From assembly GCA_964460255.1 (NCBI GenBank), contig CAYWPY010000001.1, positions 1 through 56,576 of the forward strand: a DNA stretch of 56,576 bases, in the 5' to 3' direction. Positions 1-56,576 of the stretch are shown here, in pieces (the first letter of the stretch is position 1; each line of letters opens with the position of its first letter). The notes under the pieces are model-generated. The model saw only the letters and a program-made list of their open reading frames with translations, was not told the origin of the DNA and made no database searches. A program made the translations under genes and the position numbers. Origin of the DNA: an uncultured Candidatus Saccharibacteria bacterium. Its GTDB lineage: Bacteria > Patescibacteriota > Minisyncoccia > Minisyncoccales > PWPS01.

Positions 1-6
1 AAGAAA

Positions 7-693
7 TTGAAAAGAATGAGTAATTTACTTATTGAAAACGGTTTACTTTTCCTTTTATTTATTTTTCTAAATTTTTACTCTACTTTTTTCTGGAAGAAAG
101 CATTACCCGCCGGAATTTATACTTATTTAATGTTTCCCGGAGTTGTTCTTCACGAGATATTTCATACGGTCGGTTGTCTGTTAACCGGAGCAAAAATTAA
201 AAAAGTAAAATTATTTTCAAAAAAGGGAGGGTTCGTTAAGCATAAAAAGCCAAAATTACCATTAATTGGTCAAGTCATTATTTCTTTAGCTCCGCTTTTT
301 GGTGGAGTTTTATTTTTACAGCTATTTCTTTTCAGTCTAAACTTTGAGCTCTCAGCTTTTTCTCTTGATTATATTTTTTCTAAAATCAATCAAACTTTCA
401 TTGAGAATTATAAAAATTGGCAGTTTTGGGTTTTTCTATATTTTACGATTAGCATTATTATAAATGTGATTCCTTCTCGAAAGGATCTTAAGAATTCATT
501 TAAAGGGTTATTAGTTTTATTTTTTATAGTTTTATTTTTAATTTATTTTGGTTTATTTACCAATCTGATTTTGGCTTCTTTAAAGGTTTTAAAGGGCTTG
601 CTATCAGCTGGATTACTGTTTTCAATAATTAGTTTAGGGTTGGGCTTGCTATCCAGTTTTATTTCTCTTTTAGTGCAAAAAATAATTGATTGA
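7..693 (+). CDS. M50 (site-2 protease)-like intramembrane zinc metalloprotease, small form
   Basis: 228-aa ORF with at least 5 hydrophobic segments. HEIFH (HExxH) lies in a hydrophobic segment and is followed by TGAKIKKVKLFSKKGG, the pattern of M50 proteases. Later NVIPSRKDL resembles the M50 NxxPxxxLDG motif. The frame is open to the left window edge, so the start (TTG 7, ATG 16 or upstream) is uncertain. Confidence 0.55.
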   Translation: MKRMSNLLIENGLLFLLFIFLNFYSTFFWKKALPAGIYTYLMFPGVVLHEIFHTVGCLLTGAKIKKVKLFSKKGGFVKHKKPKLPLIGQVIISLAPLFGGVLFLQLFLFSLNFELSAFSLDYIFSKINQTFIENYKNWQFWVFLYFTISIIINVIPSRKDLKNSFKGLLVLFFIVLFLIYFGLFTNLILASLKVLKGLLSAGLLFSIISLGLGLLSSFISLLVQKIID

Positions 694-717
694 TAATTAT
701 AGTTTTTGTTGTATAAT
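690..717 (+). promoter_or_regulatory. sigma-70-type promoter candidate for the 25-aa ORF
   Basis: TTGATA (690-695), 16-nt spacer, TATAAT (712-717). It starts at the stop codon of the upstream gene and ends 22 nt before the ATG at 739. Confidence 0.4.
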
Positions 718-738
718 AAGAGTGGAGGTGGTTCAATT

Positions 739-816
739 ATGAAAAAAGTTTCTTTTTTTAAAAAATTGGCCATTGCAATTAAGGACGGTTTAAAAAATAT
801 CGGTTTATTGTACTAA
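739..816 (+). CDS. small ORF encoding a 25-aa cationic amphipathic peptide
   Basis: ATG 739 is preceded by GGAGGTG (724-730). Translation MKKVSFFKKLAIAIKDGLKNIGLLY has 6 Lys and 1 Asp, with charged and hydrophobic residues alternating at about 3.5-residue periodicity and no signal peptide. A strong terminator follows directly. The ORF is below the ORF-track length cut-off. Confidence 0.4.
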   Translation: MKKVSFFKKLAIAIKDGLKNIGLLY

Positions 817-823
817 GCTTAAA

Positions 824-844
824 GGGAGATTAAATCTCCCTTTT
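824..844 (+). terminator. rho-independent terminator
   Basis: GGGAGAT-TAA-ATCTCCC, a perfect 7-bp stem, followed by TTTT. Confidence 0.7.
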
Positions 845-855
845 ATATTATAAAA

Positions 856-1236
856 ATGATTAAAGATATAATTTTTGATTGGCAAGGAGTTTTAAGAAGC
901 GTAAAATTAAACAAGGGATTGCTTACCTGGATTGAAAAAAACAACCAATATGGCTTTTCAATTCTTTCTAATTACAGTGGAAATATAAAAGAGCAATTAA
1001 AACGGGTAGGGCGGTTTTCAAATTTTAAAGCAATAATAACTCCTCGTGAATATTCACTTTACAAACCGGACAAAGAGATTTTTAACATCCTTCTGAAAAA
1101 TATTGATAGAAAGGCTGATCAATGTCTTTTTGTAGATGATTCTTTAACCAACATAAATGCTGCGGATCAGTTAGGTTTTAAAACTATCCATTATAAAAAT
1201 AATTCTGATTTTTTTAACAAAATAGATAATTTATGA
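856..1236 (+). CDS. HAD-superfamily hydrolase-like protein, capless, atypical motif I
   Basis: 126-aa ORF. HAD motifs: I IIFDWQGVL (DxQ instead of DxD), II SILSN, III Lys in YKPDKEIF, IV FVDDS. There is almost no cap insertion between motifs I and II. Confidence 0.6.
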   Translation: MIKDIIFDWQGVLRSVKLNKGLLTWIEKNNQYGFSILSNYSGNIKEQLKRVGRFSNFKAIITPREYSLYKPDKEIFNILLKNIDRKADQCLFVDDSLTNINAADQLGFKTIHYKNNSDFFNKIDNL

Positions 1237-1607
1237 ATACTTCAATTGCCTTGGGAAAAATAATAGGATTATCATTTTTTCTAATCTCTATCTGCTTGAT
1301 AATAAATAAACGCGCTTTTCTTTCTTTTATGAATCTATCGAGATCCAAGGAGTTTACCCTTTGCTTGGGATTTTTATTTTCTTTTTTGGGGGTAATAGTT
1401 ATTTCAATACATAATATCTGGGAATTCAACTGGAAGGGATTAGTCACAATTTTAGGCTGGCTTTTTGTTGTTGAAGGTTTATTCAGAATTTTATTTATTG
1501 ACTTAGTGGTTGAATTATTTAAAACTAAGGATAGTTACTTGGCGATGAAGATGTCTTTAGCTTTAACTTTAATAATCGGAATTTATCTTATTTTAGTTAC
1601 CTTTTAA
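1233..1607 (+). CDS. membrane protein, unknown function
   Basis: 124-aa ORF with an ATGA overlap with the upstream gene and about 4 hydrophobic helices. No family recognised. Confidence 0.55.
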   Translation: MNTSIALGKIIGLSFFLISICLIINKRAFLSFMNLSRSKEFTLCLGFLFSFLGVIVISIHNIWEFNWKGLVTILGWLFVVEGLFRILFIDLVVELFKTKDSYLAMKMSLALTLIIGIYLILVTF

Positions 1608-1615
1608 TAAAAAAT

Positions 1616-2344
1616 ATGCTGGAAATAAAAAATTTAACAAAAAAATTCGGAAATTTTACGGCCGTCGATAATATATCACTGAAAGTAGGGAGGGGTGATT
1701 TCTTTTCAATAATCGGTCCCAACGGTTCAGGAAAAACGACAATAATAAAAAATATTTTAGGATTATTACACCCAACTGAAGGAGACATCTTGATAGATGG
1801 GATAAGCATTAAAGATGATCCCAAAAAAGCAAAGTCAAAGATAGGTTACATCCCCGATGAACCTAAAATATGGAATTATATCACCGGAGAAGAATTTTTA
1901 TTATTTTCCGGAGCTTTGTACGGAATGAAAAAAGAGGAAATAAAATCGAAAATACCGAAACTTATCTCAATTTTTGATTTGGAAAAAATAAGTAGAAAAT
2001 ATTTTCAAAATTATTCGCGCGGAAACAAGCAAAAATTTACAATTTTAGCCGCTCTTTTACATAATCCGCAATTAATTTTAATAGATGAACCGATTGTCGG
2101 TTTGGACCCCGATTCGGCTGAAAAGGCAATGGATCTTTTTTCGAAATTCGTAAAAGAAGGGGGCACGATCTTTATGGCTACTCACACACTGCCGGTTGCA
2201 GAAGAACATTCTTCAAAAGTAGGAGTACTTCATCAAGGAAAATTAGTTAAAGACGGAAAAATATCGGAATTGAAAAAAATTATCGGAGAAGAGGTTACTC
2301 TTTTGGATATTTATCATTATTTCAGTAAAAAAGAAAATGATTAA
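1616..2344 (+). CDS. ABC transporter ATP-binding protein
   Basis: Walker A GPNGSGKTT, signature-like YSRGNKQKF, Walker B LILIDEP, H-loop region MATHTL. Confidence 0.92.
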   Translation: MLEIKNLTKKFGNFTAVDNISLKVGRGDFFSIIGPNGSGKTTIIKNILGLLHPTEGDILIDGISIKDDPKKAKSKIGYIPDEPKIWNYITGEEFLLFSGALYGMKKEEIKSKIPKLISIFDLEKISRKYFQNYSRGNKQKFTILAALLHNPQLILIDEPIVGLDPDSAEKAMDLFSKFVKEGGTIFMATHTLPVAEEHSSKVGVLHQGKLVKDGKISELKKIIGEEVTLLDIYHYFSKKEND

Positions 2345-3971
2345 AGAAATATTTAAATATAATTTTAAAAAAATAAAAAGATATTTCAAAGAGAATAAAA
2401 AGGCCAGATTTTTAGTTGCCCTTTTAATGGTTGCGGCAATAATGATTTTATCTGCCGGGATCTACTTTTTAACTAAAAGAGGATTATTGGAAACTCAGGG
2501 AGGTTTAGATCCCTTTTTAAATAAAGCGATACCACTTTACATATATGAAATCTTTCTTTTGGTAATTACTTTTTTAATCTTTGTCAGTGCCTCAATTTTT
2601 GGGCTTTTTAATTTTTTCAGAAAAGAAAAGGATGGTTGGATTATAAGCTCACCTCAATATCAAAAATTAGCTTGGAGTAAATTAATACGAGGAATCATAG
2701 ACTCTGCGTGGCCGATAATAATAATTGCTATTCCTCTTTTACTTGCAATTAAATCGGTTTTTTCTTTAAGTTATCTATCTTTTTTTATTAGCTTTTTATC
2801 GGTTTTGATTTTATCCGTTTTTATCAGTGTCTTGGCCATTTCAATTATTTTTCTGGTTTCTTTACTTTTTAAGTTTTTAAATTTACACAATTTCAAGATA
2901 TTATTTTTTTCCGTAGGCTTAATTTGCTTATTTTTTGGAATTCTTATTTGGAGTAGAGTGGTCACCGTTGAACTCAATTCCTTATTCCAATTTGAAACTG
3001 CTCAAGCCGGGATTGAAGCCATAAGTGCTAATTTTTCAATTTTTCCCTCTCATCTAACCGCACTCAATATTTATCTATTACAAGAAGGTAATTTACCTGT
3101 TGCCGGTAAGTATCTTGGAATTTCTACATTATTTTTATTGATTTTAATTTTATTTTTTACTTTTCTAAAGTCAAAATATCTATACCTCTGGCAAATATTT
3201 CAAGAAGGTTACACGAAACCCAAAAAAAGTAACACTAAAAGAGGAGGGATACTGTTCAATCTATCAACTAAAAATATATTTTTTAAAAAAGAGCTTTTAA
3301 CCTTTTTAAGATCACCGGAAAATATTTTCTGGGCTTCTTTCTTATCTTTGTTGCTGTTTATTCAAGTAGGGGTAATTAATCTTCTTCAAAAATATATACA
3401 TCTTTCTGATCGGTTGTTTTTTGAAAATATAATTTCTTCTTTACAATTGGGAGTAGTCTTATTTTTTATAAGTACGATTATTTTACGCTTTGTGTTTCCT
3501 TCTTTTAGTCAAGAAGGAAATACTTCTTGGATTATAGGATCGGCACCGATTAATTTGAAAAGAATTTTTAACAAAAAATTTATTTTCTTCTCTCTTTTAA
3601 CTACTTTCATCTCTTTAATAGCTTTTTCACTTTACTTGGCTTTTATCCCGGTTGGTTGGCGAGTAGCTTTGATTTTTCCTTTAATTTTAATTATCGCTTG
3701 CTCAACATTAACCATAGTCGGCTTATCTTTTGGAATTGTATTTATTAATTTTCAAACTGATAATTTACAAAAATTAAGCACTTCCGGACCTGGAATCGGA
3801 TTTGTCTTGGTCTCTTTGCTCTACAGTTCACTCGCAGCCATTTCCGGTTATTATTTTCTACAAAACGACAACTATTTTGTTTTGGTTTTATTTTTATTAT
3901 TATCTATCCTTATCTATCTCTTGATTAAAAAATATGCTTTGAAATCTCTTAAAGAAGTGGAATTTCTCTAA
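2337..3971 (+). CDS. polytopic membrane protein, probable permease partner of the ABC ATPase
   Basis: 544-aa ORF overlapping the ATPase gene by 8 nt, with about 12 hydrophobic segments in two blocks. Family not recognised; the permease role is inferred from coupling. Confidence 0.6.
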   Translation: MIKEIFKYNFKKIKRYFKENKKARFLVALLMVAAIMILSAGIYFLTKRGLLETQGGLDPFLNKAIPLYIYEIFLLVITFLIFVSASIFGLFNFFRKEKDGWIISSPQYQKLAWSKLIRGIIDSAWPIIIIAIPLLLAIKSVFSLSYLSFFISFLSVLILSVFISVLAISIIFLVSLLFKFLNLHNFKILFFSVGLICLFFGILIWSRVVTVELNSLFQFETAQAGIEAISANFSIFPSHLTALNIYLLQEGNLPVAGKYLGISTLFLLILILFFTFLKSKYLYLWQIFQEGYTKPKKSNTKRGGILFNLSTKNIFFKKELLTFLRSPENIFWASFLSLLLFIQVGVINLLQKYIHLSDRLFFENIISSLQLGVVLFFISTIILRFVFPSFSQEGNTSWIIGSAPINLKRIFNKKFIFFSLLTTFISLIAFSLYLAFIPVGWRVALIFPLILIIACSTLTIVGLSFGIVFINFQTDNLQKLSTSGPGIGFVLVSLLYSSLAAISGYYFLQNDNYFVLVLFLLLSILIYLLIKKYALKSLKEVEFL

Positions 3972-3977
3972 AATAAA

Positions 3978-4015
3978 TTATCACTCTTGACAGTAGTCTG
4001 CTAATTTTCTATTAT
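3978..4015 (+). promoter_or_regulatory. CIRCE-like HrcA operator overlapping the hrcA promoter
   Basis: TTATCACTC-N9-GTCTGCTAA (3978-4004) versus the CIRCE consensus TTAGCACTC-N9-GAGTGCTAA (8/9 and 7/9). The N9 spacer begins with TTGACA (3987-3992), which with a 17-nt spacer pairs with TATTAT (4010-4015). Confidence 0.5.
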
Positions 4016-4079
4016 TAATCAGAAACTAATTCTGGTTTTTTCTTTATAGGAAAACACTGGAATTACTAAAAATAATTCC

Positions 4080-4817
4080 ATGGATATAACAAAAAGACAG
4101 CAACGGGTTTTAGAAATAGTTGTTGAGGAGTATATAAACCTCGGAGAGCCGATTAGCTCTCATCATATCGAAGAAAAGTACGACTTAGGGGTTTCTCCGG
4201 CAACAATAAGAAACGATCTAAAAAGCCTGGTAGAGAAGGGTTATCTCAATCAACCGCACACTTCGGCAGGGAGAGTTCCTTCGGATAAAGGTTATCGCTA
4301 CTTTGTTAATAAATTACTTAAAGTTAAGCAACAATTACACCAGAATAAAAATCTGGAAAAAAGAATAAGAAGTATTGAACGCCGAATGGATGATCAATTT
4401 AAGTTTTTAAGAGAATTAACCGGTTTTTTAGCCGGACTTTCCAGCTCTCTTACTTATTCTTATCTTGAGGACGGAGATATTTTTTGGAAGGAAGGATTTG
4501 AAGAAACTCTGCATCTTCCCGAGTTTGAAGACGTAAAAAAGATATATTCTTTTTTAAGTCTTGTAAAAGAGTTCGAAAGTAAGTTTGAAAAAGAATTCGT
4601 CAACGAAGTAAATAATAATCAAGTTAGAATTTATATTGGAGAAGAAAGCCCGTTAAAAAATAAGGATTTTTCGATTATTGTTTCTTGCTATCCGTTATCG
4701 AAAAATAAAAAAGGATTTTTAGCAATTTTAGGACCGAAAAGAATGCATTACGATAAAAATATTAATTTAATAAATTCATTAGTAAAGTTATTGGATAACG
4801 GTTATGAACAAGAATAA
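4080..4817 (+). CDS. hrcA: heat-inducible transcription repressor HrcA (short form)
   Basis: The N-terminal winged-helix region matches HrcA (SPATIRNDLKSLVEKGYLNQPHTSAGRVPSDKGYRYFV). It is the first gene of an hrcA-grpE-dnaK-dnaJ series. At 245 aa it is about 100 aa shorter than typical HrcA. Confidence 0.85.
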   Translation: MDITKRQQRVLEIVVEEYINLGEPISSHHIEEKYDLGVSPATIRNDLKSLVEKGYLNQPHTSAGRVPSDKGYRYFVNKLLKVKQQLHQNKNLEKRIRSIERRMDDQFKFLRELTGFLAGLSSSLTYSYLEDGDIFWKEGFEETLHLPEFEDVKKIYSFLSLVKEFESKFEKEFVNEVNNNQVRIYIGEESPLKNKDFSIIVSCYPLSKNKKGFLAILGPKRMHYDKNINLINSLVKLLDNGYEQE

Positions 4818-5283
4818 TAGAGAAAAAAAAGAATTAGAAGAGAATATTGAAAAAATAAAAAAAGAAAGGGATGAATATTTAAACGGTTGGAAAAGAGCTC
4901 GTGCGGATTTTGTCAATTATAAAAAAAAGCAAGAGTCAAAAATTATTGAGGCTAAAAAAAGAGAAAGAAGAAAAATGATCCTTGACTTTTTAGAGATTTT
5001 GGATAATTTTTATCTGGCGGAAAAGAATATTCCCGAAGATGAACAAAATGATTATTTGCTTGGTCTTTTAAACATCAAAAAGCAAATTATCAATATATTA
5101 AAAAATTACGGAGTAGAAGAAATAAAAACCGTAGGGGAAGAATTTGACCCCAATTTACACGAGGCGGTTGCCATGGTGGATGTAGAAGAGGAAGAAAATA
5201 ATAAAATAGTTGAAGAAATTAATAAAGGCTATCTCTTAAACGGAGAACTTTTGCGTCCCGCAAAAGTAAAAGTAGCTAAATAA
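4804..5283 (+). CDS. grpE: nucleotide exchange factor GrpE
   Basis: 159 aa with a 14-nt overlap with hrcA. GrpE-like RARADFVNYKKK and C-terminal FDPNLHEAV...GYLLNGELLRPAKVKV. Confidence 0.9.
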   Translation: MNKNNREKKELEENIEKIKKERDEYLNGWKRARADFVNYKKKQESKIIEAKKRERRKMILDFLEILDNFYLAEKNIPEDEQNDYLLGLLNIKKQIINILKNYGVEEIKTVGEEFDPNLHEAVAMVDVEEEENNKIVEEINKGYLLNGELLRPAKVKVAK

Positions 5284-5340
5284 AAATTTAACCGACGAAT
5301 AGTAAAAACTGGTTTCAGTTGATAGCTATTGGTCAAAAAA

Positions 5341-7233
5341 ATGAGTAAAATTTTAGGAATAGATTTAGGAACTACTTTTTCAGCAATGGCTGTTGTTGAA
5401 GGAGGAGATCCAAAAGTATTGGAAAATAAAGAAGGAGAGAGAACCACCCCTTCCGTAATTGCAATGAGTAAAAAAGGAGAGCGACTGGTTGGTTCGATTG
5501 CCAGAAGACAACAGGTTACCAACCCGGAAAACACTATTTTTGCCGCTAAAAGATTAATTGGCCGACATTACAATAGTGATGAAGTTCAAAAAAGTAAAAA
5601 GAATCTACCTTACGAAATTCGAAATGAAAAAGATGGGGAAGGAGTAGAAATTAAGTTTAACGAAAAATGGAGAAAGGTTCCCGAAATATCAGCAATGGTT
5701 CTTCAAAAATTGAAAAAAGACGCAGAAGAAAAAGTAGGGGAGGAGATTAAAAAGGCGATAATTACCGTCCCCGCATATTTTAATGATTCGCAAAGAAAAG
5801 CAACCAAAGTAGCCGGGGAAATTGCCGGATTTGAAGTTGAAAGAGTAATTAACGAACCTACTGCCGCCGCCTTAGCTTACGGATTAAATAAAAAACAAGA
5901 CAAGAAAATATTGGTTTATGACTTTGGAGGTGGTACTTTTGATGTATCCGTTTTAGAAGTGGGTGATGATACTATTGAAGTAAAAGCCAGTGGAGGTGAT
6001 AGTTATTTGGGAGGTGAAGATTTTGATAATGAAATATTCGATTGGATGGTAGAAAAGTTTAAAAATGAAAACGGAATAGATCTCTCAAAAGATAAATTAG
6101 CACTACAAAGATTAAAAGAAGCAGCTGAAAAAGCAAAAATAGAATTATCATCAACTAAAAAAGCAGAAATAAATATACCTTTCGTAACTTCTGACGAGGA
6201 AGGTCCTAAACATTTAAACTACAGTCTTTCCAGATCAAAATTTGAAGATTTAGTTGCTAAATATGTTGATAAATCAATAGAGATGACTAAAAAGACAATG
6301 AAAGAATCGGGAATAAGTAATGATAAGATTGATGAAATTATTTTGGTCGGTGGTCAAACTAGAACTCCTTTAATCCAAGAAAAGATTAAAGAAGTTTTTA
6401 ATAAAGAACCGAATAAAGAAATTAACCCGGATGAAGTAGTTGCAATCGGTGCCGCCGTTCAAGGAGGAATTATGAGCGGAGACGTGAAAGATGTTTTGCT
6501 TTTGGACGTTACCCCTCTTTCACTGGGAATAGAAACCTTAGGTGGTAGATTTACAAAATTAATTGATAAAAATACCACTATCCCCACTTCGGAAACAGAA
6601 ACTTTCTCTACGGCGGCAAACAATCAAACATCAGTTCAAATTAATGTGCTTCAAGGAGAGCGACCGATGGCAAAAGACAATAAATCTTTAGGTCAATTTA
6701 TTTTAGACGGAATTCCACCGGCACCGCGAGGAGTTCCTCAAATTGAGGTTCAATTCGATATCGATGCCAATGGAATACTGAACGTTTCCGCAAAAGACAA
6801 GGGGACCGGAAAAGAACAATCAATTAAGATTCAGGGTTCTTGCGGTATCTCCGATGAAGAAGTAGAGAGGATGAAGAAAGAAGCTGAAGAACACGCTGAA
6901 GAAGACCAAAAGAAAGAAAAACTGCTTGACGCTAAAACTGCTGCCGAATCATTAATTTACAGCTTTGAAAAAACTAAAAAAGATCTTGGAGATGATTTTC
7001 CTGAAGAAAAACTACAAGAAATAGAAAAAGAAATTAATGAACTTAAAGAAATAAAAGAAACGGATGATACGGAGAAAGCGGAAGAGATTGAGAAAAAAAC
7101 AGAAGAAGTATCCGAAAGACTACAAAAAATTGGAGCTGAAATGTATAAAAAGCAAGCTGAAAAAGAAAATAAAAAAGAAACAGAAACTACAGAGGAGGAA
7201 GAGGTTGAAGAAGGGGAGGTTGAGGAAGAATAA
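5341..7233 (+). CDS. dnaK: molecular chaperone DnaK (Hsp70)
   Basis: [30 protein letters not shown], and a substrate-binding domain with an acidic C-terminal tail. The ORF track starts at TTG 5329; ATG 5341 gives the canonical [13 protein letters not shown]-terminus. Confidence 0.97.
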
Positions 7234-7240
7234 ATTTTAA

Positions 7241-7268
7241 ACCCGAAAGCCCCTTCTTTCGGGTTTTT
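7241..7268 (+). terminator. rho-independent terminator after dnaK
   Basis: CCCGAAAG-CCCCTT-CTTTCGGG stem-loop followed by TTTTT. Confidence 0.7.
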
Positions 7269-7289
7269 ACTAGTTATAATCAGTAATTT

Positions 7290-8378
7290 ATGAGTGAAGA
7301 TTATTACGACATACTGGGAGTATCAAAAGATGCCAGTCAGGAGGAGATTAAAAAAGCTTATCGAAAATTAGCTCACAAACATCATCCCGATAAAGGTGGT
7401 GATGAAGAAGAGTTTAAGAAGGTTAATAAAGCTTATCAAACTCTTTCCGATAAAGAAAAAAGAAAGCAATACGACCGTTTTGGAAAAGCAAACGGAGGCT
7501 TTGGCGGTGGGTTCAATGGTTATCAGTCATCCGGATTTAATGGTGATTTTAACGCTCAAGATTTGGGAGATATTTTTGGTGAATTTTTTGGGGGAGGTTT
7601 TGGTGGATTTTCAAGAAATACTAATCAGAAAAGAGAAAGAAAAGGAGAAAGCATCAAGATAAATATATCAATTAGTCTTCAAGAAGCTTTTACCGGAACC
7701 GTAAAAAAGAAATCAATTAAAAAACGAAATAGATGTGATCGTTGTGATGGCTCGGGAGCAGAACCGGGAGCCGGTAAGAAAACTTGTCCCGATTGTGACG
7801 GAACCGGATTTACGCAAACTCGTAGAAAAACATTTTTAGGAACAATTTCTCAAAAATCAACATGTAATACCTGTAATGGTTCGGGTGAAATTCCCAAAAA
7901 AGAATGTAATAAATGTAATGGTAACGGTTGGGTAGAAAGTATTAAGGAATTAAAAATAAAAATTCCGGCAGGAATAAAGTCAAATCAGACAATCAGATTA
8001 TCGGGTAAAGGGCAAGCAATTAAGGGAGGAACACCCGGAGATTTACTGGTAGAAGTAAGGGTTAAAAATAATAGTCAGTTTACTAGAAAAGGAGATGATC
8101 TTCATCTTGAAAAAGAGATAACTTACAGTCAGGCGGTGCTTGGTGACTCAGTCGAAATACCCGTTTTTAACGAAAAGGGGGAATTAAAGAAAGTTAAACT
8201 AAAAATTCCAAAAGGCTCCAAATCCGGTAAAGTCATAAAATTATCAAACAAGGGAATGCCGACACTTTCCGGATATAAACGTGGTGATTTATACATTAAG
8301 TTAATCATCAAAGTTCCCCAAAAAATAAGCAGAAAACAGAAAAATTTAATTAATAATTTAAAAAAAGAAGGGCTTTAA
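7290..8378 (+). CDS. dnaJ: co-chaperone DnaJ
   Basis: J-domain HPD ([12 protein letters not shown]), a G/F-rich linker, and four CxxCxGxG repeats ([32 protein letters not shown]). Confidence 0.95.
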
Positions 8379-8379
8379 T

Positions 8380-8408
8380 TTGACAAAAAAATAAATTAGT
8401 TATATAAT
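8380..8408 (+). promoter_or_regulatory. perfect-consensus sigma-70 promoter motif immediately after dnaJ
   Basis: TTGACA (8380-8385), 17-nt spacer, TATAAT (8403-8408). Only about 28 nt separate it from the terminator hairpin at 8436. Confidence 0.35.
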
Positions 8409-8435
8409 AGGGACACTCAATTTAAAGACCTTTTT

Positions 8436-8465
8436 ATCGGGGAGTTTTTTACTCTCCGATTTTTT
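8436..8465 (+). terminator. rho-independent terminator (dnaJ operon end and/or short transcript end)
   Basis: ATCGGGGAGT-TTTTT-ACTCTCCGAT, a 10-bp stem with one G-T pair, followed by TTTTT. Confidence 0.7.
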
Positions 8466-8468
8466 ATT

Positions 8469-8497
8469 TTGACTTTTTTTACAAAAGAGTATATAGT
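8469..8497 (+). promoter_or_regulatory. promoter candidate for tRNA-Lys
   Basis: TTGACT (8469-8474), 17-nt spacer, TATAGT (8492-8497), about 20 nt upstream of the tRNA 5' end. Confidence 0.5.
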
Positions 8498-8517
8498 AGA
8501 CAATGAAAGTAATAAAT

Positions 8518-8590
8518 GCGTCCGTAGCTCAGTTGGTAGAGCAGCTCCCTTTTAAGGAGAAGGTCGAGGGTTCAAATCCTTCCGGACGCA
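8518..8590 (+). tRNA. tRNA-Lys (anticodon UUU)
   Basis: 73-nt cloverleaf folded by hand: acceptor GCGTCCG/CGGACGC, D-arm GCTC-AGTTGGTA-GAGC, anticodon arm GCTCC-CTTTTAA-GGAGA (loop C-U-UUU-A-A), T-arm GAGGG-TTCAAAT-CCTTC, discriminator A. No encoded CCA. Confidence 0.9.
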
Positions 8591-8632
8591 CATACAAAAC
8601 CCTCCTTGAATAAAGGGGGGTTAATTTTAACC

Positions 8633-9853
8633 ATGAAAAATTTTGATAAAAAATTTGATAATTTCTTAGAAGAAAACTTTGAAGAAGCTTGTTCTTTTTT
8701 GCAAAAATTAGTTCAAACTAATAGTAGCAATCCAAACACTCCTGAAAATAGTAGTGCTGAAGATTCAATAGAGTTAGAAGTTGCTAAAAAAATTAAAGCT
8801 AAATTAAATAAAATAGGTTTCAACCCATCTTTTGTTGGTGTTTCAAAAAACAGGCCGAATATTGTCTGTAAAATAGGGGAGGCTAGTAACCCCGCTTTAA
8901 TTTTAAACGGACACATGGATACGGTTATGCCTTCAGAAAATTATAGTCTGGATCCGTTTTCCGGAAAAATTAAAGGAAATAAACTTTATGGTGTTGGTTC
9001 AGCTGATATGAAAGCTTCTTTAGTTAGTTTTATTTATATAGCAAAAGCAATTAAAGAGTTGGGGTTATCTTTAAATGGAAAACTTATTCTAACTTTTGTT
9101 GTTGATGAAGAGCCGGGCGGATGCTCTGATTATGGAACTAAATTTTTATTAAATAATGGAATTTCAGGAGATGGAGCGATTGTAGCTGAACCGGGAATGA
9201 AGAAAATAGCAATAGGCCATAAAGGTGGTTACAGATTTAAAATAACTACTTTTGGAGAAGCAGTCCATACTGGAATCAGTGATTGGGAAAAGAAAAAAAG
9301 AGGAAAAAACGCAATAGAATCAATGAGTGAAGTGATCCAAATTTTAAAAGGATTAGAAATTAATTTCAATCCTTCTCCAACTTTTCCGGGTAAAAAACCA
9401 GTTTTCACCTTTCCGACAAAAATAAAGGGAGGGACAGCGATAAATATGGTTCCGGAAAAGTGTGAAGCTTATGGTGATGTTAGACTTTTGCCCGGAATTA
9501 GCGGAGAAAAAGTTCGAGAGATAATAGAAGAGAAATTGAATAAAAAAGAGATAAAATATGAAATTAAAAATATAACCTCTGTTCCGGCAATTGAAACTTC
9601 TCCTGAGCAAAAGATTGTTAAAACTTTATCTAAAAATTACGAAGAAGTAATCGGTAAAAAACCAATTAAAAAAGGTTGCGGACCATGGAATGATGGATGG
9701 ATGTTCCATGAAAAAAATATTCCTGTTATTTGTGGATTTGGACCTAACGGTGAAAATGTACATGCTGCAGATGAATTTGTCTATTTAAAAAGCTTTAAAC
9801 AAGTGACTAAAATTTATTTAAAAACAATTATTGACTACTTGGGAGTTTCTTAA
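8633..9853 (+). CDS. M20-family metallopeptidase (ArgE/DapE/CPG2-type)
   Basis: Metal-ligand motifs NGHMDTV, GSADMKAS, VVDEEPGG. ATG 8633 is preferred over the ORF-track TTG 8606. Confidence 0.8.
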   Translation: MKNFDKKFDNFLEENFEEACSFLQKLVQTNSSNPNTPENSSAEDSIELEVAKKIKAKLNKIGFNPSFVGVSKNRPNIVCKIGEASNPALILNGHMDTVMPSENYSLDPFSGKIKGNKLYGVGSADMKASLVSFIYIAKAIKELGLSLNGKLILTFVVDEEPGGCSDYGTKFLLNNGISGDGAIVAEPGMKKIAIGHKGGYRFKITTFGEAVHTGISDWEKKKRGKNAIESMSEVIQILKGLEINFNPSPTFPGKKPVFTFPTKIKGGTAINMVPEKCEAYGDVRLLPGISGEKVREIIEEKLNKKEIKYEIKNITSVPAIETSPEQKIVKTLSKNYEEVIGKKPIKKGCGPWNDGWMFHEKNIPVICGFGPNGENVHAADEFVYLKSFKQVTKIYLKTIIDYLGVS

Positions 9854-9856
9854 GAT

Positions 9857-11101
9857 ATGAAAAAATACGCCATAAAAACTTACGGGTGTAAATTAAACCA
9901 AGCGGAATCCGGCAACCTTGAAGAGGTTTTAAATTTAAGTTTTAAAAAAAGCAATTTTAAAGAAGCGGATTTAATTATTATTAACAGTTGCGGGGTAATA
10001 AAAAAAACAGAATTACGAATTAAAAAAAGAATTAAGGAGTTTAAGAAAAAAGGTAAAACTGTAATTCTAACTGGATGCTTACCGTCTATAGTCGACGATT
10101 TAAAAGGGGAGGTTGATTTAATTTTAAAAGGAAACGATCCAAAAAAGTTTGAAAAATTAATCAATAATTATTTCAATTTAAAAAAAGAAAATAATTATAA
10201 AAAAATACCAACTAAAATAGAAAGTGAAAGCTGTTCTGCTATTGTTTCTGTCTCTAGCGGTTGCTTGGGTAGTTGCACTTACTGTGCGACTAAATTTGCT
10301 CGTAAAGATTTGGTGAGTTATTCGGAAGCTGAAATCATAAATAAAATTGAAGAACTTCTTTCTCAGGGAATAAAAGAAATTCAATTAACTTCTCAAGACT
10401 TGGCAATATACGGAAAAGAAAAAGGTGATTTTCTTTTGGTAGATTTATTAAAAAAGATTATCCATCTTGACTATAAATTCAGAGTCAAACTAGGAATGAT
10501 GAATATTCGCTTTCTGAAAAACTATTTGGATGACTTTTTGGATTTATTCACCAGTCCTAAAATTTATAATTTTTTACATATCCCGATCCAATCGGGGTCA
10601 GATAAAATTTTACAGGACATGAACAGAAAACACACCGTCAAAGATTTTATCAATCTTGTAGAGGCAATTAGAAGAGATTACAATGATTTTACAATTGCAA
10701 CCGATATAATAGTTGGCTTTCCTACTGAAAGTGATAAATTCTTCGATATGAGCTATAATTTATTAAAAGAATATAATCTAAGTATTGTTAACATAACCAG
10801 ATATTCGGAACGAGAAAATACTCTTGCCGCCAAGATGAAAGATATGCCCAGTAAAATTAAAAAAGAAAGATCTAGAAAATTAGCTAAGCTGACAAAAAAA
10901 CAAAGGCTTAAAGAAAATAAAAAGAAAGTGGGAAATGTTTATCCGGGATTAATCATTAGAAAGGGGAAAAATAATACTAAATTAGCTCGCTTGAATAATG
11001 GAAAAGCCGTTATCTTAGAAGAGGGAAAAATAGGAACTTTCAATAAAATAAAAATAGAAGATTATAAACATAATTATTTAATAGGACGTATTTATGATTA
11101 A
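9857..11101 (+). CDS. MiaB-family radical SAM tRNA methylthiotransferase (MtaB/archaeal-like type)
   Basis: N-terminal MTTase domain (YGCKLNQAES, NSCGV), radical SAM CLGSCTYC (CxxxCxxC), and a C-terminal TRAM-like segment. Confidence 0.85.
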   Translation: MKKYAIKTYGCKLNQAESGNLEEVLNLSFKKSNFKEADLIIINSCGVIKKTELRIKKRIKEFKKKGKTVILTGCLPSIVDDLKGEVDLILKGNDPKKFEKLINNYFNLKKENNYKKIPTKIESESCSAIVSVSSGCLGSCTYCATKFARKDLVSYSEAEIINKIEELLSQGIKEIQLTSQDLAIYGKEKGDFLLVDLLKKIIHLDYKFRVKLGMMNIRFLKNYLDDFLDLFTSPKIYNFLHIPIQSGSDKILQDMNRKHTVKDFINLVEAIRRDYNDFTIATDIIVGFPTESDKFFDMSYNLLKEYNLSIVNITRYSERENTLAAKMKDMPSKIKKERSRKLAKLTKKQRLKENKKKVGNVYPGLIIRKGKNNTKLARLNNGKAVILEEGKIGTFNKIKIEDYKHNYLIGRIYD

Positions 11102-12032
11102 TATATTATCTCGCTTTGGATTTGAAAAAAATTCAGAACTTATAAAAAAGCTTAATAATGAGCGATGCATAAATAAAATAATCGAGACCGGAGGGATCGA
11201 ACACACACCGATGGAAAAATTTTCTTCTCTTGAAGGTTATTCACCAGAAGAAATAAAAAGCGATAAAGAAAAGCTGAAAGAAGTTTATGATAAATTTGAA
11301 AATCGCAATCAAGAAATACCGGAAGAAAAACGAGAGGAATTGGAAAAAAGTCAAAAAAGAGGTGAAGCTTTGGAGATTGCTTTAACCCATTTGGTAGAAA
11401 AATGGTTTGCTTATGATGATTTGGAAGTGTTAACTCAAAGAACTACTGAATTTGACGACGTAGTTAACGGAACGGATATAATAGTTGAATTTAAAACACC
11501 CGATTCGATAGAAAAAGTAGCAATGACCATTGATGCTTCTCTTCATATAAGAGGAATTCAAAAAAAATTAAAGAAATGTTACCGAAAAATGACCGGCAAT
11601 GATCAAAAATTACAAGTAAAATACTTTCAATCTCAATTTAAAAATGAGGACAACGAAAAACACCACGGCCCGCTTAAGAATATAGTCTCTTTAGTTTCCG
11701 GGTTCGGTCCATATAATGCCGACCATTTATTTGAAGATTTTGCTGACTATTTGGAGCTAAAAAATAAGGACTCAGATCAAGCGAGTGATAAGCTGAATGA
11801 GCTGGCAGAAAAACCGATTAAAAAAATATTTATAAAAGAAATAGAAAAGCAGCTTGAATATTATATCGAAAATAAAGACAAACTAAGACCGGGTCTGATA
11901 AAAGAAGTAGAAAAGATAAATAAGATTATAAAAGACATAGCTCGAGAAACAGATTCAATTGTTTGTAATTTCAAAGAAAGTGATGATTCAGTATTAAATG
12001 AAGTTAAAAATTTTAGAAAGAAAATTAATTAA
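11094..12032 (+). CDS. hypothetical protein (highly charged, 312 aa)
   Basis: Long ORF overlapping the upstream gene by 8 nt. No family recognised. It contains GEALEIAL ... FDDVVNGTD-IIVEFK, loosely reminiscent of a PD-(D/E)XK core. Confidence 0.7.
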   Translation: MINILSRFGFEKNSELIKKLNNERCINKIIETGGIEHTPMEKFSSLEGYSPEEIKSDKEKLKEVYDKFENRNQEIPEEKREELEKSQKRGEALEIALTHLVEKWFAYDDLEVLTQRTTEFDDVVNGTDIIVEFKTPDSIEKVAMTIDASLHIRGIQKKLKKCYRKMTGNDQKLQVKYFQSQFKNEDNEKHHGPLKNIVSLVSGFGPYNADHLFEDFADYLELKNKDSDQASDKLNELAEKPIKKIFIKEIEKQLEYYIENKDKLRPGLIKEVEKINKIIKDIARETDSIVCNFKESDDSVLNEVKNFRKKIN

Positions 12033-12059
12033 AATATTTTTTGAATAAAAGAATTAAAT

Positions 12060-13238
12060 ATGCTATTCTTTAGAAAGAATATGATTAAAAAAACACAAAA
12101 ATTAGTTTTCGGAGTAGCTTTGTTAGCTCTATTTTTTGCATTTGGTTATTATACTGGAGTAGAACAAGAAAATATTAATAAGCCGGCAGAAGAAATTGAT
12201 CTTACCTTGTTTTGGGAGGCTTACAATCAACTTGAAAATAATTTTGTTAATCCCGATAAAATTAAAAATGAAGAAATAGTTTATGGAGCAATCCAAGGAA
12301 TGGTTAATTCGTTGGATGATCCACATACAAAGTTTTTTAGTCCCGAAGAAAGTAAAAAATTTCTAGAAGATGTTTCCGGGTATTATGAAGGTGTAGGAAT
12401 GGAAGTTGGGCTCAGAAATGACAGAATAGAGGTTATATCTCCAATAAAAAATACTCCCGCCGAAGCAGCGGGTGTTAAATCCGGAGATGTTATTACTGAA
12501 ATTGAAGACAGATCAACAGAAGATATGACTTTGGAGGAAGCGGTAAAAATAATGAGAGGAGAGCAAGGAACCGAAGTAACTATTAAAATTGCTCGTAACG
12601 GAGAAATTAAGACAATTAATTTACAAAGGGATAAAATACAAATTCCTTCCTTGGAATTTGAAGTTTTAGATGAAGATATTGCTTATCTAAAAGTACATTA
12701 TTTCCATCAAGATTTACATCATGAATTTAATAAATTGCTTCCTCAAATAACTTCTTCAAATACGGATAAAATGATAATTGATCTTAGAAACAACCCCGGG
12801 GGAGCACTTAATTCCGCTTTAGAGATAGCTGAATTTTTCTTGGATTCCGGAGATACGGTTGTTAAAAGTCAAAAATTAAATGGAGAAATAATTAAAGATT
12901 ATAAAGCAACGGGAAGTTCAGTTACTTTTGATCATGACCTGGTTGTTCTTTTAAATGAAGGGTCAGCCTCTGCTTCAGAAATAATGGCCGGCGCACTCCG
13001 TCATCATAAAAACGCAAAAATAGTAGGAGAAACTTCTTACGGAAAAGGATCAATTCAAACTTTAATTAATCTCTCCGATATGTCCAACTTAAAGGTAACC
13101 GTATCTCATTGGGTTATGCCTAATGACGAATTGATTGAAGATGTCGGTATAAAGCCGGATTATCAAGTTTCATTTGAGGAAGAAAGTGATGATGATGAAG
13201 ATCCACAATTAGAAAAAGCAATTGAAATAATTAAATAA
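12060..13238 (+). CDS. carboxy-terminal processing protease (S41 family, PDZ domain)
   Basis: N-terminal membrane anchor, PDZ segment (GVKSGDVITEIEDRS), and S41 catalytic region GSASASEIMAGAL and ETSYGKGSIQ. Confidence 0.85.
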   Translation: MLFFRKNMIKKTQKLVFGVALLALFFAFGYYTGVEQENINKPAEEIDLTLFWEAYNQLENNFVNPDKIKNEEIVYGAIQGMVNSLDDPHTKFFSPEESKKFLEDVSGYYEGVGMEVGLRNDRIEVISPIKNTPAEAAGVKSGDVITEIEDRSTEDMTLEEAVKIMRGEQGTEVTIKIARNGEIKTINLQRDKIQIPSLEFEVLDEDIAYLKVHYFHQDLHHEFNKLLPQITSSNTDKMIIDLRNNPGGALNSALEIAEFFLDSGDTVVKSQKLNGEIIKDYKATGSSVTFDHDLVVLLNEGSASASEIMAGALRHHKNAKIVGETSYGKGSIQTLINLSDMSNLKVTVSHWVMPNDELIEDVGIKPDYQVSFEEESDDDEDPQLEKAIEIIK

Positions 13239-13242
13239 AAAT

Positions 13243-13686
13243 ATGAAAGTTATATTACTTGAGAATATAAAAAAATTAGGAAAAAAATATGAAGTAGTAG
13301 AAGTTTCCGACGGTTACGCAAGAAATTTTCTTTTAAAAGAAAAAAAAGCTGAATTGGCTACGGAAGGAAATATTAAAAACATTGAAAAGCGAAAGCAACA
13401 AGAAAAAGTCAACGAAGAAAAAGAAAAAGAAGAAATCGAAAAAATCATTACTAAAATAAAAGGGAAAGAATTTGTTATTGAAACTAAAGTAGGGGATAAA
13501 GAGCAGTTGTATGAAGCAATAACAGCCGAAAAGATAGCTGATCATCTTCAAGAAAAAGGTTTTAATATCGTTACCGATCAAGTAAAATTAGATGAACCAA
13601 TAAAAAAATTAACGGAAAAAGAAATTAAAATAGCTTTTAAACACGATTTAAAAACAAAAATAAAAATAAAAATAAAAGAAGAATAA
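13243..13686 (+). CDS. rplI: 50S ribosomal protein L9
   Basis: MKVILLENIKKLGKKYEVVEVSDGYARNFLL matches the L9 N-terminal domain. 147 aa. Confidence 0.9.
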   Translation: MKVILLENIKKLGKKYEVVEVSDGYARNFLLKEKKAELATEGNIKNIEKRKQQEKVNEEKEKEEIEKIITKIKGKEFVIETKVGDKEQLYEAITAEKIADHLQEKGFNIVTDQVKLDEPIKKLTEKEIKIAFKHDLKTKIKIKIKEE

Positions 13687-15306
13687 ATGAAAAGATATAT
13701 TTTCGTCGCCGGCGGAGTAATGTCCGGGATAGGGAAAGGAGTTGCTACCGCTTCAATAGGAAGAATCTTAAAGAGTAAAGGTTATAAGGTTTCCGCGGTA
13801 AAAATAGATCCCTATGTCAATGTTGATGCGGGAACAATGAATCCGGTAGAACACGGCGAAGTTTTCGTCACTAAAGACGGAGGAGAATGTGATCAAGATC
13901 TCGGTAATTACGAAAGATTTTTTAATCAAGAGTTTACTACCGATAATTACATTACAACCGGAAAAGTTTATAAAGCGGTTATTGAGCGGGAAAGAAATCT
14001 TGATTATGACGGAAAATGTGTTGAAGTAGTTCCCGATATCCCAAAAGAAACAATAAAGCGAATAGAAAAAGCGGCTGAAAAAGATAATGCTGATTTTACT
14101 TTAATTGAAATAGGTGGAACAATTGGTGAATATCAAAACCTTTTATTTTTAGAAGCGGCTCGAATGATGAAATTAAAAAACCCCGATGGGGTTCTTTTTG
14201 TATTGGTTAGTTATCTTCCAACTCCAAAGACAATAGGGGAGATGAAGACGAAACCGACCCAAAACGCAAGCCGAAGTTTAAATGAAGCCGGAATACAGCC
14301 GGATATTATCTTAGGTAGAGCGGAAACTGCTTTGGATGAACCACGGAAGGAAAAAATCTCTAATTTTTGTAATATCGATAAAGATTATGTAATCTCGGCT
14401 CCTGATGAAAAATCAATATATACTATTCCCTTAAATTTTGAAAAAGAAAATCTGGGTGAAAAAATATTAAAAAAATTCAATTTAAAAGCGAAAAAAAGTA
14501 ATTTAAAAAAATGGCAAAATTTAGTTAAAAGTAGCCAAAAAACAACTAAAGAAGTAAATATTGGAATAGTTGGAAAATACTTTGAAACCGGAAATTTTAC
14601 TTTAACCGACTCTTATATTTCAGTGATTGAGGCGGTGAAACACGCCAGTTGGGATTTGGATTTAAAAGTTAATATAGATTGGCTTTTTTCTGAAGAATAT
14701 GAAAAAAATGATCAAAAAATAGAAGAAATAGATGATTATGACGGAATTATTGTTCCCGGTGGATTTGGAAGTAGGGGAGTGGAAGGTAAAATTAAGGTAA
14801 TTGAATATTGTAGAAAAAATAAAATCCCTTTTTTAGGGCTCTGTTTAGGAATGCAATTGGCGGTTATAGAATTTACTCGAAATGTATGTGGCTTGAAAAA
14901 TGTAAACTCTACTGAATTTGATAAAGATTGTCAAACACCGATAATTGACATAATGGAAGCACAAAAGAAGTTAATTGAAAATAAGAATTTCGGAGGGACA
15001 ATGCGCTTGGGTAATTATCAGTGTAAAATAAATAAAAAAAGTAAAGCTTACCAGCTTTACGGAAAAAAGAAAATATTGGAAAGGCATCGACACCGTTATG
15101 AATTTAATAATAATTATCTACCAGAATTAGAAAAAAACGGCCTTATTTTGGCCGGTAAAAATCCTGATAGTAATTTAGTGGAGATAATTGAACTTGCTGA
15201 TCATCCGTTTTTTATTGGAGTTCAATTTCACCCCGAATTTAAATCCGGACCATTGAATCCTCATCCACTTTTTGTTGGTTTTTTAAAAAGTATTAAAGAA
15301 CGTTAA
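13687..15306 (+). CDS. pyrG: CTP synthase
   Basis: N-terminal [10 protein letters not shown] synthase domain and a C-terminal glutamine amidotransferase ([21 protein letters not shown]). Confidence 0.97.
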
Positions 15307-15565
15307 CCAGTTTAACTTTTTTACTCTTTCCGTTAAACTTTTTTTTGTTTTTGGTTTGAAATTCAACAATCCCATCTTTAATAGCGTACAGAGTGTCATC
15401 TCTACCTTTGCGAACATTTTTTCCGGGAATAAACTTTGTTCCTCGTTGTCTAACAATTATTGATCCCGCTTTTGCTTTTTGCCCACCGTAAAGCTTAACT
15501 CCTAAATATTTTGGATTTGAATCTCTTCCCAGTCTTGTTGTTCCAGACGATTTTGTTGTTGCCAT
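15293..15565 (-). CDS. rpmA: 50S ribosomal protein L27
   Basis: [29 protein letters not shown]...[12 protein letters not shown] matches L27. Its 3' end overlaps the pyrG 3' end by 14 nt (convergent). Confidence 0.93.
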
Positions 15566-15580
15566 AGCTTTTTTTAAATT

Positions 15581-15781
15581 ATGAAATCTAAAGAAATAAT
15601 AACAAAATTAAGTACAATTGTCAATAAAAATAATTTTTGGTGGTTTTTAATAGTATTACTAACCGCAACTCTTTTTTATATGATTGGTTGGATTGATTGT
15701 AAAAAAGAAATGAAAGAACCGATTAAAATTGAAGATCCGGAAGAAATGTCTATAACTGACTTTTACTTTTTTAGATTTTAA
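15581..15781 (+). CDS. small single-pass membrane protein, hypothetical
   Basis: 66-aa ORF with one hydrophobic helix ([20 protein letters not shown]). No family recognised and no clear RBS. Confidence 0.4.
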
Positions 15782-15879
15782 AAAAATAAGAAAATAGGGG
15801 TCTTTAATTAAAAATTACACTTTTTTAAGAACAAGGGGCTCTGAGAGCTGATTAGAGCTATTTTTATAATGATTGTGAC

Positions 15880-16854
15880 TTACTGGTCATTATTTTTTTC
15901 TTTATTTTTTAAATTTTTGCCGCTATGATACTTTTTATGAATCTCTCGTAATTTTTTGCTCGTCATGTGGGTATAGATTTGGGTAGTAGAAATATTTTTA
16001 TGTCCCAAAAATTCTTGTATAACTCGTAAGTCAACACCTTGAGTCAATAAATCGGTAGCGTAACTGTGACGTAAAGTATGTGGAGTGGTTCCTTTTGGGA
16101 GTCCGGTTTTCTTTACGTATTTTTTTACGATGTTTTCTACCGATCTTGTTGATAATCTTCGGTCACCGGTTTTAGGACCTCGATAACGAATAAAAAGTGG
16201 CTTTAAATCATCGTTTCTGGTCGATAGATAATCATCTAAGGCATTAACGGCTCTTTGGGAAAAATAAACCGTTCTAGTTCGGTCTCCTTTACCGGTGACC
16301 ACGACTTCCAAGTCTTCAGTGTTGGTTTTTATATTTATTTGATCCTTATCCAGACCAACCAATTCAGCAACTCTAAGTCCGGTTGAAAATAAAGTTTCTA
16401 AAATTGCCTTATCTCTTAGACCGGTTCTTTTACTTAAATCGGGGGCATTTAATAATTTTTCAATTTGATCCAAGTTGAGAAACTTTAAAAAATCTTTTTC
16501 ATCCTCTTTCGTTAATTTTACTTTTTCTGCCGGAAGAGCTTCAATATTCCAATCGGCGAAAAAATTAAGTAAATTACGCAGGGCGATTAGATAATAGTTT
16601 CTTGTTTTCTTAGTAATCGGCTTGTTTTTATGGCTATTTTGATTTGATAGATAAACTCGATAATTCCAAATATGCTTGTCAGTTAGTTGGTGAGGTTTTA
16701 AATCTTGATTATTTGATTTTTTTAACCAATCCACAAAACGGGAGATAAAGCGGCGATAAGTATCTTGTGAGCTAGAGGACAAGCCTTTCTCAATATCTAA
16801 ATATTGATAAAATTGATCCAAATGTTCAATAATTGATTTATTTGATTTTTTCAT
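15880..16854 (-). CDS. Xer-type tyrosine site-specific recombinase
   Basis: 324 aa with an N-terminal core-binding (SAM-like) domain. Catalytic residues lie in GLRVAELVGL (Arg), HTLRHSYATDLL (HxxR) and GHKNISTTQIYTH (His...Tyr). Confidence 0.9.
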   Translation of the reverse strand: MKKSNKSIIEHLDQFYQYLDIEKGLSSSSQDTYRRFISRFVDWLKKSNNQDLKPHQLTDKHIWNYRVYLSNQNSHKNKPITKKTRNYYLIALRNLLNFFADWNIEALPAEKVKLTKEDEKDFLKFLNLDQIEKLLNAPDLSKRTGLRDKAILETLFSTGLRVAELVGLDKDQINIKTNTEDLEVVVTGKGDRTRTVYFSQRAVNALDDYLSTRNDDLKPLFIRYRGPKTGDRRLSTRSVENIVKKYVKKTGLPKGTTPHTLRHSYATDLLTQGVDLRVIQEFLGHKNISTTQIYTHMTSKKLREIHKKYHSGKNLKNKEKNNDQ

Positions 16855-16889
16855 AGGGTGGAATGGGTGAATTAAATTACCTATCTTAA

Positions 16890-16917
16890 ACTTCGATAAA
16901 TATACATTATGCGAAGT
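16890..16917. other. dif-like Xer recombination site (11-6-11)
   Basis: The minus-strand reading is ACTTCGCATAA-TGTATA-TTTATCGAAGT. It has 15 consecutive nt (CGCATAATGTATATT) identical to E. coli dif GGTGCGCATAATGTATATTATGTTAAAT, and 18/28 overall. The outer hexamers ACTTCG/CGAAGT are inverted repeats. It lies 36 nt upstream of the recombinase ATG. Confidence 0.6.
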
Positions 16918-16931
16918 TTATTATTTGTATC

Positions 16932-16961
16932 ATTCTAACAACTTTTCCACTACTCTGTCAA
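16932..16961 (-). promoter_or_regulatory. promoter candidate for the recombinase gene
   Basis: On the minus strand: TTGACA (16961-16956), 18-nt spacer, TAGAAT (16937-16932). This puts the dif-like site inside the transcribed leader. Confidence 0.45.
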
Positions 16962-17003
16962 TAGTCTTTCTTAAGCTCCTCTTATTAAATCTGTTAGTTA
17001 CTA

Positions 17004-17369
17004 CTACAAAGATGACAACCTTTTAACTCTTTCTACTTTTTTTTGAAAAGAGTTAAATAATGAATCTATAAATTGATTGAAAGCGTTTTTTATTTTTTTA
17101 GTTAATCTTTTAAAAAAGTTTTCTTTTCTGGTTTCTACTTGATCTTCGATTATTTTTTGTCTTCTTACAATTTCATCTTCCAAAAAAGAAAATACATTAT
17201 CAATTTGATTTAAGATTAAATCACCGACGGAAACTGCCGCTTCTCTAATTTCAAGCACTATTCCCCTATCGTGGTCTATTCCTATGATCTCAACATCTTC
17301 TTCCGAATAGACCAACTGAGAATTTAAAATAAAAGTAAAAATGATAATCAGTAGTAATATCTTTTTCAT
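17004..17369 (-). CDS. secreted or anchored small protein, hypothetical
   Basis: 121 aa with an N-terminal signal-like segment MKKILLLIIIFTFILNSQLVYS. ATGA overlap with the gltX stop. Confidence 0.6.
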   Translation of the reverse strand: MKKILLLIIIFTFILNSQLVYSEEDVEIIGIDHDRGIVLEIREAAVSVGDLILNQIDNVFSFLEDEIVRRQKIIEDQVETRKENFFKRLTKKIKNAFNQFIDSLFNSFQKKVERVKRLSSL

Positions 17370-18886
17370 AATTTAGACCCGGCTTTTTTAATCCTTTTAA
17401 TCGATTCTTCCCTACCCAATATATAACTTACTGCAAATGGTCCGGCACTTGCCTTTTTTCCGGTTAAAGCAGCTCTTAAGGGCCATAAAAACCTCCCTCT
17501 ATCATCCCAATTGTTTGCCATCTCTAATAATTTCTCACTAACACTTTCTTTATTCCAATTTTCTATATTAGACAATACTTCTATCGCTTTATCAAGTGAT
17601 TCCTTTATTTCTTGATCAGTCATCTCTTTCCATTTGAGTAAGTCGGGATCAACATCTATTTTGTCGAAAAAGAAATCGGAAACTTCCACAATTTCAGCTA
17701 ATAATTTAATTCTGTCTTGATGCTCTTTTACTAATTCTTCTATCTGCCAAAATGAAAATGGTCTTCCATCTTTGGTTTTGTAATTTATCTTCAAGCTTTC
17801 ACCACCAATTGCCGCCGGTTGCTGATCCGATTCGTATCCGGGAGTTAAATAACCCTCTTCAATTAAATAAGGAATGCAAAGCTTTGCTATTCGTTCCGGA
17901 TCTGCCTTTTTTAAATGTAAAGTGTTTATGTATTCTAACTTTTCTTTATCAAAAACTGCTCCCGCTTTCTTACAGCGCTTAATATCAAATTCTTTTTCCA
18001 ATTCTTTTAAAGTGAAAAACTCTCGATCATCTCCCGGACTCCAACCCAAAAGAGCTAAGAAATTAACTAACGCTTCGGGAAGAAATCCTTCTTCTTTAAA
18101 TTCGGAAACGGAAACCGCTCCGAATCTTTTGGAAAGCTTTGATTTATCCGGTGCTAAAATTAAAGGTAAATGAGCGTAATTAATGGAATCAAAATTTAAA
18201 GCTCTCTGAAGCAAAATTTGCTTCGGGGTATTCGAAATATGATCCTCCCCCCTAATCACATCACTAATTTTCATTTTGTAATCATCCACAACACAGGCTA
18301 AATTGTAAAGCGGTTCATCTAAATTTTTAGCAATTACAAAATCTCCAATTAAATCAGTTTTTACACTCACCTCTCCCCTAATTTTATCCAAAAACGTAAC
18401 TTCCTCTCCGGGATTAATTTTAAATCTAATTACGAAATCATCACCGTTTTCCATTCTTTTTTCCGCCTCTTTTTTGGAAATACTGCGACAAGTTCCTTTG
18501 TAGATGGGGGCTTCTCCTTTTTCTCGTTGCTCTTCCCTTTCTTTTTCCAATTTTTCTTGACTGCAAAAACAAGGGTAAGCTTTTTCTTCTTCCATTAGTT
18601 TTTTTATGTATTCTTTATATAAATCAGTCCTCTCACTTTGTCTGTATGGGCCTCTTTTTCCTTTTTTACCCGGGCCTTCGTCATATTCCAAACCCAACCA
18701 TTCTAAGCTTTCTATAATATTTTCTTCATAATCTTTTTTTGATCTTTCTTTATCCGTATCTTCTATTCTAAGAATAAATTTACCATTTTTATTTTTGGCG
18801 TATAGATAATTAAAAAGAGCTGTTCTAACGGAACCAACGTGGAAAAACCCGGTCGGTGATGGGGCGAATCTTACTCTTATTTTCAT
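17366..18886 (-). CDS. gltX: glutamyl-tRNA synthetase
   Basis: Class I HIGH region (PSPTGFFHVGSVRTA) and KMSKS as KLSKR. 506 aa. Confidence 0.95.
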   Translation of the reverse strand: MKIRVRFAPSPTGFFHVGSVRTALFNYLYAKNKNGKFILRIEDTDKERSKKDYEENIIESLEWLGLEYDEGPGKKGKRGPYRQSERTDLYKEYIKKLMEEEKAYPCFCSQEKLEKEREEQREKGEAPIYKGTCRSISKKEAEKRMENGDDFVIRFKINPGEEVTFLDKIRGEVSVKTDLIGDFVIAKNLDEPLYNLACVVDDYKMKISDVIRGEDHISNTPKQILLQRALNFDSINYAHLPLILAPDKSKLSKRFGAVSVSEFKEEGFLPEALVNFLALLGWSPGDDREFFTLKELEKEFDIKRCKKAGAVFDKEKLEYINTLHLKKADPERIAKLCIPYLIEEGYLTPGYESDQQPAAIGGESLKINYKTKDGRPFSFWQIEELVKEHQDRIKLLAEIVEVSDFFFDKIDVDPDLLKWKEMTDQEIKESLDKAIEVLSNIENWNKESVSEKLLEMANNWDDRGRFLWPLRAALTGKKASAGPFAVSYILGREESIKRIKKAGSKL

Positions 18887-18915
18887 GTTTTTTAAGTGTT
18901 TATCGTTTTAATAAT

Positions 18916-20049
18916 TTATTGAATTAAAAACTCTTTAATGTAAGCCGCTAAAATACGGCCGGCATCAGGTTTAGCAAATTGTTTGCTGTTTTTTTTCATT
19001 TCCTCTAACTGTTCGGGTAGAGAAAATAATGACTTAATTCTTTCTAAAAAGAAGTGTGGTGTCAAATTTTCTTCCTCCATAACAATTGCCGCTCCTTTAC
19101 TCGCTACTCGATAAGCGTTTTCCGCTTGATGATTCTGAGCCGCCTCCGGAAGAGGTATTAAAATACTGGGCTTGTTGTTGGCTAGTATCTCAAATATAGT
19201 ACCCGCTCCCGCTCTGGAAACTATCAAATCAGCTACAGCATAGGCATCTTTAAGTTCATTCTGATTAAAAAATGAAAAAGGATGATAAAATTTTTCCGTA
19301 TCTTGTCTTAACATTGCCTGACTCTCACTCTTTACTTGTTCATTATTTTTTTGTCCGGTAATGTGAATTATTTCGTAACTTTCTAAAAGCTGAGGTAAAA
19401 TTGCTAAAATGGTATCGTTAATTCGTATTGATCCTTGAGATCCTCCCATAACTAAAATTATCGGCTTACCTCCTTGTAAGTCAAATCTTTTTTCTGCCTC
19501 TACTTTACTTCCTGTGATTAATTCTTTTCTAATCGGATTTCCAATTACGAATTTCTTATCCGGCTTTATTCCTTTTGTTTTTTGGAATGCGACAAATATC
19601 TCCGTTGCAAATTTAGAAACAATTCTATTTGCTAATCCCGGTGTAGCATCGGACTCATGTAGAATAATCGGAATCTGCATTATTTTACCGGCAATAACTA
19701 CCGGAACCGAACCGTAACCACCTTTCGAAAAAATTAAATCCGGAGAAATCTTAAAAATATGAATAATCGATTGAATTATGCCGATCGGTATTTTAAATAA
19801 ATCAATTAGGTTAAGTAAAATAGAAAGAGGAGTAAAATATCTTCGCAATTTTCCCGCTAAAATATATCTGGTTTCCAAACCTTCTTCAGTAAAACTAAAT
19901 TCGGGAATGCTATCTTTAGGAGCAACATAAAATAACTCTAATTGTCTATCTTTCGGAAATTGTTTCTTCAGATTTCTAATCACCGAAACTAAAGGAAAAA
20001 CATGACCTCCTGTTCCGCCGCCGGTAAATATTACTTTGTTTTCTTTCAT
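18916..20049 (-). CDS. murG: undecaprenyl-PP-MurNAc-pentapeptide GlcNAc transferase MurG
   Basis: GGGTGGHVFP N-terminus and GT28 C-terminal region (GGSQGS, SRAGAGT). Position downstream of ftsW. Confidence 0.93.
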   Translation of the reverse strand: MKENKVIFTGGGTGGHVFPLVSVIRNLKKQFPKDRQLELFYVAPKDSIPEFSFTEEGLETRYILAGKLRRYFTPLSILLNLIDLFKIPIGIIQSIIHIFKISPDLIFSKGGYGSVPVVIAGKIMQIPIILHESDATPGLANRIVSKFATEIFVAFQKTKGIKPDKKFVIGNPIRKELITGSKVEAEKRFDLQGGKPIILVMGGSQGSIRINDTILAILPQLLESYEIIHITGQKNNEQVKSESQAMLRQDTEKFYHPFSFFNQNELKDAYAVADLIVSRAGAGTIFEILANNKPSILIPLPEAAQNHQAENAYRVASKGAAIVMEEENLTPHFFLERIKSLFSLPEQLEEMKKNSKQFAKPDAGRILAAYIKEFLIQ

Positions 20050-20065
20050 AATTGTAATTAATTAA

Positions 20066-21163
20066 TTAAGATTTCGAAATGTTTAATAAAATCCCCAAAG
20101 CAGCCAATTCGGTAATAAAATGGGATCTTCCTTGACTTATAAAGGGAAGTGGAATTCCGGTAATCGGCAGGATTCCACTCATTGCGCCAATATGAATAAA
20201 GGCTTGAAAAAAAATCCAAAAACTTATTCCTACCGCCATTAAACTCATAAAGGGATCCCTTTTTTCTTTACTGATTTTAAAGCAGCGCCAGGAAAAAAAT
20301 AGGAATAAAATTATCAGCAATAAACTTCCAACGAATCCGGCTTCTTCAGCATAAGCGGCAAATATTGAATCGCTTTCCGGAATTGGTAAAAAATATTTCT
20401 GGTTCCCCATTCCGAATCCGGCCCCTAACAAACCTCCGGAACCAATTGCGATCAGTGCTTGTTTAGCTTGATGAGGTAGTTCCTTTAATTCAATAATATA
20501 TCTAAACAGATCCTTAACTCGTTGTAACCTGTAATCGGAAAATAAAATAAATAAAGCAAAAAGAGGACCTCCGGTAACGATCAAAGTTAAAATATGAGAT
20601 AAGGGGGTTTGATCAGCAAAATAAATTGAAAAACCGGAAAGAATAATGACTAATAAAGTACTTAAATCGGATTGAAGCCACATTAATCCAACCACAATTA
20701 AAGATACAAATATAAAAGCTAAAAAATATTTTTTATCTTTCTTATCTTCTTTGCTTGATAACCAACTGGCTAAATAAAGAATAAAGGTCAGTTTTAAAAA
20801 CTCAGCCGGTTGAATGGTAATTCCTCCCAAACTAATCCATCTACTTGCTCCCCTCACTTCAACTCCCAACCCGGGAACAAAAACTAGAATATTTAAAATT
20901 AAATTTAAAAAAAGTAAATGGGGAGCATACTTTTTCATTAAATCCAGAGGGATTTTATAAGCAATAAAAGCAATTACCAGCCCCGGTAAGAAACCGAAAA
21001 GAAACTGTTTAGTTATTGCCCCAAATAAATTAAGAGCTCCTTCTTCAGTAGAATTAGCAATTACTCCCATCGAAACACTGGTAAAAATAAGGAAGCCGAA
21101 CAGAAGTATTAATCCGGTACTAATTATTAAACTATAATCAATTTTCTCAGTCTTTTTTGGCAT
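20066..21163 (-). CDS. ftsW: SEDS-family peptidoglycan polymerase FtsW
   Basis: 365 aa with about 10 TM segments. Located between murD and murG. Confidence 0.88.
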   Translation of the reverse strand: MPKKTEKIDYSLIISTGLILLFGFLIFTSVSMGVIANSTEEGALNLFGAITKQFLFGFLPGLVIAFIAYKIPLDLMKKYAPHLLFLNLILNILVFVPGLGVEVRGASRWISLGGITIQPAEFLKLTFILYLASWLSSKEDKKDKKYFLAFIFVSLIVVGLMWLQSDLSTLLVIILSGFSIYFADQTPLSHILTLIVTGGPLFALFILFSDYRLQRVKDLFRYIIELKELPHQAKQALIAIGSGGLLGAGFGMGNQKYFLPIPESDSIFAAYAEEAGFVGSLLLIILFLFFSWRCFKISKEKRDPFMSLMAVGISFWIFFQAFIHIGAMSGILPITGIPLPFISQGRSHFITELAALGILLNISKS

Positions 21164-22388
21164 GCTTATTTACATAAAACTTAAATTGCTCACCTCTATC
21201 TTTATAATTTTTAAACATATTAAAACTGGAAGAAGCCGGAGAAAGAAGACAAGATTTATATTTTTCAGTAAATGAGTAAGATAACTCCACTGCTTGCTCC
21301 ATATTAGAAACTTCTTTTACATTCAGCTTTCCCGTATTTAATCCTTTTTTTATCTTTTTTCCCGTCTCCGGAAATAAAATTACGTTTTTGATACCGCTTT
21401 CATTTATTTTAGAGGCAAGGAGCTCGTAATCGCCCCCCTTGTCAACGCCACCAACAATAATGGTATCCAAGTCACTAATATTTTTAATCGCTTCTACTGC
21501 CGCCTCCGGGATTGTGGAAGCAGAATCATTATAAAATTTTATTTTTTTATATTCTCCAATAAATTCAAGTCGATGAGATAACTTTTCAGTTTGACCTATT
21601 GCTTTTAATGCCTGTTTTTTATTTATATCAAATAAAGCGGCTGTTTTTAAAATTGGGTCCAAATAGACGGCTGAATTATTTATTCTTTTTTTGGGATTAA
21701 AAGGTATCTTTTGAGCTGAAGAATCTGCAACCAACTTTAAAACATTAGGGTCTTCCTCATTATATATTAATTTATCATCTTTTTTTTGAAATTTTAAAAT
21801 ATTTTTTTTAGCTTGAAGATAGGAAGAAAAACTTTTATGTTGATCCAAATGATCTCTAAAAATATTTAAAATAATTGCTATTTCCGGACTCTTGGTTACC
21901 GTTTGTAATTGAAAACTGGAAAGCTCATAAATAAAGATTGCTTCTTTATCTAAATAACTCAAAGCCGGTTGACCTATATTACCAACTAAATGAACTTTAA
22001 ATCCATTTTCTTTTAAAATCTTATAAATTGTCAAGCAGGTAGAGCTCTTCCCCTTTGTTCCCGTTACTCCGATTACTTTTCCTTTTGTTAATTTTAAGAA
22101 TATATCCGCTTGGCAAGTTATTTTTTTATCTTTAAATTTATCTAATTTTTTTAAAGGAATGCCGGGAGTTTTTATTATAACTTGATATTTTTCTACCGAA
22201 TTCAAGTAATTTGGACCAAAATAAGTCTTTACGTTTGAATCTTTAATTTCTTTTTCCTTAACATCAGCAACACCTATCTCCTTCTTTGGAAATTTTAATC
22301 TCAAATATCTTAAAGTATCTTTCCCTTCTTCTCCGTAACCTAAAACTAATATTTTATTTTTTTCTAGTTCTTTAAGCATTTTAATCAA
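21147..22388 (-). CDS. murD: UDP-N-acetylmuramoylalanine--D-glutamate ligase MurD
   Basis: Mur ligase P-loop GVTGTKGKSST and N-terminal Rossmann-like ILVLGYGEEGKD. Order mraY-murD-ftsW. Confidence 0.9.
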   Translation of the reverse strand: MIKMLKELEKNKILVLGYGEEGKDTLRYLRLKFPKKEIGVADVKEKEIKDSNVKTYFGPNYLNSVEKYQVIIKTPGIPLKKLDKFKDKKITCQADIFLKLTKGKVIGVTGTKGKSSTCLTIYKILKENGFKVHLVGNIGQPALSYLDKEAIFIYELSSFQLQTVTKSPEIAIILNIFRDHLDQHKSFSSYLQAKKNILKFQKKDDKLIYNEEDPNVLKLVADSSAQKIPFNPKKRINNSAVYLDPILKTAALFDINKKQALKAIGQTEKLSHRLEFIGEYKKIKFYNDSASTIPEAAVEAIKNISDLDTIIVGGVDKGGDYELLASKINESGIKNVILFPETGKKIKKGLNTGKLNVKEVSNMEQAVELSYSFTEKYKSCLLSPASSSFNMFKNYKDRGEQFKFYVNKHAKKD

Positions 22389-23489
22389 TTAACCCATTAA
22401 ACGAAAAACAACTCCCAAAATAGCCGCAATAATTCCAATAATCCAAAACCTCATAGTGACTTTGTAAGCCGGCCAACCCAAGGCTTCAAAATGATGATGA
22501 ATCGGAGCCGCTAAAAATACTTTTTTCTTAAGAAATTTTTTGGATAAAAGTTGAATAATTACCGATCCCGATTCAAGGACCAATAAAATAGCGATAAGAG
22601 GTAAAACAATCACCGAATCAGTCAGAAAAGCAATCACCGTCAAAGTAGTGGTTAAACCCAAAATTCCGGTTTCTCCCATATAAAACCTGGCGGGAGGAAT
22701 ATTGAACCAAAGAAAAGCTAAAATAGTTCCGACAATTACCAGGCAAAATGCAGCTAAATTAATCATTCCAATTTCCAAGGCAATAAACGTAAAAGCGGTA
22801 AAAATGGAGGCAAAAACTCCACCGGAAAGACCATCCAAACCATCAATTACACTACCACTGTAAGTTGCCAACATAACTAAAATAAAGAAGGGAATAAAAA
22901 ATATTCCCAAATAAAATTCCCCAAAGAAAGGTATAAAAACGGAATCCATTTCCAACCGGTAGTAAAACCACCAACTTCCAATCATTCCAATTAGGGTAAC
23001 CAAAAATATTCTATACTTAAGGCTTAAACCTCCACCGATATAACGCTTCATCTTTCTAAAGAGAAGCTTTAAAAAGCGATTGGTGGGACTTTTTATTACT
23101 TGAAGTAAATCATCAATTAATCCCACTAAAGAGGCAAAAACCAAAGTGAAGAGAGGAAGCCAGGTTTGACTTCTGCTCAAAAAATTTAATTTTTGCAACC
23201 AATAACTATCCGTAAATCCAGAAATAAGTAAAAACAAAAAGGATAAAAATAAAACCGGAACCCATATTAAGAGACCTCCCAAGCGAGGAACATTTACCTC
23301 TTTTTCCGAATGATACTTAACAAATACTTTAAGTTCTTTTCCGTCAATCCCCGTCTTTCTAACCTTATTTTTCCATAATTCATGTTTATACAAAAAATTA
23401 GTCAAAGCGGGGGTAAATAAAAAAGTTACCAGAAATGAAAAAGTTCCCAATAAAAATATCTTAGTGACGTTAAAAATTGCTGGATCCAT
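22389..23489 (-). CDS. mraY: phospho-N-acetylmuramoyl-pentapeptide transferase MraY
   Basis: 366-aa polytopic protein with MraY motifs (GLIDDLLQV, NIPPARFYMGETG, PIHHHFE). Confidence 0.93.
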   Translation of the reverse strand: MDPAIFNVTKIFLLGTFSFLVTFLFTPALTNFLYKHELWKNKVRKTGIDGKELKVFVKYHSEKEVNVPRLGGLLIWVPVLFLSFLFLLISGFTDSYWLQKLNFLSRSQTWLPLFTLVFASLVGLIDDLLQVIKSPTNRFLKLLFRKMKRYIGGGLSLKYRIFLVTLIGMIGSWWFYYRLEMDSVFIPFFGEFYLGIFFIPFFILVMLATYSGSVIDGLDGLSGGVFASIFTAFTFIALEIGMINLAAFCLVIVGTILAFLWFNIPPARFYMGETGILGLTTTLTVIAFLTDSVIVLPLIAILLVLESGSVIIQLLSKKFLKKKVFLAAPIHHHFEALGWPAYKVTMRFWIIGIIAAILGVVFRLMG

Positions 23490-23494
23490 ACTTT

Positions 23495-24517
23495 TTAATT
23501 AAAATTATAAGCTTTTTCGGTCCAATTAATTAGTTTTTCCATTTCTTTGAATCTTTCCTCTCTTCCCTCGGCACCCAATATTATGTTTATCATATACCCA
23601 TCACTACTTTCATCCTCCAAAACAATCATTAAACAACCTCCGGCAGAATAAGTAAACCCGGTTTTCCCGGCAATTATTCTTTGTTGCCAATCCGGTCTTT
23701 GACCATTAAAATAAGAGCCATCAATAAACTTATTAGTTGTTTTCACAGTATAATGGACAGTTGAGTTTTTAGAGCTTAATTGATATTGATCTTTTTTTAA
23801 AATATCTCTCAAAGTCGGTACTTCCAAGATTTTTCGTATTAATTTAGTCAAATCTCGAGCAGTCGATAAATTTGTTCCTTTTTCATTATCTAATCCACTC
23901 GGGTTATAATACTTAGTCCTATTCATTCCTATTTCCTGAGCTGTTGAGTTCATAAAACCTACAAAATCATCAAAACTAATTTCTTCGGGGGCAATAGCTG
24001 CAGCATAGGCCCCACTATTATTCGACTCAATCAAAAGCGGATGTAGTAACTCCCGAAAAGTAGTAGTTGAAAAAATTCTTAAATCGCTTAAATGCGAGTC
24101 GTTAAAATAAACTGAATCTGAAATTCCGATTTCTCGATTTAAATCATAATTTTCGTAAATTACAAAAGCTGTCATTAATTTCGTCAAACTGGCCATCGGA
24201 AGTTGCTTATTTCTATTTCTGCTGAAAAGAACATCTTCTTCACCGTCTTTTACATAGACGGAGTAAGCTGCTTCGGAATTAATATCCGGCTCTTTAACCC
24301 CTTCTACTCTTTCCACTAAATTATAATAATCCAAAGTAGAAACCTCTCTCTCGTGAATTTTAACACTTTCTTTTTCTTTGCTTTCACCGGAATAGATCCA
24401 TCTGGTTAATGAAAACAAAATTAAGAAAAGAAGAGATAAAAATAAAGATATTTTAATTAATTTATTCTTTTTCATTTTCAATCTTTTCCTTATCAATTTT
24501 AATATGTAACTCTTCAA
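23495..24517 (-). CDS. D-alanyl-D-alanine carboxypeptidase (S11, PBP5-like)
   Basis: SxxK (ASLTKLM), SxN (ESNNSG), KTG (GKTGFT) and an N-terminal membrane anchor. The alternative start ATG 24475 (MKKNKLIK...) would reduce the overlap with aspS. Confidence 0.85.
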   Translation of the reverse strand: MKSYILKLIRKRLKMKKNKLIKISLFLSLLFLILFSLTRWIYSGESKEKESVKIHEREVSTLDYYNLVERVEGVKEPDINSEAAYSVYVKDGEEDVLFSRNRNKQLPMASLTKLMTAFVIYENYDLNREIGISDSVYFNDSHLSDLRIFSTTTFRELLHPLLIESNNSGAYAAAIAPEEISFDDFVGFMNSTAQEIGMNRTKYYNPSGLDNEKGTNLSTARDLTKLIRKILEVPTLRDILKKDQYQLSSKNSTVHYTVKTTNKFIDGSYFNGQRPDWQQRIIAGKTGFTYSAGGCLMIVLEDESSDGYMINIILGAEGREERFKEMEKLINWTEKAYNFN

Positions 24518-25853
24518 GTTGTTCTTCAGTTATATCCTTAGAAGGAGTATCCATTGTTAATCCTCGCCCATCGCCTGTCTTGGGAAAGGCCATAACTTCA
24601 CGAATATTATCCTCGCCCAGTAAAATCATTAAAAATCTTTCAAACCCAAAAGCAATTCCCCCATGAGGAGGAGCACCATACTTAAATGCTTCCAATAAAT
24701 GACCGAATTTTTTTCTAATATCTTCTTTTTTGTGACCTAAAACTTCAAATACCGCTTCTAAAATTCGAGGATCAAAAGATCTCAAACTTCCTCCTCCTAT
24801 TTCTTCTCCATTTAAGACAAGATCATATTGATAAGAAGTAATTTTCTCCGGATTTTTCTTTATTTCTTCCGGATCATTTTCTCTTGTTTGAGTAAAGGGG
24901 TGATGTTCAGAGGTATATCCGTCTTCGGTTTTTTCAAACATCGGAAAATCAATTATAAAAGCAAAAGCTAATTCGTCTTCTTTTTCACTAAGATCAGGAG
25001 AATCACTACCCCACTTTTCAATTGCTTCCTTATATGGGATACGCGGAAAAGGTGTTTCTTTTATCTTTTTCTCGGGAAAAATATTTTTTACTACTTTAAT
25101 AAACATCTCTTCTACCAGGTTTAAAATTTCATCCCGAGACATAAAAGAAACTTCCATATCAAGTTGAGTAAATTCAGCTTGCCGATCAGCTCGAATGTCT
25201 TCATCTCGAAAACATCTTGCAAATTGAAAATAACGCTCAACTCCTCCAACCATTAAGAGCTGTTTATACTGTTGAGGGCTCTGTGGTAAGGCGTAAAAAG
25301 CTCCCGGTTGTTTTCTGGAGGGGACTAAAAAATCACGAGCTCCTTCCGGAGTTGATTTAGTTAAAATTGGTGTTTCAATCTCGATAAAATCTCTTTCGGA
25401 TAAAAAGTTTCTAAAAAAATGAGCAACTTGGTGTCTTTTTTTTAAATTATTTTGCATTCTTTTCCTTCTGATATCCAAATATCTGTATTTCATTCTTAAT
25501 TCTTCATTAACATCTCTCCCTTGATCATTAATTATAAAAGGCGGGGTTTTTGATTTGGATATTATTTTAAGATCAGAAGCTTTAAGCTCAACTGAACCGG
25601 TGACGATATCTTCATTGAACATACTTTCCGGCCTTGCTTTCACCATACCCTTTATTTCTAATACCGATTCTTTTTTTACATCCTCAACATTTTTCAATTC
25701 AGTGGGATCCACTACTACTTGAATCAAACCCGACCTATCCCTTAAGTCCAAAAAGGTTATTTTCCCGTGAGCCCTAATGGAATCAACCCATCCGGAAATT
25801 AAAACTTCCTTCCCAACTTTGTTTACCGTTTCTCTGTTTAAAATTCTTTTCAT
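24462..25853 (-). CDS. aspS: aspartyl-tRNA synthetase, bacterial-type core without the GAD insertion domain
   Basis: N-terminal OB fold. Motif 2 region FYALPQSPQQYKQLLMVGGVERYFQFARCFRDEDIRADRQAEFTQLDME and motif 3 GGIAFGFERFLM. Only 12 residues separate GSDSPDL from IDFPMFE. Confidence 0.95.
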   Translation of the reverse strand: MKRILNRETVNKVGKEVLISGWVDSIRAHGKITFLDLRDRSGLIQVVVDPTELKNVEDVKKESVLEIKGMVKARPESMFNEDIVTGSVELKASDLKIISKSKTPPFIINDQGRDVNEELRMKYRYLDIRRKRMQNNLKKRHQVAHFFRNFLSERDFIEIETPILTKSTPEGARDFLVPSRKQPGAFYALPQSPQQYKQLLMVGGVERYFQFARCFRDEDIRADRQAEFTQLDMEVSFMSRDEILNLVEEMFIKVVKNIFPEKKIKETPFPRIPYKEAIEKWGSDSPDLSEKEDELAFAFIIDFPMFEKTEDGYTSEHHPFTQTRENDPEEIKKNPEKITSYQYDLVLNGEEIGGGSLRSFDPRILEAVFEVLGHKKEDIRKKFGHLLEAFKYGAPPHGGIAFGFERFLMILLGEDNIREVMAFPKTGDGRGLTMDTPSKDITEEQLEELHIKIDKEKIENEKE

Positions 25854-25855
25854 TT

Positions 25856-26221
25856 TTATAAATATTTTATTGATTTTTCTACTATCTCTCTTGGAGTATT
25901 ATTCGTTTTTATTAAATAATCTTTAGCTCCGAGCTTTGAAGCTTCTTCTCTTGACTCTTGGTCATTATAATTTGAAAAAGCAACCACGGTTACCTCAGAA
26001 ATCGGATCGCTCAATTCTCTTAATTGTCTTAAAAAAGATATTCCCGTTTCTCCGGGGAGTAAAATATCCAACAAAACCAAATCAGGCTTTATTTCTCTAA
26101 CAACTTCAAGAGCTTGATTAACGTTGGAAGCCAATGTAACTTCGTAATTCTGAGATTCAAAAACCTCTTTATACATTTGAGCTAAAGTTTTTTCATCTTC
26201 GATTATTAAAATTTTTGACAT
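25856..26221 (-). CDS. stand-alone response regulator receiver domain (CheY-like)
   Basis: 121 aa. Acidic pocket IIEDE, phospho-acceptor region LLDILLPG, conserved VAFSN and YLIKT. No output domain. Confidence 0.85.
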   Translation of the reverse strand: MSKILIIEDEKTLAQMYKEVFESQNYEVTLASNVNQALEVVREIKPDLVLLDILLPGETGISFLRQLRELSDPISEVTVVAFSNYNDQESREEASKLGAKDYLIKTNNTPREIVEKSIKYL

Positions 26222-26271
26222 ATTAATTAAATTTGAATTTTTTTAATTATACTAAAATAAGTAAAAATTAC

Positions 26272-26301
26272 AAAAAAAAAGAGTGCTTATTTTTAGCACT
26301 C
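26272..26301 (-). terminator. rho-independent terminator
   Basis: The minus strand reads GAGTGCT-AAAAATA-AGCACTC followed by a run of 9 T. The stem overlaps the stop codon of the 26293..26661 gene. Confidence 0.7.
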
Positions 26302-26661
26302 CTCTTTACTGATCTTGAATAAAAAATTAGCCAATCTTATTGCTTCCAACTGTAAAACTGATAAATTCTTATAATCCATTACCGGTTTAAGTAACCATTT
26401 TTTACTTGCCACATTTAAGCTGATAGCCCATTCAATATGATGACCCAAGTTATAAATCTTAATCAGATCAAAAAGAGTATCCAAATCTTTTTCTAAAACG
26501 GCAACCCAAGGAAAGTGATAACGAGAAGTCATCCAGCCGTCGGAATGTCCTTGACAACTGGCTGTGGTTTTAATATTTAATTGATTTAAAGCAATTACCA
26601 GTGGTAAAATCTTAAAATCGATATCGTTAAGATCAACTGAAAATATGGATTCTTCTTCCAT
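26293..26661 (-). CDS. hypothetical protein (122 aa), independently transcribed
   Basis: ATG 26661 lies 7 nt after AGGAGG. The ORF-track start 26685 falls inside the predicted -10 box. No family recognised. Confidence 0.6.
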   Translation of the reverse strand: MEEESIFSVDLNDIDFKILPLVIALNQLNIKTTASCQGHSDGWMTSRYHFPWVAVLEKDLDTLFDLIKIYNLGHHIEWAISLNVASKKWLLKPVMDYKNLSVLQLEAIRLANFLFKISKEEC

Positions 26662-26683
26662 AAATGCTCCTCCTTTCTCTTTC

Positions 26684-26711
26684 ACTATACAATCAAAAAA
26701 TAAAATGTCAA
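26684..26711 (-). promoter_or_regulatory. promoter candidate
   Basis: On the minus strand: TTGACA (26711-26706), 16-nt spacer, TATAGT (26689-26684). Confidence 0.5.
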
Positions 26712-26718
26712 CTAAGAG

Positions 26719-28008
26719 CTACTCCATTAAAAAATCAAAAATTTTCTGATTTTTGATCATATCTCCAACATAACCACGTAATCTTTCTAAATTTTCATCT
26801 GACTCCTCTTCTTTACTTCTTCCGGATGCGGCAAAATGATTATCAATTTCCTCTTCAATCTCTTCTTTGGTTGGTTCTATGTTTTCGGTTTCCGCTATTT
26901 TATGTAAAATAATTGCTGCCGCAACATTGTCTTCTGCTTTTTCCCTCCATTCGTCACGTACATCATCCTCAGTTTTATTAATTTCTTTTAAATAATTATC
27001 AAAACTTTTACCCATTTGCTGTACTTTTCTTTCCATTTGGTGCTTCATATTATCCAGTTCTCTTTCAACAAGTATTTCCGGAATATCCAACTCTGTATTT
27101 TTAATTAATTTCTGAACAATTTCCATTTTAACTTTTTCTCTTTTCTTGGCTTCTTTTTCACTTTTAATACCTTCTTCTATTTTTTCTTTTAATTCCTCCA
27201 TTCCGGAAACATTTTTGTGCAAAGAACTGGCGAATTCATCAGTCAGTTCGGGTAACTCTTTCTCCGAAACTGATTCTAATTTTAAATCAAATTCTATTTC
27301 TTTTCCGGCAATTTCTTTATTTGGATTGTCTTCTTTAATCTTGATGCTGAATTGTTTATCGTCTCCGGCTTTCATTCCAATTATGTGATCCTCAAAACCT
27401 TCCAAAGCATCAAATTGCCCCTGCCCAAGAGTAAATTCCAAATCTTCTTTATCAATAACTTCTTTATTATCATCAATTTTTCCCGAAAAAGTTATTTTTA
27501 CTTCATCTTCATCTTTTGCCTCACGATCAACTTCCCTGGAAATTGCTCTCGATTTTTGAATTCTTTCAATAGTTTGATCAATCTCCATTTGTTCGACGTT
27601 AACTTCGCTACTTTCTTCCTCGACAACTTGATCAGCAAGCTCTTTATAATTAGGTAATTCAAATTCGGGCATTACGTAAAATTGAGCTTTATAGATCAAA
27701 TCATTTCCGGCTGCATTTTGATTGAATTCCACCTCCGGTTGAGAGATTGGGAATAATCCTTCTTTTTTAATTATTTCCGGATAACTTTTTTGAATTGCCA
27801 AGCTGACTGCTTCTTGCCAAACTTTATCCTTGCCGATTGAATTTTCCACAACTTCTCGAGGTGCGTTTCCGGGACGAAAACCCTTAATCTTCATTTCTTG
27901 GGATAAATTATTAGCAGCTTGGTCCAAATAGTCTTCCATTTCATCAACCGGAATAGTAACTACTATCTCTTTTTTTGATTTTTCTTTATCTTTAATTTCA
28001 AATTCCAT
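26719..28008 (-). CDS. tig: trigger factor
   Basis: N-terminal ribosome-binding signature KGFRPGNAP. 429-aa acidic protein with trigger-factor architecture. Confidence 0.9.
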   Translation of the reverse strand: MEFEIKDKEKSKKEIVVTIPVDEMEDYLDQAANNLSQEMKIKGFRPGNAPREVVENSIGKDKVWQEAVSLAIQKSYPEIIKKEGLFPISQPEVEFNQNAAGNDLIYKAQFYVMPEFELPNYKELADQVVEEESSEVNVEQMEIDQTIERIQKSRAISREVDREAKDEDEVKITFSGKIDDNKEVIDKEDLEFTLGQGQFDALEGFEDHIIGMKAGDDKQFSIKIKEDNPNKEIAGKEIEFDLKLESVSEKELPELTDEFASSLHKNVSGMEELKEKIEEGIKSEKEAKKREKVKMEIVQKLIKNTELDIPEILVERELDNMKHQMERKVQQMGKSFDNYLKEINKTEDDVRDEWREKAEDNVAAAIILHKIAETENIEPTKEEIEEEIDNHFAASGRSKEEESDENLERLRGYVGDMIKNQKIFDFLME

Positions 28009-28069
28009 ACTTGTTTTAGATTAAATTTATTCTAATTAATAGTAACATATTAGACTGAAATTACAAAAA

Positions 28070-28513
28070 TTATTCACCCATTACTTGGATTTGGACTTTT
28101 CTGGTTCTGGATCTATCCAGTTCAACAAAAAGGATTCTTTGCCATCTACCCAATTGTAATTGTCCGTCAATTAAATTTAGTGTGTTTGTCGGGGTAAGGT
28201 AAATTGACTTACAGTGAGCATGTCCGTTTGCACACTCCCCGTCACACATATTTACCGTTCTGACATTAAAATTATCATGATTATAATCAGCGTCTTCAGG
28301 AGCCAATGCGGAAAGATTCTTTTTTATATCTTTAATTAAAAGGGGTTCATTTTCATTCAAAATTAAAGTAGCTGTAGTATGCATTTACTGGATATTAACC
28401 ATCCAGTTTTCAACTCCGCTCTCTTCAACAAATTTCTCAATTTGGAAAGTGATATCAAAAAATTGTAAGGTTTCTTCGGTTTCGATTGTTATCGTCTTGT
28501 TTTTTATTGTCAT
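28070..28513 (-). pseudogene. YjbQ/UPF0047-family gene interrupted by one in-frame TAA
   Basis: Frame 28513-28388 encodes MTIKNKTITIETEETLQFFDITFQIEKFVEESGVENWMVNIQ, then TAA (28387-28385). ATG 28384 follows immediately, in the same frame, and continues MHTTATLILNENEP...GRWQRILFVELD. Together the two parts form a full-length YjbQ-like protein. Confidence 0.7.
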
Positions 28514-29490
28514 TTGTCTCTTTTTTTTATAAATTTTACTAAATCTTTAACTAGATCAAAGGGCTTGTTTTTAGGAAAAGAATTTAAAATTTTTAACGCT
28601 TTTTTTATTTCTTTATCCAACATTTCTTCCGCTTTTTTTCGAGCATCGGTTTTATTTATTAAGTTAATAGCTTTGTTAAGATCATCTTTTTTTATTTTTT
28701 CTTTATTTAAAATCTCAGCCAATTGATCACTTTTTTGTTGAGCAAGAAGAAGGACTATATTTCCTCCTTTTCTTTCTTTAATATCTTTCCCAATCTCTTT
28801 ACCGAACTTTTTTTCATCTCCGAATATATCCAATATATCATCCTTTATTTGATAAGAAACTCCCAAGCTTTCTCCAAAACGAATAGCTTCCTTTGGCTCA
28901 ATGCCGGCTAAAGATGAACCCAAACCACAGGAGAGCTTAAAAAGAGCAGCTGTTTTTTTATCAATCATCTCTTTATAATCCTCTAAAGTAACTGTTTCAT
29001 ATTTATAATCTTTATAAAAAGGATCCTTCCTTCTCAATCCTCTTTCTTGGAGGATGTCAATCATTTCTCCTTCCATTACCAATTTAGAATATTTAGAAAA
29101 TAATTCCATCTGCTCACTTTGACAATCTTTAAGTAGATCCAGAACAGTTGAAAAATAAAATGAACTGATACACATCGTTGCCGGAGCACCCCATTTTTTC
29201 CAGCTGGTTTTCTTACCTCTTCTAAATTCACCGCGATCAATTATATCATCAATCAATAAAGTATAATTGTGAAAAATCTCCACTGCAGCGGCCATTTTTA
29301 AAGCTGTTTTTAGATCATCACCTTCCAAACCCAAATAAAACTCAATAAGTAAAAAGGGTCTTAATCTCTTTCCTCCGGTATTAATTTGATAGCCGGTTAT
29401 CTCCTTAAAATTACTTTGATTTTTGCTTAAAGCTTTATTTATTAAGGGATCAACCTTTTCCTTTACTTTTTCTACTTCTTTTTTGAGCAT
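28510..29490 (-). CDS. polyprenyl diphosphate synthase (trans-IPPS, GGPP/FPP synthase-like)
   Basis: Aspartate-rich motifs LLIDDIIDR and IKDDILD. The TGA stop overlaps the ATG of the YjbQ-like frame (ATGA). Confidence 0.9.
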   Translation of the reverse strand: MLKKEVEKVKEKVDPLINKALSKNQSNFKEITGYQINTGGKRLRPFLLIEFYLGLEGDDLKTALKMAAAVEIFHNYTLLIDDIIDRGEFRRGKKTSWKKWGAPATMCISSFYFSTVLDLLKDCQSEQMELFSKYSKLVMEGEMIDILQERGLRRKDPFYKDYKYETVTLEDYKEMIDKKTAALFKLSCGLGSSLAGIEPKEAIRFGESLGVSYQIKDDILDIFGDEKKFGKEIGKDIKERKGGNIVLLLAQQKSDQLAEILNKEKIKKDDLNKAINLINKTDARKKAEEMLDKEIKKALKILNSFPKNKPFDLVKDLVKFIKKRDK

Positions 29491-29498
29491 AAAATTAA

Positions 29499-29520
29499 AA
29501 ACCGATTCAGTAAGCGGTTT
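29499..29520 (-). terminator. rho-independent terminator candidate
   Basis: The minus strand reads AAACCG-CTTACTGAAT-CGGTTT followed by TTTAATTTT. Confidence 0.45.
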
Positions 29521-29530
29521 ATGTTTTTAA

Positions 29531-29626
29531 CTATTCATCTTCGGACGAGTCACTACCATTCGGATTATTTTTTATTTTCCAAATTACGACCAATAAGATA
29601 ATAATTGAAAGTATTTTCCAACTCAT
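29531..29626 (-). CDS. small ORF, 31-aa single-pass membrane peptide (hypothetical)
   Basis: MSWKILSIIILLVVIWKIKNNPNGSDSSEDE. It starts 7 nt after the murC stop and is followed by a hairpin. No SD; below the ORF-track cut-off. Confidence 0.3.
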   Translation of the reverse strand: MSWKILSIIILLVVIWKIKNNPNGSDSSEDE

Positions 29627-29633
29627 AAATTTT

Positions 29634-30941
29634 CTATTTCTTTTTTAAAATTTTCTCCAATAAATAAACATCACCTGCTCCAATTATAGCCACTATTTCA
29701 TCTCCCTGCAACCGGTTATTTAACTCCTCTCCAACTTTTTTAAGGTTGCCGGGAAGATAGCTAACATTATTATTTTTAACTTCACTTATTAATTTTTCAG
29801 AATCTATCTTTTTCTTTATTTCTTCATTTTCCCTTCCGGAAACACTATAAATATCTAAAAGATAAAGTTTTTCAACCGGGGAGTTGTTAAAGACATTAAT
29901 AAATTTATCTTTTAGGTAATAACTTCTTTGGTATTGATGAGGTTGAAAAAGGACAACAACCTTCTTTTGAGGGTACTTTTCTTTTAGAGCTTGTAAAGTG
30001 GCTTTTAGTTCAGTTGGATGATGAGCATAGTCAATTACAACTTTTTGCTCATTCCCTTTAATGTTAATTTCCTTTTCTTCAAATCTTCGCCACGAACCCT
30101 GGTAACCGGACAAAGCTTTTAATATTTTTTTTTCATCAACATACAATAATTCTCCAACTCTATAAGATGCTAAGGCGTTTTCCAAATTATGATCTCCGGG
30201 AACTTGTAAGTGACTTTTAACCTTATTCGCCTCTTCATCTTTTTTAGAAAAGGAGATTTTATTTTTAGGTAGTTTTAGATTTGAAAGATTTTTATCTTCT
30301 TCATTAAAAATAATAGTCCCATCGCTCTTCACATTATTATTTACGTATTTTTGAAAAGTATTAATTAAATCTTCTAAATTCTTATAGAAATCCAAATGTT
30401 CACTTTCTAAATTAGTCAGAACTGCAATATCGGGATTGTAATTAAGTAAGGATCCTTGCCACTCGTCAGCTTCAATTAAAAGATACTGCGAATTTCCTTT
30501 TCGATAGTTGGAATCATTAAATTCTTTTAATTTTGTCCCCACTATAACCGTCGGATCCAACCCGGCCTCAATCAGAATTAAAGAAATCATGCAAGTAGTG
30601 GTACTTTTACCATGAGTTCCCGAAACGGCTATCGTTTTATACTTTTTAGTCAACTCCCCTAATGCTTGCGGATAACTAAGCGCTTTTATTTTTAAATCCC
30701 GGGCCTTTTTTAGTTCGGGATTATCATCCGGAATTGCCGGGGAATAAATTAAATAATCAGTTTTATCGCTTAAATTATCTTGGTTATGTCCTTTGTAGAT
30801 GGTCGCTCCCAAACGTCGTAAGTCTTTTACAGACTCATTAATCGATAAATCAGAACCGGTAACTTTATTTTTTTCTAATAAAAAATGACGAGCTAATGCC
30901 GAAATTCCGATTCCACCAATGCCGATAAAATGAATATTCAT
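29634..30941 (-). CDS. murC: UDP-N-acetylmuramate--L-alanine ligase MurC
   Basis: IHFIGIGGIGISALA N-terminus and Mur ligase P-loop GTHGKSTTT. Confidence 0.93.
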   Translation of the reverse strand: MNIHFIGIGGIGISALARHFLLEKNKVTGSDLSINESVKDLRRLGATIYKGHNQDNLSDKTDYLIYSPAIPDDNPELKKARDLKIKALSYPQALGELTKKYKTIAVSGTHGKSTTTCMISLILIEAGLDPTVIVGTKLKEFNDSNYRKGNSQYLLIEADEWQGSLLNYNPDIAVLTNLESEHLDFYKNLEDLINTFQKYVNNNVKSDGTIIFNEEDKNLSNLKLPKNKISFSKKDEEANKVKSHLQVPGDHNLENALASYRVGELLYVDEKKILKALSGYQGSWRRFEEKEINIKGNEQKVVIDYAHHPTELKATLQALKEKYPQKKVVVLFQPHQYQRSYYLKDKFINVFNNSPVEKLYLLDIYSVSGRENEEIKKKIDSEKLISEVKNNNVSYLPGNLKKVGEELNNRLQGDEIVAIIGAGDVYLLEKILKKK

Positions 30942-30945
30942 ATTT

Positions 30946-31509
30946 TTATTTAAATTTTTCTATAATATTATATTGAGCTCCTCCTTTTTTCAATTGACTT
31001 TCCATTAAATCAATTGAATCTACCATTACCTTTAAATTAAGAAATTCATCTTCCAACAGAGGTATTTCTTCAAGTGGAGTCTTTTTAAATTGAAAGGATT
31101 TAGTCCTTCCCAACGTTATATGGGGAATAAATTTCTGATTGCTTTTTTGATAATTTATTTTTTTTAATTTTAAGATTTTATCCTCTATTTTCTTTTGTAA
31201 GGATAAAATTCTCTCATTACTCTCTCCTTCCAACCAAATTAGCTTAGCCTCTCGCCTATTCGGAATATATTTAATTGAAGAAAATTCAACCGAAAAAGGT
31301 TTTAAATTTATTGATTTTAATTCTTTTTTTAAGACGGTAATTTTATCCTCCGCAATCGGCCCTAAAAAAATTAAAGTTATATGTAGATTTTCCTTTTTAG
31401 TCCACTTAACGGGGTCAAAATCAAAATAGCTTTGAATTTCTTTTCTTTTTTCAACTAATAAGTCTTTATTTTTCGGAGATATATTTATTGCTAAAAATAG
31501 TCTTTTCAT
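30946..31509 (-). CDS. thpR: RNA 2',3'-cyclic phosphodiesterase (2H phosphoesterase, ThpR/LigT-like)
   Basis: Two HxT motifs (HITLIFLG and HITLGRT) at the expected spacing in a 187-aa protein. Confidence 0.85.
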   Translation of the reverse strand: MKRLFLAINISPKNKDLLVEKRKEIQSYFDFDPVKWTKKENLHITLIFLGPIAEDKITVLKKELKSINLKPFSVEFSSIKYIPNRREAKLIWLEGESNERILSLQKKIEDKILKLKKINYQKSNQKFIPHITLGRTKSFQFKKTPLEEIPLLEDEFLNLKVMVDSIDLMESQLKKGGAQYNIIEKFK

Positions 31510-31587
31510 TGCTATATTATTAATTAAATAAAAAAAGTTATCAAGAGGTTTAAATTTAAATATTTCTCAGATATGATAAAATAAAAC

Positions 31588-32565
31588 ATGAAAAAAGCTT
31601 TTTTATATAAAAAGTTAAACAATAAAAAAACGCAATGTCAGAATTGTGCTCATTATTGTTTGTTAAAAGACAATGAAACTGGAAAGTGTAAAGTAAGGAA
31701 AAATATTAACGGAGAAGTTTTTTCTCTGAATTATGGAAACTTGGGAGCAATCAATATTGACCCGATTGAAAAAAAGCCTCTTTACCATTTTTTACCCGGA
31801 ACTGAAGCTTTATCGATCGGTTTGCCCGGCTGCTCTTTAAGTTGTAAAAATTGCCAAAATTGGAAATTAGCCAAAAAGCCAAAAGAATATCCAACTGAAA
31901 ATTTATCACCATCTAAAATAATTTCCCTTGCTAAAGAAAAAGAAATACCGACAATCGCCTATACTTATAGCGAACCATCTATGTCTTTGGAATATTCTTT
32001 AGAAACAATGAAATTAGCGAGTAAAGAAGGGATAAAAAATATTTGGGTTTCCAACGGCTTTTTTTCGAAAGAGTGCCGAAAAAAGATATTACCTTTCTTG
32101 GATGCAATTAATATTGACTTAAAAGGTTTTTCGGAAAAGTTTTATAAACGGATCTGCAACGGTAGTTTGAAGCCGGTTTTAAATACGATAGAAGGATTAA
32201 GTGGTCAAACTCATCTGGAAATAACCACATTATTAATCCCTTCTTACGTTACTAAAAATCAATTAAAAAAAATGGCAAAATTTATTGCCGGTTTGGATGA
32301 TGAAATTCCTTGGCACATAACCCAATTTTCACCTCAAGTTTCCTGGAAAATGAAAAAAGTAGATAAAACTAAAGCCGAAGATCTTTTTCTGGCGCAAAAA
32401 ATTGGAAAAGAAGCCGGATTAAAATACGTATACGCTAATAAAAATAATACTAAATGCCCAAACTGTGATAGTATGGTAGTAGAAAGAAATTTATACCAAA
32501 TAAATAGACGGGACAGTAAAGGCCGGTGTCCACAATGTAATCAAAAAATATTTAAAAATGCTTAA
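31588..32565 (+). CDS. amrS: AmmeMemoRadiSam system radical SAM enzyme
   Basis: N-terminal Cys cluster CQNCAHYC...GKC, DPIEKKPLYHFLPG, and radical SAM GCSLSCKNCQNW (CxxxCxxC). Confidence 0.88.
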   Translation: MKKAFLYKKLNNKKTQCQNCAHYCLLKDNETGKCKVRKNINGEVFSLNYGNLGAINIDPIEKKPLYHFLPGTEALSIGLPGCSLSCKNCQNWKLAKKPKEYPTENLSPSKIISLAKEKEIPTIAYTYSEPSMSLEYSLETMKLASKEGIKNIWVSNGFFSKECRKKILPFLDAINIDLKGFSEKFYKRICNGSLKPVLNTIEGLSGQTHLEITTLLIPSYVTKNQLKKMAKFIAGLDDEIPWHITQFSPQVSWKMKKVDKTKAEDLFLAQKIGKEAGLKYVYANKNNTKCPNCDSMVVERNLYQINRRDSKGRCPQCNQKIFKNA

Positions 32566-33331
32566 ATTTGCTTCAATTTGCCCTCATCCACCAATAATAA
32601 TTCCCGGAGTCGGGAATGATAACGATTTGGAAAGATGCTCCAAGACAGTTAAAGCAATGCATACTTTAGCTGATTACTTTAAAAAACAAGATTTGGACTC
32701 GGTTATAGTAATAATGCCTCACGGAAAATTTCTAACTGATAAATTTGCCGTTTACAGTTCAAAGTCATTTACCACTTCACTTCCCGGAGCCTTACTCAGT
32801 TACCAAGGTGATCAAGAGCTGGCAAAAAAAATACTAACAATCAAGGAAACTGAAAAAATAAAAAAAGGGAATATTAATTATAGCTTTTCAGTTCCCTTAC
32901 ACTATCTAAAAGAAGCGCAACCCTCCTTTAAGACAGTCCCTATTAATTATTCAAGCAAAACACCTCAAAAACACTTCCGGTTCGGAAAAAAAATATATTC
33001 ATTAATTAAAAAAGAAAAGAAAAAGATCGGTATAATAGCTTCCGGAGATTTGTCTCATAAATTAACTCCTTCCGCTCCGGCCGGATTTTCTGAGAAAGGA
33101 AAAGAGTTTGATCAAAAAATGATTAATCTTTTGGAAAAAAATCAAGTTGATAAAATACTTGATTTTGATCAAAAATTAATCTCCGCTGCCGGTCAATGTG
33201 CCTATTTATCAATTGTTACCTTGTTAGGCGTTTTGTCTTCAATACCCGTAAAGCCCGATTTACTCTCCTACGAAGGGCCTTTTGGGGTTGGTTATGGCGT
33301 AATAAATTATAAGATTAAGGATGAAAATTAA
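32558..33331 (+). CDS. class III extradiol dioxygenase-fold (LigB/Memo-like) protein of the AmmeMemoRadiSam operon
   Basis: ICPHPPIIIP N-terminus, MPHG and ASGDLSHKL His-containing motifs typical of the LigB/Memo fold. 8-nt overlap with amrS. Confidence 0.7.
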   Translation: MLKFASICPHPPIIIPGVGNDNDLERCSKTVKAMHTLADYFKKQDLDSVIVIMPHGKFLTDKFAVYSSKSFTTSLPGALLSYQGDQELAKKILTIKETEKIKKGNINYSFSVPLHYLKEAQPSFKTVPINYSSKTPQKHFRFGKKIYSLIKKEKKKIGIIASGDLSHKLTPSAPAGFSEKGKEFDQKMINLLEKNQVDKILDFDQKLISAAGQCAYLSIVTLLGVLSSIPVKPDLLSYEGPFGVGYGVINYKIKDEN

Positions 33332-33599
33332 ATTAAACAACTCAAAATCAATACTTTCCGTAATGCGTCAATTGGGCTATCATCCCGACAATCGCTCAAG
33401 TAATAAATCTTATTCCCGTTCTCTCAGTTCCGGAAAATTTCCTCGTTTCCATATCTATTACAACAAAAGCCGCAATGAATTAAATTTGCATCTGGATCAA
33501 AAAGCACCTCGTTATCAAAACACAAATGATCACGCCGGAGAATATCACGGAGAAGTGGTTGAAAAAGAAGCAAAAAGAATTAAAAGTATTTTAAATTAA
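33321..33599 (+). CDS. hypothetical 92-aa basic protein embedded in the AmmeMemoRadiSam operon
   Basis: The ORF overlaps the upstream gene by 11 nt and ends 1 nt before the amrA ATG. Ser/Arg/Lys/His-rich (…SYSRSLSSGKFPRFHIYYNK…HLDQKAPRYQNTNDHAGEYHGE). No family recognised. Confidence 0.6.
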   Translation: MKIKLNNSKSILSVMRQLGYHPDNRSSNKSYSRSLSSGKFPRFHIYYNKSRNELNLHLDQKAPRYQNTNDHAGEYHGEVVEKEAKRIKSILN

Positions 33600-33600
33600 C

Positions 33601-34113
33601 ATGCAGATAATAGATTTAACAAAAAAAGCAGTAACCGAATACGTAAAGAATAAAAAAAGAATATCTCTTTCTGAAAATATCGATAAAAAATTAAAATCTA
33701 AATCAAGGCCTCTTTTCGTAACTATTAAAAAAGAAAAGGCTTTACGTGGTTGTATGGGAACCCTTGAAGCAACGGAAAATAATTTAGGCGAAGAAATTAT
33801 CTCCAATTCAATTGCCGCTTGTCAAGATCCTCGCTTTAATCCTTTAACCGAAGCGGAATTAGAAAAATTAAATTATGAGGTTAACATTTTAAAAGAAAAG
33901 CAATTGATTAAAAAAGATGAATTGGAAGACGTAAACCCAAAAGAAGAAGGAATCATTGTCAAGGAAAATCAAAAAGCGGGTCTACTCCTTCCCGGTATAG
34001 AGGGAATAGATGATCCGAAAAAACAATTAAAAATCGCCCTTAAAAAAGCAGGAATTGAAGGAGAAGATTATAAAATACTAAAATTCAAAACCGATAAATA
34101 TGAAGGAATGTAA
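33601..34113 (+). CDS. amrA: AMMECR1-domain protein (AmmeMemoRadiSam system protein A)
   Basis: AMMECR1 signature LRGCMGTLE plus downstream QDPRFNPL and LLPG. Confidence 0.85.
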   Translation: MQIIDLTKKAVTEYVKNKKRISLSENIDKKLKSKSRPLFVTIKKEKALRGCMGTLEATENNLGEEIISNSIAACQDPRFNPLTEAELEKLNYEVNILKEKQLIKKDELEDVNPKEEGIIVKENQKAGLLLPGIEGIDDPKKQLKIALKKAGIEGEDYKILKFKTDKYEGM

Positions 34114-34846
34114 AAAAATAGTAAGTTATTTTTCTGACTTTCTGAAGGAAGAAAAAGAAAAAATATCCCCCACACTTCTAAAGTGTCGAGAAAGACACCT
34201 TAATCACTTTGAAAAGTGGTTGGCAATCAACGGAAATGAAGATGCAACTGCAGAAGAAATTACCGAAGAAACCTTATTAGATTATAAAAGATTTATAAAA
34301 AATAAAACTTCTTCTCGAGGAAAAAAAATAAGCAAAGATACTCAAAAAAACTACCTGAGAACTATTCGCTTTTTCTTTGAATTTTTAAAAAATAAGAACG
34401 TTGATTGTATTAATCCGGAAAAAATCCGTCTCACTAAAAAAGTAGAAAGTGAAATCCAACAAATAGTTAATCACTATTTCAAAACCAAGGGATTAACCCT
34501 TGAAGAACTTAAAAAAAGTGCAAAGAAAAAAGAGATAATTTATTCCCGATATACCAAACCGGCTAAACAATTATTGGAACTGTCGGGTTCAATTGAAAAA
34601 GCAAAAAAAGCAATTACTATTGTTGCTAACTGGGCTAAATCGAGAAATCTCGATTATACGATTGAAACCGTTTTAAAGAAGTGGTTGGAGATAAAAAATC
34701 TAAAACCCAAAAAAATAGAAAAAAAGCCTTTTTACAGAGGAGATCGAATGATCAAAAAAAGAGGAAAGTGGTATGTAATCGATAAACAAGGAGAATGGCT
34801 GGAGTTTGCCGGAAAAGAAGACGATATTACCTGGAAAGAAGATTAA
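34100..34846 (+). CDS. integrase core-binding (SAM-like) domain protein lacking a catalytic domain
   Basis: The N-terminal ~115 aa parallel the N-domain of the Xer-type recombinase at 15880..16854 (ISKDTQKNYLRTIRFFFEFLKNKNVDCINPEKIRLTKK versus ITKKTRNYYLIALRNLLNFFADWNIEALPAEKVKLTKE). The remaining ~130 aa have no R..HxxR..Y motifs. 14-nt overlap with amrA. Confidence 0.65.
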   Translation: MKECKKIVSYFSDFLKEEKEKISPTLLKCRERHLNHFEKWLAINGNEDATAEEITEETLLDYKRFIKNKTSSRGKKISKDTQKNYLRTIRFFFEFLKNKNVDCINPEKIRLTKKVESEIQQIVNHYFKTKGLTLEELKKSAKKKEIIYSRYTKPAKQLLELSGSIEKAKKAITIVANWAKSRNLDYTIETVLKKWLEIKNLKPKKIEKKPFYRGDRMIKKRGKWYVIDKQGEWLEFAGKEDDITWKED

Positions 34847-34864
34847 ATTTAAAACTTAAAAAAT

Positions 34865-35773
34865 ATGCACATAACATTTGCCGGAACGCCAAAGTTCAGT
34901 AAAATTGTTTTAGAAAATGCATTGGATCAATTATCAATTGATGCGGTAGTAACCGCAAGAGATAAAAAAAGTGGAAGAGGTTTAAAAAAGAAAGCTTCTC
35001 CGGTTAAAAAGATAGCTAAGAAAAATCAAATATCAGTTTTTCATAATCTGGATCAAGTTATTGAAGATACTGACTTGGTTTTGGTTGCTGCCTACGGAAA
35101 AATTATTAAAAAAAACAATTTGGAAAAACCAAAATTTGGATTTTTAAATGTTCACCCTTCTCTACTTCCCAAGTATCGGGGGCCAACTCCAATCCAAGAA
35201 GCTATTCTCAATGGTGATAAAAAAACCGGAGTTTCAATTATGAAAATGGATGAAAAGATTGATCACGGGCCGATATTAAAGCAAAAAGAAGTTGATTTAA
35301 ATCAAGATGAGTATTATCAAGACCTGGAAGAAAAATTAGCTGTACTGGGAGGAAAGTTGCTCGCTCAAACGGTAAAAAAATGGACTATGGGAAAAATTAA
35401 ATTAAAAGAGCAAAATCACGACCAAGCGACCCATACTGACTTACTAACTAAAAAAGATGGTAGAATCAATTGGAAAGAACCGGCAATTCAGATAGAAAGA
35501 AAAATAAGAGCTTACAATCCTTGGCCCGGATGTTATAGCAAAATTAATAATAATTTAGTTAAATTCTTCAAGGCTGAAGTTCAAGAGCAGACTGAAGCCG
35601 GTCCTTTTGGCAGACCCGGTAAAATATATTTGGGAACCAATGAAAAAATTGCCGTTCAAACCGGCAAAGATTTCTTACTGATTGAAGAGTTACAACTGGA
35701 AGGAAAAAAGAAAACTACTTCTAAAAACTTTCTTCAAGGGAATATTGATATTATTGGAAAAGTTTTTCACTAA
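34865..35773 (+). CDS. fmt: methionyl-tRNA formyltransferase
   Basis: Formyltransferase core NVHPSLLPKYRGPTPIQ plus a C-terminal domain. 302 aa. Confidence 0.93.
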   Translation: MHITFAGTPKFSKIVLENALDQLSIDAVVTARDKKSGRGLKKKASPVKKIAKKNQISVFHNLDQVIEDTDLVLVAAYGKIIKKNNLEKPKFGFLNVHPSLLPKYRGPTPIQEAILNGDKKTGVSIMKMDEKIDHGPILKQKEVDLNQDEYYQDLEEKLAVLGGKLLAQTVKKWTMGKIKLKEQNHDQATHTDLLTKKDGRINWKEPAIQIERKIRAYNPWPGCYSKINNNLVKFFKAEVQEQTEAGPFGRPGKIYLGTNEKIAVQTGKDFLLIEELQLEGKKKTTSKNFLQGNIDIIGKVFH

Positions 35774-36317
35774 CCGCTCCCGCTCTTAAAACTTCCGCTT
35801 TTCCTTTATTTAGCTTTACTATCGTGGACGGTTTAGAATTTAAAACACCACCATCAACATAAAAATCAACCCTTTTTCCAAAATATTTTTTCGCCATTTT
35901 AATTGTTTTTGCCGGTGGTTCTCCTTGCTTATTAGCACTGGGAGCAACTAAAGGACCAGTTTTTTCCAATAAATTAATTAAATCCGACTTATCCGGAACT
36001 CGAAAGGCTATCGTCTCTCCCCCACGATGAAGATGGGGGAATTTTTTTATCGGTAAAATTAAACTACACTTTCCCGGCCAAAATTTAAAAGACTTATCGA
36101 TATTGAAATAGCTCTTTAATTGCTCCTTAGAAGCGATAAGAACAATCAAAGGTTTATCTTTGTCCCTTTCCTTGATTTCGTATATTTTTTCAACTATTCG
36201 TGGAGATAAAGCTGTCCCCACTAAACCATAAAGAGTGTCGGTAGGAAAAACTCCAATTTTATTGGAGTTAATTAAATCTACAATTTTTTGATTTTTTAAA
36301 GAATTAAATTCTTGCAC
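35751..36317 (-). CDS. tsaC: L-threonylcarbamoyladenylate synthase (YrdC/TsaC family)
   Basis: YrdC-domain motifs VFPTDTLYGLV and APSANKQGEPP. Its 3' end overlaps the fmt 3' end by 23 nt (convergent). Confidence 0.85.
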   Translation of the reverse strand: MQEFNSLKNQKIVDLINSNKIGVFPTDTLYGLVGTALSPRIVEKIYEIKERDKDKPLIVLIASKEQLKSYFNIDKSFKFWPGKCSLILPIKKFPHLHRGGETIAFRVPDKSDLINLLEKTGPLVAPSANKQGEPPAKTIKMAKKYFGKRVDFYVDGGVLNSKPSTIVKLNKGKAEVLRAGAVSEKLFQ

Positions 36318-36318
36318 C

Positions 36319-36564
36319 TTATTTAAGATTGGACATTTTTTGAACCGCTTTCATCTGCATCTTTTTTAAAGCATCATTAATACAGCTGACCAGTAAATCT
36401 TCTTGCTTTCTCTTGGTTAGTTCGGGGCTGATTTCTATTTCCTTAATTTTCATTTCCCCATCAACTTTAACTTTTACTCCTTCTTTTTCCACTTCGGAAA
36501 ACTCATTCTTAAGAGAATTTTTAATCTTTCTTAGTTCGTTTATTTTTTTTAAATTATCAAGCAT
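36319..36564 (-). CDS. ybaB: YbaB/EbfC-family nucleoid-associated protein
   Basis: 81 aa. The pattern VEKEGVKVKVDGEMKIKEIEISPEL...EDLLVSCINDALKK resembles YbaB. Confidence 0.7.
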   Translation of the reverse strand: MLDNLKKINELRKIKNSLKNEFSEVEKEGVKVKVDGEMKIKEIEISPELTKRKQEDLLVSCINDALKKMQMKAVQKMSNLK

Positions 36565-36642
36565 TTTACTAATAAAATATTTAAACTATTAATTTATAGA
36601 TTTTAAGCACGAGTTAAAGATTAACATAATTAATCCTCCTAA

Positions 36643-37524
36643 TCAAGATCGGAAACGCTTCTCGAGATATTTTTTGAAATCTTCTCCAATATCTTTTCTT
36701 CTCAGAGCAAATTCAACAGAAGTTTTTAAGTATCTTAATGGGTCTCCGGTCGTATGCCACTCACCTTCTATCGGTTGAGCAATTACCTTTTCACCCTCCT
36801 GAGCAAGCGAATTAATAATATCCATCGCCCACAACTCTCCATCTTTACCGGTTTTGGTCTGTTTCGCTTCTTCAATTATTTTATTAGAAAATACAAATCT
36901 ACCGAAAAGAGCCATGTTGGAAGGAGCTTTATCAGCCGGTAATTTTTCATACCCGGATTCAATTTCATAATTTTTATCTTCATTTTTATACTTAACTGTT
37001 CCGTATCGTTCTACTTCTTCATCGGGAACTTCTTGAACACCCAAAACCGCTGTTGGGTTTTCTTTCTCGTAAACGTCAATTAATTGTCTTGTAACCGGGA
37101 TATCAGAAATAGTTAAGTCGTCACCAAACATATAAACGAAAGCCTCATCGTCATCAATAAGCGGTGCGGCACAAAGAAGTGGAGTTGCATTGCCGTAGGG
37201 ATAGCCTTTGTGTTGTCTTACAAAAGCAAAATTAGCCATTTCGGGAATATCTTTTACTTTATTCAATCTTTTTATCTTTCCCGCCTCTTTTAAAGCTCTT
37301 TCTAATTCATAATTGGAATCAAAATGGTCTTCCATCGGCATTTGACCCGCTCGGGTTACTATTATTATGTCTTCAATTCCGGACTGAACTGCCTCTTCAA
37401 CAAGGTGATGAATTATGGGTTTATCAACTATCGGCAACATCTCTTTGGGTTGATTTTTGGTCGCCGGTAAAAACCTGGTTCCGTATCCGGCGGCGGCGAT
37501 AACTGCTTTTTTTATTTTAGGCAT
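36643..37524 (-). CDS. galU: UTP--glucose-1-phosphate uridylyltransferase
   Basis: KAVIAAAGYGTRFLPATKNQPKEMLPIVDKP nucleotidyltransferase signature. 293 aa. Confidence 0.93.
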   Translation of the reverse strand: MPKIKKAVIAAAGYGTRFLPATKNQPKEMLPIVDKPIIHHLVEEAVQSGIEDIIIVTRAGQMPMEDHFDSNYELERALKEAGKIKRLNKVKDIPEMANFAFVRQHKGYPYGNATPLLCAAPLIDDDEAFVYMFGDDLTISDIPVTRQLIDVYEKENPTAVLGVQEVPDEEVERYGTVKYKNEDKNYEIESGYEKLPADKAPSNMALFGRFVFSNKIIEEAKQTKTGKDGELWAMDIINSLAQEGEKVIAQPIEGEWHTTGDPLRYLKTSVEFALRRKDIGEDFKKYLEKRFRS

Positions 37525-37535
37525 AATCCTTATTA

Positions 37536-38162
37536 TTATTTTGATATTACTGCTAACATTTTATTAACTTTTCCCTCCTTCCGATAAGAAAAAAGGTCGG
37601 GGTCACAATAAGTGCATCTTGAAGATATCCTTATGTTTTTTACATTTTCCTTTTTTAATTTTAATTTAACAACCTTTTGTAAATTTAAAAACTTTTTTTC
37701 TTTTTTACTTCGAAAACAATTTTTATAATTTGAAAATTTTTTTACCAAATCATCTCCAACTTGAAAGTGACAAACCTGAATTGAGGGACCGATAAAAACG
37801 GTTAAGTTTTCTGGTTTTTCATTCACTAATTTCAAGCTTTTAATCATTTCCTCAACAATCCCCTTCTCAATCCCTTTCCATCCCCCGTGTAAAATTCCAA
37901 TAATCTCTTTTGAGTAAAAATAAATCGGCAAACAGTCGGCAACCGTTACCGCCAGAGCTAAATTATCTTTTGTAATCAGCCCATCGGTCTTTTTAATAAT
38001 TTTTTTTGAGTTGGAATCAACAATCGCTACTCTTTTTCCGTGAACTAAATCAGCCCTGACTAATTTTTTACTTATCTTCTTTTTATTTAAAAAATTATTT
38101 ATATCTTGTTCGTCTTTAATCGGACCCTCCTTTTTTTCGGATAATAATAATTTCATAACCAA
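37536..38162 (-). CDS. pgeF: YfiH/PgeF-family (DUF152) purine nucleoside phosphorylase / peptidoglycan editing factor
   Basis: VADCLPIYF, LHGGWKG, CHFQVG and a C-terminal CTYC, typical of the family. Confidence 0.8.
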   Translation of the reverse strand: MVMKLLLSEKKEGPIKDEQDINNFLNKKKISKKLVRADLVHGKRVAIVDSNSKKIIKKTDGLITKDNLALAVTVADCLPIYFYSKEIIGILHGGWKGIEKGIVEEMIKSLKLVNEKPENLTVFIGPSIQVCHFQVGDDLVKKFSNYKNCFRSKKEKKFLNLQKVVKLKLKKENVKNIRISSRCTYCDPDLFSYRKEGKVNKMLAVISK

Positions 38163-38764
38163 AAAATAAGTGCCGTTTCAATTAGAGCGGCCAATAATAA
38201 ACCGGGAAGAGCAAAGTAAACAAAGACATCAGAAACTAAATTAAATGCTTCTTTTATTTTTCTATTTCCGAATTTTAACTTTTTAAAATCAGTAATTAAA
38301 GATTTTAAGGTTATCCTCTTTTCTTTAATCTCTTTATAAGTAACAGCTCCTAAAAACAAGCCGGATCCGCTCCCAACAAAAAGACTAAAAAGTTCAAAAA
38401 CACCATGAGGTAAAATACTTACCAACAAACCGACAATTCCAAAATGAGGATAAACATATCCGGAAACCACGCCCAAAACAAATCCATTGATGATTGTAAA
38501 TAAAATGGGAATTATTCCAAAAAGAATCCCCGTAACCATACTGATAAAAACCTTGATTGTGTTATTAAAAAATATAAATAAAAAGGTGAAAGGAAAATTA
38601 AAATTATTTATAAAAGAAAATTCACGAGTTAATTCAGAAAAAAACATTTGAGTCTCTTCCGGAAAGAAGTAATTATACAACAATCCGAAAACAAAAAAGG
38701 AAACAAAAATTACTGCAACTATATAAAAATATTTTTTAATCTCTAATAATTTTTCTTTAAGCAT
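38153..38764 (-). CDS. SpoIIM-like (DUF95) membrane protein
   Basis: FFNNTIKVF...INGFVLG and LPHGVFELF motifs with 5-6 TM segments. Confidence 0.65.
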   Translation of the reverse strand: MLKEKLLEIKKYFYIVAVIFVSFFVFGLLYNYFFPEETQMFFSELTREFSFINNFNFPFTFLFIFFNNTIKVFISMVTGILFGIIPILFTIINGFVLGVVSGYVYPHFGIVGLLVSILPHGVFELFSLFVGSGSGLFLGAVTYKEIKEKRITLKSLITDFKKLKFGNRKIKEAFNLVSDVFVYFALPGLLLAALIETALIFWL

Positions 38765-40481
38765 GGTTGTTTTTTAAAAGTTTTAAATCGATTTCCCTAA
38801 GCTCATCTAAGCGACTTAAATTAAATTCGGGATCAATAAGACTACCCAAATACTGCCCGGAAACAAAATGGGGCAACAGAACGTAATCAACTCCTTCCTG
38901 ATATAAATGAAGAGCATCTTCTTTTTCTTCCGCTCTGATAATTAACTTAATATTATTTTTAATTTTTTTGATCTTTTTCACCAATTCTCGGTTATCTTTA
39001 AAATTGGGACTAGTGGAGATAATTACTTTTGTTTCTTCTAAATTTAACTCATCTAGAATATCGGGATCGGTAATGTCAGAAAAAAGATGCTTGATATTCT
39101 TTTCTTTTAAATTCTTAATAACTAAAGGGTCAAAATCAACAACCAGCAAATCGTTTTTATTTAAATAATTCATCATCCCCTTTCCGGTTCGATTAGCACC
39201 GATTAGAATAATAGGCTTAGAAATATTCATATCACTCTCTCTTTCCTCAATTGTGTTTTCTTTTTCAAAAAAATTAAGATGTTTATTAATTTTGGGATAT
39301 ATTTTTTCAGAATACAAAATTGAATATGTAGAAAGTACGAAAGTTATTATTCCTATTGTCGTAATCAGAGCAAAGGTCTGCTCGTTAATATGTCCGATTG
39401 ATAAACCCAAAGTGGCAAAAATTAAACTGAATTCTGAAATTTGAGGAACAGTGCTTGCAGTTAAAAAACCGGTTCTTTTAGTATAACCGAGATGCTTTAA
39501 AATAAGCATAACTATTAACGGCTTGGTAACCATCACAAATAAACTCAAAACCAATATGGGAATAATGATCTCATTAAAGTTGGAAACAACTACTAAAGAA
39601 CCGATAATTACGAAGAAAATAAGAATAAAGAAGTCCCTAAGAGGTCGCACTTTGCTGGCAATATGGTATTTATGAGAAGAGTTAGCTAAGGCAATACCAC
39701 TTAAAAAACCGGCAATTTCAATTGAAAACCCAACCATTTTGGCAAAAACACTAAAAAATAAAAGCCAAGCTAAACTCACTAAAAATAAAAGTTCTTGTGA
39801 ATGAGCAATTTTTTTAAAAAGATAAGGAAAAACGAAGCGCCCCAAAGAAATCATCAAACCAAAAAGGAAAACAGCTCCCATAATGATCCTAATAATTATT
39901 TCCGGTCTAAATTCTCCTCCTACCTCGATTGCATTAAGACCTATCAAAATCAAAATTACAACCAAGTCTTGAATTAATAGAAGTCCAACCGAAATACGTC
40001 CATAAAGACTATTTATCTCCTTTTTTTGAGAAAGCAACTTTATAATTATAACCGTACTTGAAAAGGCTAAAGCGATAGCAATATATAAAGAGGAAACCGG
40101 ATTAAAATTAAAAATAAAATTAGCAATTAAAAATCCACCAGTAGCACTTGCTAAAATCTGAGTAAGTCCCAAAATAATTGATGTCTTTCCCAGTTGCTTA
40201 ATTGATCTATAATCAATTTCCAATCCGACTAAAAAAAGAAGAAACATTACTCCCAAATTAGAAAAAAGCTCCAGAGCGTCTCGGCCGCCGACATCCAAAA
40301 ATCCAAAAAAACCGATAATTATACCGGTAATCAAATAAGCTAGAATTAAAGGCTGCTTTAAAGCCTTTAAAATAACGCCCAAAATAGCTGCTAAAACTAA
40401 AATTACTCCCAATTCAAAAAGCAAAGGATCAACATTGGTTATTAAATTAAAAAAAATATCAGAAATTGAATTTAAAGACAT
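38757..40481 (-). CDS. CPA2-family cation:proton antiporter with C-terminal RCK/TrkA-N domain
   Basis: About 12-13 TM segments (KQPLILAYLITGIIIG) plus a Rossmann ILIGANRTGKG. The ORF-track start 40538 overlaps mscS by 56 nt; ATG 40481 (MSLNSISD...) leaves a 1-nt gap and is preferred. Confidence 0.85.
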   Translation of the reverse strand: MSLNSISDIFFNLITNVDPLLFELGVILVLAAILGVILKALKQPLILAYLITGIIIGFFGFLDVGGRDALELFSNLGVMFLLFLVGLEIDYRSIKQLGKTSIILGLTQILASATGGFLIANFIFNFNPVSSLYIAIALAFSSTVIIIKLLSQKKEINSLYGRISVGLLLIQDLVVILILIGLNAIEVGGEFRPEIIIRIIMGAVFLFGLMISLGRFVFPYLFKKIAHSQELLFLVSLAWLLFFSVFAKMVGFSIEIAGFLSGIALANSSHKYHIASKVRPLRDFFILIFFVIIGSLVVVSNFNEIIIPILVLSLFVMVTKPLIVMLILKHLGYTKRTGFLTASTVPQISEFSLIFATLGLSIGHINEQTFALITTIGIITFVLSTYSILYSEKIYPKINKHLNFFEKENTIEERESDMNISKPIILIGANRTGKGMMNYLNKNDLLVVDFDPLVIKNLKEKNIKHLFSDITDPDILDELNLEETKVIISTSPNFKDNRELVKKIKKIKNNIKLIIRAEEKEDALHLYQEGVDYVLLPHFVSGQYLGSLIDPEFNLSRLDELREIDLKLLKNNHA

Positions 40482-40482
40482 G

Positions 40483-41535
40483 TTAATTAACAAGATGAAC
40501 GGTTCTAGTGGGATAAGCCATATCGATATTTTCTTCATTAAAACGCTTTTTAATCTTCAATAAAATTTCTTGATGAACATTTCTATAATCTAGATATTCA
40601 GAAGAAAGAACGTAATAGGAAACTTCAAAATTTAAAGCAGAATCACCAAAACCGATAAAATGAGCCCGGTCAAATTCAGCCAATTCAATATTATTAATAA
40701 TTTCTTGAATTATTTTGGGAATTCTTTCCATCTTTTGATCATCGGTCTTATAAACAACTCCAAACTCAAACAAAGCTCTTCTTTTTTCCATTTTTTTATA
40801 ATTATGGATTCTAGCCGTAGTTAGTTCTTTATTTGCCATTACTATTTCCTCCCCTTGCAGAGCTCGTAAACGGGTTGTTTTAATTCCGATCTTTTCTACT
40901 ATTCCCGACTTTTCACCAACTACTATATAATCTCCGATGACAAAAGGTTTGTCAAAATAAATTGCAAATGAACTGAATAAGTCTTCAAGTATATTTTGAA
41001 AAGCAAAAGCAACAGCTATCCCCCCGACTCCCAAGCCGGCAATAAGAGAAGTTACCTCCACTCCAAAATTAGATAAAATGAGTAGAAATAAAAACACCCA
41101 AAAAAGAGCTTTGAAAACAGTTCCGATATTTTTAATCGGCGCCTTTGCTCCCGGCTCAGCTTCAACCAATAATTTCTTATCCAAATAGTAGTCAATTAAC
41201 ATCTGTACACCGATACCGACTCTAACAGCTATCCAGACAATTAAAAAACGAGTAAGCCAAAGCTTTATATCTGTAGAAATCGTTAATAAAGATAAAGAAA
41301 GATAAAACGATAAATATAAGTAAAAATAAGTTTTTATTGAAACTATAAATTTAATTACAACTGCTTTTAAACCCTCCCCTTTTTGTTCTTTTTCTAATTT
41401 GCTTAAAATTAGAGATTCAACAATTTTAATAACTAAAAATAAAATTAAAAGCACCCCAAAAAAGTAAAGGTAACTTAAGATCGTATTTCCAAGAAAAGTC
41501 TTATTTAAAATTGTTAAATTATTTAAGTATTCCAT
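40483..41535 (-). CDS. mechanosensitive ion channel (MscS family)
   Basis: N-terminal TM helices followed by the MscS beta-domain pattern FDKPFVIGDYIVVGEKSGIVEKIGIKTTRLRALQGEEIVMANKEL. Confidence 0.88.
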   Translation of the reverse strand: MEYLNNLTILNKTFLGNTILSYLYFFGVLLILFLVIKIVESLILSKLEKEQKGEGLKAVVIKFIVSIKTYFYLYLSFYLSLSLLTISTDIKLWLTRFLIVWIAVRVGIGVQMLIDYYLDKKLLVEAEPGAKAPIKNIGTVFKALFWVFLFLLILSNFGVEVTSLIAGLGVGGIAVAFAFQNILEDLFSSFAIYFDKPFVIGDYIVVGEKSGIVEKIGIKTTRLRALQGEEIVMANKELTTARIHNYKKMEKRRALFEFGVVYKTDDQKMERIPKIIQEIINNIELAEFDRAHFIGFGDSALNFEVSYYVLSSEYLDYRNVHQEILLKIKKRFNEENIDMAYPTRTVHLVN

Positions 41536-41595
41536 ATATTTACTTGCTTACTTTTCAAGTATAATATTTTGCTTATTTATTATCAACCCGTTTTA

Positions 41596-41623
41596 TTGAC
41601 ATTTATTAATTTTATTATATAAT
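41596..41623 (+). promoter_or_regulatory. promoter candidate
   Basis: TTGACA (41596-41601), 16-nt spacer, TATAAT (41618-41623). AAGGAGG lies upstream of ATG 41646. Confidence 0.55.
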
Positions 41624-41645
41624 AAAGAAACAAGGAGGGATAAAT

Positions 41646-42095
41646 ATGAAAAAGACAGTTCTTTTTATTTTAATTGTAGTAATTTTATTTTCCCCACTAA
41701 TAAAGGCAGAGGAAAAGATAGTTCCATTATACGTTCTAAATTACGAAATAGCGGAAAATTTAAATTCTCAGGAGATGATCTACCCGGTTTATAGATCTAT
41801 TGATTTTAAATCACCCGTCCGGAATATTATTAACAAATTATTGAATATTAAATTTACCGAAAAGGAAAAGGAAATGGGTTTTTGCAGTGAATTTGAAAAA
41901 GATCACCGAATAACGGTTAAAGGAATTAATCTGAAAGACGGAATTCTAACCGTAGAATTTAATGACCCGGAACAGTTCACTACCGGAGGATCTCAGCGGG
42001 TTCTCATCTTAAAAGAACAAATTAAAAAAACATTGCTACAATTTAATTCCATAAAAAAAATAAATATTCTACCTGAATATTTATTTCAACCCTAA
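41646..42095 (+). CDS. secreted GerMN-domain-like protein
   Basis: Signal peptide MKKTVLFILIVVILFSPLIKA. The remainder fits the GerMN pattern (…PVYRSI…NKLL…GINLKDGILTVEFN…GGSQRVLILKEQIKKTLLQF…). Confidence 0.55.
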   Translation: MKKTVLFILIVVILFSPLIKAEEKIVPLYVLNYEIAENLNSQEMIYPVYRSIDFKSPVRNIINKLLNIKFTEKEKEMGFCSEFEKDHRITVKGINLKDGILTVEFNDPEQFTTGGSQRVLILKEQIKKTLLQFNSIKKINILPEYLFQP

Positions 42096-42099
42096 GTAA

Positions 42100-42125
42100 A
42101 AAACCCCGTTAAAAAACGGGGTTTT
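42100..42125 (+). terminator. rho-independent terminator (also the left end of the repeat unit)
   Basis: AAAACCCCGTT-AAAA-AACGGGGTTTT followed by A-TTT. Confidence 0.75.
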
Positions 42126-42127
42126 AT

Positions 42128-42156
42128 TTGACATAACTATATGTAAATTGTATGGT
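42128..42156 (+). promoter_or_regulatory. promoter of cassette copy 1
   Basis: TTGACA (42128-42133), 17-nt spacer, TATGGT (42151-42156). AAGGAGG at 42163-42169. Confidence 0.6.
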
Positions 42157-42176
42157 TTATGTAAGGAGGGATTAAA

Positions 42177-42830
42177 ATGAAAAAGATTGTTGTTCTTTTC
42201 ATATCACTACTATTAATTTTTTCTTTTACTTTTTCCGGCTTTGCAAATGAGGATCCAGCTGTGCAGGTGGGAGATGAAAGCTTAAGCGAGGAAGTCTTAG
42301 CTGCAAGGATTGAACAAGGCACTAATGGCGACCCAAAATTTCAGCTTGAAGAACATGAAGTTGTTATTCTTTTTATTAAATACGCACTGGTAAAAAATAC
42401 AATTGAAGTAATGGATACTGACTCCAACATGGATACAATTCATAAGAAGGCAGAGGAAAAAATAAATACACTATTAGAAAGAAATAATATAAATGTAGAA
42501 GAGCTGGAGGAGATAGGATCCTTGACTTATCAACAAGAGAAAGAAAATTATTCAATGTCCATAGGTTTAGATGTTTTAAATCAACACTACCACAAAGAAG
42601 CTAAAGAATTCGTTAGTAACCAGATGGTGGATGAAGCATTAAATAAATTAAAACTTGAAGTAGAACCAGAAAATATAGAGGAAATTAAGAGAAGAATTCA
42701 AACAACTCTAGTCGAAGCCAAAAAAACTGAACTTGTTTACGATAGACTGTTTGAAGAATATCAAAAAGGACTCTCTATCAATACTGATCAAGTTGACAGA
42801 GAAAAAGTAATTCAAAACTTGAAGTTTTAA
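42177..42830 (+). CDS. secreted protein, cassette copy 1 (possible SurA/PrsA N-terminal chaperone-like fold)
   Basis: 217 aa with signal peptide MKKIVVLFISLLLIFSFTFSGFA. The mature N-terminus NEDPAVQVGDESLSEEVLAARIEQ resembles the start of SurA-N-type chaperone domains. The function is inference only. Confidence 0.85.
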   Translation: MKKIVVLFISLLLIFSFTFSGFANEDPAVQVGDESLSEEVLAARIEQGTNGDPKFQLEEHEVVILFIKYALVKNTIEVMDTDSNMDTIHKKAEEKINTLLERNNINVEELEEIGSLTYQQEKENYSMSIGLDVLNQHYHKEAKEFVSNQMVDEALNKLKLEVEPENIEEIKRRIQTTLVEAKKTELVYDRLFEEYQKGLSINTDQVDREKVIQNLKF

Positions 42831-42835
42831 TAAAA

Positions 42836-42864
42836 ACCCTACTTAAAAAGTAGGGTCTTTTTTT
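42836..42864 (+). terminator. rho-independent terminator of copy 1
   Basis: ACCCTACTT-AAA-AAGTAGGGT followed by C-TTTTTTT. Confidence 0.75.
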
Positions 42865-42954
42865 ATTTTTAGGAGTGTTTCTAGTCGTTATTCTTATTTT
42901 TTAATTTGCTTAAAGTTAGTTCTAAAAAACCCCCGTTAAAAAACGGGGTTTTAT

Positions 42955-42983
42955 TTGACATAAATATATGTAAATTGTATGGT
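42955..42983 (+). promoter_or_regulatory. promoter of cassette copy 2
   Basis: TTGACA (42955-42960), 17-nt spacer, TATGGT (42978-42983). AAGGAGG at 42990-42996. Preceded by a copy of the 42100 hairpin. Confidence 0.6.
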
Positions 42984-43003
42984 TTATGTAAGGAGGGATT
43001 CAA

Positions 43004-43657
43004 ATGAAAAAACTATTTGTTCTTTTTATATCACTAATTTTAATTTTTTCTTTTACTTTTTCCGGCTTTGCAAATGAGGATCCAGCTGTGCAGGTGGGAG
43101 ATGAAAGCTTAAGCGAGGAAGTCTTAGCTGCAAGGATTGAACAAGGCACTAATGGCGACCCAAAATTTCAGCTTGAAGAACATGAAGTTGTTATTCTTTT
43201 TATTAAATACGCACTGGTAAAAAATACAATTGAAGTAATGGATACTGACTCCAACATGGATACAATTCATAAGAAGGCAGAGGAAAAAATAAATACACTA
43301 TTAGAAAGAAATAATATAAATGTAGAAGAGCTGGAGGAGATAGGATCCTTGACTTATCAACAAGAGAAAGAAAATTATTCAATGTCCATAGGTTTAGATG
43401 TTTTAAATCAACACTACCACAAAGAAGCTAAAGAATTCGTTAGTAACCAGATGGTGGATGAAGCATTAAATAAATTAAAACTTGAAGTAGAACCAGAAAA
43501 TATAGAGGAAATTAAGAGAAGAATTCAAACAACTCTAGTCGAAGCCAAAAAAACTGAACTTGTTTACGATAGACTGTTTGAAGAATATCAAAAAGGACTC
43601 TCTATCAATACTGATCAAGTTGACAGAGAAAAAGTAATTCAAAACTTGAAGTTTTAA
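43004..43657 (+). CDS. secreted protein, cassette copy 2 (mature part identical to copy 1)
   Basis: 217 aa. It differs from copy 1 only in the signal peptide (MKKLFVLFISLILIF versus MKKIVVLFISLLLIF). The nucleotide sequence is identical to copy 1 from codon 13 through the terminator, as aligned by eye. Confidence 0.85.
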   Translation: MKKLFVLFISLILIFSFTFSGFANEDPAVQVGDESLSEEVLAARIEQGTNGDPKFQLEEHEVVILFIKYALVKNTIEVMDTDSNMDTIHKKAEEKINTLLERNNINVEELEEIGSLTYQQEKENYSMSIGLDVLNQHYHKEAKEFVSNQMVDEALNKLKLEVEPENIEEIKRRIQTTLVEAKKTELVYDRLFEEYQKGLSINTDQVDREKVIQNLKF

Positions 43658-43662
43658 TAAAA

Positions 43663-43691
43663 ACCCTACTTAAAAAGTAGGGTCTTTTTTT
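43663..43691 (+). terminator. rho-independent terminator of copy 2
   Basis: Same ACCCTACTT-AAA-AAGTAGGGT stem-loop plus a T-run. Confidence 0.75.
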
Positions 43692-43781
43692 ATCTTAAGG
43701 AATGTTTCTAGTCGTTATTTTTATTTTTTAATTTGCTTAAATTAGCTCTAAAAGAAAAACCCCGATAAAAGCGAGTTTTAT

Positions 43782-43810
43782 TTGACATAAATATATGTAA
43801 ATTGTATGGT
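43782..43810 (+). promoter_or_regulatory. promoter of cassette copy 3
   Basis: TTGACA (43782-43787), 17-nt spacer, TATGGT (43805-43810). AAGGAGG at 43817-43823. The upstream hairpin copy is degenerate (CCCCGATAAAAGCGAG). Confidence 0.6.
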
Positions 43811-43830
43811 TTATGTAAGGAGGAATTCAA

Positions 43831-44487
43831 ATGAAAAAACTATTTGTTCTTTTCATATCACTAATTTTAATTTTTTCTTTTACTTTTTCCGGCTTTGCAA
43901 ATGAAGATCTAGCTGTGCAGGTGGGAGATGAAAGCTTAAGCGAGGAAGACTTAAATGTCCGGATTGATAAAAGTGCCAACACTCGTGATCCACACAAAAG
44001 ACTTGAACCACACGAAATTGTCTCCAGTTTTGTTTTATATGCGTTGGTAAAAAACACTATCGAAAGAGTAAAACCTAGAACCGATATGGATAAAATCCAC
44101 GAGGCAGCAGAAAAAAAACTGGATGAGGGATTAAAGCTAAATGATATGGGTATGGGAGAGGTGGTGCAAAACGGACCCAGAACGGAAAAACAGATAATGG
44201 AAGGGGTCACCACTTCCGTAGTTTTGGAAGTTTTAAATCAACACTACCACAAAGAAGCTAAAGAATTCGTTAATACCCAGATGGTGGATGAAATACTAAA
44301 TGAATTAAATTTTGAACTAAAACTAAAAAATAAAGAGGAAATTAATAAAAAAATTCGACAAACTCTTGTTCAAATAAAAAAAGCAGATCTTGTCCGCAGT
44401 GCAGTATTTGAAGAATATCAAAAAGGATTTACTATTTACACCAACAAAGTTGATAAAGAAAAAGTAACTCAAAATTTGAATTTTTAA
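43831..44487 (+). CDS. secreted protein, cassette copy 3 (diverged mosaic paralogue)
   Basis: 218 aa with a signal peptide and first ~39 residues almost identical to copies 1 and 2. There are conserved islands (YALVKNTIE, VLNQHYHKEAKEFV, QMVDE, FEEYQKG) between strongly diverged segments. Confidence 0.85.
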   Translation: MKKLFVLFISLILIFSFTFSGFANEDLAVQVGDESLSEEDLNVRIDKSANTRDPHKRLEPHEIVSSFVLYALVKNTIERVKPRTDMDKIHEAAEKKLDEGLKLNDMGMGEVVQNGPRTEKQIMEGVTTSVVLEVLNQHYHKEAKEFVNTQMVDEILNELNFELKLKNKEEINKKIRQTLVQIKKADLVRSAVFEEYQKGFTIYTNKVDKEKVTQNLNF

Positions 44488-44493
44488 TAAAAA

Positions 44494-44522
44494 ACCCTAC
44501 TTAAAAAGTAGGGTCTTTTTTT
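44494..44522. terminator. terminator of copy 3, probably bidirectional with the convergent SPFH gene
   Basis: ACCCTACTT-AAA-AAGTAGGGT flanked by an A-run upstream and a T-run downstream. It lies between two convergent stop codons (44487 and 44539). Confidence 0.7.
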
Positions 44523-44538
44523 ATTTTAAAGAATATTT

Positions 44539-45270
44539 CTAGTCGTTATCTTTATTTATCTTTTTAAACATATCCATAACTTCAATGGGGAAAAGAATGC
44601 TGGTATTTTCTTCTTTCGCGGCGTCGGAAAGTGTTTCCAGATAACGAAGAGTTATCGGGGAAGCCCCCAAAACTTGGCCGGCTTGCTTTAATTTTTCAGC
44701 AGCTTGGTATTCACCATCGGCCAATATAATCTTACTTCTTTTTGTTCTTTCCGCTTCCGCTTGTTGGGCAATTGATCTTTGCATTTCCCGTGGCACTTCG
44801 ACGTGCTTTACTTCTACACTGGTTACTTCAATCCCCCACGGATCGGTAGACTCGTCAATTACTTGGTGGAGTTTATCATTAATCTTCTCTCTTTCCGCCA
44901 GAATTTCATCCAATTCCGATGCTCCGGCTACTCCCCGTAAGGTTGTTTGTGAAACTTCGGAAGTTGCTTTCCTATAATTTTCAACTTCGATAATTGCTTT
45001 TTCCGGATCAGTAATTCGATAATAAACAACCGCATCTACTTTTACGGGAACATTATCCTTGGTAATTACTTCTTGCGGGGGGACATCTTGAGTTACAATT
45101 CTAAGGTCAACTTTTTCCATTTTATCTATAAACGGAATTAAAAAGAAAAGTCCGGGACCTTTAACCCCTACGAATCTACCCAGTCTAAAGATAATCGCTC
45201 TTTCGTATTCTTTGGCGATTTTAATTGCTAAAATAGCAACTCCTATTAAAAGGGAAATTATTATTTCCAT
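44539..45270 (-). CDS. SPFH/band-7 (stomatin-like) membrane protein
   Basis: N-terminal TM helix, then EYERAIIFRLGRFVGVKGPGLFFLIPFIDK and a coiled C-terminal region (AQQAEAERTKRSKI). Confidence 0.9.
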   Translation of the reverse strand: MEIIISLLIGVAILAIKIAKEYERAIIFRLGRFVGVKGPGLFFLIPFIDKMEKVDLRIVTQDVPPQEVITKDNVPVKVDAVVYYRITDPEKAIIEVENYRKATSEVSQTTLRGVAGASELDEILAEREKINDKLHQVIDESTDPWGIEVTSVEVKHVEVPREMQRSIAQQAEAERTKRSKIILADGEYQAAEKLKQAGQVLGASPITLRYLETLSDAAKEENTSILFPIEVMDMFKKINKDND

Positions 45271-45272
45271 AT

Positions 45273-45878
45273 TTATTTATTATTAATTAATAATTTTTTT
45301 ACTTTTTGAAAATCATTTAAAAGATCGTCTCTCCTACTGCGAGTATAAATAGTAGCCGCCGGGTGAAATAGTGGTATTATTTTAAAAGAAAGATTTTCTC
45401 TTTCAAAAACGTCTCCGTTTATTTTCGATATGGAAAACTTTTCACCGAAAGAATATTTTTTTAGTAAATAATTGGCTGAGAATCTACCGAGAGTAGCGAT
45501 TATTTTCGGTTCAATAATTTTTATTTGTCTTTCTAAAAAAGGACCGTAAAGTGCTATCTCATTAGCAGTCGGGTCTCTGTTTTCCGGTGGCCTATCTTTA
45601 ACTATATTGGTTACATAAGTATCAGCCCTTTCTATTTCTACTTCTTCCAACATTTCATCTAAAATTTGCCCCGCCCGACCACAAAACGGACGTCCGGTTT
45701 TTGCTTCGTTTTCTCCCGGTGCTTCCCCGATAAGAATTAAATCCGCATCGTGATTTCCTTCTCCTATAACCGGGAAATAATTATTTTCAATCCGATAGTT
45801 GTAAAGAGGAGAATTTTTTAAATTAACAACTTCTTTTTTTATTTCTAAAAGTTGTTTATCTTTTTCCGTAAGTTTCAT
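45273..45878 (-). CDS. uracil-DNA glycosylase, family 4-like
   Basis: Motif A GEAPGENEAKTGRPFCGRAGQ and C-terminal FHPAA. The protein contains only one Cys, so the Fe-S Cys quartet of many family-4 enzymes is not evident. Confidence 0.8.
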   Translation of the reverse strand: MKLTEKDKQLLEIKKEVVNLKNSPLYNYRIENNYFPVIGEGNHDADLILIGEAPGENEAKTGRPFCGRAGQILDEMLEEVEIERADTYVTNIVKDRPPENRDPTANEIALYGPFLERQIKIIEPKIIATLGRFSANYLLKKYSFGEKFSISKINGDVFERENLSFKIIPLFHPAATIYTRSRRDDLLNDFQKVKKLLINNK

Positions 45879-46917
45879 TATTAAATTTTTTATTTATTAA
45901 TATTCTCAATTCTTTTGAAGAGAGATTATCAACCATCTTTTTCTTTATTTCTCTAATTATCTTAGTTAATTTTTCTTTGGGTATATTTAATTCTTTACTA
46001 ATTCCCGTCGCCTTTTTTCCTTCTTCCACTCGCATTTCAAAAATTTTTTCTTCCCGAGGTGTAAAAACCTCTTCATCAACTAATTTTTTAACAAGGTCGT
46101 CTTCTTTTATTACAAAATACAAATCCCGATTATTTTCTGAACCCAAAAACTCAGCCTCACCGTCAAATATTCTTTTGTAATCACCACAAGCAAAACACTT
46201 CCCATTGTAATGGCATGGATAATTATTATTCTCAACATGATCTTTAATCGTCAAAGCCTTCTTCTTGATTATCTCCAAGTTATCTTCAATGGATTCTAAA
46301 CTTTTGGATGTTAATTTATCGTCGCTCTCAAGATACCAATAACTGAATTTTTCTATTTTTCCATTTAATTTTTCATTGGCTAATATATTATATATCGGTA
46401 GTTGTAAAGAACCCTTTTTTTCTTTATTTTTTCCCGTTTTAAAATCAATAATATGTAAACCACCGGAAGGAAGAACTTGAATCCAATCCAAACTACCAAC
46501 TAATTTAATATTTTCTTCGGGAATAAGATCGATGTTGGGAATTTTGTCCTCAATCTCAATAGATTTTTTTTCTAAAAAATCAGTTTTTAGCACTCTATCA
46601 ATCATTTTCTCCCCCCTTTTTTTAAATTGCTTTTCTTGCTTTTGGGAAATGAAACCTCCTTTTCGACCACTGTATTTTTTCCAATTATCCTCGAAAATAT
46701 CTTTTAAAGATAATTGAACTCGTTCTTTTATCGGTATTGGAGATAGATCTTCAAGAGTTTCATGAACTGAAAGTCCCAATGAAAAATAAGGATTAACTAT
46801 TTGTAATCTGTTCCCGGTATCCGGATTCTTATATTGATACTGATAATAGTATGACTGCGGACATCTTTCAAAGGAGTTTATCGCCGAATGAGATATCCAT
46901 AAATATTCTTGGTACAT
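45856..46917 (-). CDS. Cas4/AddB-like Fe-S PD-(D/E)XK nuclease fused to a sigma-70 region-4/LuxR-type HTH
   Basis: N-terminal FERCPQSYYY (first Cys), GLSVHETLE, GSLDWIQ, IIDFKTGK ((D/E)xK), LQLPIY (QxxxY) and a C-terminal Cys triad CHYNGKCFAC. Then FTPREEKIFEMRVEEGKKATGISKELNIPKEKLTKIIREIKKKM resembles sigma-70 region 4. 23-nt overlap with the UDG gene. Confidence 0.75.
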   Translation of the reverse strand: MYQEYLWISHSAINSFERCPQSYYYQYQYKNPDTGNRLQIVNPYFSLGLSVHETLEDLSPIPIKERVQLSLKDIFEDNWKKYSGRKGGFISQKQEKQFKKRGEKMIDRVLKTDFLEKKSIEIEDKIPNIDLIPEENIKLVGSLDWIQVLPSGGLHIIDFKTGKNKEKKGSLQLPIYNILANEKLNGKIEKFSYWYLESDDKLTSKSLESIEDNLEIIKKKALTIKDHVENNNYPCHYNGKCFACGDYKRIFDGEAEFLGSENNRDLYFVIKEDDLVKKLVDEEVFTPREEKIFEMRVEEGKKATGISKELNIPKEKLTKIIREIKKKMVDNLSSKELRILINKKFNNETYGKR

Positions 46918-46961
46918 GCCTTAAGTTTATCACTATAATTAATTTATTCCAATTCTTAATC

Positions 46962-46986
46962 AAAATGCCGAGCTTCTGCTCGGCAT
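46962..46986 (-). terminator. rho-independent terminator
   Basis: ATGCCGAGC-loop(4)-GCTCGGCAT, a perfect 9-bp stem, followed on the minus strand by TTTT. Confidence 0.7.
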
Positions 46987-47008
46987 TTCATAATTTCTCT
47001 TTTTTTTC

Positions 47009-47842
47009 TTATTCTTCTATTTCAATCTCCATATCTTCAGGATTAACTTCCTCTTGGCCTTCTTCCGCTTCTTCATTTTCTTCTTCATCAGCGTCTTCTT
47101 CTCCTTCACTTTCCTCTTCTCCTTCACTATCTTCATCAGTAACCGTACCCGCTTCTATATCTTCATCGGTAATAAATACCTCGATTTCCGCATCTTCTTT
47201 CATTTCCTCCACATCTTCCAAAATAAGCTCAGTAGCTCTTTCTTGAATTAAAGTGGGTCTTATTTCTTCCCTTATTTCTTCAAAAGGAGGAACTTCTTGT
47301 CCGGAAGATTGTGCTTGGGTTTTATAAACTTCATAATAATTTTCAACTTCTTCCTCCGTAACCTCAATATCTTCGCTGTAAAGCTCTATTAATTTATCAA
47401 TCTCCACTTGTTTTGAAAAAAGAGTATCCATTTCTTCTTTATCTTTCAATCCTTGCTCTTTTAACATACTTACCAAATCTTCTTCAGTAGATACCTCATA
47501 CATAGTCATTAATTCTTCAGTGAATTCCTGAATATCTTCTTCAGTAACCTCAACGTCTTTTTCTTTTGCTAAATCGGTTAACAGTATCTCTTGAACCGCT
47601 TGCTCGACAGCCTGATCTTTCAACTCTTCTTTAGTAACTTCCATACCGTAAGTTTCGTATTGAGAAGCAGTTTTTTCAACCAAATTATCAAAATCAGATC
47701 TACTGTATTCTTGTCCATCAACAGTTAAGGCAGTATTTCCTTGAAACAAATCCATTGGGTTTCCAATGAACAATATTCCCAGAGCTATTACTAAGGCAGC
47801 TCCGATAATCCAAAACCAACTTTCTTTTAATAAATTTTTCAT
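47009..47842 (-). CDS. membrane-anchored SurA-N-terminal-domain-like chaperone with acidic tail (no PPIase domain seen)
   Basis: N-terminal TM anchor. NTALTVDGQEYSRSDFDNLVEK... resembles PpiD/SurA N-domains. The C-terminal ~45 residues are almost purely Asp/Glu. Confidence 0.6.
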   Translation of the reverse strand: MKNLLKESWFWIIGAALVIALGILFIGNPMDLFQGNTALTVDGQEYSRSDFDNLVEKTASQYETYGMEVTKEELKDQAVEQAVQEILLTDLAKEKDVEVTEEDIQEFTEELMTMYEVSTEEDLVSMLKEQGLKDKEEMDTLFSKQVEIDKLIELYSEDIEVTEEEVENYYEVYKTQAQSSGQEVPPFEEIREEIRPTLIQERATELILEDVEEMKEDAEIEVFITDEDIEAGTVTDEDSEGEEESEGEEDADEEENEEAEEGQEEVNPEDMEIEIEE

Positions 47843-47894
47843 TATTCTTATTTATTTATATTTATAATGTTAATAATACTATAACTTATTTTGC

Positions 47895-48557
47895 TTATTT
47901 ATTCAACATAATAATTTTCTCATAAAACTTGTCTTTTATTTTATGATGATTTATTAATTTTTCTTTAAACTCTCCTATTTTTTTAGAATTTGTTAAAGAT
48001 AAAAAACCTTTTATCTGAGTTTTATACTCTAAAATTAAGTTAATTTTTTCTCCCATTTCCTTTTTACCGATTAAAATCTTTCTATGTCGAGAAAAATCTG
48101 CGTTTAAACCGTAAGGAAGATCTTCATATAAAACTAGATCCCTTTTTAAATTCTTACCTATTTTACTTAATAATAAGTGATCCGAATGGCTAATGCCCGC
48201 CGGAAATATTAACGTCGCCTCTTTATTGCCGCCTATTATTTTTTTTATTTTTTGTCTAATCTTAATAATTTCTTTTTTTGGACGAGAGGTTTCTTTAATG
48301 TCTCGATAAACGGCGTGATCATAAAAATCAAGATAAATACTATCAAACCCCAATCCGGAAATTATTTTTTTATCCTCCCTTATTCTTTTTTTCATCGGGT
48401 CACTTTTAAGACCACAAATTTTATCCCATTTTGTTAACCCGGAATAATTCTTTGAAAATACATTAACTATCAGGGCGGATCTTTCTTTTGGAAGTCTTCC
48501 GCCACAGGAAAGAATAATATCGTCCGGATGCGGTGAAAAATAAATACTATCAACCAT
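47895..48557 (-). CDS. PIG-L/LmbE-family deacetylase
   Basis: FSPHPDDIILSCGG (PHPDDxxxxxGG) and HSDH motifs. Confidence 0.8.
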   Translation of the reverse strand: MVDSIYFSPHPDDIILSCGGRLPKERSALIVNVFSKNYSGLTKWDKICGLKSDPMKKRIREDKKIISGLGFDSIYLDFYDHAVYRDIKETSRPKKEIIKIRQKIKKIIGGNKEATLIFPAGISHSDHLLLSKIGKNLKRDLVLYEDLPYGLNADFSRHRKILIGKKEMGEKINLILEYKTQIKGFLSLTNSKKIGEFKEKLINHHKIKDKFYEKIIMLNK

Positions 48558-48814
48558 TAATTATCTTCACTTACTTCAAAATCATTATCTTCTACCTTTT
48601 TATCTTTTTTATCGTTACCACTTAGAAGTAAGGAGCTCCAATAAATTAAAAAGACGGATACGAAAATAATCAATCCACTTATTTGAGTTGGCAAATTCCA
48701 ATTATTTATAATAAAATCCCAGCTCAAACTAAGTCTAATAAAGTGAACTAAGGCCACGGCAGTAAAAATAGTTATAACAACTATCAAAAATGGCTTTTCA
48801 TTATTTCCTTTCAT
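48557..48814 (-). CDS. small two-pass membrane protein, hypothetical
   Basis: 85 aa with two hydrophobic helices and an acidic C-terminus. It overlaps both neighbouring genes (1 nt and 14 nt). Confidence 0.55.
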   Translation of the reverse strand: MKGNNEKPFLIVVITIFTAVALVHFIRLSLSWDFIINNWNLPTQISGLIIFVSVFLIYWSSLLLSGNDKKDKKVEDNDFEVSEDN

Positions 48815-49046
48815 AAATTTTAAAAATTTTATTTTTAGATTTTGGACCTTTTTTTAATTCTATACGTTTTCCGGGAAAAATTAAAGAGAGGATTTCAAAT
48901 ACTCTTCTATTAGCTTGATTCTCTTGCGCTTTCTCTTTAACTTTCACCAATAAAGTATTTTTATTTTCCCAATGATAATCATCCTCGCCGGCTTGAGGAC
49001 AAACTTTAACTTTCACTAATTTATTCCCATTGAAGTTGTTCTTCAT
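48801..49046 (-). CDS. DUF167 (YggU-like) protein
   Basis: 81 aa. KVKVCPQAGED...LLVKVKEKAQENQANRRVFEILSLIF...IELKKGPKSKNKIFKI fits the YggU pattern. Confidence 0.65.
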   Translation of the reverse strand: MKNNFNGNKLVKVKVCPQAGEDDYHWENKNTLLVKVKEKAQENQANRRVFEILSLIFPGKRIELKKGPKSKNKIFKIYERK

Positions 49047-49890
49047 ATCTCGAGTGAATTCTAAAATTCTTTTTTGCTTTATTTAGGGAAATATTCCCTA
49101 AGATCTCTATTTTGGAAATCTCCCCTTCTCCAAGATCTTCATTGGCACAATGGTTAAGATAACCAATCTTATAAGGGTTAAGCCCCATCAAGGCAGCTCC
49201 GATGGTATCAACGCTAACAAAATCAAACCCGGCTAAAGCGGTACAATGATCTACCGAATCACCACGAGCGGGACCCTCACCTTCTATGGCAACAAAGGAA
49301 TCAATAACTGAGAAGTCGGGAGAAATTTTTTTTATTACTTTCGAAATTGATAGATTTATCGCTTTGTAACCATCATGATTAATCGGTCTTTCAACCATAC
49401 AATTAGCTATATTTTTTATCCCCATACTGGCAATAACCGAATCATCCATCTTTAATCCCGCAATAGAAATTATAAAATCACTTTCCATCACTTTTTCCGG
49501 AATATTTGCCTTTAAGGGAGCTAAATCCCGAGAATAAATTTCAACCTGCTGAAATATCTTTTCTTCCTTTAAATCTACAAATTGTAAGTTATAATCTTTT
49601 TTTAATTGGTAGTAATTGAAATTTTTAAAGGCTTCCTCTGCACTACCTATTCCCGCCAAACCAGCCACCGTAATAGTATTTTTATAAAATTCTGACAGAA
49701 AAGAAGCAACGGCTTCCAATGCATCTTTATGAATTGAAACTTCTTGTTTTTGATCTGAAGTTAAGTCTACCTTAATCAATAAATTATTTTTTGACGATAA
49801 TTTCTTTTTCAGTTCCGGTTTAAACTTTTTCAAGGCTCGAATTATATTTTCTTTTCGTTTATCTCCTTTAATTAAAGATATTTTACTCAT
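49021..49890 (-). CDS. DUF362-domain protein
   Basis: 289 aa. The pattern LLIKVDLTS..., IISIAGLKMDDS..., IDSFVAIEGEGPARGD... resembles DUF362. The call is from memory of the family pattern. Confidence 0.55.
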   Translation of the reverse strand: MSKISLIKGDKRKENIIRALKKFKPELKKKLSSKNNLLIKVDLTSDQKQEVSIHKDALEAVASFLSEFYKNTITVAGLAGIGSAEEAFKNFNYYQLKKDYNLQFVDLKEEKIFQQVEIYSRDLAPLKANIPEKVMESDFIISIAGLKMDDSVIASMGIKNIANCMVERPINHDGYKAINLSISKVIKKISPDFSVIDSFVAIEGEGPARGDSVDHCTALAGFDFVSVDTIGAALMGLNPYKIGYLNHCANEDLGEGEISKIEILGNISLNKAKKNFRIHSRYEEQLQWE

Positions 49891-49922
49891 TGCTTTATTT
49901 TACAAAAATTATTTTATTTTTC

Positions 49923-49949
49923 AAAAAAAGAGGCACTTTCGTGCCTCTT
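49923..49949 (-). terminator. rho-independent terminator
   Basis: The minus strand reads AAGAGGCAC-GAAA-GTGCCTCTT followed by TTTTTT. Confidence 0.7.
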
Positions 49950-49954
49950 GCTTT

Positions 49955-50347
49955 TTATGTTAACAGTTGTCTTTTTTTGCAGCTTTTTGCCAAATCGCAA
50001 TTACACTCCAGTCTTTTCAAGGAAAAACTAATTCCCGTATTATCCATCCTCAGCATTAGCTTCGGTAGATCATCATTAATGTAAAATGGTTGACAATACT
50101 GCTTGAGATTACGCTTGGAAAACTTAAAAAAAGGACAAATATTTAGGTCAATAATTTCGTTCAGTTCAGAAAGAAGCCAATTTCTTTCCAAATTATTCAA
50201 AGCTTGAATTGAAGGATATTCTCTTAAAAGATATTTAATCCTACAAGCAATATGCAAACCTCTCATTCTTCTTTGAAAATACAAGTCTTTTCTAAACTTC
50301 TCCAAAACTTTTTCTGCTCGTTGAAAACAACTTGTTAATGTTCTCAA
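49955..50347 (-). CDS. Cys-rich hypothetical protein (130 aa), independently transcribed
   Basis: TTG start 8 nt after AGGAGG. 7 Cys including ECNCDLAKSC. It has its own promoter motif and terminator. No family recognised. Confidence 0.55.
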   Translation of the reverse strand: MRTLTSCFQRAEKVLEKFRKDLYFQRRMRGLHIACRIKYLLREYPSIQALNNLERNWLLSELNEIIDLNICPFFKFSKRNLKQYCQPFYINDDLPKLMLRMDNTGISFSLKRLECNCDLAKSCKKRQLLT

Positions 50348-50371
50348 ATTTATCTCCTCCTTTGTCTTTTT

Positions 50372-50399
50372 ATTTTAATATAACTTATAAATATGTCAA
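50372..50399 (-). promoter_or_regulatory. promoter candidate
   Basis: On the minus strand: TTGACA (50399-50394), 16-nt spacer, TAAAAT (50377-50372). Confidence 0.45.
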
Positions 50400-52343
50400 C
50401 TAAAAAAAATCAAAATCGTCATCATCTATAAGTTCAATTTCTTCATCATCATCCATTAAATCAAAATCGTCCCCAAAATCATCATCAGAAGAATCTTCAG
50501 TTAAAAAATCTTCTATTTCTCTTAAAAAACGAGACGGACCGGAAGAACCTTGTTTTTCAAAAACGGGATAAGTCAGAAACAGATTTTTTTTACAACGAGT
50601 AACTGCTACATAGAAAAGCCTCCTTTCCTCTTCAATTTTACCTTCTTCAACTGATTTTTGGTGAGGAAACTTACCTTCTTTAAGGCTGATTATAAAAACA
50701 CTATCCCATTCCAACCCCTTAGCTTGATGAATCGTACTTAAAGTAAGAACATTGTCTTTTTTTTGACTAACATTAAACTCTTCACTTAAAGCAAAATCAG
50801 AAAGCATCTCTTTTAAGTTATCATAATCAGCTGATAATTCTATCAATTGCTTTATATCATCCATTCTATCTTTTGGATTTTCATACTCTTCTACTTTACC
50901 CTTATACCAATTGTTTAATAAAAAGTTCAAACTTTTTTCCGTTGCTTCCATCTCGGCAATTTTTTCTGCTAAATTAAGCAATTCTTCCACCTTGGGAGCA
51001 ATACGAGTCGGTAAATTCACTAATACCTTTTCTTTATTGGAAATTAACTCCTTTTCCGATCTAAAATTTGTTATTACTTTGGTCGCTCTTTGGGCGTACG
51101 CATCTCCAATTCCGGATTGTTTTTTTAAAACTCGTAACCAAGAAGTTTCATCTTTAAAATTAACTAATAGTTTTAAGAAAGCGGAAACATCCTTAATGTG
51201 AGCTTGTTCAAAAAATCTAGTCCCTCCCCGAACAATATAGGGAATCCCCTCTTTCGCCAGTTCTAATTCCAGTCCGGCGGCATGATAATGAGCCCTAAAT
51301 AAAACGGCACTGCTCCCGGGATTGATTTCTTCTTTTAATTTCTGAACAATAAAACGTGATTGCTCTCTTTGAGAGGCCAAGCAAGCAACCATCGGATTTT
51401 TTCCCTGTTCTTTAATGCTTTTTAATTCTTTTTCCAATCGGGAGTTATTGTTTTTTATTATTCGGTTGGCTAATTCTAATATTTGCGGAGTACTTCTATA
51501 ATTAGTTTCCAATTTAAAAATTTTTGCCGGATACTTTTCTGAAAAATTGAGAATATTTTTTATTTCCGCCGCTCGAAATGAATATATACTTTGAGCATCA
51601 TCACCAACAACCATTAAATTTTTATTTTCCGAACTTAACTTTTCCAGTAATTTATCTTGAATGATATTGGTATCCTGATATTCATCAACCAAAACATATT
51701 CGAACCGTCCACTTATCTTTTTTTTCAATTCCGGAATTTCTAAAAGGGCCAACCATTTAGTAAGAAGATCATCATAATCCATTAAATTTTTTTCTCTCTT
51801 TCTTTTTTCATATCTCTTTTTTATTTCCGTTATTTTTTCAATTCCGGAGCTTGATCTTATCTCTTCCTCAGCAATTTCTACAATTGACTGATTTGAATTG
51901 GTAGCAAGTGATATTAATTTTTGAACCGTTTTTTTATTCGGTAAATCTCCTTCGGGATCAACGTCTTCAATTATTACCTGTATCAAATCCCGGCTATCTT
52001 CTTGATCCAATATGGTGTAATTACTTTCATAACCGATTTTATTTGCATACTTTCTCAAATAATAATTACCAACGTGATGAAAAGTTCCTCCCAGTACGTC
52101 ATACGCTTTTGAACCTACTAAATTATTAATCCGTAACAACATTTCTTTAGCCGCTTTTTTGGTAAAAGTTAAAAGTAATATATTTTCAGGTTTAACTCCG
52201 TTTTCCAATAGATAAGCAACCCGAAAAGTTAGAGTTCTGGTCTTCCCCGATCCGGGCCCGCTTAAGACAAGCGTGTAGCCATCTCCGTTTTTAACTACCT
52301 CCAACTGCTCCTTGTTCAATAAATTTTCATAATCAATCTTCAT
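50400..52343 (-). CDS. UvrD/PcrA/Rep-type SF1 DNA helicase with acidic aromatic C-terminal tail
   Basis: Walker A GPGSGKTRT, motif II VDEYQDTN, TIHQAKGLEWD, motif VI YVAVTRCKK. The C-terminus is EDSSDDDFGDDFDLMDDDEEIELIDDDDFDFF. Confidence 0.92.
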   Translation of the reverse strand: MKIDYENLLNKEQLEVVKNGDGYTLVLSGPGSGKTRTLTFRVAYLLENGVKPENILLLTFTKKAAKEMLLRINNLVGSKAYDVLGGTFHHVGNYYLRKYANKIGYESNYTILDQEDSRDLIQVIIEDVDPEGDLPNKKTVQKLISLATNSNQSIVEIAEEEIRSSSGIEKITEIKKRYEKRKREKNLMDYDDLLTKWLALLEIPELKKKISGRFEYVLVDEYQDTNIIQDKLLEKLSSENKNLMVVGDDAQSIYSFRAAEIKNILNFSEKYPAKIFKLETNYRSTPQILELANRIIKNNNSRLEKELKSIKEQGKNPMVACLASQREQSRFIVQKLKEEINPGSSAVLFRAHYHAAGLELELAKEGIPYIVRGGTRFFEQAHIKDVSAFLKLLVNFKDETSWLRVLKKQSGIGDAYAQRATKVITNFRSEKELISNKEKVLVNLPTRIAPKVEELLNLAEKIAEMEATEKSLNFLLNNWYKGKVEEYENPKDRMDDIKQLIELSADYDNLKEMLSDFALSEEFNVSQKKDNVLTLSTIHQAKGLEWDSVFIISLKEGKFPHQKSVEEGKIEEERRLFYVAVTRCKKNLFLTYPVFEKQGSSGPSRFLREIEDFLTEDSSDDDFGDDFDLMDDDEEIELIDDDDFDFF

Positions 52344-52887
52344 ATTGCTTTATCTTTTTTAAATTATTCTTCAGTTTTATTGTTAGCTCTTGGTTATCAA
52401 CTCGCTCAATTAAAATTTTTATCACTTTTTCTGTCTGTTTTATCTTATTTCTTTTATCCGTATTAAAGATTTGAAATGCTTCCGATCCCTTATCCTCGAG
52501 CCTTAAAATTAAATCCGTTGTATTGCTGATTACATCCGCTGCTTTAATTAGTATTGCTTGATCAGAAATGGAAATCATTTTTTGAGCGGCCCGGTTTTTT
52601 CTTTTATTATAAGATAAACTTTTATCGTCTTCCGAAACCTCCTCTACCAAATTTGCTACCCTTTTTCCAAACTTTTCTTCAAGAGTGGCTTTATCGTATT
52701 CGGTATCTTCAATTACGTCGTGTAGGATTCCGGCAATAATCAAGTCTTGATCATTACTTATCCTCGCTAAAATAAGACCCACAATCATCGGGTGGGAAAT
52801 GTAAGCTATTTTTGTTCCTTTTCTTTTTTGACCTTTATGTGCTTTAAAAGAAAATTCTACCGCTCGTTGCTCTTTTTTACTCCACAT
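52333..52887 (-). CDS. HD-domain protein, RelA/SpoT-type (p)ppGpp hydrolase-like (small alarmone hydrolase)
   Basis: AHKGQKRKGTKIAYISHPMIVGLILA...AGILHDVIEDT...FGKRVANLVEEVS matches the SpoT/Mesh1 hydrolase domain. 184 aa with no synthetase domain. 11-nt overlap with the helicase gene. Confidence 0.8.
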   Translation of the reverse strand: MWSKKEQRAVEFSFKAHKGQKRKGTKIAYISHPMIVGLILARISNDQDLIIAGILHDVIEDTEYDKATLEEKFGKRVANLVEEVSEDDKSLSYNKRKNRAAQKMISISDQAILIKAADVISNTTDLILRLEDKGSEAFQIFNTDKRNKIKQTEKVIKILIERVDNQELTIKLKNNLKKIKQYED

Positions 52888-52948
52888 TTTAATTATTTTT
52901 AACTTTTAAACTAATTAACCATATCACAGATAAAAAAGAGTTTCCAAA

Positions 52949-53722
52949 TTATTTATTTTTAGGTGGTAAAGGAAAAAATTTACTAACTCTTTCTTTGTAT
53001 TCTTCAAAACCTTCTTTTTCCGCTAATCTTTTCTCCATCATTGGAATTCCGGAAATCTTTAGTATTAATACCGTAATGGTTATCGGACTTAAGATAGTCC
53101 ACCATTTTCCGATTGTAGCCGCTAAAATCCAAAAGGCCCACCACTGAATCACCTCCCCAAAATAATTAGGATGGCGACTATACTTCCATAATCCCGTTTC
53201 TAAAATACCGTCTTTTTTTGGATTTTGAATAAATTTTTTCAGTTGGTAATCACCTACTACCTCAAAAAAGAAACCGACCAACCAAATCAAAAGAGCAATC
53301 AAATCAAAAAAAGTTATGGTCATTACTCCACTTTGATTAATTAATAAAATCGGCAATGAGATAATGTAAATTAAAAACCCTTGCAAAAGATAAACTTGTC
53401 CGTAAGATCGGATGTAAAACCATTCTCCCCATTGTTGGCGCCATCTTTTATATCTATAGTCTTCTTCTTTAGAACGATTTCGAAGATAAATATGAGTTGA
53501 TAGTCGTAATCCCCAAATTAAAACCAAACTGGTAATTAAAGCGGGTTTAATTAAAAATCCGTAACTTTGATAATTGAAATAAAAAGAAAATAAAGCTAAA
53601 AAAACAAATCCTAAACCCCAACCGATATCGGCTATATCATTTCTTTTTTTAATTATCGAAACTCCAAATAAAAAAGTAACGTATAAAAAAAGCAAAAGGC
53701 CTAAAAAAAGAAAATAATTCAT
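52949..53722 (-). CDS. DUF1295 / steroid 5-alpha-reductase-like membrane protein
   Basis: Polytopic, with the C-terminal signature GLWKYSRHPNYFGEVIQWW. Confidence 0.75.
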   Translation of the reverse strand: MNYFLFLGLLLFLYVTFLFGVSIIKKRNDIADIGWGLGFVFLALFSFYFNYQSYGFLIKPALITSLVLIWGLRLSTHIYLRNRSKEEDYRYKRWRQQWGEWFYIRSYGQVYLLQGFLIYIISLPILLINQSGVMTITFFDLIALLIWLVGFFFEVVGDYQLKKFIQNPKKDGILETGLWKYSRHPNYFGEVIQWWAFWILAATIGKWWTILSPITITVLILKISGIPMMEKRLAEKEGFEEYKERVSKFFPLPPKNK

Positions 53723-54117
53723 AATATTAGCTTAATAGTTATAAAATAAGTTAATAAAGAAACGCTGGAAGCGATAAACGCACCCCAAAAAATATCAATA
53801 ATAGTCACCATTACCGGCCAACCTTCTATTGTTGCTAAATTAGTGAGATCATAAGTGGCATAAGTAATCACTCCAAAAAGAATTCCTAAAAAGAGAGCTG
53901 TCATCCATTGTTCTGATTTTAAAGCCGGATTGATTACAAAAACAACCAGACCCAAAACAAAAAGCAAATAAAAAATAAAAGCGGAGATGAGGTTAATATC
54001 CGATTTCATTAAAAATCCGATTTTTTCTTGATATAAATCTTTTGCCACTATTCCCAGCCAAATTGAATCAATAGCCAAAAAAAGAGAAAGAGCGATCAAA
54101 TATATTTTCCAATACAT
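53719..54117 (-). CDS. DUF2177-like membrane protein
   Basis: 132 aa with 4 TM segments. The N-terminus LAIDSIWLGIVAKDLYQEKIG resembles DUF2177. 4-nt overlap with the DUF1295 gene. Confidence 0.55.
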   Translation of the reverse strand: MYWKIYLIALSLFLAIDSIWLGIVAKDLYQEKIGFLMKSDINLISAFIFYLLFVLGLVVFVINPALKSEQWMTALFLGILFGVITYATYDLTNLATIEGWPVMVTIIDIFWGAFIASSVSLLTYFITIKLIL

Positions 54118-54179
54118 ATTTTTATTTATTATATTCTAATTTAATTATATCACTTTAACCAAAACTTAAAAGATAATTT

Positions 54180-54202
54180 AAAAGGGCTCCTTTTGGGAGC
54201 CC
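54180..54202 (-). terminator. rho-independent terminator
   Basis: The minus strand reads GGGCTCC-CAAAA-GGAGCCC followed by TTTT. Confidence 0.7.
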
Positions 54203-54211
54203 GTTTCAAGA

Positions 54212-54571
54212 TTAATTCTCAGAAGAATTGTTTTTTCTGAGAACTTTTTCTGGAGGATTAGATCCAGAGTAAATTTTTCTGTAGCAATAGATAGCTAAAT
54301 AAGCAAGACCGACGGCAATAATAAGAGCCGCAAAGAGGTCTAACAAGGACATAATGTAATTATATCCTACCAAGACTCTTTCTTCGGTTAGCCAGCTTCT
54401 CACCCATGATTCCAGTCTTATTTTTTGGGATAACGTTTCTAAAGAAGCCCAAATTAAAACCAAAAGGGATAAAAGAGCTACTACCTTCAAAAGAACTGTC
54501 TTCGCTTCAGTATCAATTACCTTTTCAAATCCACCCTGAATCTTATCTTTGATACTCCTTAAAATAGTCAT
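54212..54571 (-). CDS. membrane protein (119 aa), independently transcribed
   Basis: ATG preceded by AGGAGGAG. Two hydrophobic helices. It has its own promoter motif and terminator. Confidence 0.6.
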   Translation of the reverse strand: MTILRSIKDKIQGGFEKVIDTEAKTVLLKVVALLSLLVLIWASLETLSQKIRLESWVRSWLTEERVLVGYNYIMSLLDLFAALIIAVGLAYLAIYCYRKIYSGSNPPEKVLRKNNSSEN

Positions 54572-54594
54572 ATAAATCCTCCTCCTTGTCTGTT

Positions 54595-54623
54595 TTTATA
54601 CTATAAATTAATTATACTGTCAA
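54595..54623 (-). promoter_or_regulatory. promoter candidate
   Basis: On the minus strand: TTGACA (54623-54618), 17-nt spacer, TATAAA (54600-54595). Confidence 0.5.
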
Positions 54624-54660
54624 ATAATAAGGAGAGAATGCTTTTCCAACTGACTATTTA

Positions 54661-55428
54661 TTACTCAAGTGTTAAATTTTCTCCATTACTATTAATTACC
54701 CAATTAAGCCTTTCATCACTCTCCGGATCTTCAGTAGTAAATTTAAGTTGATCTTCCTCCCATTTTAATTGGTTGAAGATAGGTAAAAATTGGGTAGCCT
54801 CATTTTTTCCTTCTAAAATTTCAAGCAAATCCTCTCCTTCTAATTCAAAATTCATACTCATATTTTCAATACTATCTACTCTTAAATAATCACCTTGAGC
54901 TCTTGCCGTTCCTAGTGTATAAGCCAATTTAGTAGAATCGTCAGACCATGTGTATTCATCAACAGTTCCTCTTGCTGGGTCAGTTATAAAATCCATTTCT
55001 CCCTCTTCTAAGTCAGCAACTACTACTAAAGAAGTAGTAGACAAAGCCGCATATCCACTTACCGAAAATGCTAATTTATTATTGTCGGGAGAAATACTGG
55101 CTTCGCGATCGAAAAAGTTAAAGTCTCCGGGATTCATATTATTGGGACCCACTTGTGGGGTTTCATCAAATTGATCCCAATTGTTTTCCGTCCACTCGTT
55201 TAAATCATCAATTGTAAGTGAAAAAACCTCTTCTTCATTATCTTCATTACTGTCTTCTTCTATTACTTTAATTTGTTGAGCTTCTTGGTCTTCTTCAGCA
55301 ATAAATTCAACTTCTCGCTCAGTAATTTCATTATTTTCTTCTGGGTCATTATCTTCTGGAGATTCTAATCCGTAAATTATAAAACCAACTCCGGCAATAA
55401 TCAAAAGTAAAATTATAATTTTTTTCAT
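54661..55428 (-). CDS. membrane-anchored acidic protein with PD40/TolB-like blade motifs
   Basis: N-terminal anchor MKKIIILLLIIAGVGFIIYGL and a very acidic linker, then ISPDNNKLAFSVSG and WSDDSTKLAYTLG, which are reminiscent of beta-propeller blades. Confidence 0.6.
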   Translation of the reverse strand: MKKIIILLLIIAGVGFIIYGLESPEDNDPEENNEITEREVEFIAEEDQEAQQIKVIEEDSNEDNEEEVFSLTIDDLNEWTENNWDQFDETPQVGPNNMNPGDFNFFDREASISPDNNKLAFSVSGYAALSTTSLVVVADLEEGEMDFITDPARGTVDEYTWSDDSTKLAYTLGTARAQGDYLRVDSIENMSMNFELEGEDLLEILEGKNEATQFLPIFNQLKWEEDQLKFTTEDPESDERLNWVINSNGENLTLE

Positions 55429-55499
55429 ATTTATTTTTTATTAATTAATAATATCTATTTTCAAAATAACATAGCTATATACCAAGTCAAAAAAAACAG

Positions 55500-56015
55500 T
55501 TAATTTATTTTAATAATTTCCAAAACTTTTGGTAGAATAACTTTAAACCAAGGAGTATATTTCTCCGGATTCTTTTCTATATCCTTTTCTATCTCCGACA
55601 AAGATAACCATTGATAATCTGAAACTTCTTTTGAGTTTGGATCAACCGCTCCGTTATAAGTACCGATAAAAAGATGATCTAATTCATGTTCAATTAAATT
55701 ACCTACTTTTAAATTATATTTGGTAGTTCCTATTTCTCCAATTTCCGCACTAAATCCCATTTCTTCCTTTAGTCTTTTTTTTGCCTGCTTTTTTAAATTA
55801 TTATCTTCTGTCGGATGACTACAACAACTATTAGACCAAAGCCCTCCCCCGTGATACTTGCTCTCCGCTCTTTTTTGTAAAAGCATTTCCCCTTCATCAT
55901 TTAAAATAAATATGGAAAAGGCACGATGCAACACCCCTTTTTCATGAGCTTTTAATTTTTCAATCTCCCCTATTTTTTTATCTTCTTCATCTACTTTTAT
56001 TATCTTGTTTTTCAT
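55500..56015 (-). CDS. idi: isopentenyl-diphosphate delta-isomerase, type 1 (Nudix)
   Basis: HRAFSIFILNDEGEMLLQKRAESKYHGGGLWSNSCCSHP and EHE, typical of type 1 IDI. Confidence 0.88.
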   Translation of the reverse strand: MKNKIIKVDEEDKKIGEIEKLKAHEKGVLHRAFSIFILNDEGEMLLQKRAESKYHGGGLWSNSCCSHPTEDNNLKKQAKKRLKEEMGFSAEIGEIGTTKYNLKVGNLIEHELDHLFIGTYNGAVDPNSKEVSDYQWLSLSEIEKDIEKNPEKYTPWFKVILPKVLEIIKIN

Positions 56016-56576
56016 AATTTATTGTTATAATATTTTTTTCAATAATGCATTTTCTACTTGGAATAAAGTTAATAGTTAATTCATAATCACTACCCGTAAA
56101 TCTTGTAAATTTCTCTTTTACTTTCTTTTTATTTTGTTTTATATATCTAATGTGACTAGCATCAGTAACAATATTGATAAAAGCTAAAAAAGTCTTACTT
56201 TTATTATCTATCTTTTCACAATCTTCTTTTATTTTTTTAGTTTTCTCATTTAATTGCTTTATGAAATATTCATAATTGAATTTAGTTTTTTCCTTTTTCT
56301 CATTTTGAACCATATCTCCTGAATAATTATATTCAGAAATAGCTTTAGATTTAACAGACTCTAACTCAATCTTAACTCTTGATGTCTCATTGCTTTTTAT
56401 TTCTAAAATTATTTTCCTAGATATTTGCGGATGACGCCGAATCAAAATAAATAAATTATTGCTTTTACATTCATATACTCCTTCAGAATTAAAAAAATCA
56501 CAGAGAATGGTAATTATTTCTTGATCAGAAAAATTTAAAATATCATTAATGAAGTTATCATTAGCATTCTTAAGTT
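55987..56576 (-). CDS. hypothetical protein, 5'-partial at the right window edge
   Basis: The frame of ORF 55987..56445 stays open upstream to the window end (…LKNANDNFINDILNFSDQEIITILCDFFNSEGVYECKSNNLFILIRRHPQ…) with no in-frame ATG. The gene therefore probably starts outside the window. 29-nt overlap with idi. Confidence 0.5.
   Translation of the reverse strand, partial: LKNANDNFINDILNFSDQEIITILCDFFNSEGVYECKSNNLFILIRRHPQISRKIILEIKSNETSRVKIELESVKSKAISEYNYSGDMVQNEKKEKTKFNYEYFIKQLNEKTKKIKEDCEKIDNKSKTFLAFINIVTDASHIRYIKQNKKKVKEKFTRFTGSDYELTINFIPSRKCIIEKNIITINYEKQDNKSR

Follow-up and report, generated by a model that had tools for sequence, protein, structure and literature searches.

Organization of the xer locus

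The window (the whole 56.6-kb stretch of DNA that was analyzed) carries a gene for a tyrosine recombinase, xer, whose 5' leader contains a 28-bp dif-like site. The pair lies between a plus-strand gene block ending with the CTP synthase gene and a minus-strand block that includes gltX. A gene for a 121-aa hypothetical protein is the final gene of the minus-strand replichore ahead of the site, and a conserved 66-aa ORF and rpmA separate xer from the plus-strand block (Table 1).

Table 1. Features of the window around the dif-like site
Feature	Position	Strand	Remarks
CTP synthase gene	13687-15306	+	End of the + strand block
rpmA	15293-15565	-	Between xer and the + strand block
Conserved 66-aa ORF	15581-15781	+	Between xer and the + strand block
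xer	15880..16854	-	Complete 324-aa Xer-type tyrosine recombinase
Remaining 5' leader, site to ATG	16855..16889	-	Without Shine-Dalgarno motif, like most window genes
Extended palindrome AAACTTCG...CGAAGTTT	16919..16888	.	Flanking AA/TT also kept in close relatives
dif-like 28-bp site	16917..16890	-	ACTTCGCATAA-TGTATA-TTTATCGAAGT; unique in window; PWM score 35.5; near-invariant in relatives
Right arm TTTATCGAAGT	16900-16890	-	
Central region TGTATA	16906-16901	-	
Left arm ACTTCGCATAA	16917-16907	-	
xer promoter, sigma-70-type	16961..16932	-	TTGACA-18-TAGAAT; 11/12 consensus matches
-10 TAGAAT, TG-extended	16937-16932	-	18-nt spacer from -35
-35 TTGACA	16961-16956	-	
121-aa hypothetical protein	17004..17369	-	Upstream of xer; no Pfam match; synteny after gltX conserved
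gltX	17366-18886		Upstream of the 121-aa ORF; conserved synteny

The site consists of two 11-bp inverted arms and a 6-bp centre, which is the 11-6-11 layout of a dif site. Its sequence and coordinates, together with the extent of the surrounding palindrome, had been given in a preliminary description of this DNA and were exact on re-reading. Identity with E. coli dif, previously counted as 18 of 28 positions, came to 19 of 28 on recounting, and it includes the 15-nt run CGCATAATGTATATT that had been correctly reported as common to both. The left arm and central region together (ACTTCGCATAATGTATATT) are identical to those of canonical XerCD-type dif variants present on other contigs (e.g., ACTTCGCATAATGTATATTATGTTAAAT), and 19 contiguous nucleotides of the site match other canonical dif variants. 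The two arms are symmetric at 8 of 11 positions, the differences being located at inner positions. The 28-mer had been predicted to be unique, and within the 56.6-kb window it gave a single match when up to three mismatches were allowed, with none in 100 shuffles; using a weight matrix made from related sites, it scored 35.5 versus 7.2 for the next best position of the window.

Ahead of the site, the TTGACA-18-TAGAAT promoter that had been proposed was found, and its score was the joint best, with one other site, in the scanned region (15200..17500). The -10 element is separated from the start of the site by 14 nt, and the end of the site from the ATG (16854) by 35 nt. The lack of an AGGAGG motif in this leader had been presented as a contrast with many other genes of the window. 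The absence itself stood, and the contrast did not: a Shine-Dalgarno-like motif precedes only 8 of the 62 window ORFs, so its absence before xer is not distinctive, and the idea of a special trait of this gene was ruled out by the 54 ORFs without the motif.

The product of xer contains a Phage_integrase domain (PF00589, 142 bits) and SAM-like N-terminal core-binding domains (PF02899, 44 bits). Residues R161, K189, H259, R262, H285, and Y294 align with the XerD motifs and are invariant in 32 orthologs, so that the protein has both the core-binding and the catalytic domain with the R-K-H-R-H-Y active site of a tyrosine recombinase, and the previous annotation of a complete enzyme was correct. 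Assignment to XerC, XerD, XerA, or XerS was judged by the cut-offs of the curated NCBIfam models, all four of which the protein missed. It scored 234.7 bits on the XerC model (TIGR02224; cut-off 335.15), 233.4 bits on the XerD model (TIGR02225; cut-off 329.6), 214.2 bits on the archaeal XerA model (NF040815), just short of the cut-off of 220, and 124 bits on the XerS model (NF003462; cut-off 267). Among solved structures, the best matches were E. coli XerD (132 bits) and Pyrococcus abyssi XerA (129 bits), with XerH (5jjv) at 51 bits. By these scores, the 324-aa protein is of the Xer type, about equidistant from XerC, XerD, and XerA, and is no relative of XerS or XerH. Its nearest homologs (50-92% identity) all come from metagenome-assembled genomes of Patescibacteria/CPR, including Paceibacteria and Nealson-, Portnoy-, Wildermuth-, Falkow-, Magasanik-, Kuenen-, Jorgensen-, and Colwellbacteria, and the window organism is itself a member of the Patescibacteria (CPR) of Parcubacteria type. 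No second catalytic tyrosine recombinase was found in the 56-kb window, and no ftsK among its scanned ORFs. The ORF at 34100-34846 was considered as a second Xer and rejected, as it has an N-terminal core-binding domain and lacks the catalytic domain; in other loci it matches chiefly the N-terminal domains of xer itself.

Conservation of the site and its position at the skew switch

Conservation in relatives was analyzed in 80 species-representative genome loci with an orthologous recombinase, of about 20 kb each, which were scanned whole with the site-derived weight matrix; the complete Nealsonbacteria genomes CP179888.1 and CP179889.1 were covered within ±10 kb of xer. A strong dif-like 28-mer was the best match in 69 of the 80 loci. 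It was located upstream of xer in all 69, at a distance of up to 150 nt in 51 and of 151-1500 nt in 18, and it was the sole strong site of the ~20-kb locus in 68 of them. Among the 11 loci that scored weakly, six show a weaker site in the equivalent place, and most of the others are nearly devoid of contig sequence upstream of the gene. A reverse search of metagenome contigs with the site pattern alone retrieved 93 loci, in 71 of which an xer ortholog adjoins the site; the contigs without an adjacent xer were mostly too short on the relevant side or had a canonical-type right arm (TTAAGTTAAAT). Exceptions to the linkage were L109, L138, and L150, in which no xer was present within 1.7-9 kb on the side usual for their site class.

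In close relatives (72-92% protein identity), a block of 30 nt round the site is nearly invariant and its flanks are barely alignable. This block (AAACTTCGCATAATGTAnnTTTAnCGAAGTTT) varies in the closest relatives only at two central positions and one arm position. These sequence comparisons showed that the site is under strong purifying selection, and the conservation that had been expected was thus found both in the near-invariant block and in the linkage to xer (69 of 80 loci, and the reverse search). The gene order gltX, small ORF, site, xer, small ORF, rpmA, CTP synthase gene is also kept.

Adjacency of a recombinase gene and its site is a typical trait of mobile elements (PMC1914069, discussion), and the pair could accordingly be regarded as the att site and integrase of such an element, either integrative, an integron-like platform, or an invertible segment. 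Extra dif-like sites flanking a methylase/Vsr block in one related locus (L017) would agree with this possibility. We consider it highly improbable, because each locus has a single site, flanked by housekeeping genes whose order is conserved (gltX, murG, and ftsW to one side; rpmA, the CTP synthase gene, and the L9 gene to the other), the xer gene occurs in species representatives of many CPR classes with 50-92% identity, and the module is consistently found at the switch of coding strand and skew described below. The idea of CPR elements integrating at dif was also pursued by scanning viral contigs with TTCGCATAATGTANNTT, and it gained no support: nearly all of the 120 matches were dif sequences of the canonical proteobacterial type at the ends of prophages or integrating elements. 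The only viral contig with a CPR-like palindromic site (L176) has no xer.

GC skew in the window is positive up to ~16 kb and negative beyond, with the flip at 15-17 kb, and the maximum of cumulative skew (16869) lies 21 nt from the site. Gene orientation in the window converges as it had been described. Further, smaller orientation switches occur at 31.5-35.7 kb and 41.6-44.5 kb. Skew and orientation were also measured, within ±8-10 kb, in related loci, of which 36 extended for 5 kb or more to either side and were used for skew. Skew was positive to the left and negative to the right in 30 of the 36 and the opposite in none. The cumulative maximum was located at most 1 kb from the site in 18 loci and at most 2 kb away in 26, with a median offset of 101 nt; in Proteobacteria, dif and the skew maximum are a median of ~7.3 kb apart (PMC2731167). 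Genes converge on the site-xer module in 32 of 34 loci. To the left of the site, 94% of the coding bases are on the plus strand (209,780 versus 13,950 on the minus strand), and to its right 90% are on the minus strand (180,932 versus 20,533 on the plus strand). Since skew and gene orientation are confounded, genes of the same strand were compared. The coding-strand skew of plus-strand genes averaged 0.18 left of the site and 0.088 right of it (Mann-Whitney p = 0.004), and an orientation-independent component of skew therefore also switches there. The terminus position that had been suggested for the site was thus supported by these local tests, which place the site at the local skew maximum and at the point of convergent gene orientation, both in the window and in some 30 independent species.

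Based on its sequence, conservation, and location, we propose, with a probability of roughly 0.8, that the 28-bp element is the chromosomal dif of Patescibacteria (CPR), on which the Xer encoded by the adjacent gene would act, resolving dimers at the terminus. Both arms would be bound by a single recombinase, forming a homotetramer like those of XerS, XerH, and XerA. The A residues at positions 8 and 21 are invariant and cannot be symmetric, which gives the site a built-in asymmetry that could order strand exchange. Activation of recombination by FtsK would be possible.

The site as a possible operator of xer

The predicted transcription start, near 16925, places the site at about +9 to +36, and in the predicted fold of the leader RNA the site forms a 13-bp hairpin (-12.7 kcal/mol, z = -3.05). 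In 33 of the 49 loci with a proximal same-strand site, a TTGAC motif was found 36-44 nt ahead of the site and a -10-like element about 12 nt ahead, so that across related loci the site spans roughly +5 to +35 of the predicted transcript. Both the position and the hairpin could also be explained if the palindrome were only a transcriptional operator or an RNA element (5' hairpin or attenuator) of the xer leader and no recombination site at all, and the retention of single arms at xer promoters, described below, points in the same direction. This explanation appears very unlikely to us. The central 6 bp and the inner arms equal canonical dif base for base, the hairpin does not account for the invariance of A8 and A21, which are unpairable, and no T-run or terminator was predicted at the site. 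Moreover, in loci in which the full site is located 150-1500 nt from xer (18 GTDB and 12 distinct metagenome loci), it is still intact and at the skew switch, and sometimes inverted.

A chromosomal dif in this position may have a second function. With the -10 element on one side of the site and the start codon on the other, bound Xer would also hinder transcription of xer, blocking or slowing it and producing negative autoregulation. This was proposed for difSL-xerS by Le Bourgeois et al. (2007; PMC1914069) and had been put forward for the window in the preliminary description. Comparative support for the idea came from the conserved order of promoter, site, and ATG and from putative single-arm operators. 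In 10 of the 30 loci with dif more than 150 nt from xer (5 of the 18 GTDB and 5 of the 12 distinct metagenome loci), a half-site, i.e., one 11-nt arm matching the dif of the same genome with at most one mismatch, was present within 70 nt of the xer start, the expected rate being 0.001-0.004 per locus. All 10 half-sites have the same polarity toward xer and overlap a -10-like hexamer; the other arm has decayed, and the outer bases follow the lineage-specific dif. The persistence of one arm whose outer bases track the dif of the lineage argues for selection on binding of Xer at its own promoter, and its retention where dif has moved away supports autoregulation. The inner arm (CATAAT, TATAAT, or CTTAAT) resembles a -10 hexamer, so that promoter function, and not binding of Xer, may account for part of the half-site conservation. 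With this reservation, we infer that Xer may regulate its own gene at dif.

The half-sites might instead be scars of elements integrated at dif, and this was rejected as a general explanation. The half-site and the full dif are mutually inverted in L033, the arm beside xer in L036 is not the one that simple integration would leave, and the polarity toward xer is the same in all 10 cases. A GC-rich inverted repeat located in the -35/-10 spacer of many xer promoters, and absent from the window, was considered as a new regulatory RNA and also rejected; it is best read as the terminator of the upstream gene overlapping the xer promoter. A GGGGAG motif upstream of the -35 element corresponds in several loci to the 3' end of the preceding coding region.

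One recombinase or two, and relation to known Xer/dif systems

Arm symmetry was counted on an alignment of 62 distinct sites. Positions 3/26 are G:C in 25 and T:A in 24 of them, and positions 2/27 show three Watson-Crick types (C:G, T:A, or G:C). Total covariation between the arms exceeded that of all 500 shuffles and of all slid registers, the sequences compared being mutually related. Arms that covary as a palindrome suggest that one recombinase binds both, and for the lineage of the window we lean toward a single recombinase. The covariation could also come from two co-evolving paralogs. In such a two-recombinase dif, the adjacent protein would be the XerC-like or XerD-like partner and a second Xer encoded elsewhere would bind the other arm, the linkage of site and gene then being merely regulatory or historical. 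The nearly equal model scores for XerC (234.7 bits) and XerD (233.4 bits) are compatible with this arrangement, as are the inner differences between the window arms, and a partner could be encoded outside the 56 kb of genome contained in the window. In some related lineages the sites, such as the Falkowbacteria type ACTTCGCATAA-TGTATA-TTAATTAACCT, are also clearly asymmetric, and a second xer paralog lies beside xer in two loci, L019 (in tandem) and L045. However, the sites of these two loci are asymmetric, unlike that of the window, and they are the only ones among the 80 with a second paralog within ±10 kb; the window has no other catalytic recombinase, covariation of the outer arm positions preserves the palindrome, and the accepted single-recombinase sites difH and difSL are also imperfect palindromes (PMC3325230, PMC5357621). 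On balance, we regard a two-recombinase dif as rather unlikely in the lineage of the window.

Single recombinases with a gene-linked dif are already known from XerS/difSL, XerH/difH, crenarchaeal XerA, and XerL (PMC1914069, PMC2731167, PMC2958812, PMC9765430). In XerS/difSL of streptococci and lactococci, the recombinase gene lies directly downstream of dif at the terminus, an arrangement for which autoregulation and a protective effect against integrating elements have been suggested (PMC1914069). The window is similar in having dif just upstream of the recombinase gene, as one module with a gap of 35 nt. It differs in the site, since difSL has 31 bp and an 11-bp centre (PMC5357621), whereas the window site has 28 bp, a 6-bp centre, and the canonical dif core; it also differs in the protein, with its 124 bits against the XerS cut-off of 267. 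The parallel with XerS/difSL that had been drawn for the window consequently applies to the architecture and not to descent, because the protein is closest to XerD, XerC, and XerA. XerH/difH of Helicobacter and Campylobacter also relies on one recombinase; its palindromic site retains conserved positions that depart from the symmetry, and in most species dif is genetically linked to xerH (PMC2731167, PMC3325230). Here again the protein is different (51 bits to 5jjv versus 132 to XerD), and the difH sequence (TTGAAAACTATAATTTTCAA type; listed in PMC3325230) is unrelated to the window site.

The XerC/XerD-dif systems of E. coli, other Proteobacteria, and Bacillus share with the window the 28-bp 11-6-11 site, with 19 of 28 E. 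coli matches and a left arm and centre identical to canonical variants, as well as the terminus location and XerD as the best solved relative of the protein. However, the canonical systems have two paralogs, with genes far from dif and from each other, and asymmetric arms, while the window has one linked gene, near-palindromic covarying arms, and a protein that misses both equivalog cut-offs. Archaeal XerA is a single Xer that acts on a bacterial-like 28-bp dif in the termination region, and in Crenarchaeota the predicted dif is close to xerA (PMC2958812). The window protein nearly reached the cut-off of the XerA model (214.2 versus 220 bits), but the window organism is bacterial, dif is not beside xerA in Thermococcales, and XerA functions without FtsK, whereas the CPR bacterium TM7x encodes ftsK (PMC10768705). 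XerL/dif of Legionellales is likewise lineage-specific, with one recombinase and a palindrome of ~29-30 bp close to the terminus, and in Coxiella a site is directly beside the xerL ortholog on a plasmid (PMC9765430). It belongs to another recombinase lineage, has another site sequence, and the Legionella dif has not been described in the xerL leader.

Among the simple tyrosine recombinases, Smyshlyaev et al. (2021) distinguished a 'Cand' subgroup, Xer-related proteins of 'Candidate' phyla that may replace Xer (PMC8138268). The window protein is probably a member of this subgroup, with which its taxonomy is consistent, its homologs being from Patescibacteria/CPR metagenome-assembled genomes. 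Those proteins had only been classified, without a recombination site, linkage, terminus position, or promoter architecture (PMC8138268), and this class, so far one of sequence alone, would now gain a cognate site, a genomic position, and a likely function. In the literature outside subscription-only papers, we found no description of dif or of Xer-dif linkage in Patescibacteria, CPR, Parcubacteria, or Saccharibacteria. Judged from the sequences compared, what is new here is the combination of a protein from the XerC/XerD/XerA neighbourhood with a canonical 11-6-11 dif core, and the occurrence of this arrangement across a whole superphylum. As far as we found, the order of promoter, dif, and ATG and the half-site operators are also the first comparative evidence for the autoregulation idea put forward in 2007 for difSL-xerS.

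Patescibacteria are the largest bacterial radiation, a very large and little-studied group. We suggest, tentatively, that dimers may be resolved throughout this group by a self-contained single-recombinase cassette, in which dif would double as the xer operator and Xer would be both recombinase and repressor. The operator role would be under selection of its own, with one cognate arm outlasting the relocation of dif. The cassette could even be the ancestral bacterial state, given the canonical dif core of the site and a protein as far from XerC as from XerD and archaeal XerA; the unlinked XerC/XerD pair might then have been derived from it by duplication, a speculation of the same tentative kind. 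In practice, the 28-mer beside xer is a simple marker of the terminus in CPR genomes, helpful for checking and closing metagenome-assembled genomes. It would also be useful for coverage-based estimates of growth, which already use dif, taken from databases in which CPR were not seen. As a third bacterial lineage with a gene-linked dif, the Patescibacteria bear on whether linked single-recombinase modules are ancestral or have arisen repeatedly.

Neighbourhood and promoter of the recombinase gene

The dif-like site of the window lies in the leader of xer, which codes for a 324-aa Xer-type tyrosine recombinase. In the window and in eight other loci (L-numbers other than L176 denote loci of about 20 kb around the xer ortholog of species-representative genomes), genes for cell envelope and division reach up to the site. 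A gene for an FtsQ-like protein of ~280-355 aa, assigned by eye, was located just upstream of dif in L033, L035, L036, L061, L065, L067, L070, and L079, and the next ORF in some of these loci encodes a small, ~50-aa membrane protein. In many CPR lineages, the terminus seems to be the end of the division gene cluster.

In L006, L009, L017, L021, L029, L064, and others, the 16-18 nt spacer between the -35 and -10 boxes of the xer promoter is a GC-rich inverted repeat (for example CCGTGttttggCACGG, ACGCCttaaaaGGCGT, and AGGCCatttgGGCCT), lineage-specific in sequence and with its pairing preserved, and followed by a T-rich -10 box. The repeat probably serves as intrinsic terminator for the upstream gene and overlaps the xer promoter. 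No such GC-rich repeat is present in the spacer of the window promoter.

Coordinates of features in the window and in other loci
Feature	Location	Strand	Details
murG-like and ftsW-like ORFs	window 17366-21163		assigned by eye, no family-library scan
248-aa protein	window 34100-34846	+	PF13102 at 30.5 bits: tyrosine-recombinase N-terminal domain (SAM-like, core-binding)
Four successive ORFs	window 41646-44487	+	in an otherwise minus-strand region
Two extra dif-like sites and block between	L017:2358-6049		Nealsonbacteria complete genome, CP179889.1
Extra dif-like site 1	L017:2358	-	ACGTCGCACAACATAGATTGAGTGACCC
Extra dif-like site 2	L017:6022	+	AAGTCGCACAAGGTATATTACACGACGA
Tandem xer paralogs	L019:1405-3720		Jorgensenbacteria
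Adjacent xer paralogs	L045:10001-12438		
xer ortholog with insertion	L064:10370-11632		Parcubacteria bacterium Greene0416_39, VMEU01000003.1
Palindromic CPR-like site	L176:2734-2761		ACTTCGCACAATATACATTATGCGAAGT

Variants and relatives of Xer

In L019 and L045, two adjacent xer paralogs follow downstream of a dif-like site with asymmetric arms; the first xer ORF of L019 codes for 454 aa with 35% identity to the window Xer. These lineages may have converted a single-Xer module into a two-recombinase one. In the L064 ortholog, the catalytic HxxRH motif is interrupted by ~420 aa inserted in frame between ...TPHTLRH and SFATDLL. This stretch has Cys as its first residue and HN at its end, with Ser coming next, and contains the LAGLIDADG-type motifs ILGYIYGDG and LAGFYDAEGN; it looks like an intein within a Xer recombinase.

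The 248-aa window protein is 25% identical to Xer residues 3-127 and carries only the SAM-like core-binding domain, with no catalytic domain. Its matches in other loci are chiefly to the N-terminal domains of xer products, and an ortholog of its C-terminal half was found among them only in L020.

Additional dif-like sites and an ORF group

The two extra sites of L017 lie in inverted orientation, one on each side of a 3.7-kb block coding for a HATPase_c_3 protein, a C5 cytosine methylase, and a Vsr endonuclease, with the main dif ~4-7.5 kb away. The arrangement is reminiscent of Acinetobacter 'dif modules'; the block may be a defence cassette mobilised by Xer. L176, obtained by scanning viral contigs for the dif-like pattern, is an IMG/VR contig classed as viral (IMGVR_UViG_3300033388_007429; 8.6 kb, 35% GC) that carries a single palindromic CPR-like site and lacks xer. 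The contig could represent an element integrating at a CPR dif or a cellular fragment wrongly classed.

Of the four successive window ORFs, the last three code for 217-218 aa, have near-identical upstream regions (ttatgtaaggaggGAttnaa), and are preceded by Shine-Dalgarno motifs of a strength seldom seen in the window. The group looks like a tandem gene family.

What the first reader, a model, noticed from the sequence alone, without database searches (positions are those of the whole stretch)
42100..44522. Tandem triplication of a complete promoter-RBS-secreted protein-terminator cassette with exact 827-bp period
Three start codons (42177, 43004, 43831) are spaced exactly 827 nt apart. Each unit contains a near-consensus promoter (TTGACA-17-TATGGT), AAGGAGG, a 217/218-aa protein with the signal peptide ...SFTFSGFA, and the same terminator (ACCCTACTT-AAA-AAGTAGGGT). 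Copies 1 and 2 encode identical mature proteins. Copy 3 is a mosaic. Its promoter, signal peptide and first ~39 codons are nearly identical at the nucleotide level. A 43-nt island is identical (GTTTTAAATCAACACTACCACAAAGAAGCTAAAGAATTCGTTA, 42573-42615 = 44230-44272), and shorter islands (YALVKNTIE, QMVDE, FEEYQKG) are conserved. The segments between them are heavily diverged, yet the length is preserved to within one codon. Conserved recombinogenic islands flanking variable segments in an array of individually expressed surface or secreted paralogues is the layout seen in contingency and antigenic-variation families. For a reduced-genome, possibly host-attached organism, this is the clearest accessory or fast-evolving locus in the window.
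Basis: seen in the sequence. Interest (0 to 1): 0.62.

Follow-up and report, generated by a model that had tools for sequence, protein, structure and literature searches.

The report
Tandem secreted SurA-like chaperone gene array
Three head-to-tail copies of a small exported chaperone-like gene in an uncultured, reduced-genome (Patescibacteria) bacterium are a recent gene duplication patched by gene conversion, which is ordinary gene-family evolution and not an antigenic-variation system.

Summary
Three complete promoter-RBS-CDS-terminator cassettes have starts exactly 827 nt apart. Copies 1 and 2 are identical over 654 nt. Copy 3 is 58% identical as protein, with a near-identical 5' part and an exact 43-nt island. 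Unitigs from an independent public run support all three cassettes.

The protein is a Sec-exported SurA/PrsA-type chaperone core of about 22.5 kDa that lacks the parvulin domain. The genes sit in a conserved chromosomal slot (MscS | GerMN-like | family genes | Band-7/TruB) of a Nealsonbacteria-related bacterium from hypersaline mats. Relatives carry 1-3 family genes in that slot.

Copies 1/2 (type A) and copy 3 (type B) are old paralogues, each with an orthologue in the nearest relative. The mosaic reflects gene conversion confined to two tracts: promoter to about codon 40, and codons about 133-153. Both species show the same tracts (Fisher p = 3e-15). The second A copy is a very recent in-situ segmental duplication. 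A 97-98% identical strain seems to have only A+B.

There are no repeats, invertible elements, silent cassettes or dN/dS above 1. This is a real, fast-evolving locus with variable copy number, but an ordinary one. Chaperone activity is inferred, not shown.

The parts
41646..42095 (+). Upstream flanking gene: 149-aa exported GerMN (Germane, PF10646) domain protein. It is the conserved left neighbour of the family slot in all relatives.
   Evidence: Pfam E 4.3e-07; synteny in L001, L002, L085, L086, L088, L090, L091
42098..42924 (+). Repeat unit 1 (827 nt): GerMN terminator hairpin, promoter, RBS, type-A CDS, terminator, and a spacer carrying a relic of the Band-7 3' end.
42104..42121 (.). Hairpin CCCCGTTAAAAAACGGGG (terminator of the GerMN gene) abutting the -35 box. 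It forms the left edge of the duplicated unit. A second intact copy lies at 42931-42948, and a decayed copy at about 43760-43775 in unit 3.
42128..42156 (+). Promoter-like site TTGACA-17-TATGGT of cassette 1. Identical sites lie at 42955-42983 and 43782-43810.
42177..42830 (+). Copy 1, type A: 217-aa pre-protein. Signal peptide is residues 1-23 (MKKIVVLFISLLLIFSFTFSGFA|NE). The mature protein is about 22.5 kDa, pI 4.6, with no Cys, and is predicted to be a SurA_N-like all-alpha chaperone core.
42836..42856 (+). Intrinsic terminator of cassette 1 (9-bp stem plus T-run). Identical copies lie at 43663-43683 and 44494-44514.
42878..42899 (.). Relic of the 3' end of the convergent Band-7 gene (stop codon plus about 6 codons; reverse strand reads ..KNKNND*) inside spacer 1. 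A second relic lies at 43705-43726. The real gene end is at 44536-44557.
   Evidence: (D3)
42925..43751 (+). Repeat unit 2 (827 nt). Its type-A CDS (43004-43657) has a body identical to copy 1 over 654 nt. Its 5' region is a patchwork of unit-1-like and unit-3-like variants.
43752..44557 (+). Repeat unit 3. Its type-B CDS (43831-44487, 218 aa) is orthologous to P0004 of the nearest relative. The unit ends in the true 3' end of the Band-7 gene.
42125..42293 (+). Gene-conversion tract 1 (promoter, RBS, signal peptide, codons 1 to about 39). The copy-3 counterpart is 43779-43947. Together with tract 2 (below), these two stretches hold 38 'concerted' against 1 'orthology' informative sites.
42571..42630 (+). 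Gene-conversion tract 2 (codons about 133-153, VLNQHYHKEAKEFV..QMVDE). The copy-3 counterpart is 44228-44287. It contains the exact 43-nt island. 12 concerted : 0 orthology sites.
44539..45270 (-). Downstream flanking gene: SPFH/Band-7 protein, convergent with the array and 95% identical in the nearest relative. Its 3' tail was copied into the spacers.
47009..47842 (-). Distant paralogue 2.5 kb away: a membrane-anchored, parvulin-less SurA_N_2/SurA_N_3/Trigger_C protein with an acidic tail. It is conserved in all syntenic relatives.
   Evidence: Pfam E 9e-12; hhalign to family profile A3 prob 84.7%, E 6.6e-06

Best explanation
The locus is a three-gene tandem array of monocistronic cassettes. 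Each cassette encodes a Sec-exported, acidic, all-alpha protein of about 22.5 kDa. The protein is a stand-alone N+C core of the SurA/PrsA/PpiD chaperone superfamily and has no parvulin (PPIase) domain. The array occupies a conserved chromosomal slot in a Nealsonbacteria-related Patescibacteria genome from hypersaline microbial mats.

History, shown by comparison:
1. An ancestral single gene between the GerMN-like gene and the Band-7 gene was duplicated in situ. The duplicated segment ran from the GerMN terminator hairpin to a few codons inside the convergent Band-7 gene, so each spacer carries relics of both. This gave paralogue types A and B before the split from the nearest sampled relative.
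2. A and B diverged to about 42% amino-acid difference under relaxed purifying selection.
3. Recurrent gene conversion keeps two tracts (promoter to about codon 40, and codons about 133-153) identical within each genome although they differ between genomes.
4. In this strain the A cassette was duplicated again very recently, leaving a 654-nt identical run. The likely route is unequal homologous recombination between the shared 5' or 3' cassette ends.

Function, inferred: an extracytoplasmic holdase or foldase for exported proteins. A and B would have diverged client-binding surfaces, and the extra A copy would raise dosage.
For: **Anatomy:**

**Copy number:** run X1 holds unitigs for both spacers and for three distinct 5' variants at about flank depth. 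The A body has depth 6.6, close to the sum of spacer depths (2.2 + 3.8).

**Duplication relics:** the Band-7 stop codon plus about 6 codons, and the GerMN hairpin, occur in both spacers.

**A/B orthology and conversion**
- Four-sequence site patterns give 52 concerted, 51 orthology and 14 other sites.
- Concerted sites are confined to the two tracts (38:1 against 14:50 elsewhere, Fisher p = 3e-15).
- The NJ tree gives ((W_A,R_A),(W_B,R_B)).
- Synonymous divergence in the island is pS = 0 within the window but 0.31-0.39 between genomes.
- The relative's A cassette is an 838-nt graph cycle that shares its 5' node with the B contig.

**Slot and copy-number variation:** relatives carry 1, 2, 2, 2, 3 and at least 2 family genes in the same slot. 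The k-mer graph of strain X2 has a single shared 5' node branching to A and B, one spacer type, and A depth no higher than B depth. That indicates two cassettes.

**Fold and family**
- hhalign of the window+relative profile against the 213-aa subfamily gives prob 96.5%, E 7e-10, 196 columns.
- That subfamily passes the Pfam gathering score for SurA_N_3 (29.5-34 bits against a 27.2 cut-off).
- AF2 models have pLDDT 88 and pTM 0.79.
- The best meaningful Foldseek PDB hits are the SurA core (8pzv_F, 9hg9_F; TM 0.42-0.51), PrsA 6vj2, PEB4/Cj1289, MPN555 and LIC12922.

**Selection:** dN/dS between orthologues is 0.40-0.41.
Against: - The window proteins themselves have no significant Pfam or NCBIfam hit. 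The SurA_N link is transitive.
- Foldseek E-values are weak (0.3-2.5), so the fold assignment rests on consistent top hits rather than on a significant single match.
- The window+relative profile alone does not match the neighbouring SurA_N protein.
- No expression or export data exist, and no RNA run was found.
- Depths in X1 are only 2-7x. The X2 two-cassette inference uses k=31 unitig depths that scatter by about 30%.
- The relative's A/B 5' identity is partly inferred from assembly-graph topology.
- dN/dS between the relative's A and B is about 0.9, so some relaxation or positive selection cannot be excluded.
Confidence: 0.72

Rival explanations
1. Contingency or antigenic-variation locus. 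Conserved islands act as recombination anchors that shuffle variable segments among individually expressed surface paralogues, producing population-level diversity at a host interface.
For: - Conserved 5' ends (promoter plus signal peptide) with divergent mature parts resemble mycoplasma vsp/vlp-type families (my own knowledge).
- The gene evolves faster than all its neighbours.
- Copy number varies.
- The lineage is probably episymbiotic (titles only).
Against: - No simple-sequence repeats or homopolymer excess.
- No invertible-element repeats.
- No silent cassettes and no recombinase nearby.
- The variable segments are stable A and B orthologues across species: 50 orthology against 14 concerted sites outside the tracts.
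- dN/dS is below 1.
- The strain in X2 shows only scattered SNPs, not reshuffled segments.
- The fold is that of a chaperone family.
Confidence: 0.06
2. The tandem copies, or at least the third cassette, are an assembly artefact: a mis-resolved repeat or a mix of strain variants.
For: - The 654-nt exact repeat is longer than short reads.
- The relative's assembly visibly mis-resolved the same locus, giving a linear contig with one cassette plus a separate 838-nt cycle.
- Spacer-1 depth (2.2) and 5'-variant-2 depth (3.1) in X1 are the lowest of the junction unitigs.
Against: - Three distinct 5' variants and two distinct spacers all exist as exact unitigs in X1.
- The only path through the graph that uses all of them is Ger-S1-A-sp1-S2-A-sp2-S3-B.
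- A-body depth is about 1.6x that of the flanks.
Confidence: 0.06
3. The proteins keep the SurA_N-like fold but are not general chaperones. They would be secreted host-interaction or cell-surface factors of an episymbiont, for example binding host envelope proteins or scaffolding a surface structure together with the co-located GerMN protein. In that case rapid divergence and copy-number change would be adaptive.
For: - They have a cleavable signal peptide with no lipobox or anchor (sequence).
- A separate, better conserved, membrane-anchored SurA_N protein 2.5 kb away could cover the housekeeping role.
- The family is tiny and lineage-restricted: 4 hits among 1.84e9 representative proteins.
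- It is the fastest-evolving gene in the neighbourhood.
- It is strictly linked to the GerMN-like gene.
Against: There is no direct evidence for any host interaction. dN/dS is below 1. The N-terminal beta-hairpin and the core helices typical of the chaperone module are conserved.
Confidence: 0.16

Closest known systems
SurA N+C core (E. coli SurA without its parvulin domains)
   Same: It is exported by a Sec signal peptide. It has an all-alpha N-domain whose N-terminal beta-hairpin pairs with a C-terminal strand. The best structural matches are 8pzv_F and 9hg9_F, with TM 0.42-0.51 over about 200 columns. From my own knowledge (Behrens et al. 2001), the parvulin-less SurA core retains chaperone function.
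   Different: There are no parvulin domains at all. Sequence identity is only 11-13%. Foldseek E-values are not significant. The host is a Patescibacteria cell, presumed to lack an outer membrane and BAM, so the clients must differ. The genes occur as a tandem multi-copy array.
PrsA foldase of Gram-positive bacteria (e.g. Lactococcus lactis 6vj2)
   Same: It would be an extracytoplasmic chaperone of a cell without an outer membrane. The NC domain fold appears among the top Foldseek hits.
   Different: PrsA is a lipoprotein with a central parvulin domain. The window proteins have no Cys or lipobox and no parvulin domain.
Pfam SurA_N_3 (PF13624) / SurA_N_2 (PF13623) stand-alone proteins, including PpiD-like anchored forms and the neighbour gene 47009-47842
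   Same: Family relatives P0008, P0009 and P0012 pass the SurA_N_3 gathering score. They are full-length homologues of the window proteins (hhalign prob 96.5%).
   Different: The window proteins do not reach the Pfam thresholds themselves. They are soluble and cleaved rather than membrane-anchored. They form a rapidly diverging, lineage-specific subfamily.
Concerted evolution of duplicated bacterial genes by gene conversion (e.g. tufA/tufB; reviewed by Santoyo and Romero 2005; my own knowledge)
   Same: Paralogues are identical within a genome but different between genomes in defined tracts. Tree topology changes along the gene.
   Different: Conversion here is restricted to two short tracts, and the same two tracts are seen in two species. 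The rest of the gene keeps A/B identity.
Mycoplasma vsp/vlp-type variable lipoprotein arrays and other contingency loci
   Same: They are tandem paralogues with a highly conserved promoter and signal-peptide region and divergent mature parts.
   Different: There is no phase-variable homopolymer in the promoter, no internal repeat domains, no lipobox, no site-specific recombinase and no silent copies. dN/dS is below 1.

Membership tests
SurA_N-like chaperone domain superfamily (PF13624/PF13623/PF09312; SurA, PrsA, PpiD N-domains) | Significant profile match of the protein itself to a SurA_N model | tested here: not met
   No Pfam or NCBIfam hit below E = 0.04 for copies 1 and 3.
SurA_N-like chaperone domain superfamily (PF13624/PF13623/PF09312; SurA, PrsA, PpiD N-domains) | Homology to proteins that do pass the family threshold (transitive link) | tested here: met
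   hhalign of A2 (window + nearest relative only) against A6 (213-aa subfamily) gives prob 96.5%, E 7.2e-10, 196 columns. P0008, P0009 and P0012 score 29.5, 34 and 33 bits against the 27.2 cut-off for SurA_N_3. The syntenic orthologue P0005 scores 27.2 bits against 28.5 for SurA_N_2.
SurA_N-like chaperone domain superfamily (PF13624/PF13623/PF09312; SurA, PrsA, PpiD N-domains) | Fold: helical N-domain closed by an N-terminal beta-hairpin plus a C-terminal strand | tested here: inconclusive
   The AF2 models (pLDDT 88) show E29-31, E34-36, E199-201 and 9 helices. The top Foldseek PDB hits are SurA, PrsA, PEB4, MPN555 and LIC12922, but with E 0.3-2.5 and TM 0.33-0.51.
SurA / PrsA proper (PPIase chaperones) | At least one parvulin (rotamase) domain | tested here: not met
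   No rotamase hit. The mature length of 194 aa leaves no room for one. The model is all-alpha.
SurA / PrsA proper (PPIase chaperones) | Holdase or foldase activity on exported clients | not testable with these tools
   Needs biochemical or genetic assays.
Contingency / antigenic-variation locus | Hypermutable simple repeat, invertible promoter or site-specific recombinase controlling expression | tested here: not met
   TRF finds nothing in 42-44.6 kb. Homopolymers of 7 or more occur at 3.27 per kb against 3.02 for the window. Only AT-rich chance inverted repeats and the terminator hairpins are present. The neighbours are housekeeping genes.
Contingency / antigenic-variation locus | Silent donor cassettes feeding one expression site, or reshuffling of variable segments among copies | tested here: not met
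   All three cassettes have a promoter, RBS and terminator. The variable segments follow A|B orthology across species: 50 orthology against 14 concerted sites outside the tracts.
Contingency / antigenic-variation locus | Diversifying selection (dN/dS > 1) in the variable segments | tested here: not met
   Nei-Gojobori dN/dS is 0.36-0.56 for W1 against W3 segments, 0.40-0.41 between orthologues, and about 0.9 for the relative's A against B. These are pairwise, whole-segment estimates only.
Tandem segmental duplication with concerted evolution | Head-to-tail units whose junctions carry relics of both flanks | tested here: met
   The Band-7 3' relic lies at 42878-42899 and 43705-43726. The GerMN hairpin lies at 42931-42948.
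Tandem segmental duplication with concerted evolution | Segment-wise phylogenetic incongruence: identical within a genome, different between genomes | tested here: met
   38:1 against 14:50 site patterns, Fisher p = 3e-15. The 43-nt run has permutation p of about 1e-5.
Tandem segmental duplication with concerted evolution | Copy-number differences between close strains or species | tested here: met
   Syntenic relatives carry 1-3 genes. The graph and depths of strain X2 fit 2 cassettes against 3 here, at low depth and so suggestive only.

The most novel reading that the evidence does not exclude
This would be a lineage-restricted family of secreted, parvulin-less SurA-like proteins that Nealsonbacteria-related episymbionts expand and contract at one chromosomal hotspot. 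Selection-limited gene conversion would keep the export and regulatory part, and one helix (possibly a shared interaction or dimer surface), identical between paralogues. The client- or host-facing surfaces would diverge quickly. That would make it a dosage-tunable and specificity-tunable set of host-interface or envelope-assembly factors rather than a housekeeping chaperone.
Probability: 0.15. Interest if true: 0.5.

Novelty: new member of a known kind. Interest (0 to 1): 0.3.

Why it matters
The array gives a clean, datable example of tandem duplication plus tract-limited gene conversion in a reduced Patescibacteria genome. Such genomes are usually thought of as streamlined and poor in paralogues.

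It also assigns a previously unannotated gene to the SurA/PrsA chaperone-core superfamily; one relative was mis-annotated as 'RocB'. If the proteins are extracytoplasmic chaperones, they point to the envelope and secretion biology of uncultured episymbionts.

The finding does not reveal a new mechanism, and it removes an antigenic-variation candidate from the list.

Tried and rejected
- **Direct family scans of copies 1 and 3.** Pfam, NCBIfam, PHROGs and PADLOC gave nothing significant.
- **Sequence searches against PDB.** The single protein and profiles A3 and A5 gave only noise, apart from a weak SurA fusion hit at E 0.78.
- **hhalign of the window+relative profile (A2) against the neighbouring SurA_N protein.** This failed (prob 4.9%). 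Only the wider profile A3 matched.
- **Collection scans.** The search for related loci with the family profile found nothing in genome contigs or metagenome contigs.
- **Exact-protein look-up of the Band-7 neighbour**, to fetch other strains: not on record.
- **Expression data.** No RNA runs were found.
- **Mobile-element origin.** tblastn against phages and plasmids found no match. Foldseek against viral structures gave noise.
- **Literature.** A search for SurA in Patescibacteria returned nothing relevant.
- **Explanations rejected.** I considered phase variation by repeats or inversion, a mobile-element or phage origin, and an assembly artefact. All were rejected on the evidence above.


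Full report
**1. Observation**

The window is a whole 56,576-bp metagenomic contig with 32% GC. Three same-strand ORFs lie between 42.1 and 44.6 kb: 42177-42830, 43004-43657 and 43831-44487, of 217, 217 and 218 aa. Their starts are exactly 827 nt apart.

Each ORF is preceded by TTGACA-17-TATGGT (42128, 42955, 43782) and AAGGAGG (42163, 42990, 43817). Each is followed by the hairpin ACCCTACTTAAAAAGTAGGGT plus a T-run (42836, 43663, 44494).

Units 1 and 2 (42098-42924 and 42925-43751) differ at 21 of 827 positions. All differences lie in the 5' region/signal peptide or the spacer. A 654-nt run (42213-42866) is identical. Copy 3 is 58% identical as protein. It has only 8 differences in the first 117 nt of the CDS, and the exact 43-nt island 42573-42615 = 44230-44272 (permutation p of about 1e-5).

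**2. Is the triplication real?**

Two public runs hold the locus: X1 (microbial mat, 83% of sampled words) and X2 (hypersaline lake, 56%).

In X1, Logan unitigs exactly match:
- spacer 1 (121 nt, depth 2.2) and spacer 2 (141 nt, depth 3.8);
- the junction into the Band-7 flank (depth 4.0);
- all three distinct 5'/signal-peptide variants (depths 4.4, 3.1 and 4.2).

The collapsed A body has depth 6.6, while flanks are about 2.4-5. The only path using all these pieces is GerMN-S1-A-sp1-S2-A-sp2-S3-B-Band7. Depth is low, but an assembly artefact is unlikely.

In X2 a 97-98% identical strain shows a different graph. A single 191-nt 5' node, identical to this window's S1, overlaps by k-1 = 30 nt the flank and one spacer on its left, and both the A body and the B body on its right. 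There is one spacer type, and A depth (7.5-9.0) does not exceed B depth (9-11). This fits a two-cassette A+B array, which would be a strain-level copy-number difference. The evidence is suggestive, not proven.

**3. Organism and context**

The contig carries hrcA-grpE-dnaK-dnaJ and other housekeeping genes. DnaK is 83-86% identical to MAGs labelled Candidatus Nealsonbacteria (T1Sed10_127, from soda-lake sediment; PMC6146748) and to related Patescibacteria MAGs.

The array lies between a 149-aa exported GerMN-domain protein (41646-42095, PF10646) and a convergent SPFH/Band-7 gene (44539-45270). MscS and a Na+/H+ exchanger lie upstream. UDG, a PD-(D/E)XK protein, a membrane-anchored SurA_N protein (47009-47842) and PIG-L lie downstream.

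**4. Relatives**

The family is tiny. A search of 5.8e9 proteins found only two other sequences (P0002 and P0004). A profile search of 1.84e9 representative proteins added two more (P0005 and P0006). A broader profile added P0007-P0012.

All members lie in the same slot, MscS(-) | GerMN-like(+) | family genes(+) | TruB/Band-7(-):

| Locus | Family genes in the slot | Sizes (aa) |
|---|---|---|
| L085 | 1 | 225 |
| L088 | 2 | 253 + 211 |
| L090 | 2 | 253 + 214 |
| L091 | 2 | 259 + 214 |
| L086/L087 | 3 | 250 + 213 + 234 |
| Nearest relative (L001/L002 + L003/L004) | at least 2 | 217 (B) + 215 (A) |
| This window | 3 | 217 + 217 + 218 |

In the nearest relative, the linear contigs L001/L002 show GerMN-P0004-Band7. 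The same samples also hold 965-nt contigs (L003, L004) with a 127-nt terminal overlap. That makes an 838-nt cycle carrying a complete P0002 cassette with the same promoter and terminator. The cycle shares its 5' node with the linear contig. This is the graph expected for GerMN-S-A-spacer-S-B-Band7 mis-resolved by the assembler.

**5. What the mosaic is**

P0002 groups with copies 1 and 2 (type A). P0004 groups with copy 3 (type B). The NJ tree gives ((W_A,R_A),(W_B,R_B)), sister to the single-copy L085 gene.

Informative sites in the four-sequence alignment (promoter to terminator) split into three classes:
- 52 'concerted' sites (W_A = W_B, different from R_A = R_B);
- 51 'orthology' sites (W_A = R_A, different from W_B = R_B);
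- 14 sites of the third pattern.

The classes are spatially exclusive. The tracts 42140-42290 and 42571-42630 hold 38 concerted and 1 orthology site. The rest holds 14 and 50 (Fisher p = 3e-15).

Synonymous divergence tells the same story. In the island, pS is 0 within the window and 0.09 within the relative, but 0.31-0.39 between genomes. In variable segment 1, dS is 0.58-0.78 between orthologues and 1.1-1.45 between A and B of different or the same genome.

So A and B are old paralogues. The 'conserved islands' are gene-conversion tracts, and the same two tracts are homogenised in both species. Within the 5' tract, unit 2 is itself a patchwork of unit-1-like and unit-3-like variants. In strain X2 the 5' node is fully homogenised. 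Both observations indicate ongoing conversion.

**6. How the array arose**

Both internal spacers contain a relic of the Band-7 3' end: TTTCTAGTCGTTAT... at 42878 and 43705, with the genuine copy at 44536. The reverse strand of the relic reads ..KNKNND* against ..KINKDND* in the real gene. The GerMN terminator hairpin CCCCGTTAAAAAACGGGG is also repeated. It is at 42104 in its original position, intact at 42931, and decayed in unit 3.

The duplicated segment therefore ran from the GerMN terminator to a few codons inside Band-7. This is an in-situ segmental tandem duplication. The right-hand part of the spacer (TTTTTTAATTTGCTTAAA) is shared with the relative's A spacer, so the A/B junction is ancestral. 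The A-A duplication (654 nt identical) is recent and specific to this strain or lineage. The likely route is unequal homologous recombination between the shared cassette ends. That step is an inference.

**7. What the protein is**

The N-terminus, MKK + 17 hydrophobic residues + SGFA|NE, is a typical Sec/SPase I signal. Mean Kyte-Doolittle hydropathy of residues 4-20 is 2.66. There is no Cys, hence no lipobox, and no other hydrophobic segment. Mature A is 194 aa with pI 4.6; mature B is 195 aa with pI 5.5.

Copies 1 and 3 have no direct Pfam or NCBIfam hit. The link to a known family is indirect:
- The window+relative profile aligns over its full length with the 213-aa subfamily (hhalign prob 96.5%, E 7e-10).
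- Members of that subfamily pass the Pfam gathering score for SurA_N_3, and one also passes for SurA_N_2.
- The syntenic single-copy orthologue P0005 scores 27.2 bits on SurA_N_2.
- The wider family profile matches the neighbouring SurA_N protein (prob 84.7%, E 6.6e-6).

AF2 models (pLDDT 88, pTM 0.79) show an N-terminal beta-hairpin, a helical bundle and a C-terminal strand. Foldseek against PDB returns no significant E-value. The best meaningful hits are consistent, though: SurA core chains (8pzv_F, 9hg9_F; TM 0.42-0.51 over about 200 columns), PrsA (6vj2), PEB4/Cj1289 (3rgc), MPN555 (1zxj), LIC12922 (3nrk) and trigger factor. There is no parvulin domain.

I therefore file the protein as an exported, parvulin-less SurA/PrsA-type chaperone core. 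Its activity is inferred, not shown.

**8. Against contingency or antigenic variation**

- No tandem or simple repeats.
- Homopolymer density equal to background.
- No invertible-promoter repeats.
- No recombinase or mobile-element genes nearby.
- No phage, plasmid or defence-system similarity.
- All cassettes are complete, so none is a silent donor.
- The variable segments are stable orthologues.
- dN/dS is below 1.

The gene is the fastest-evolving in its neighbourhood: 58-60% identity to the nearest relative, against Band-7 95, UDG 87, PDDEXK 85, MscS 79, SurA_N 70, GerMN 64 and PIG-L 61. Against L085 it is 26% identical, while the neighbours are 44-75%. The slot also gains and loses copies.

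**9. Verdict**

This is a real feature, accurately described, with an ordinary mechanism: tandem duplication plus tract-limited gene conversion in a lineage-specific branch of a known chaperone-domain superfamily.

It has modest interest as a clean case of paralogue dynamics in a streamlined Patescibacteria genome, and as an annotation for an orphan family. It carries a small chance of being a host-interface factor.

Noticed in passing
window 47009-47842 (-): A membrane-anchored SurA_N_2/SurA_N_3/Trigger_C-like protein without a parvulin domain and with a very acidic C-terminal tail (…DEDSEGEEESEGEEDADEEENEEAEEGQEE…). It is conserved in every syntenic relative. It is probably the housekeeping PpiD/PrsA-like chaperone of this lineage and a distant paralogue of the array genes.
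   Followed up: partly
L003 1-965 and L004 1-965: Two 965-nt JGI contigs from different samples are rotations of one 838-nt cycle (127-nt terminal overlap) that carries a full type-A cassette. The source names the product 'arginine utilization protein RocB', which looks like a mis-annotation.
   Followed up: yes
window 42104-42121 / 42128-42133: The terminator hairpin of the GerMN-like gene ends 6 nt before the -35 box of cassette 1, and its T-tail runs into that box. Terminator and promoter are thus packed back to back and were duplicated together. The hairpin is symmetric enough to score as a terminator on both strands.
   Followed up: partly
window 41632-41692 vs 42163-42223, 42990-43050, 43817-43877: The RBS, start codon and signal-peptide DNA of the GerMN-like gene is 62-70% identical to the cassette 5' ends (AAGGAGGGAT..ATGAAAAAG..). 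This is probably generic RBS/signal-peptide composition, but it could be an older conversion or duplication trace.
   Followed up: no
run X2 laid on window 41000-46000: A 97-98% identical strain in a hypersaline-lake metagenome has a fully homogenised 5' node shared by the A and B cassettes. Its depths fit two cassettes rather than three, which would be within-species copy-number polymorphism.
   Followed up: partly
L086 853-3116; L088 4397-5861; L090 7176-8645; L091 1254-2742: More distant relatives carry older, strongly diverged subfamilies (about 250 aa, about 213 aa, and 234 aa) of the same family in the same slot. The slot has therefore been a duplication hotspot repeatedly.
   Followed up: partly
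window 4080-8591: There is an hrcA-grpE-dnaK-dnaJ heat-shock operon followed by tRNA-Lys(UUU) at 8518-8591. DnaK was used for taxonomic placement (83-86% to Nealsonbacteria-labelled MAGs).
   Followed up: yes
window 46851-47246 (+) and 43827-44213 (-): These are long antisense ORFs (131 aa and 128 aa) overlapping real genes. They are low-complexity translations and almost certainly spurious.
   Followed up: no
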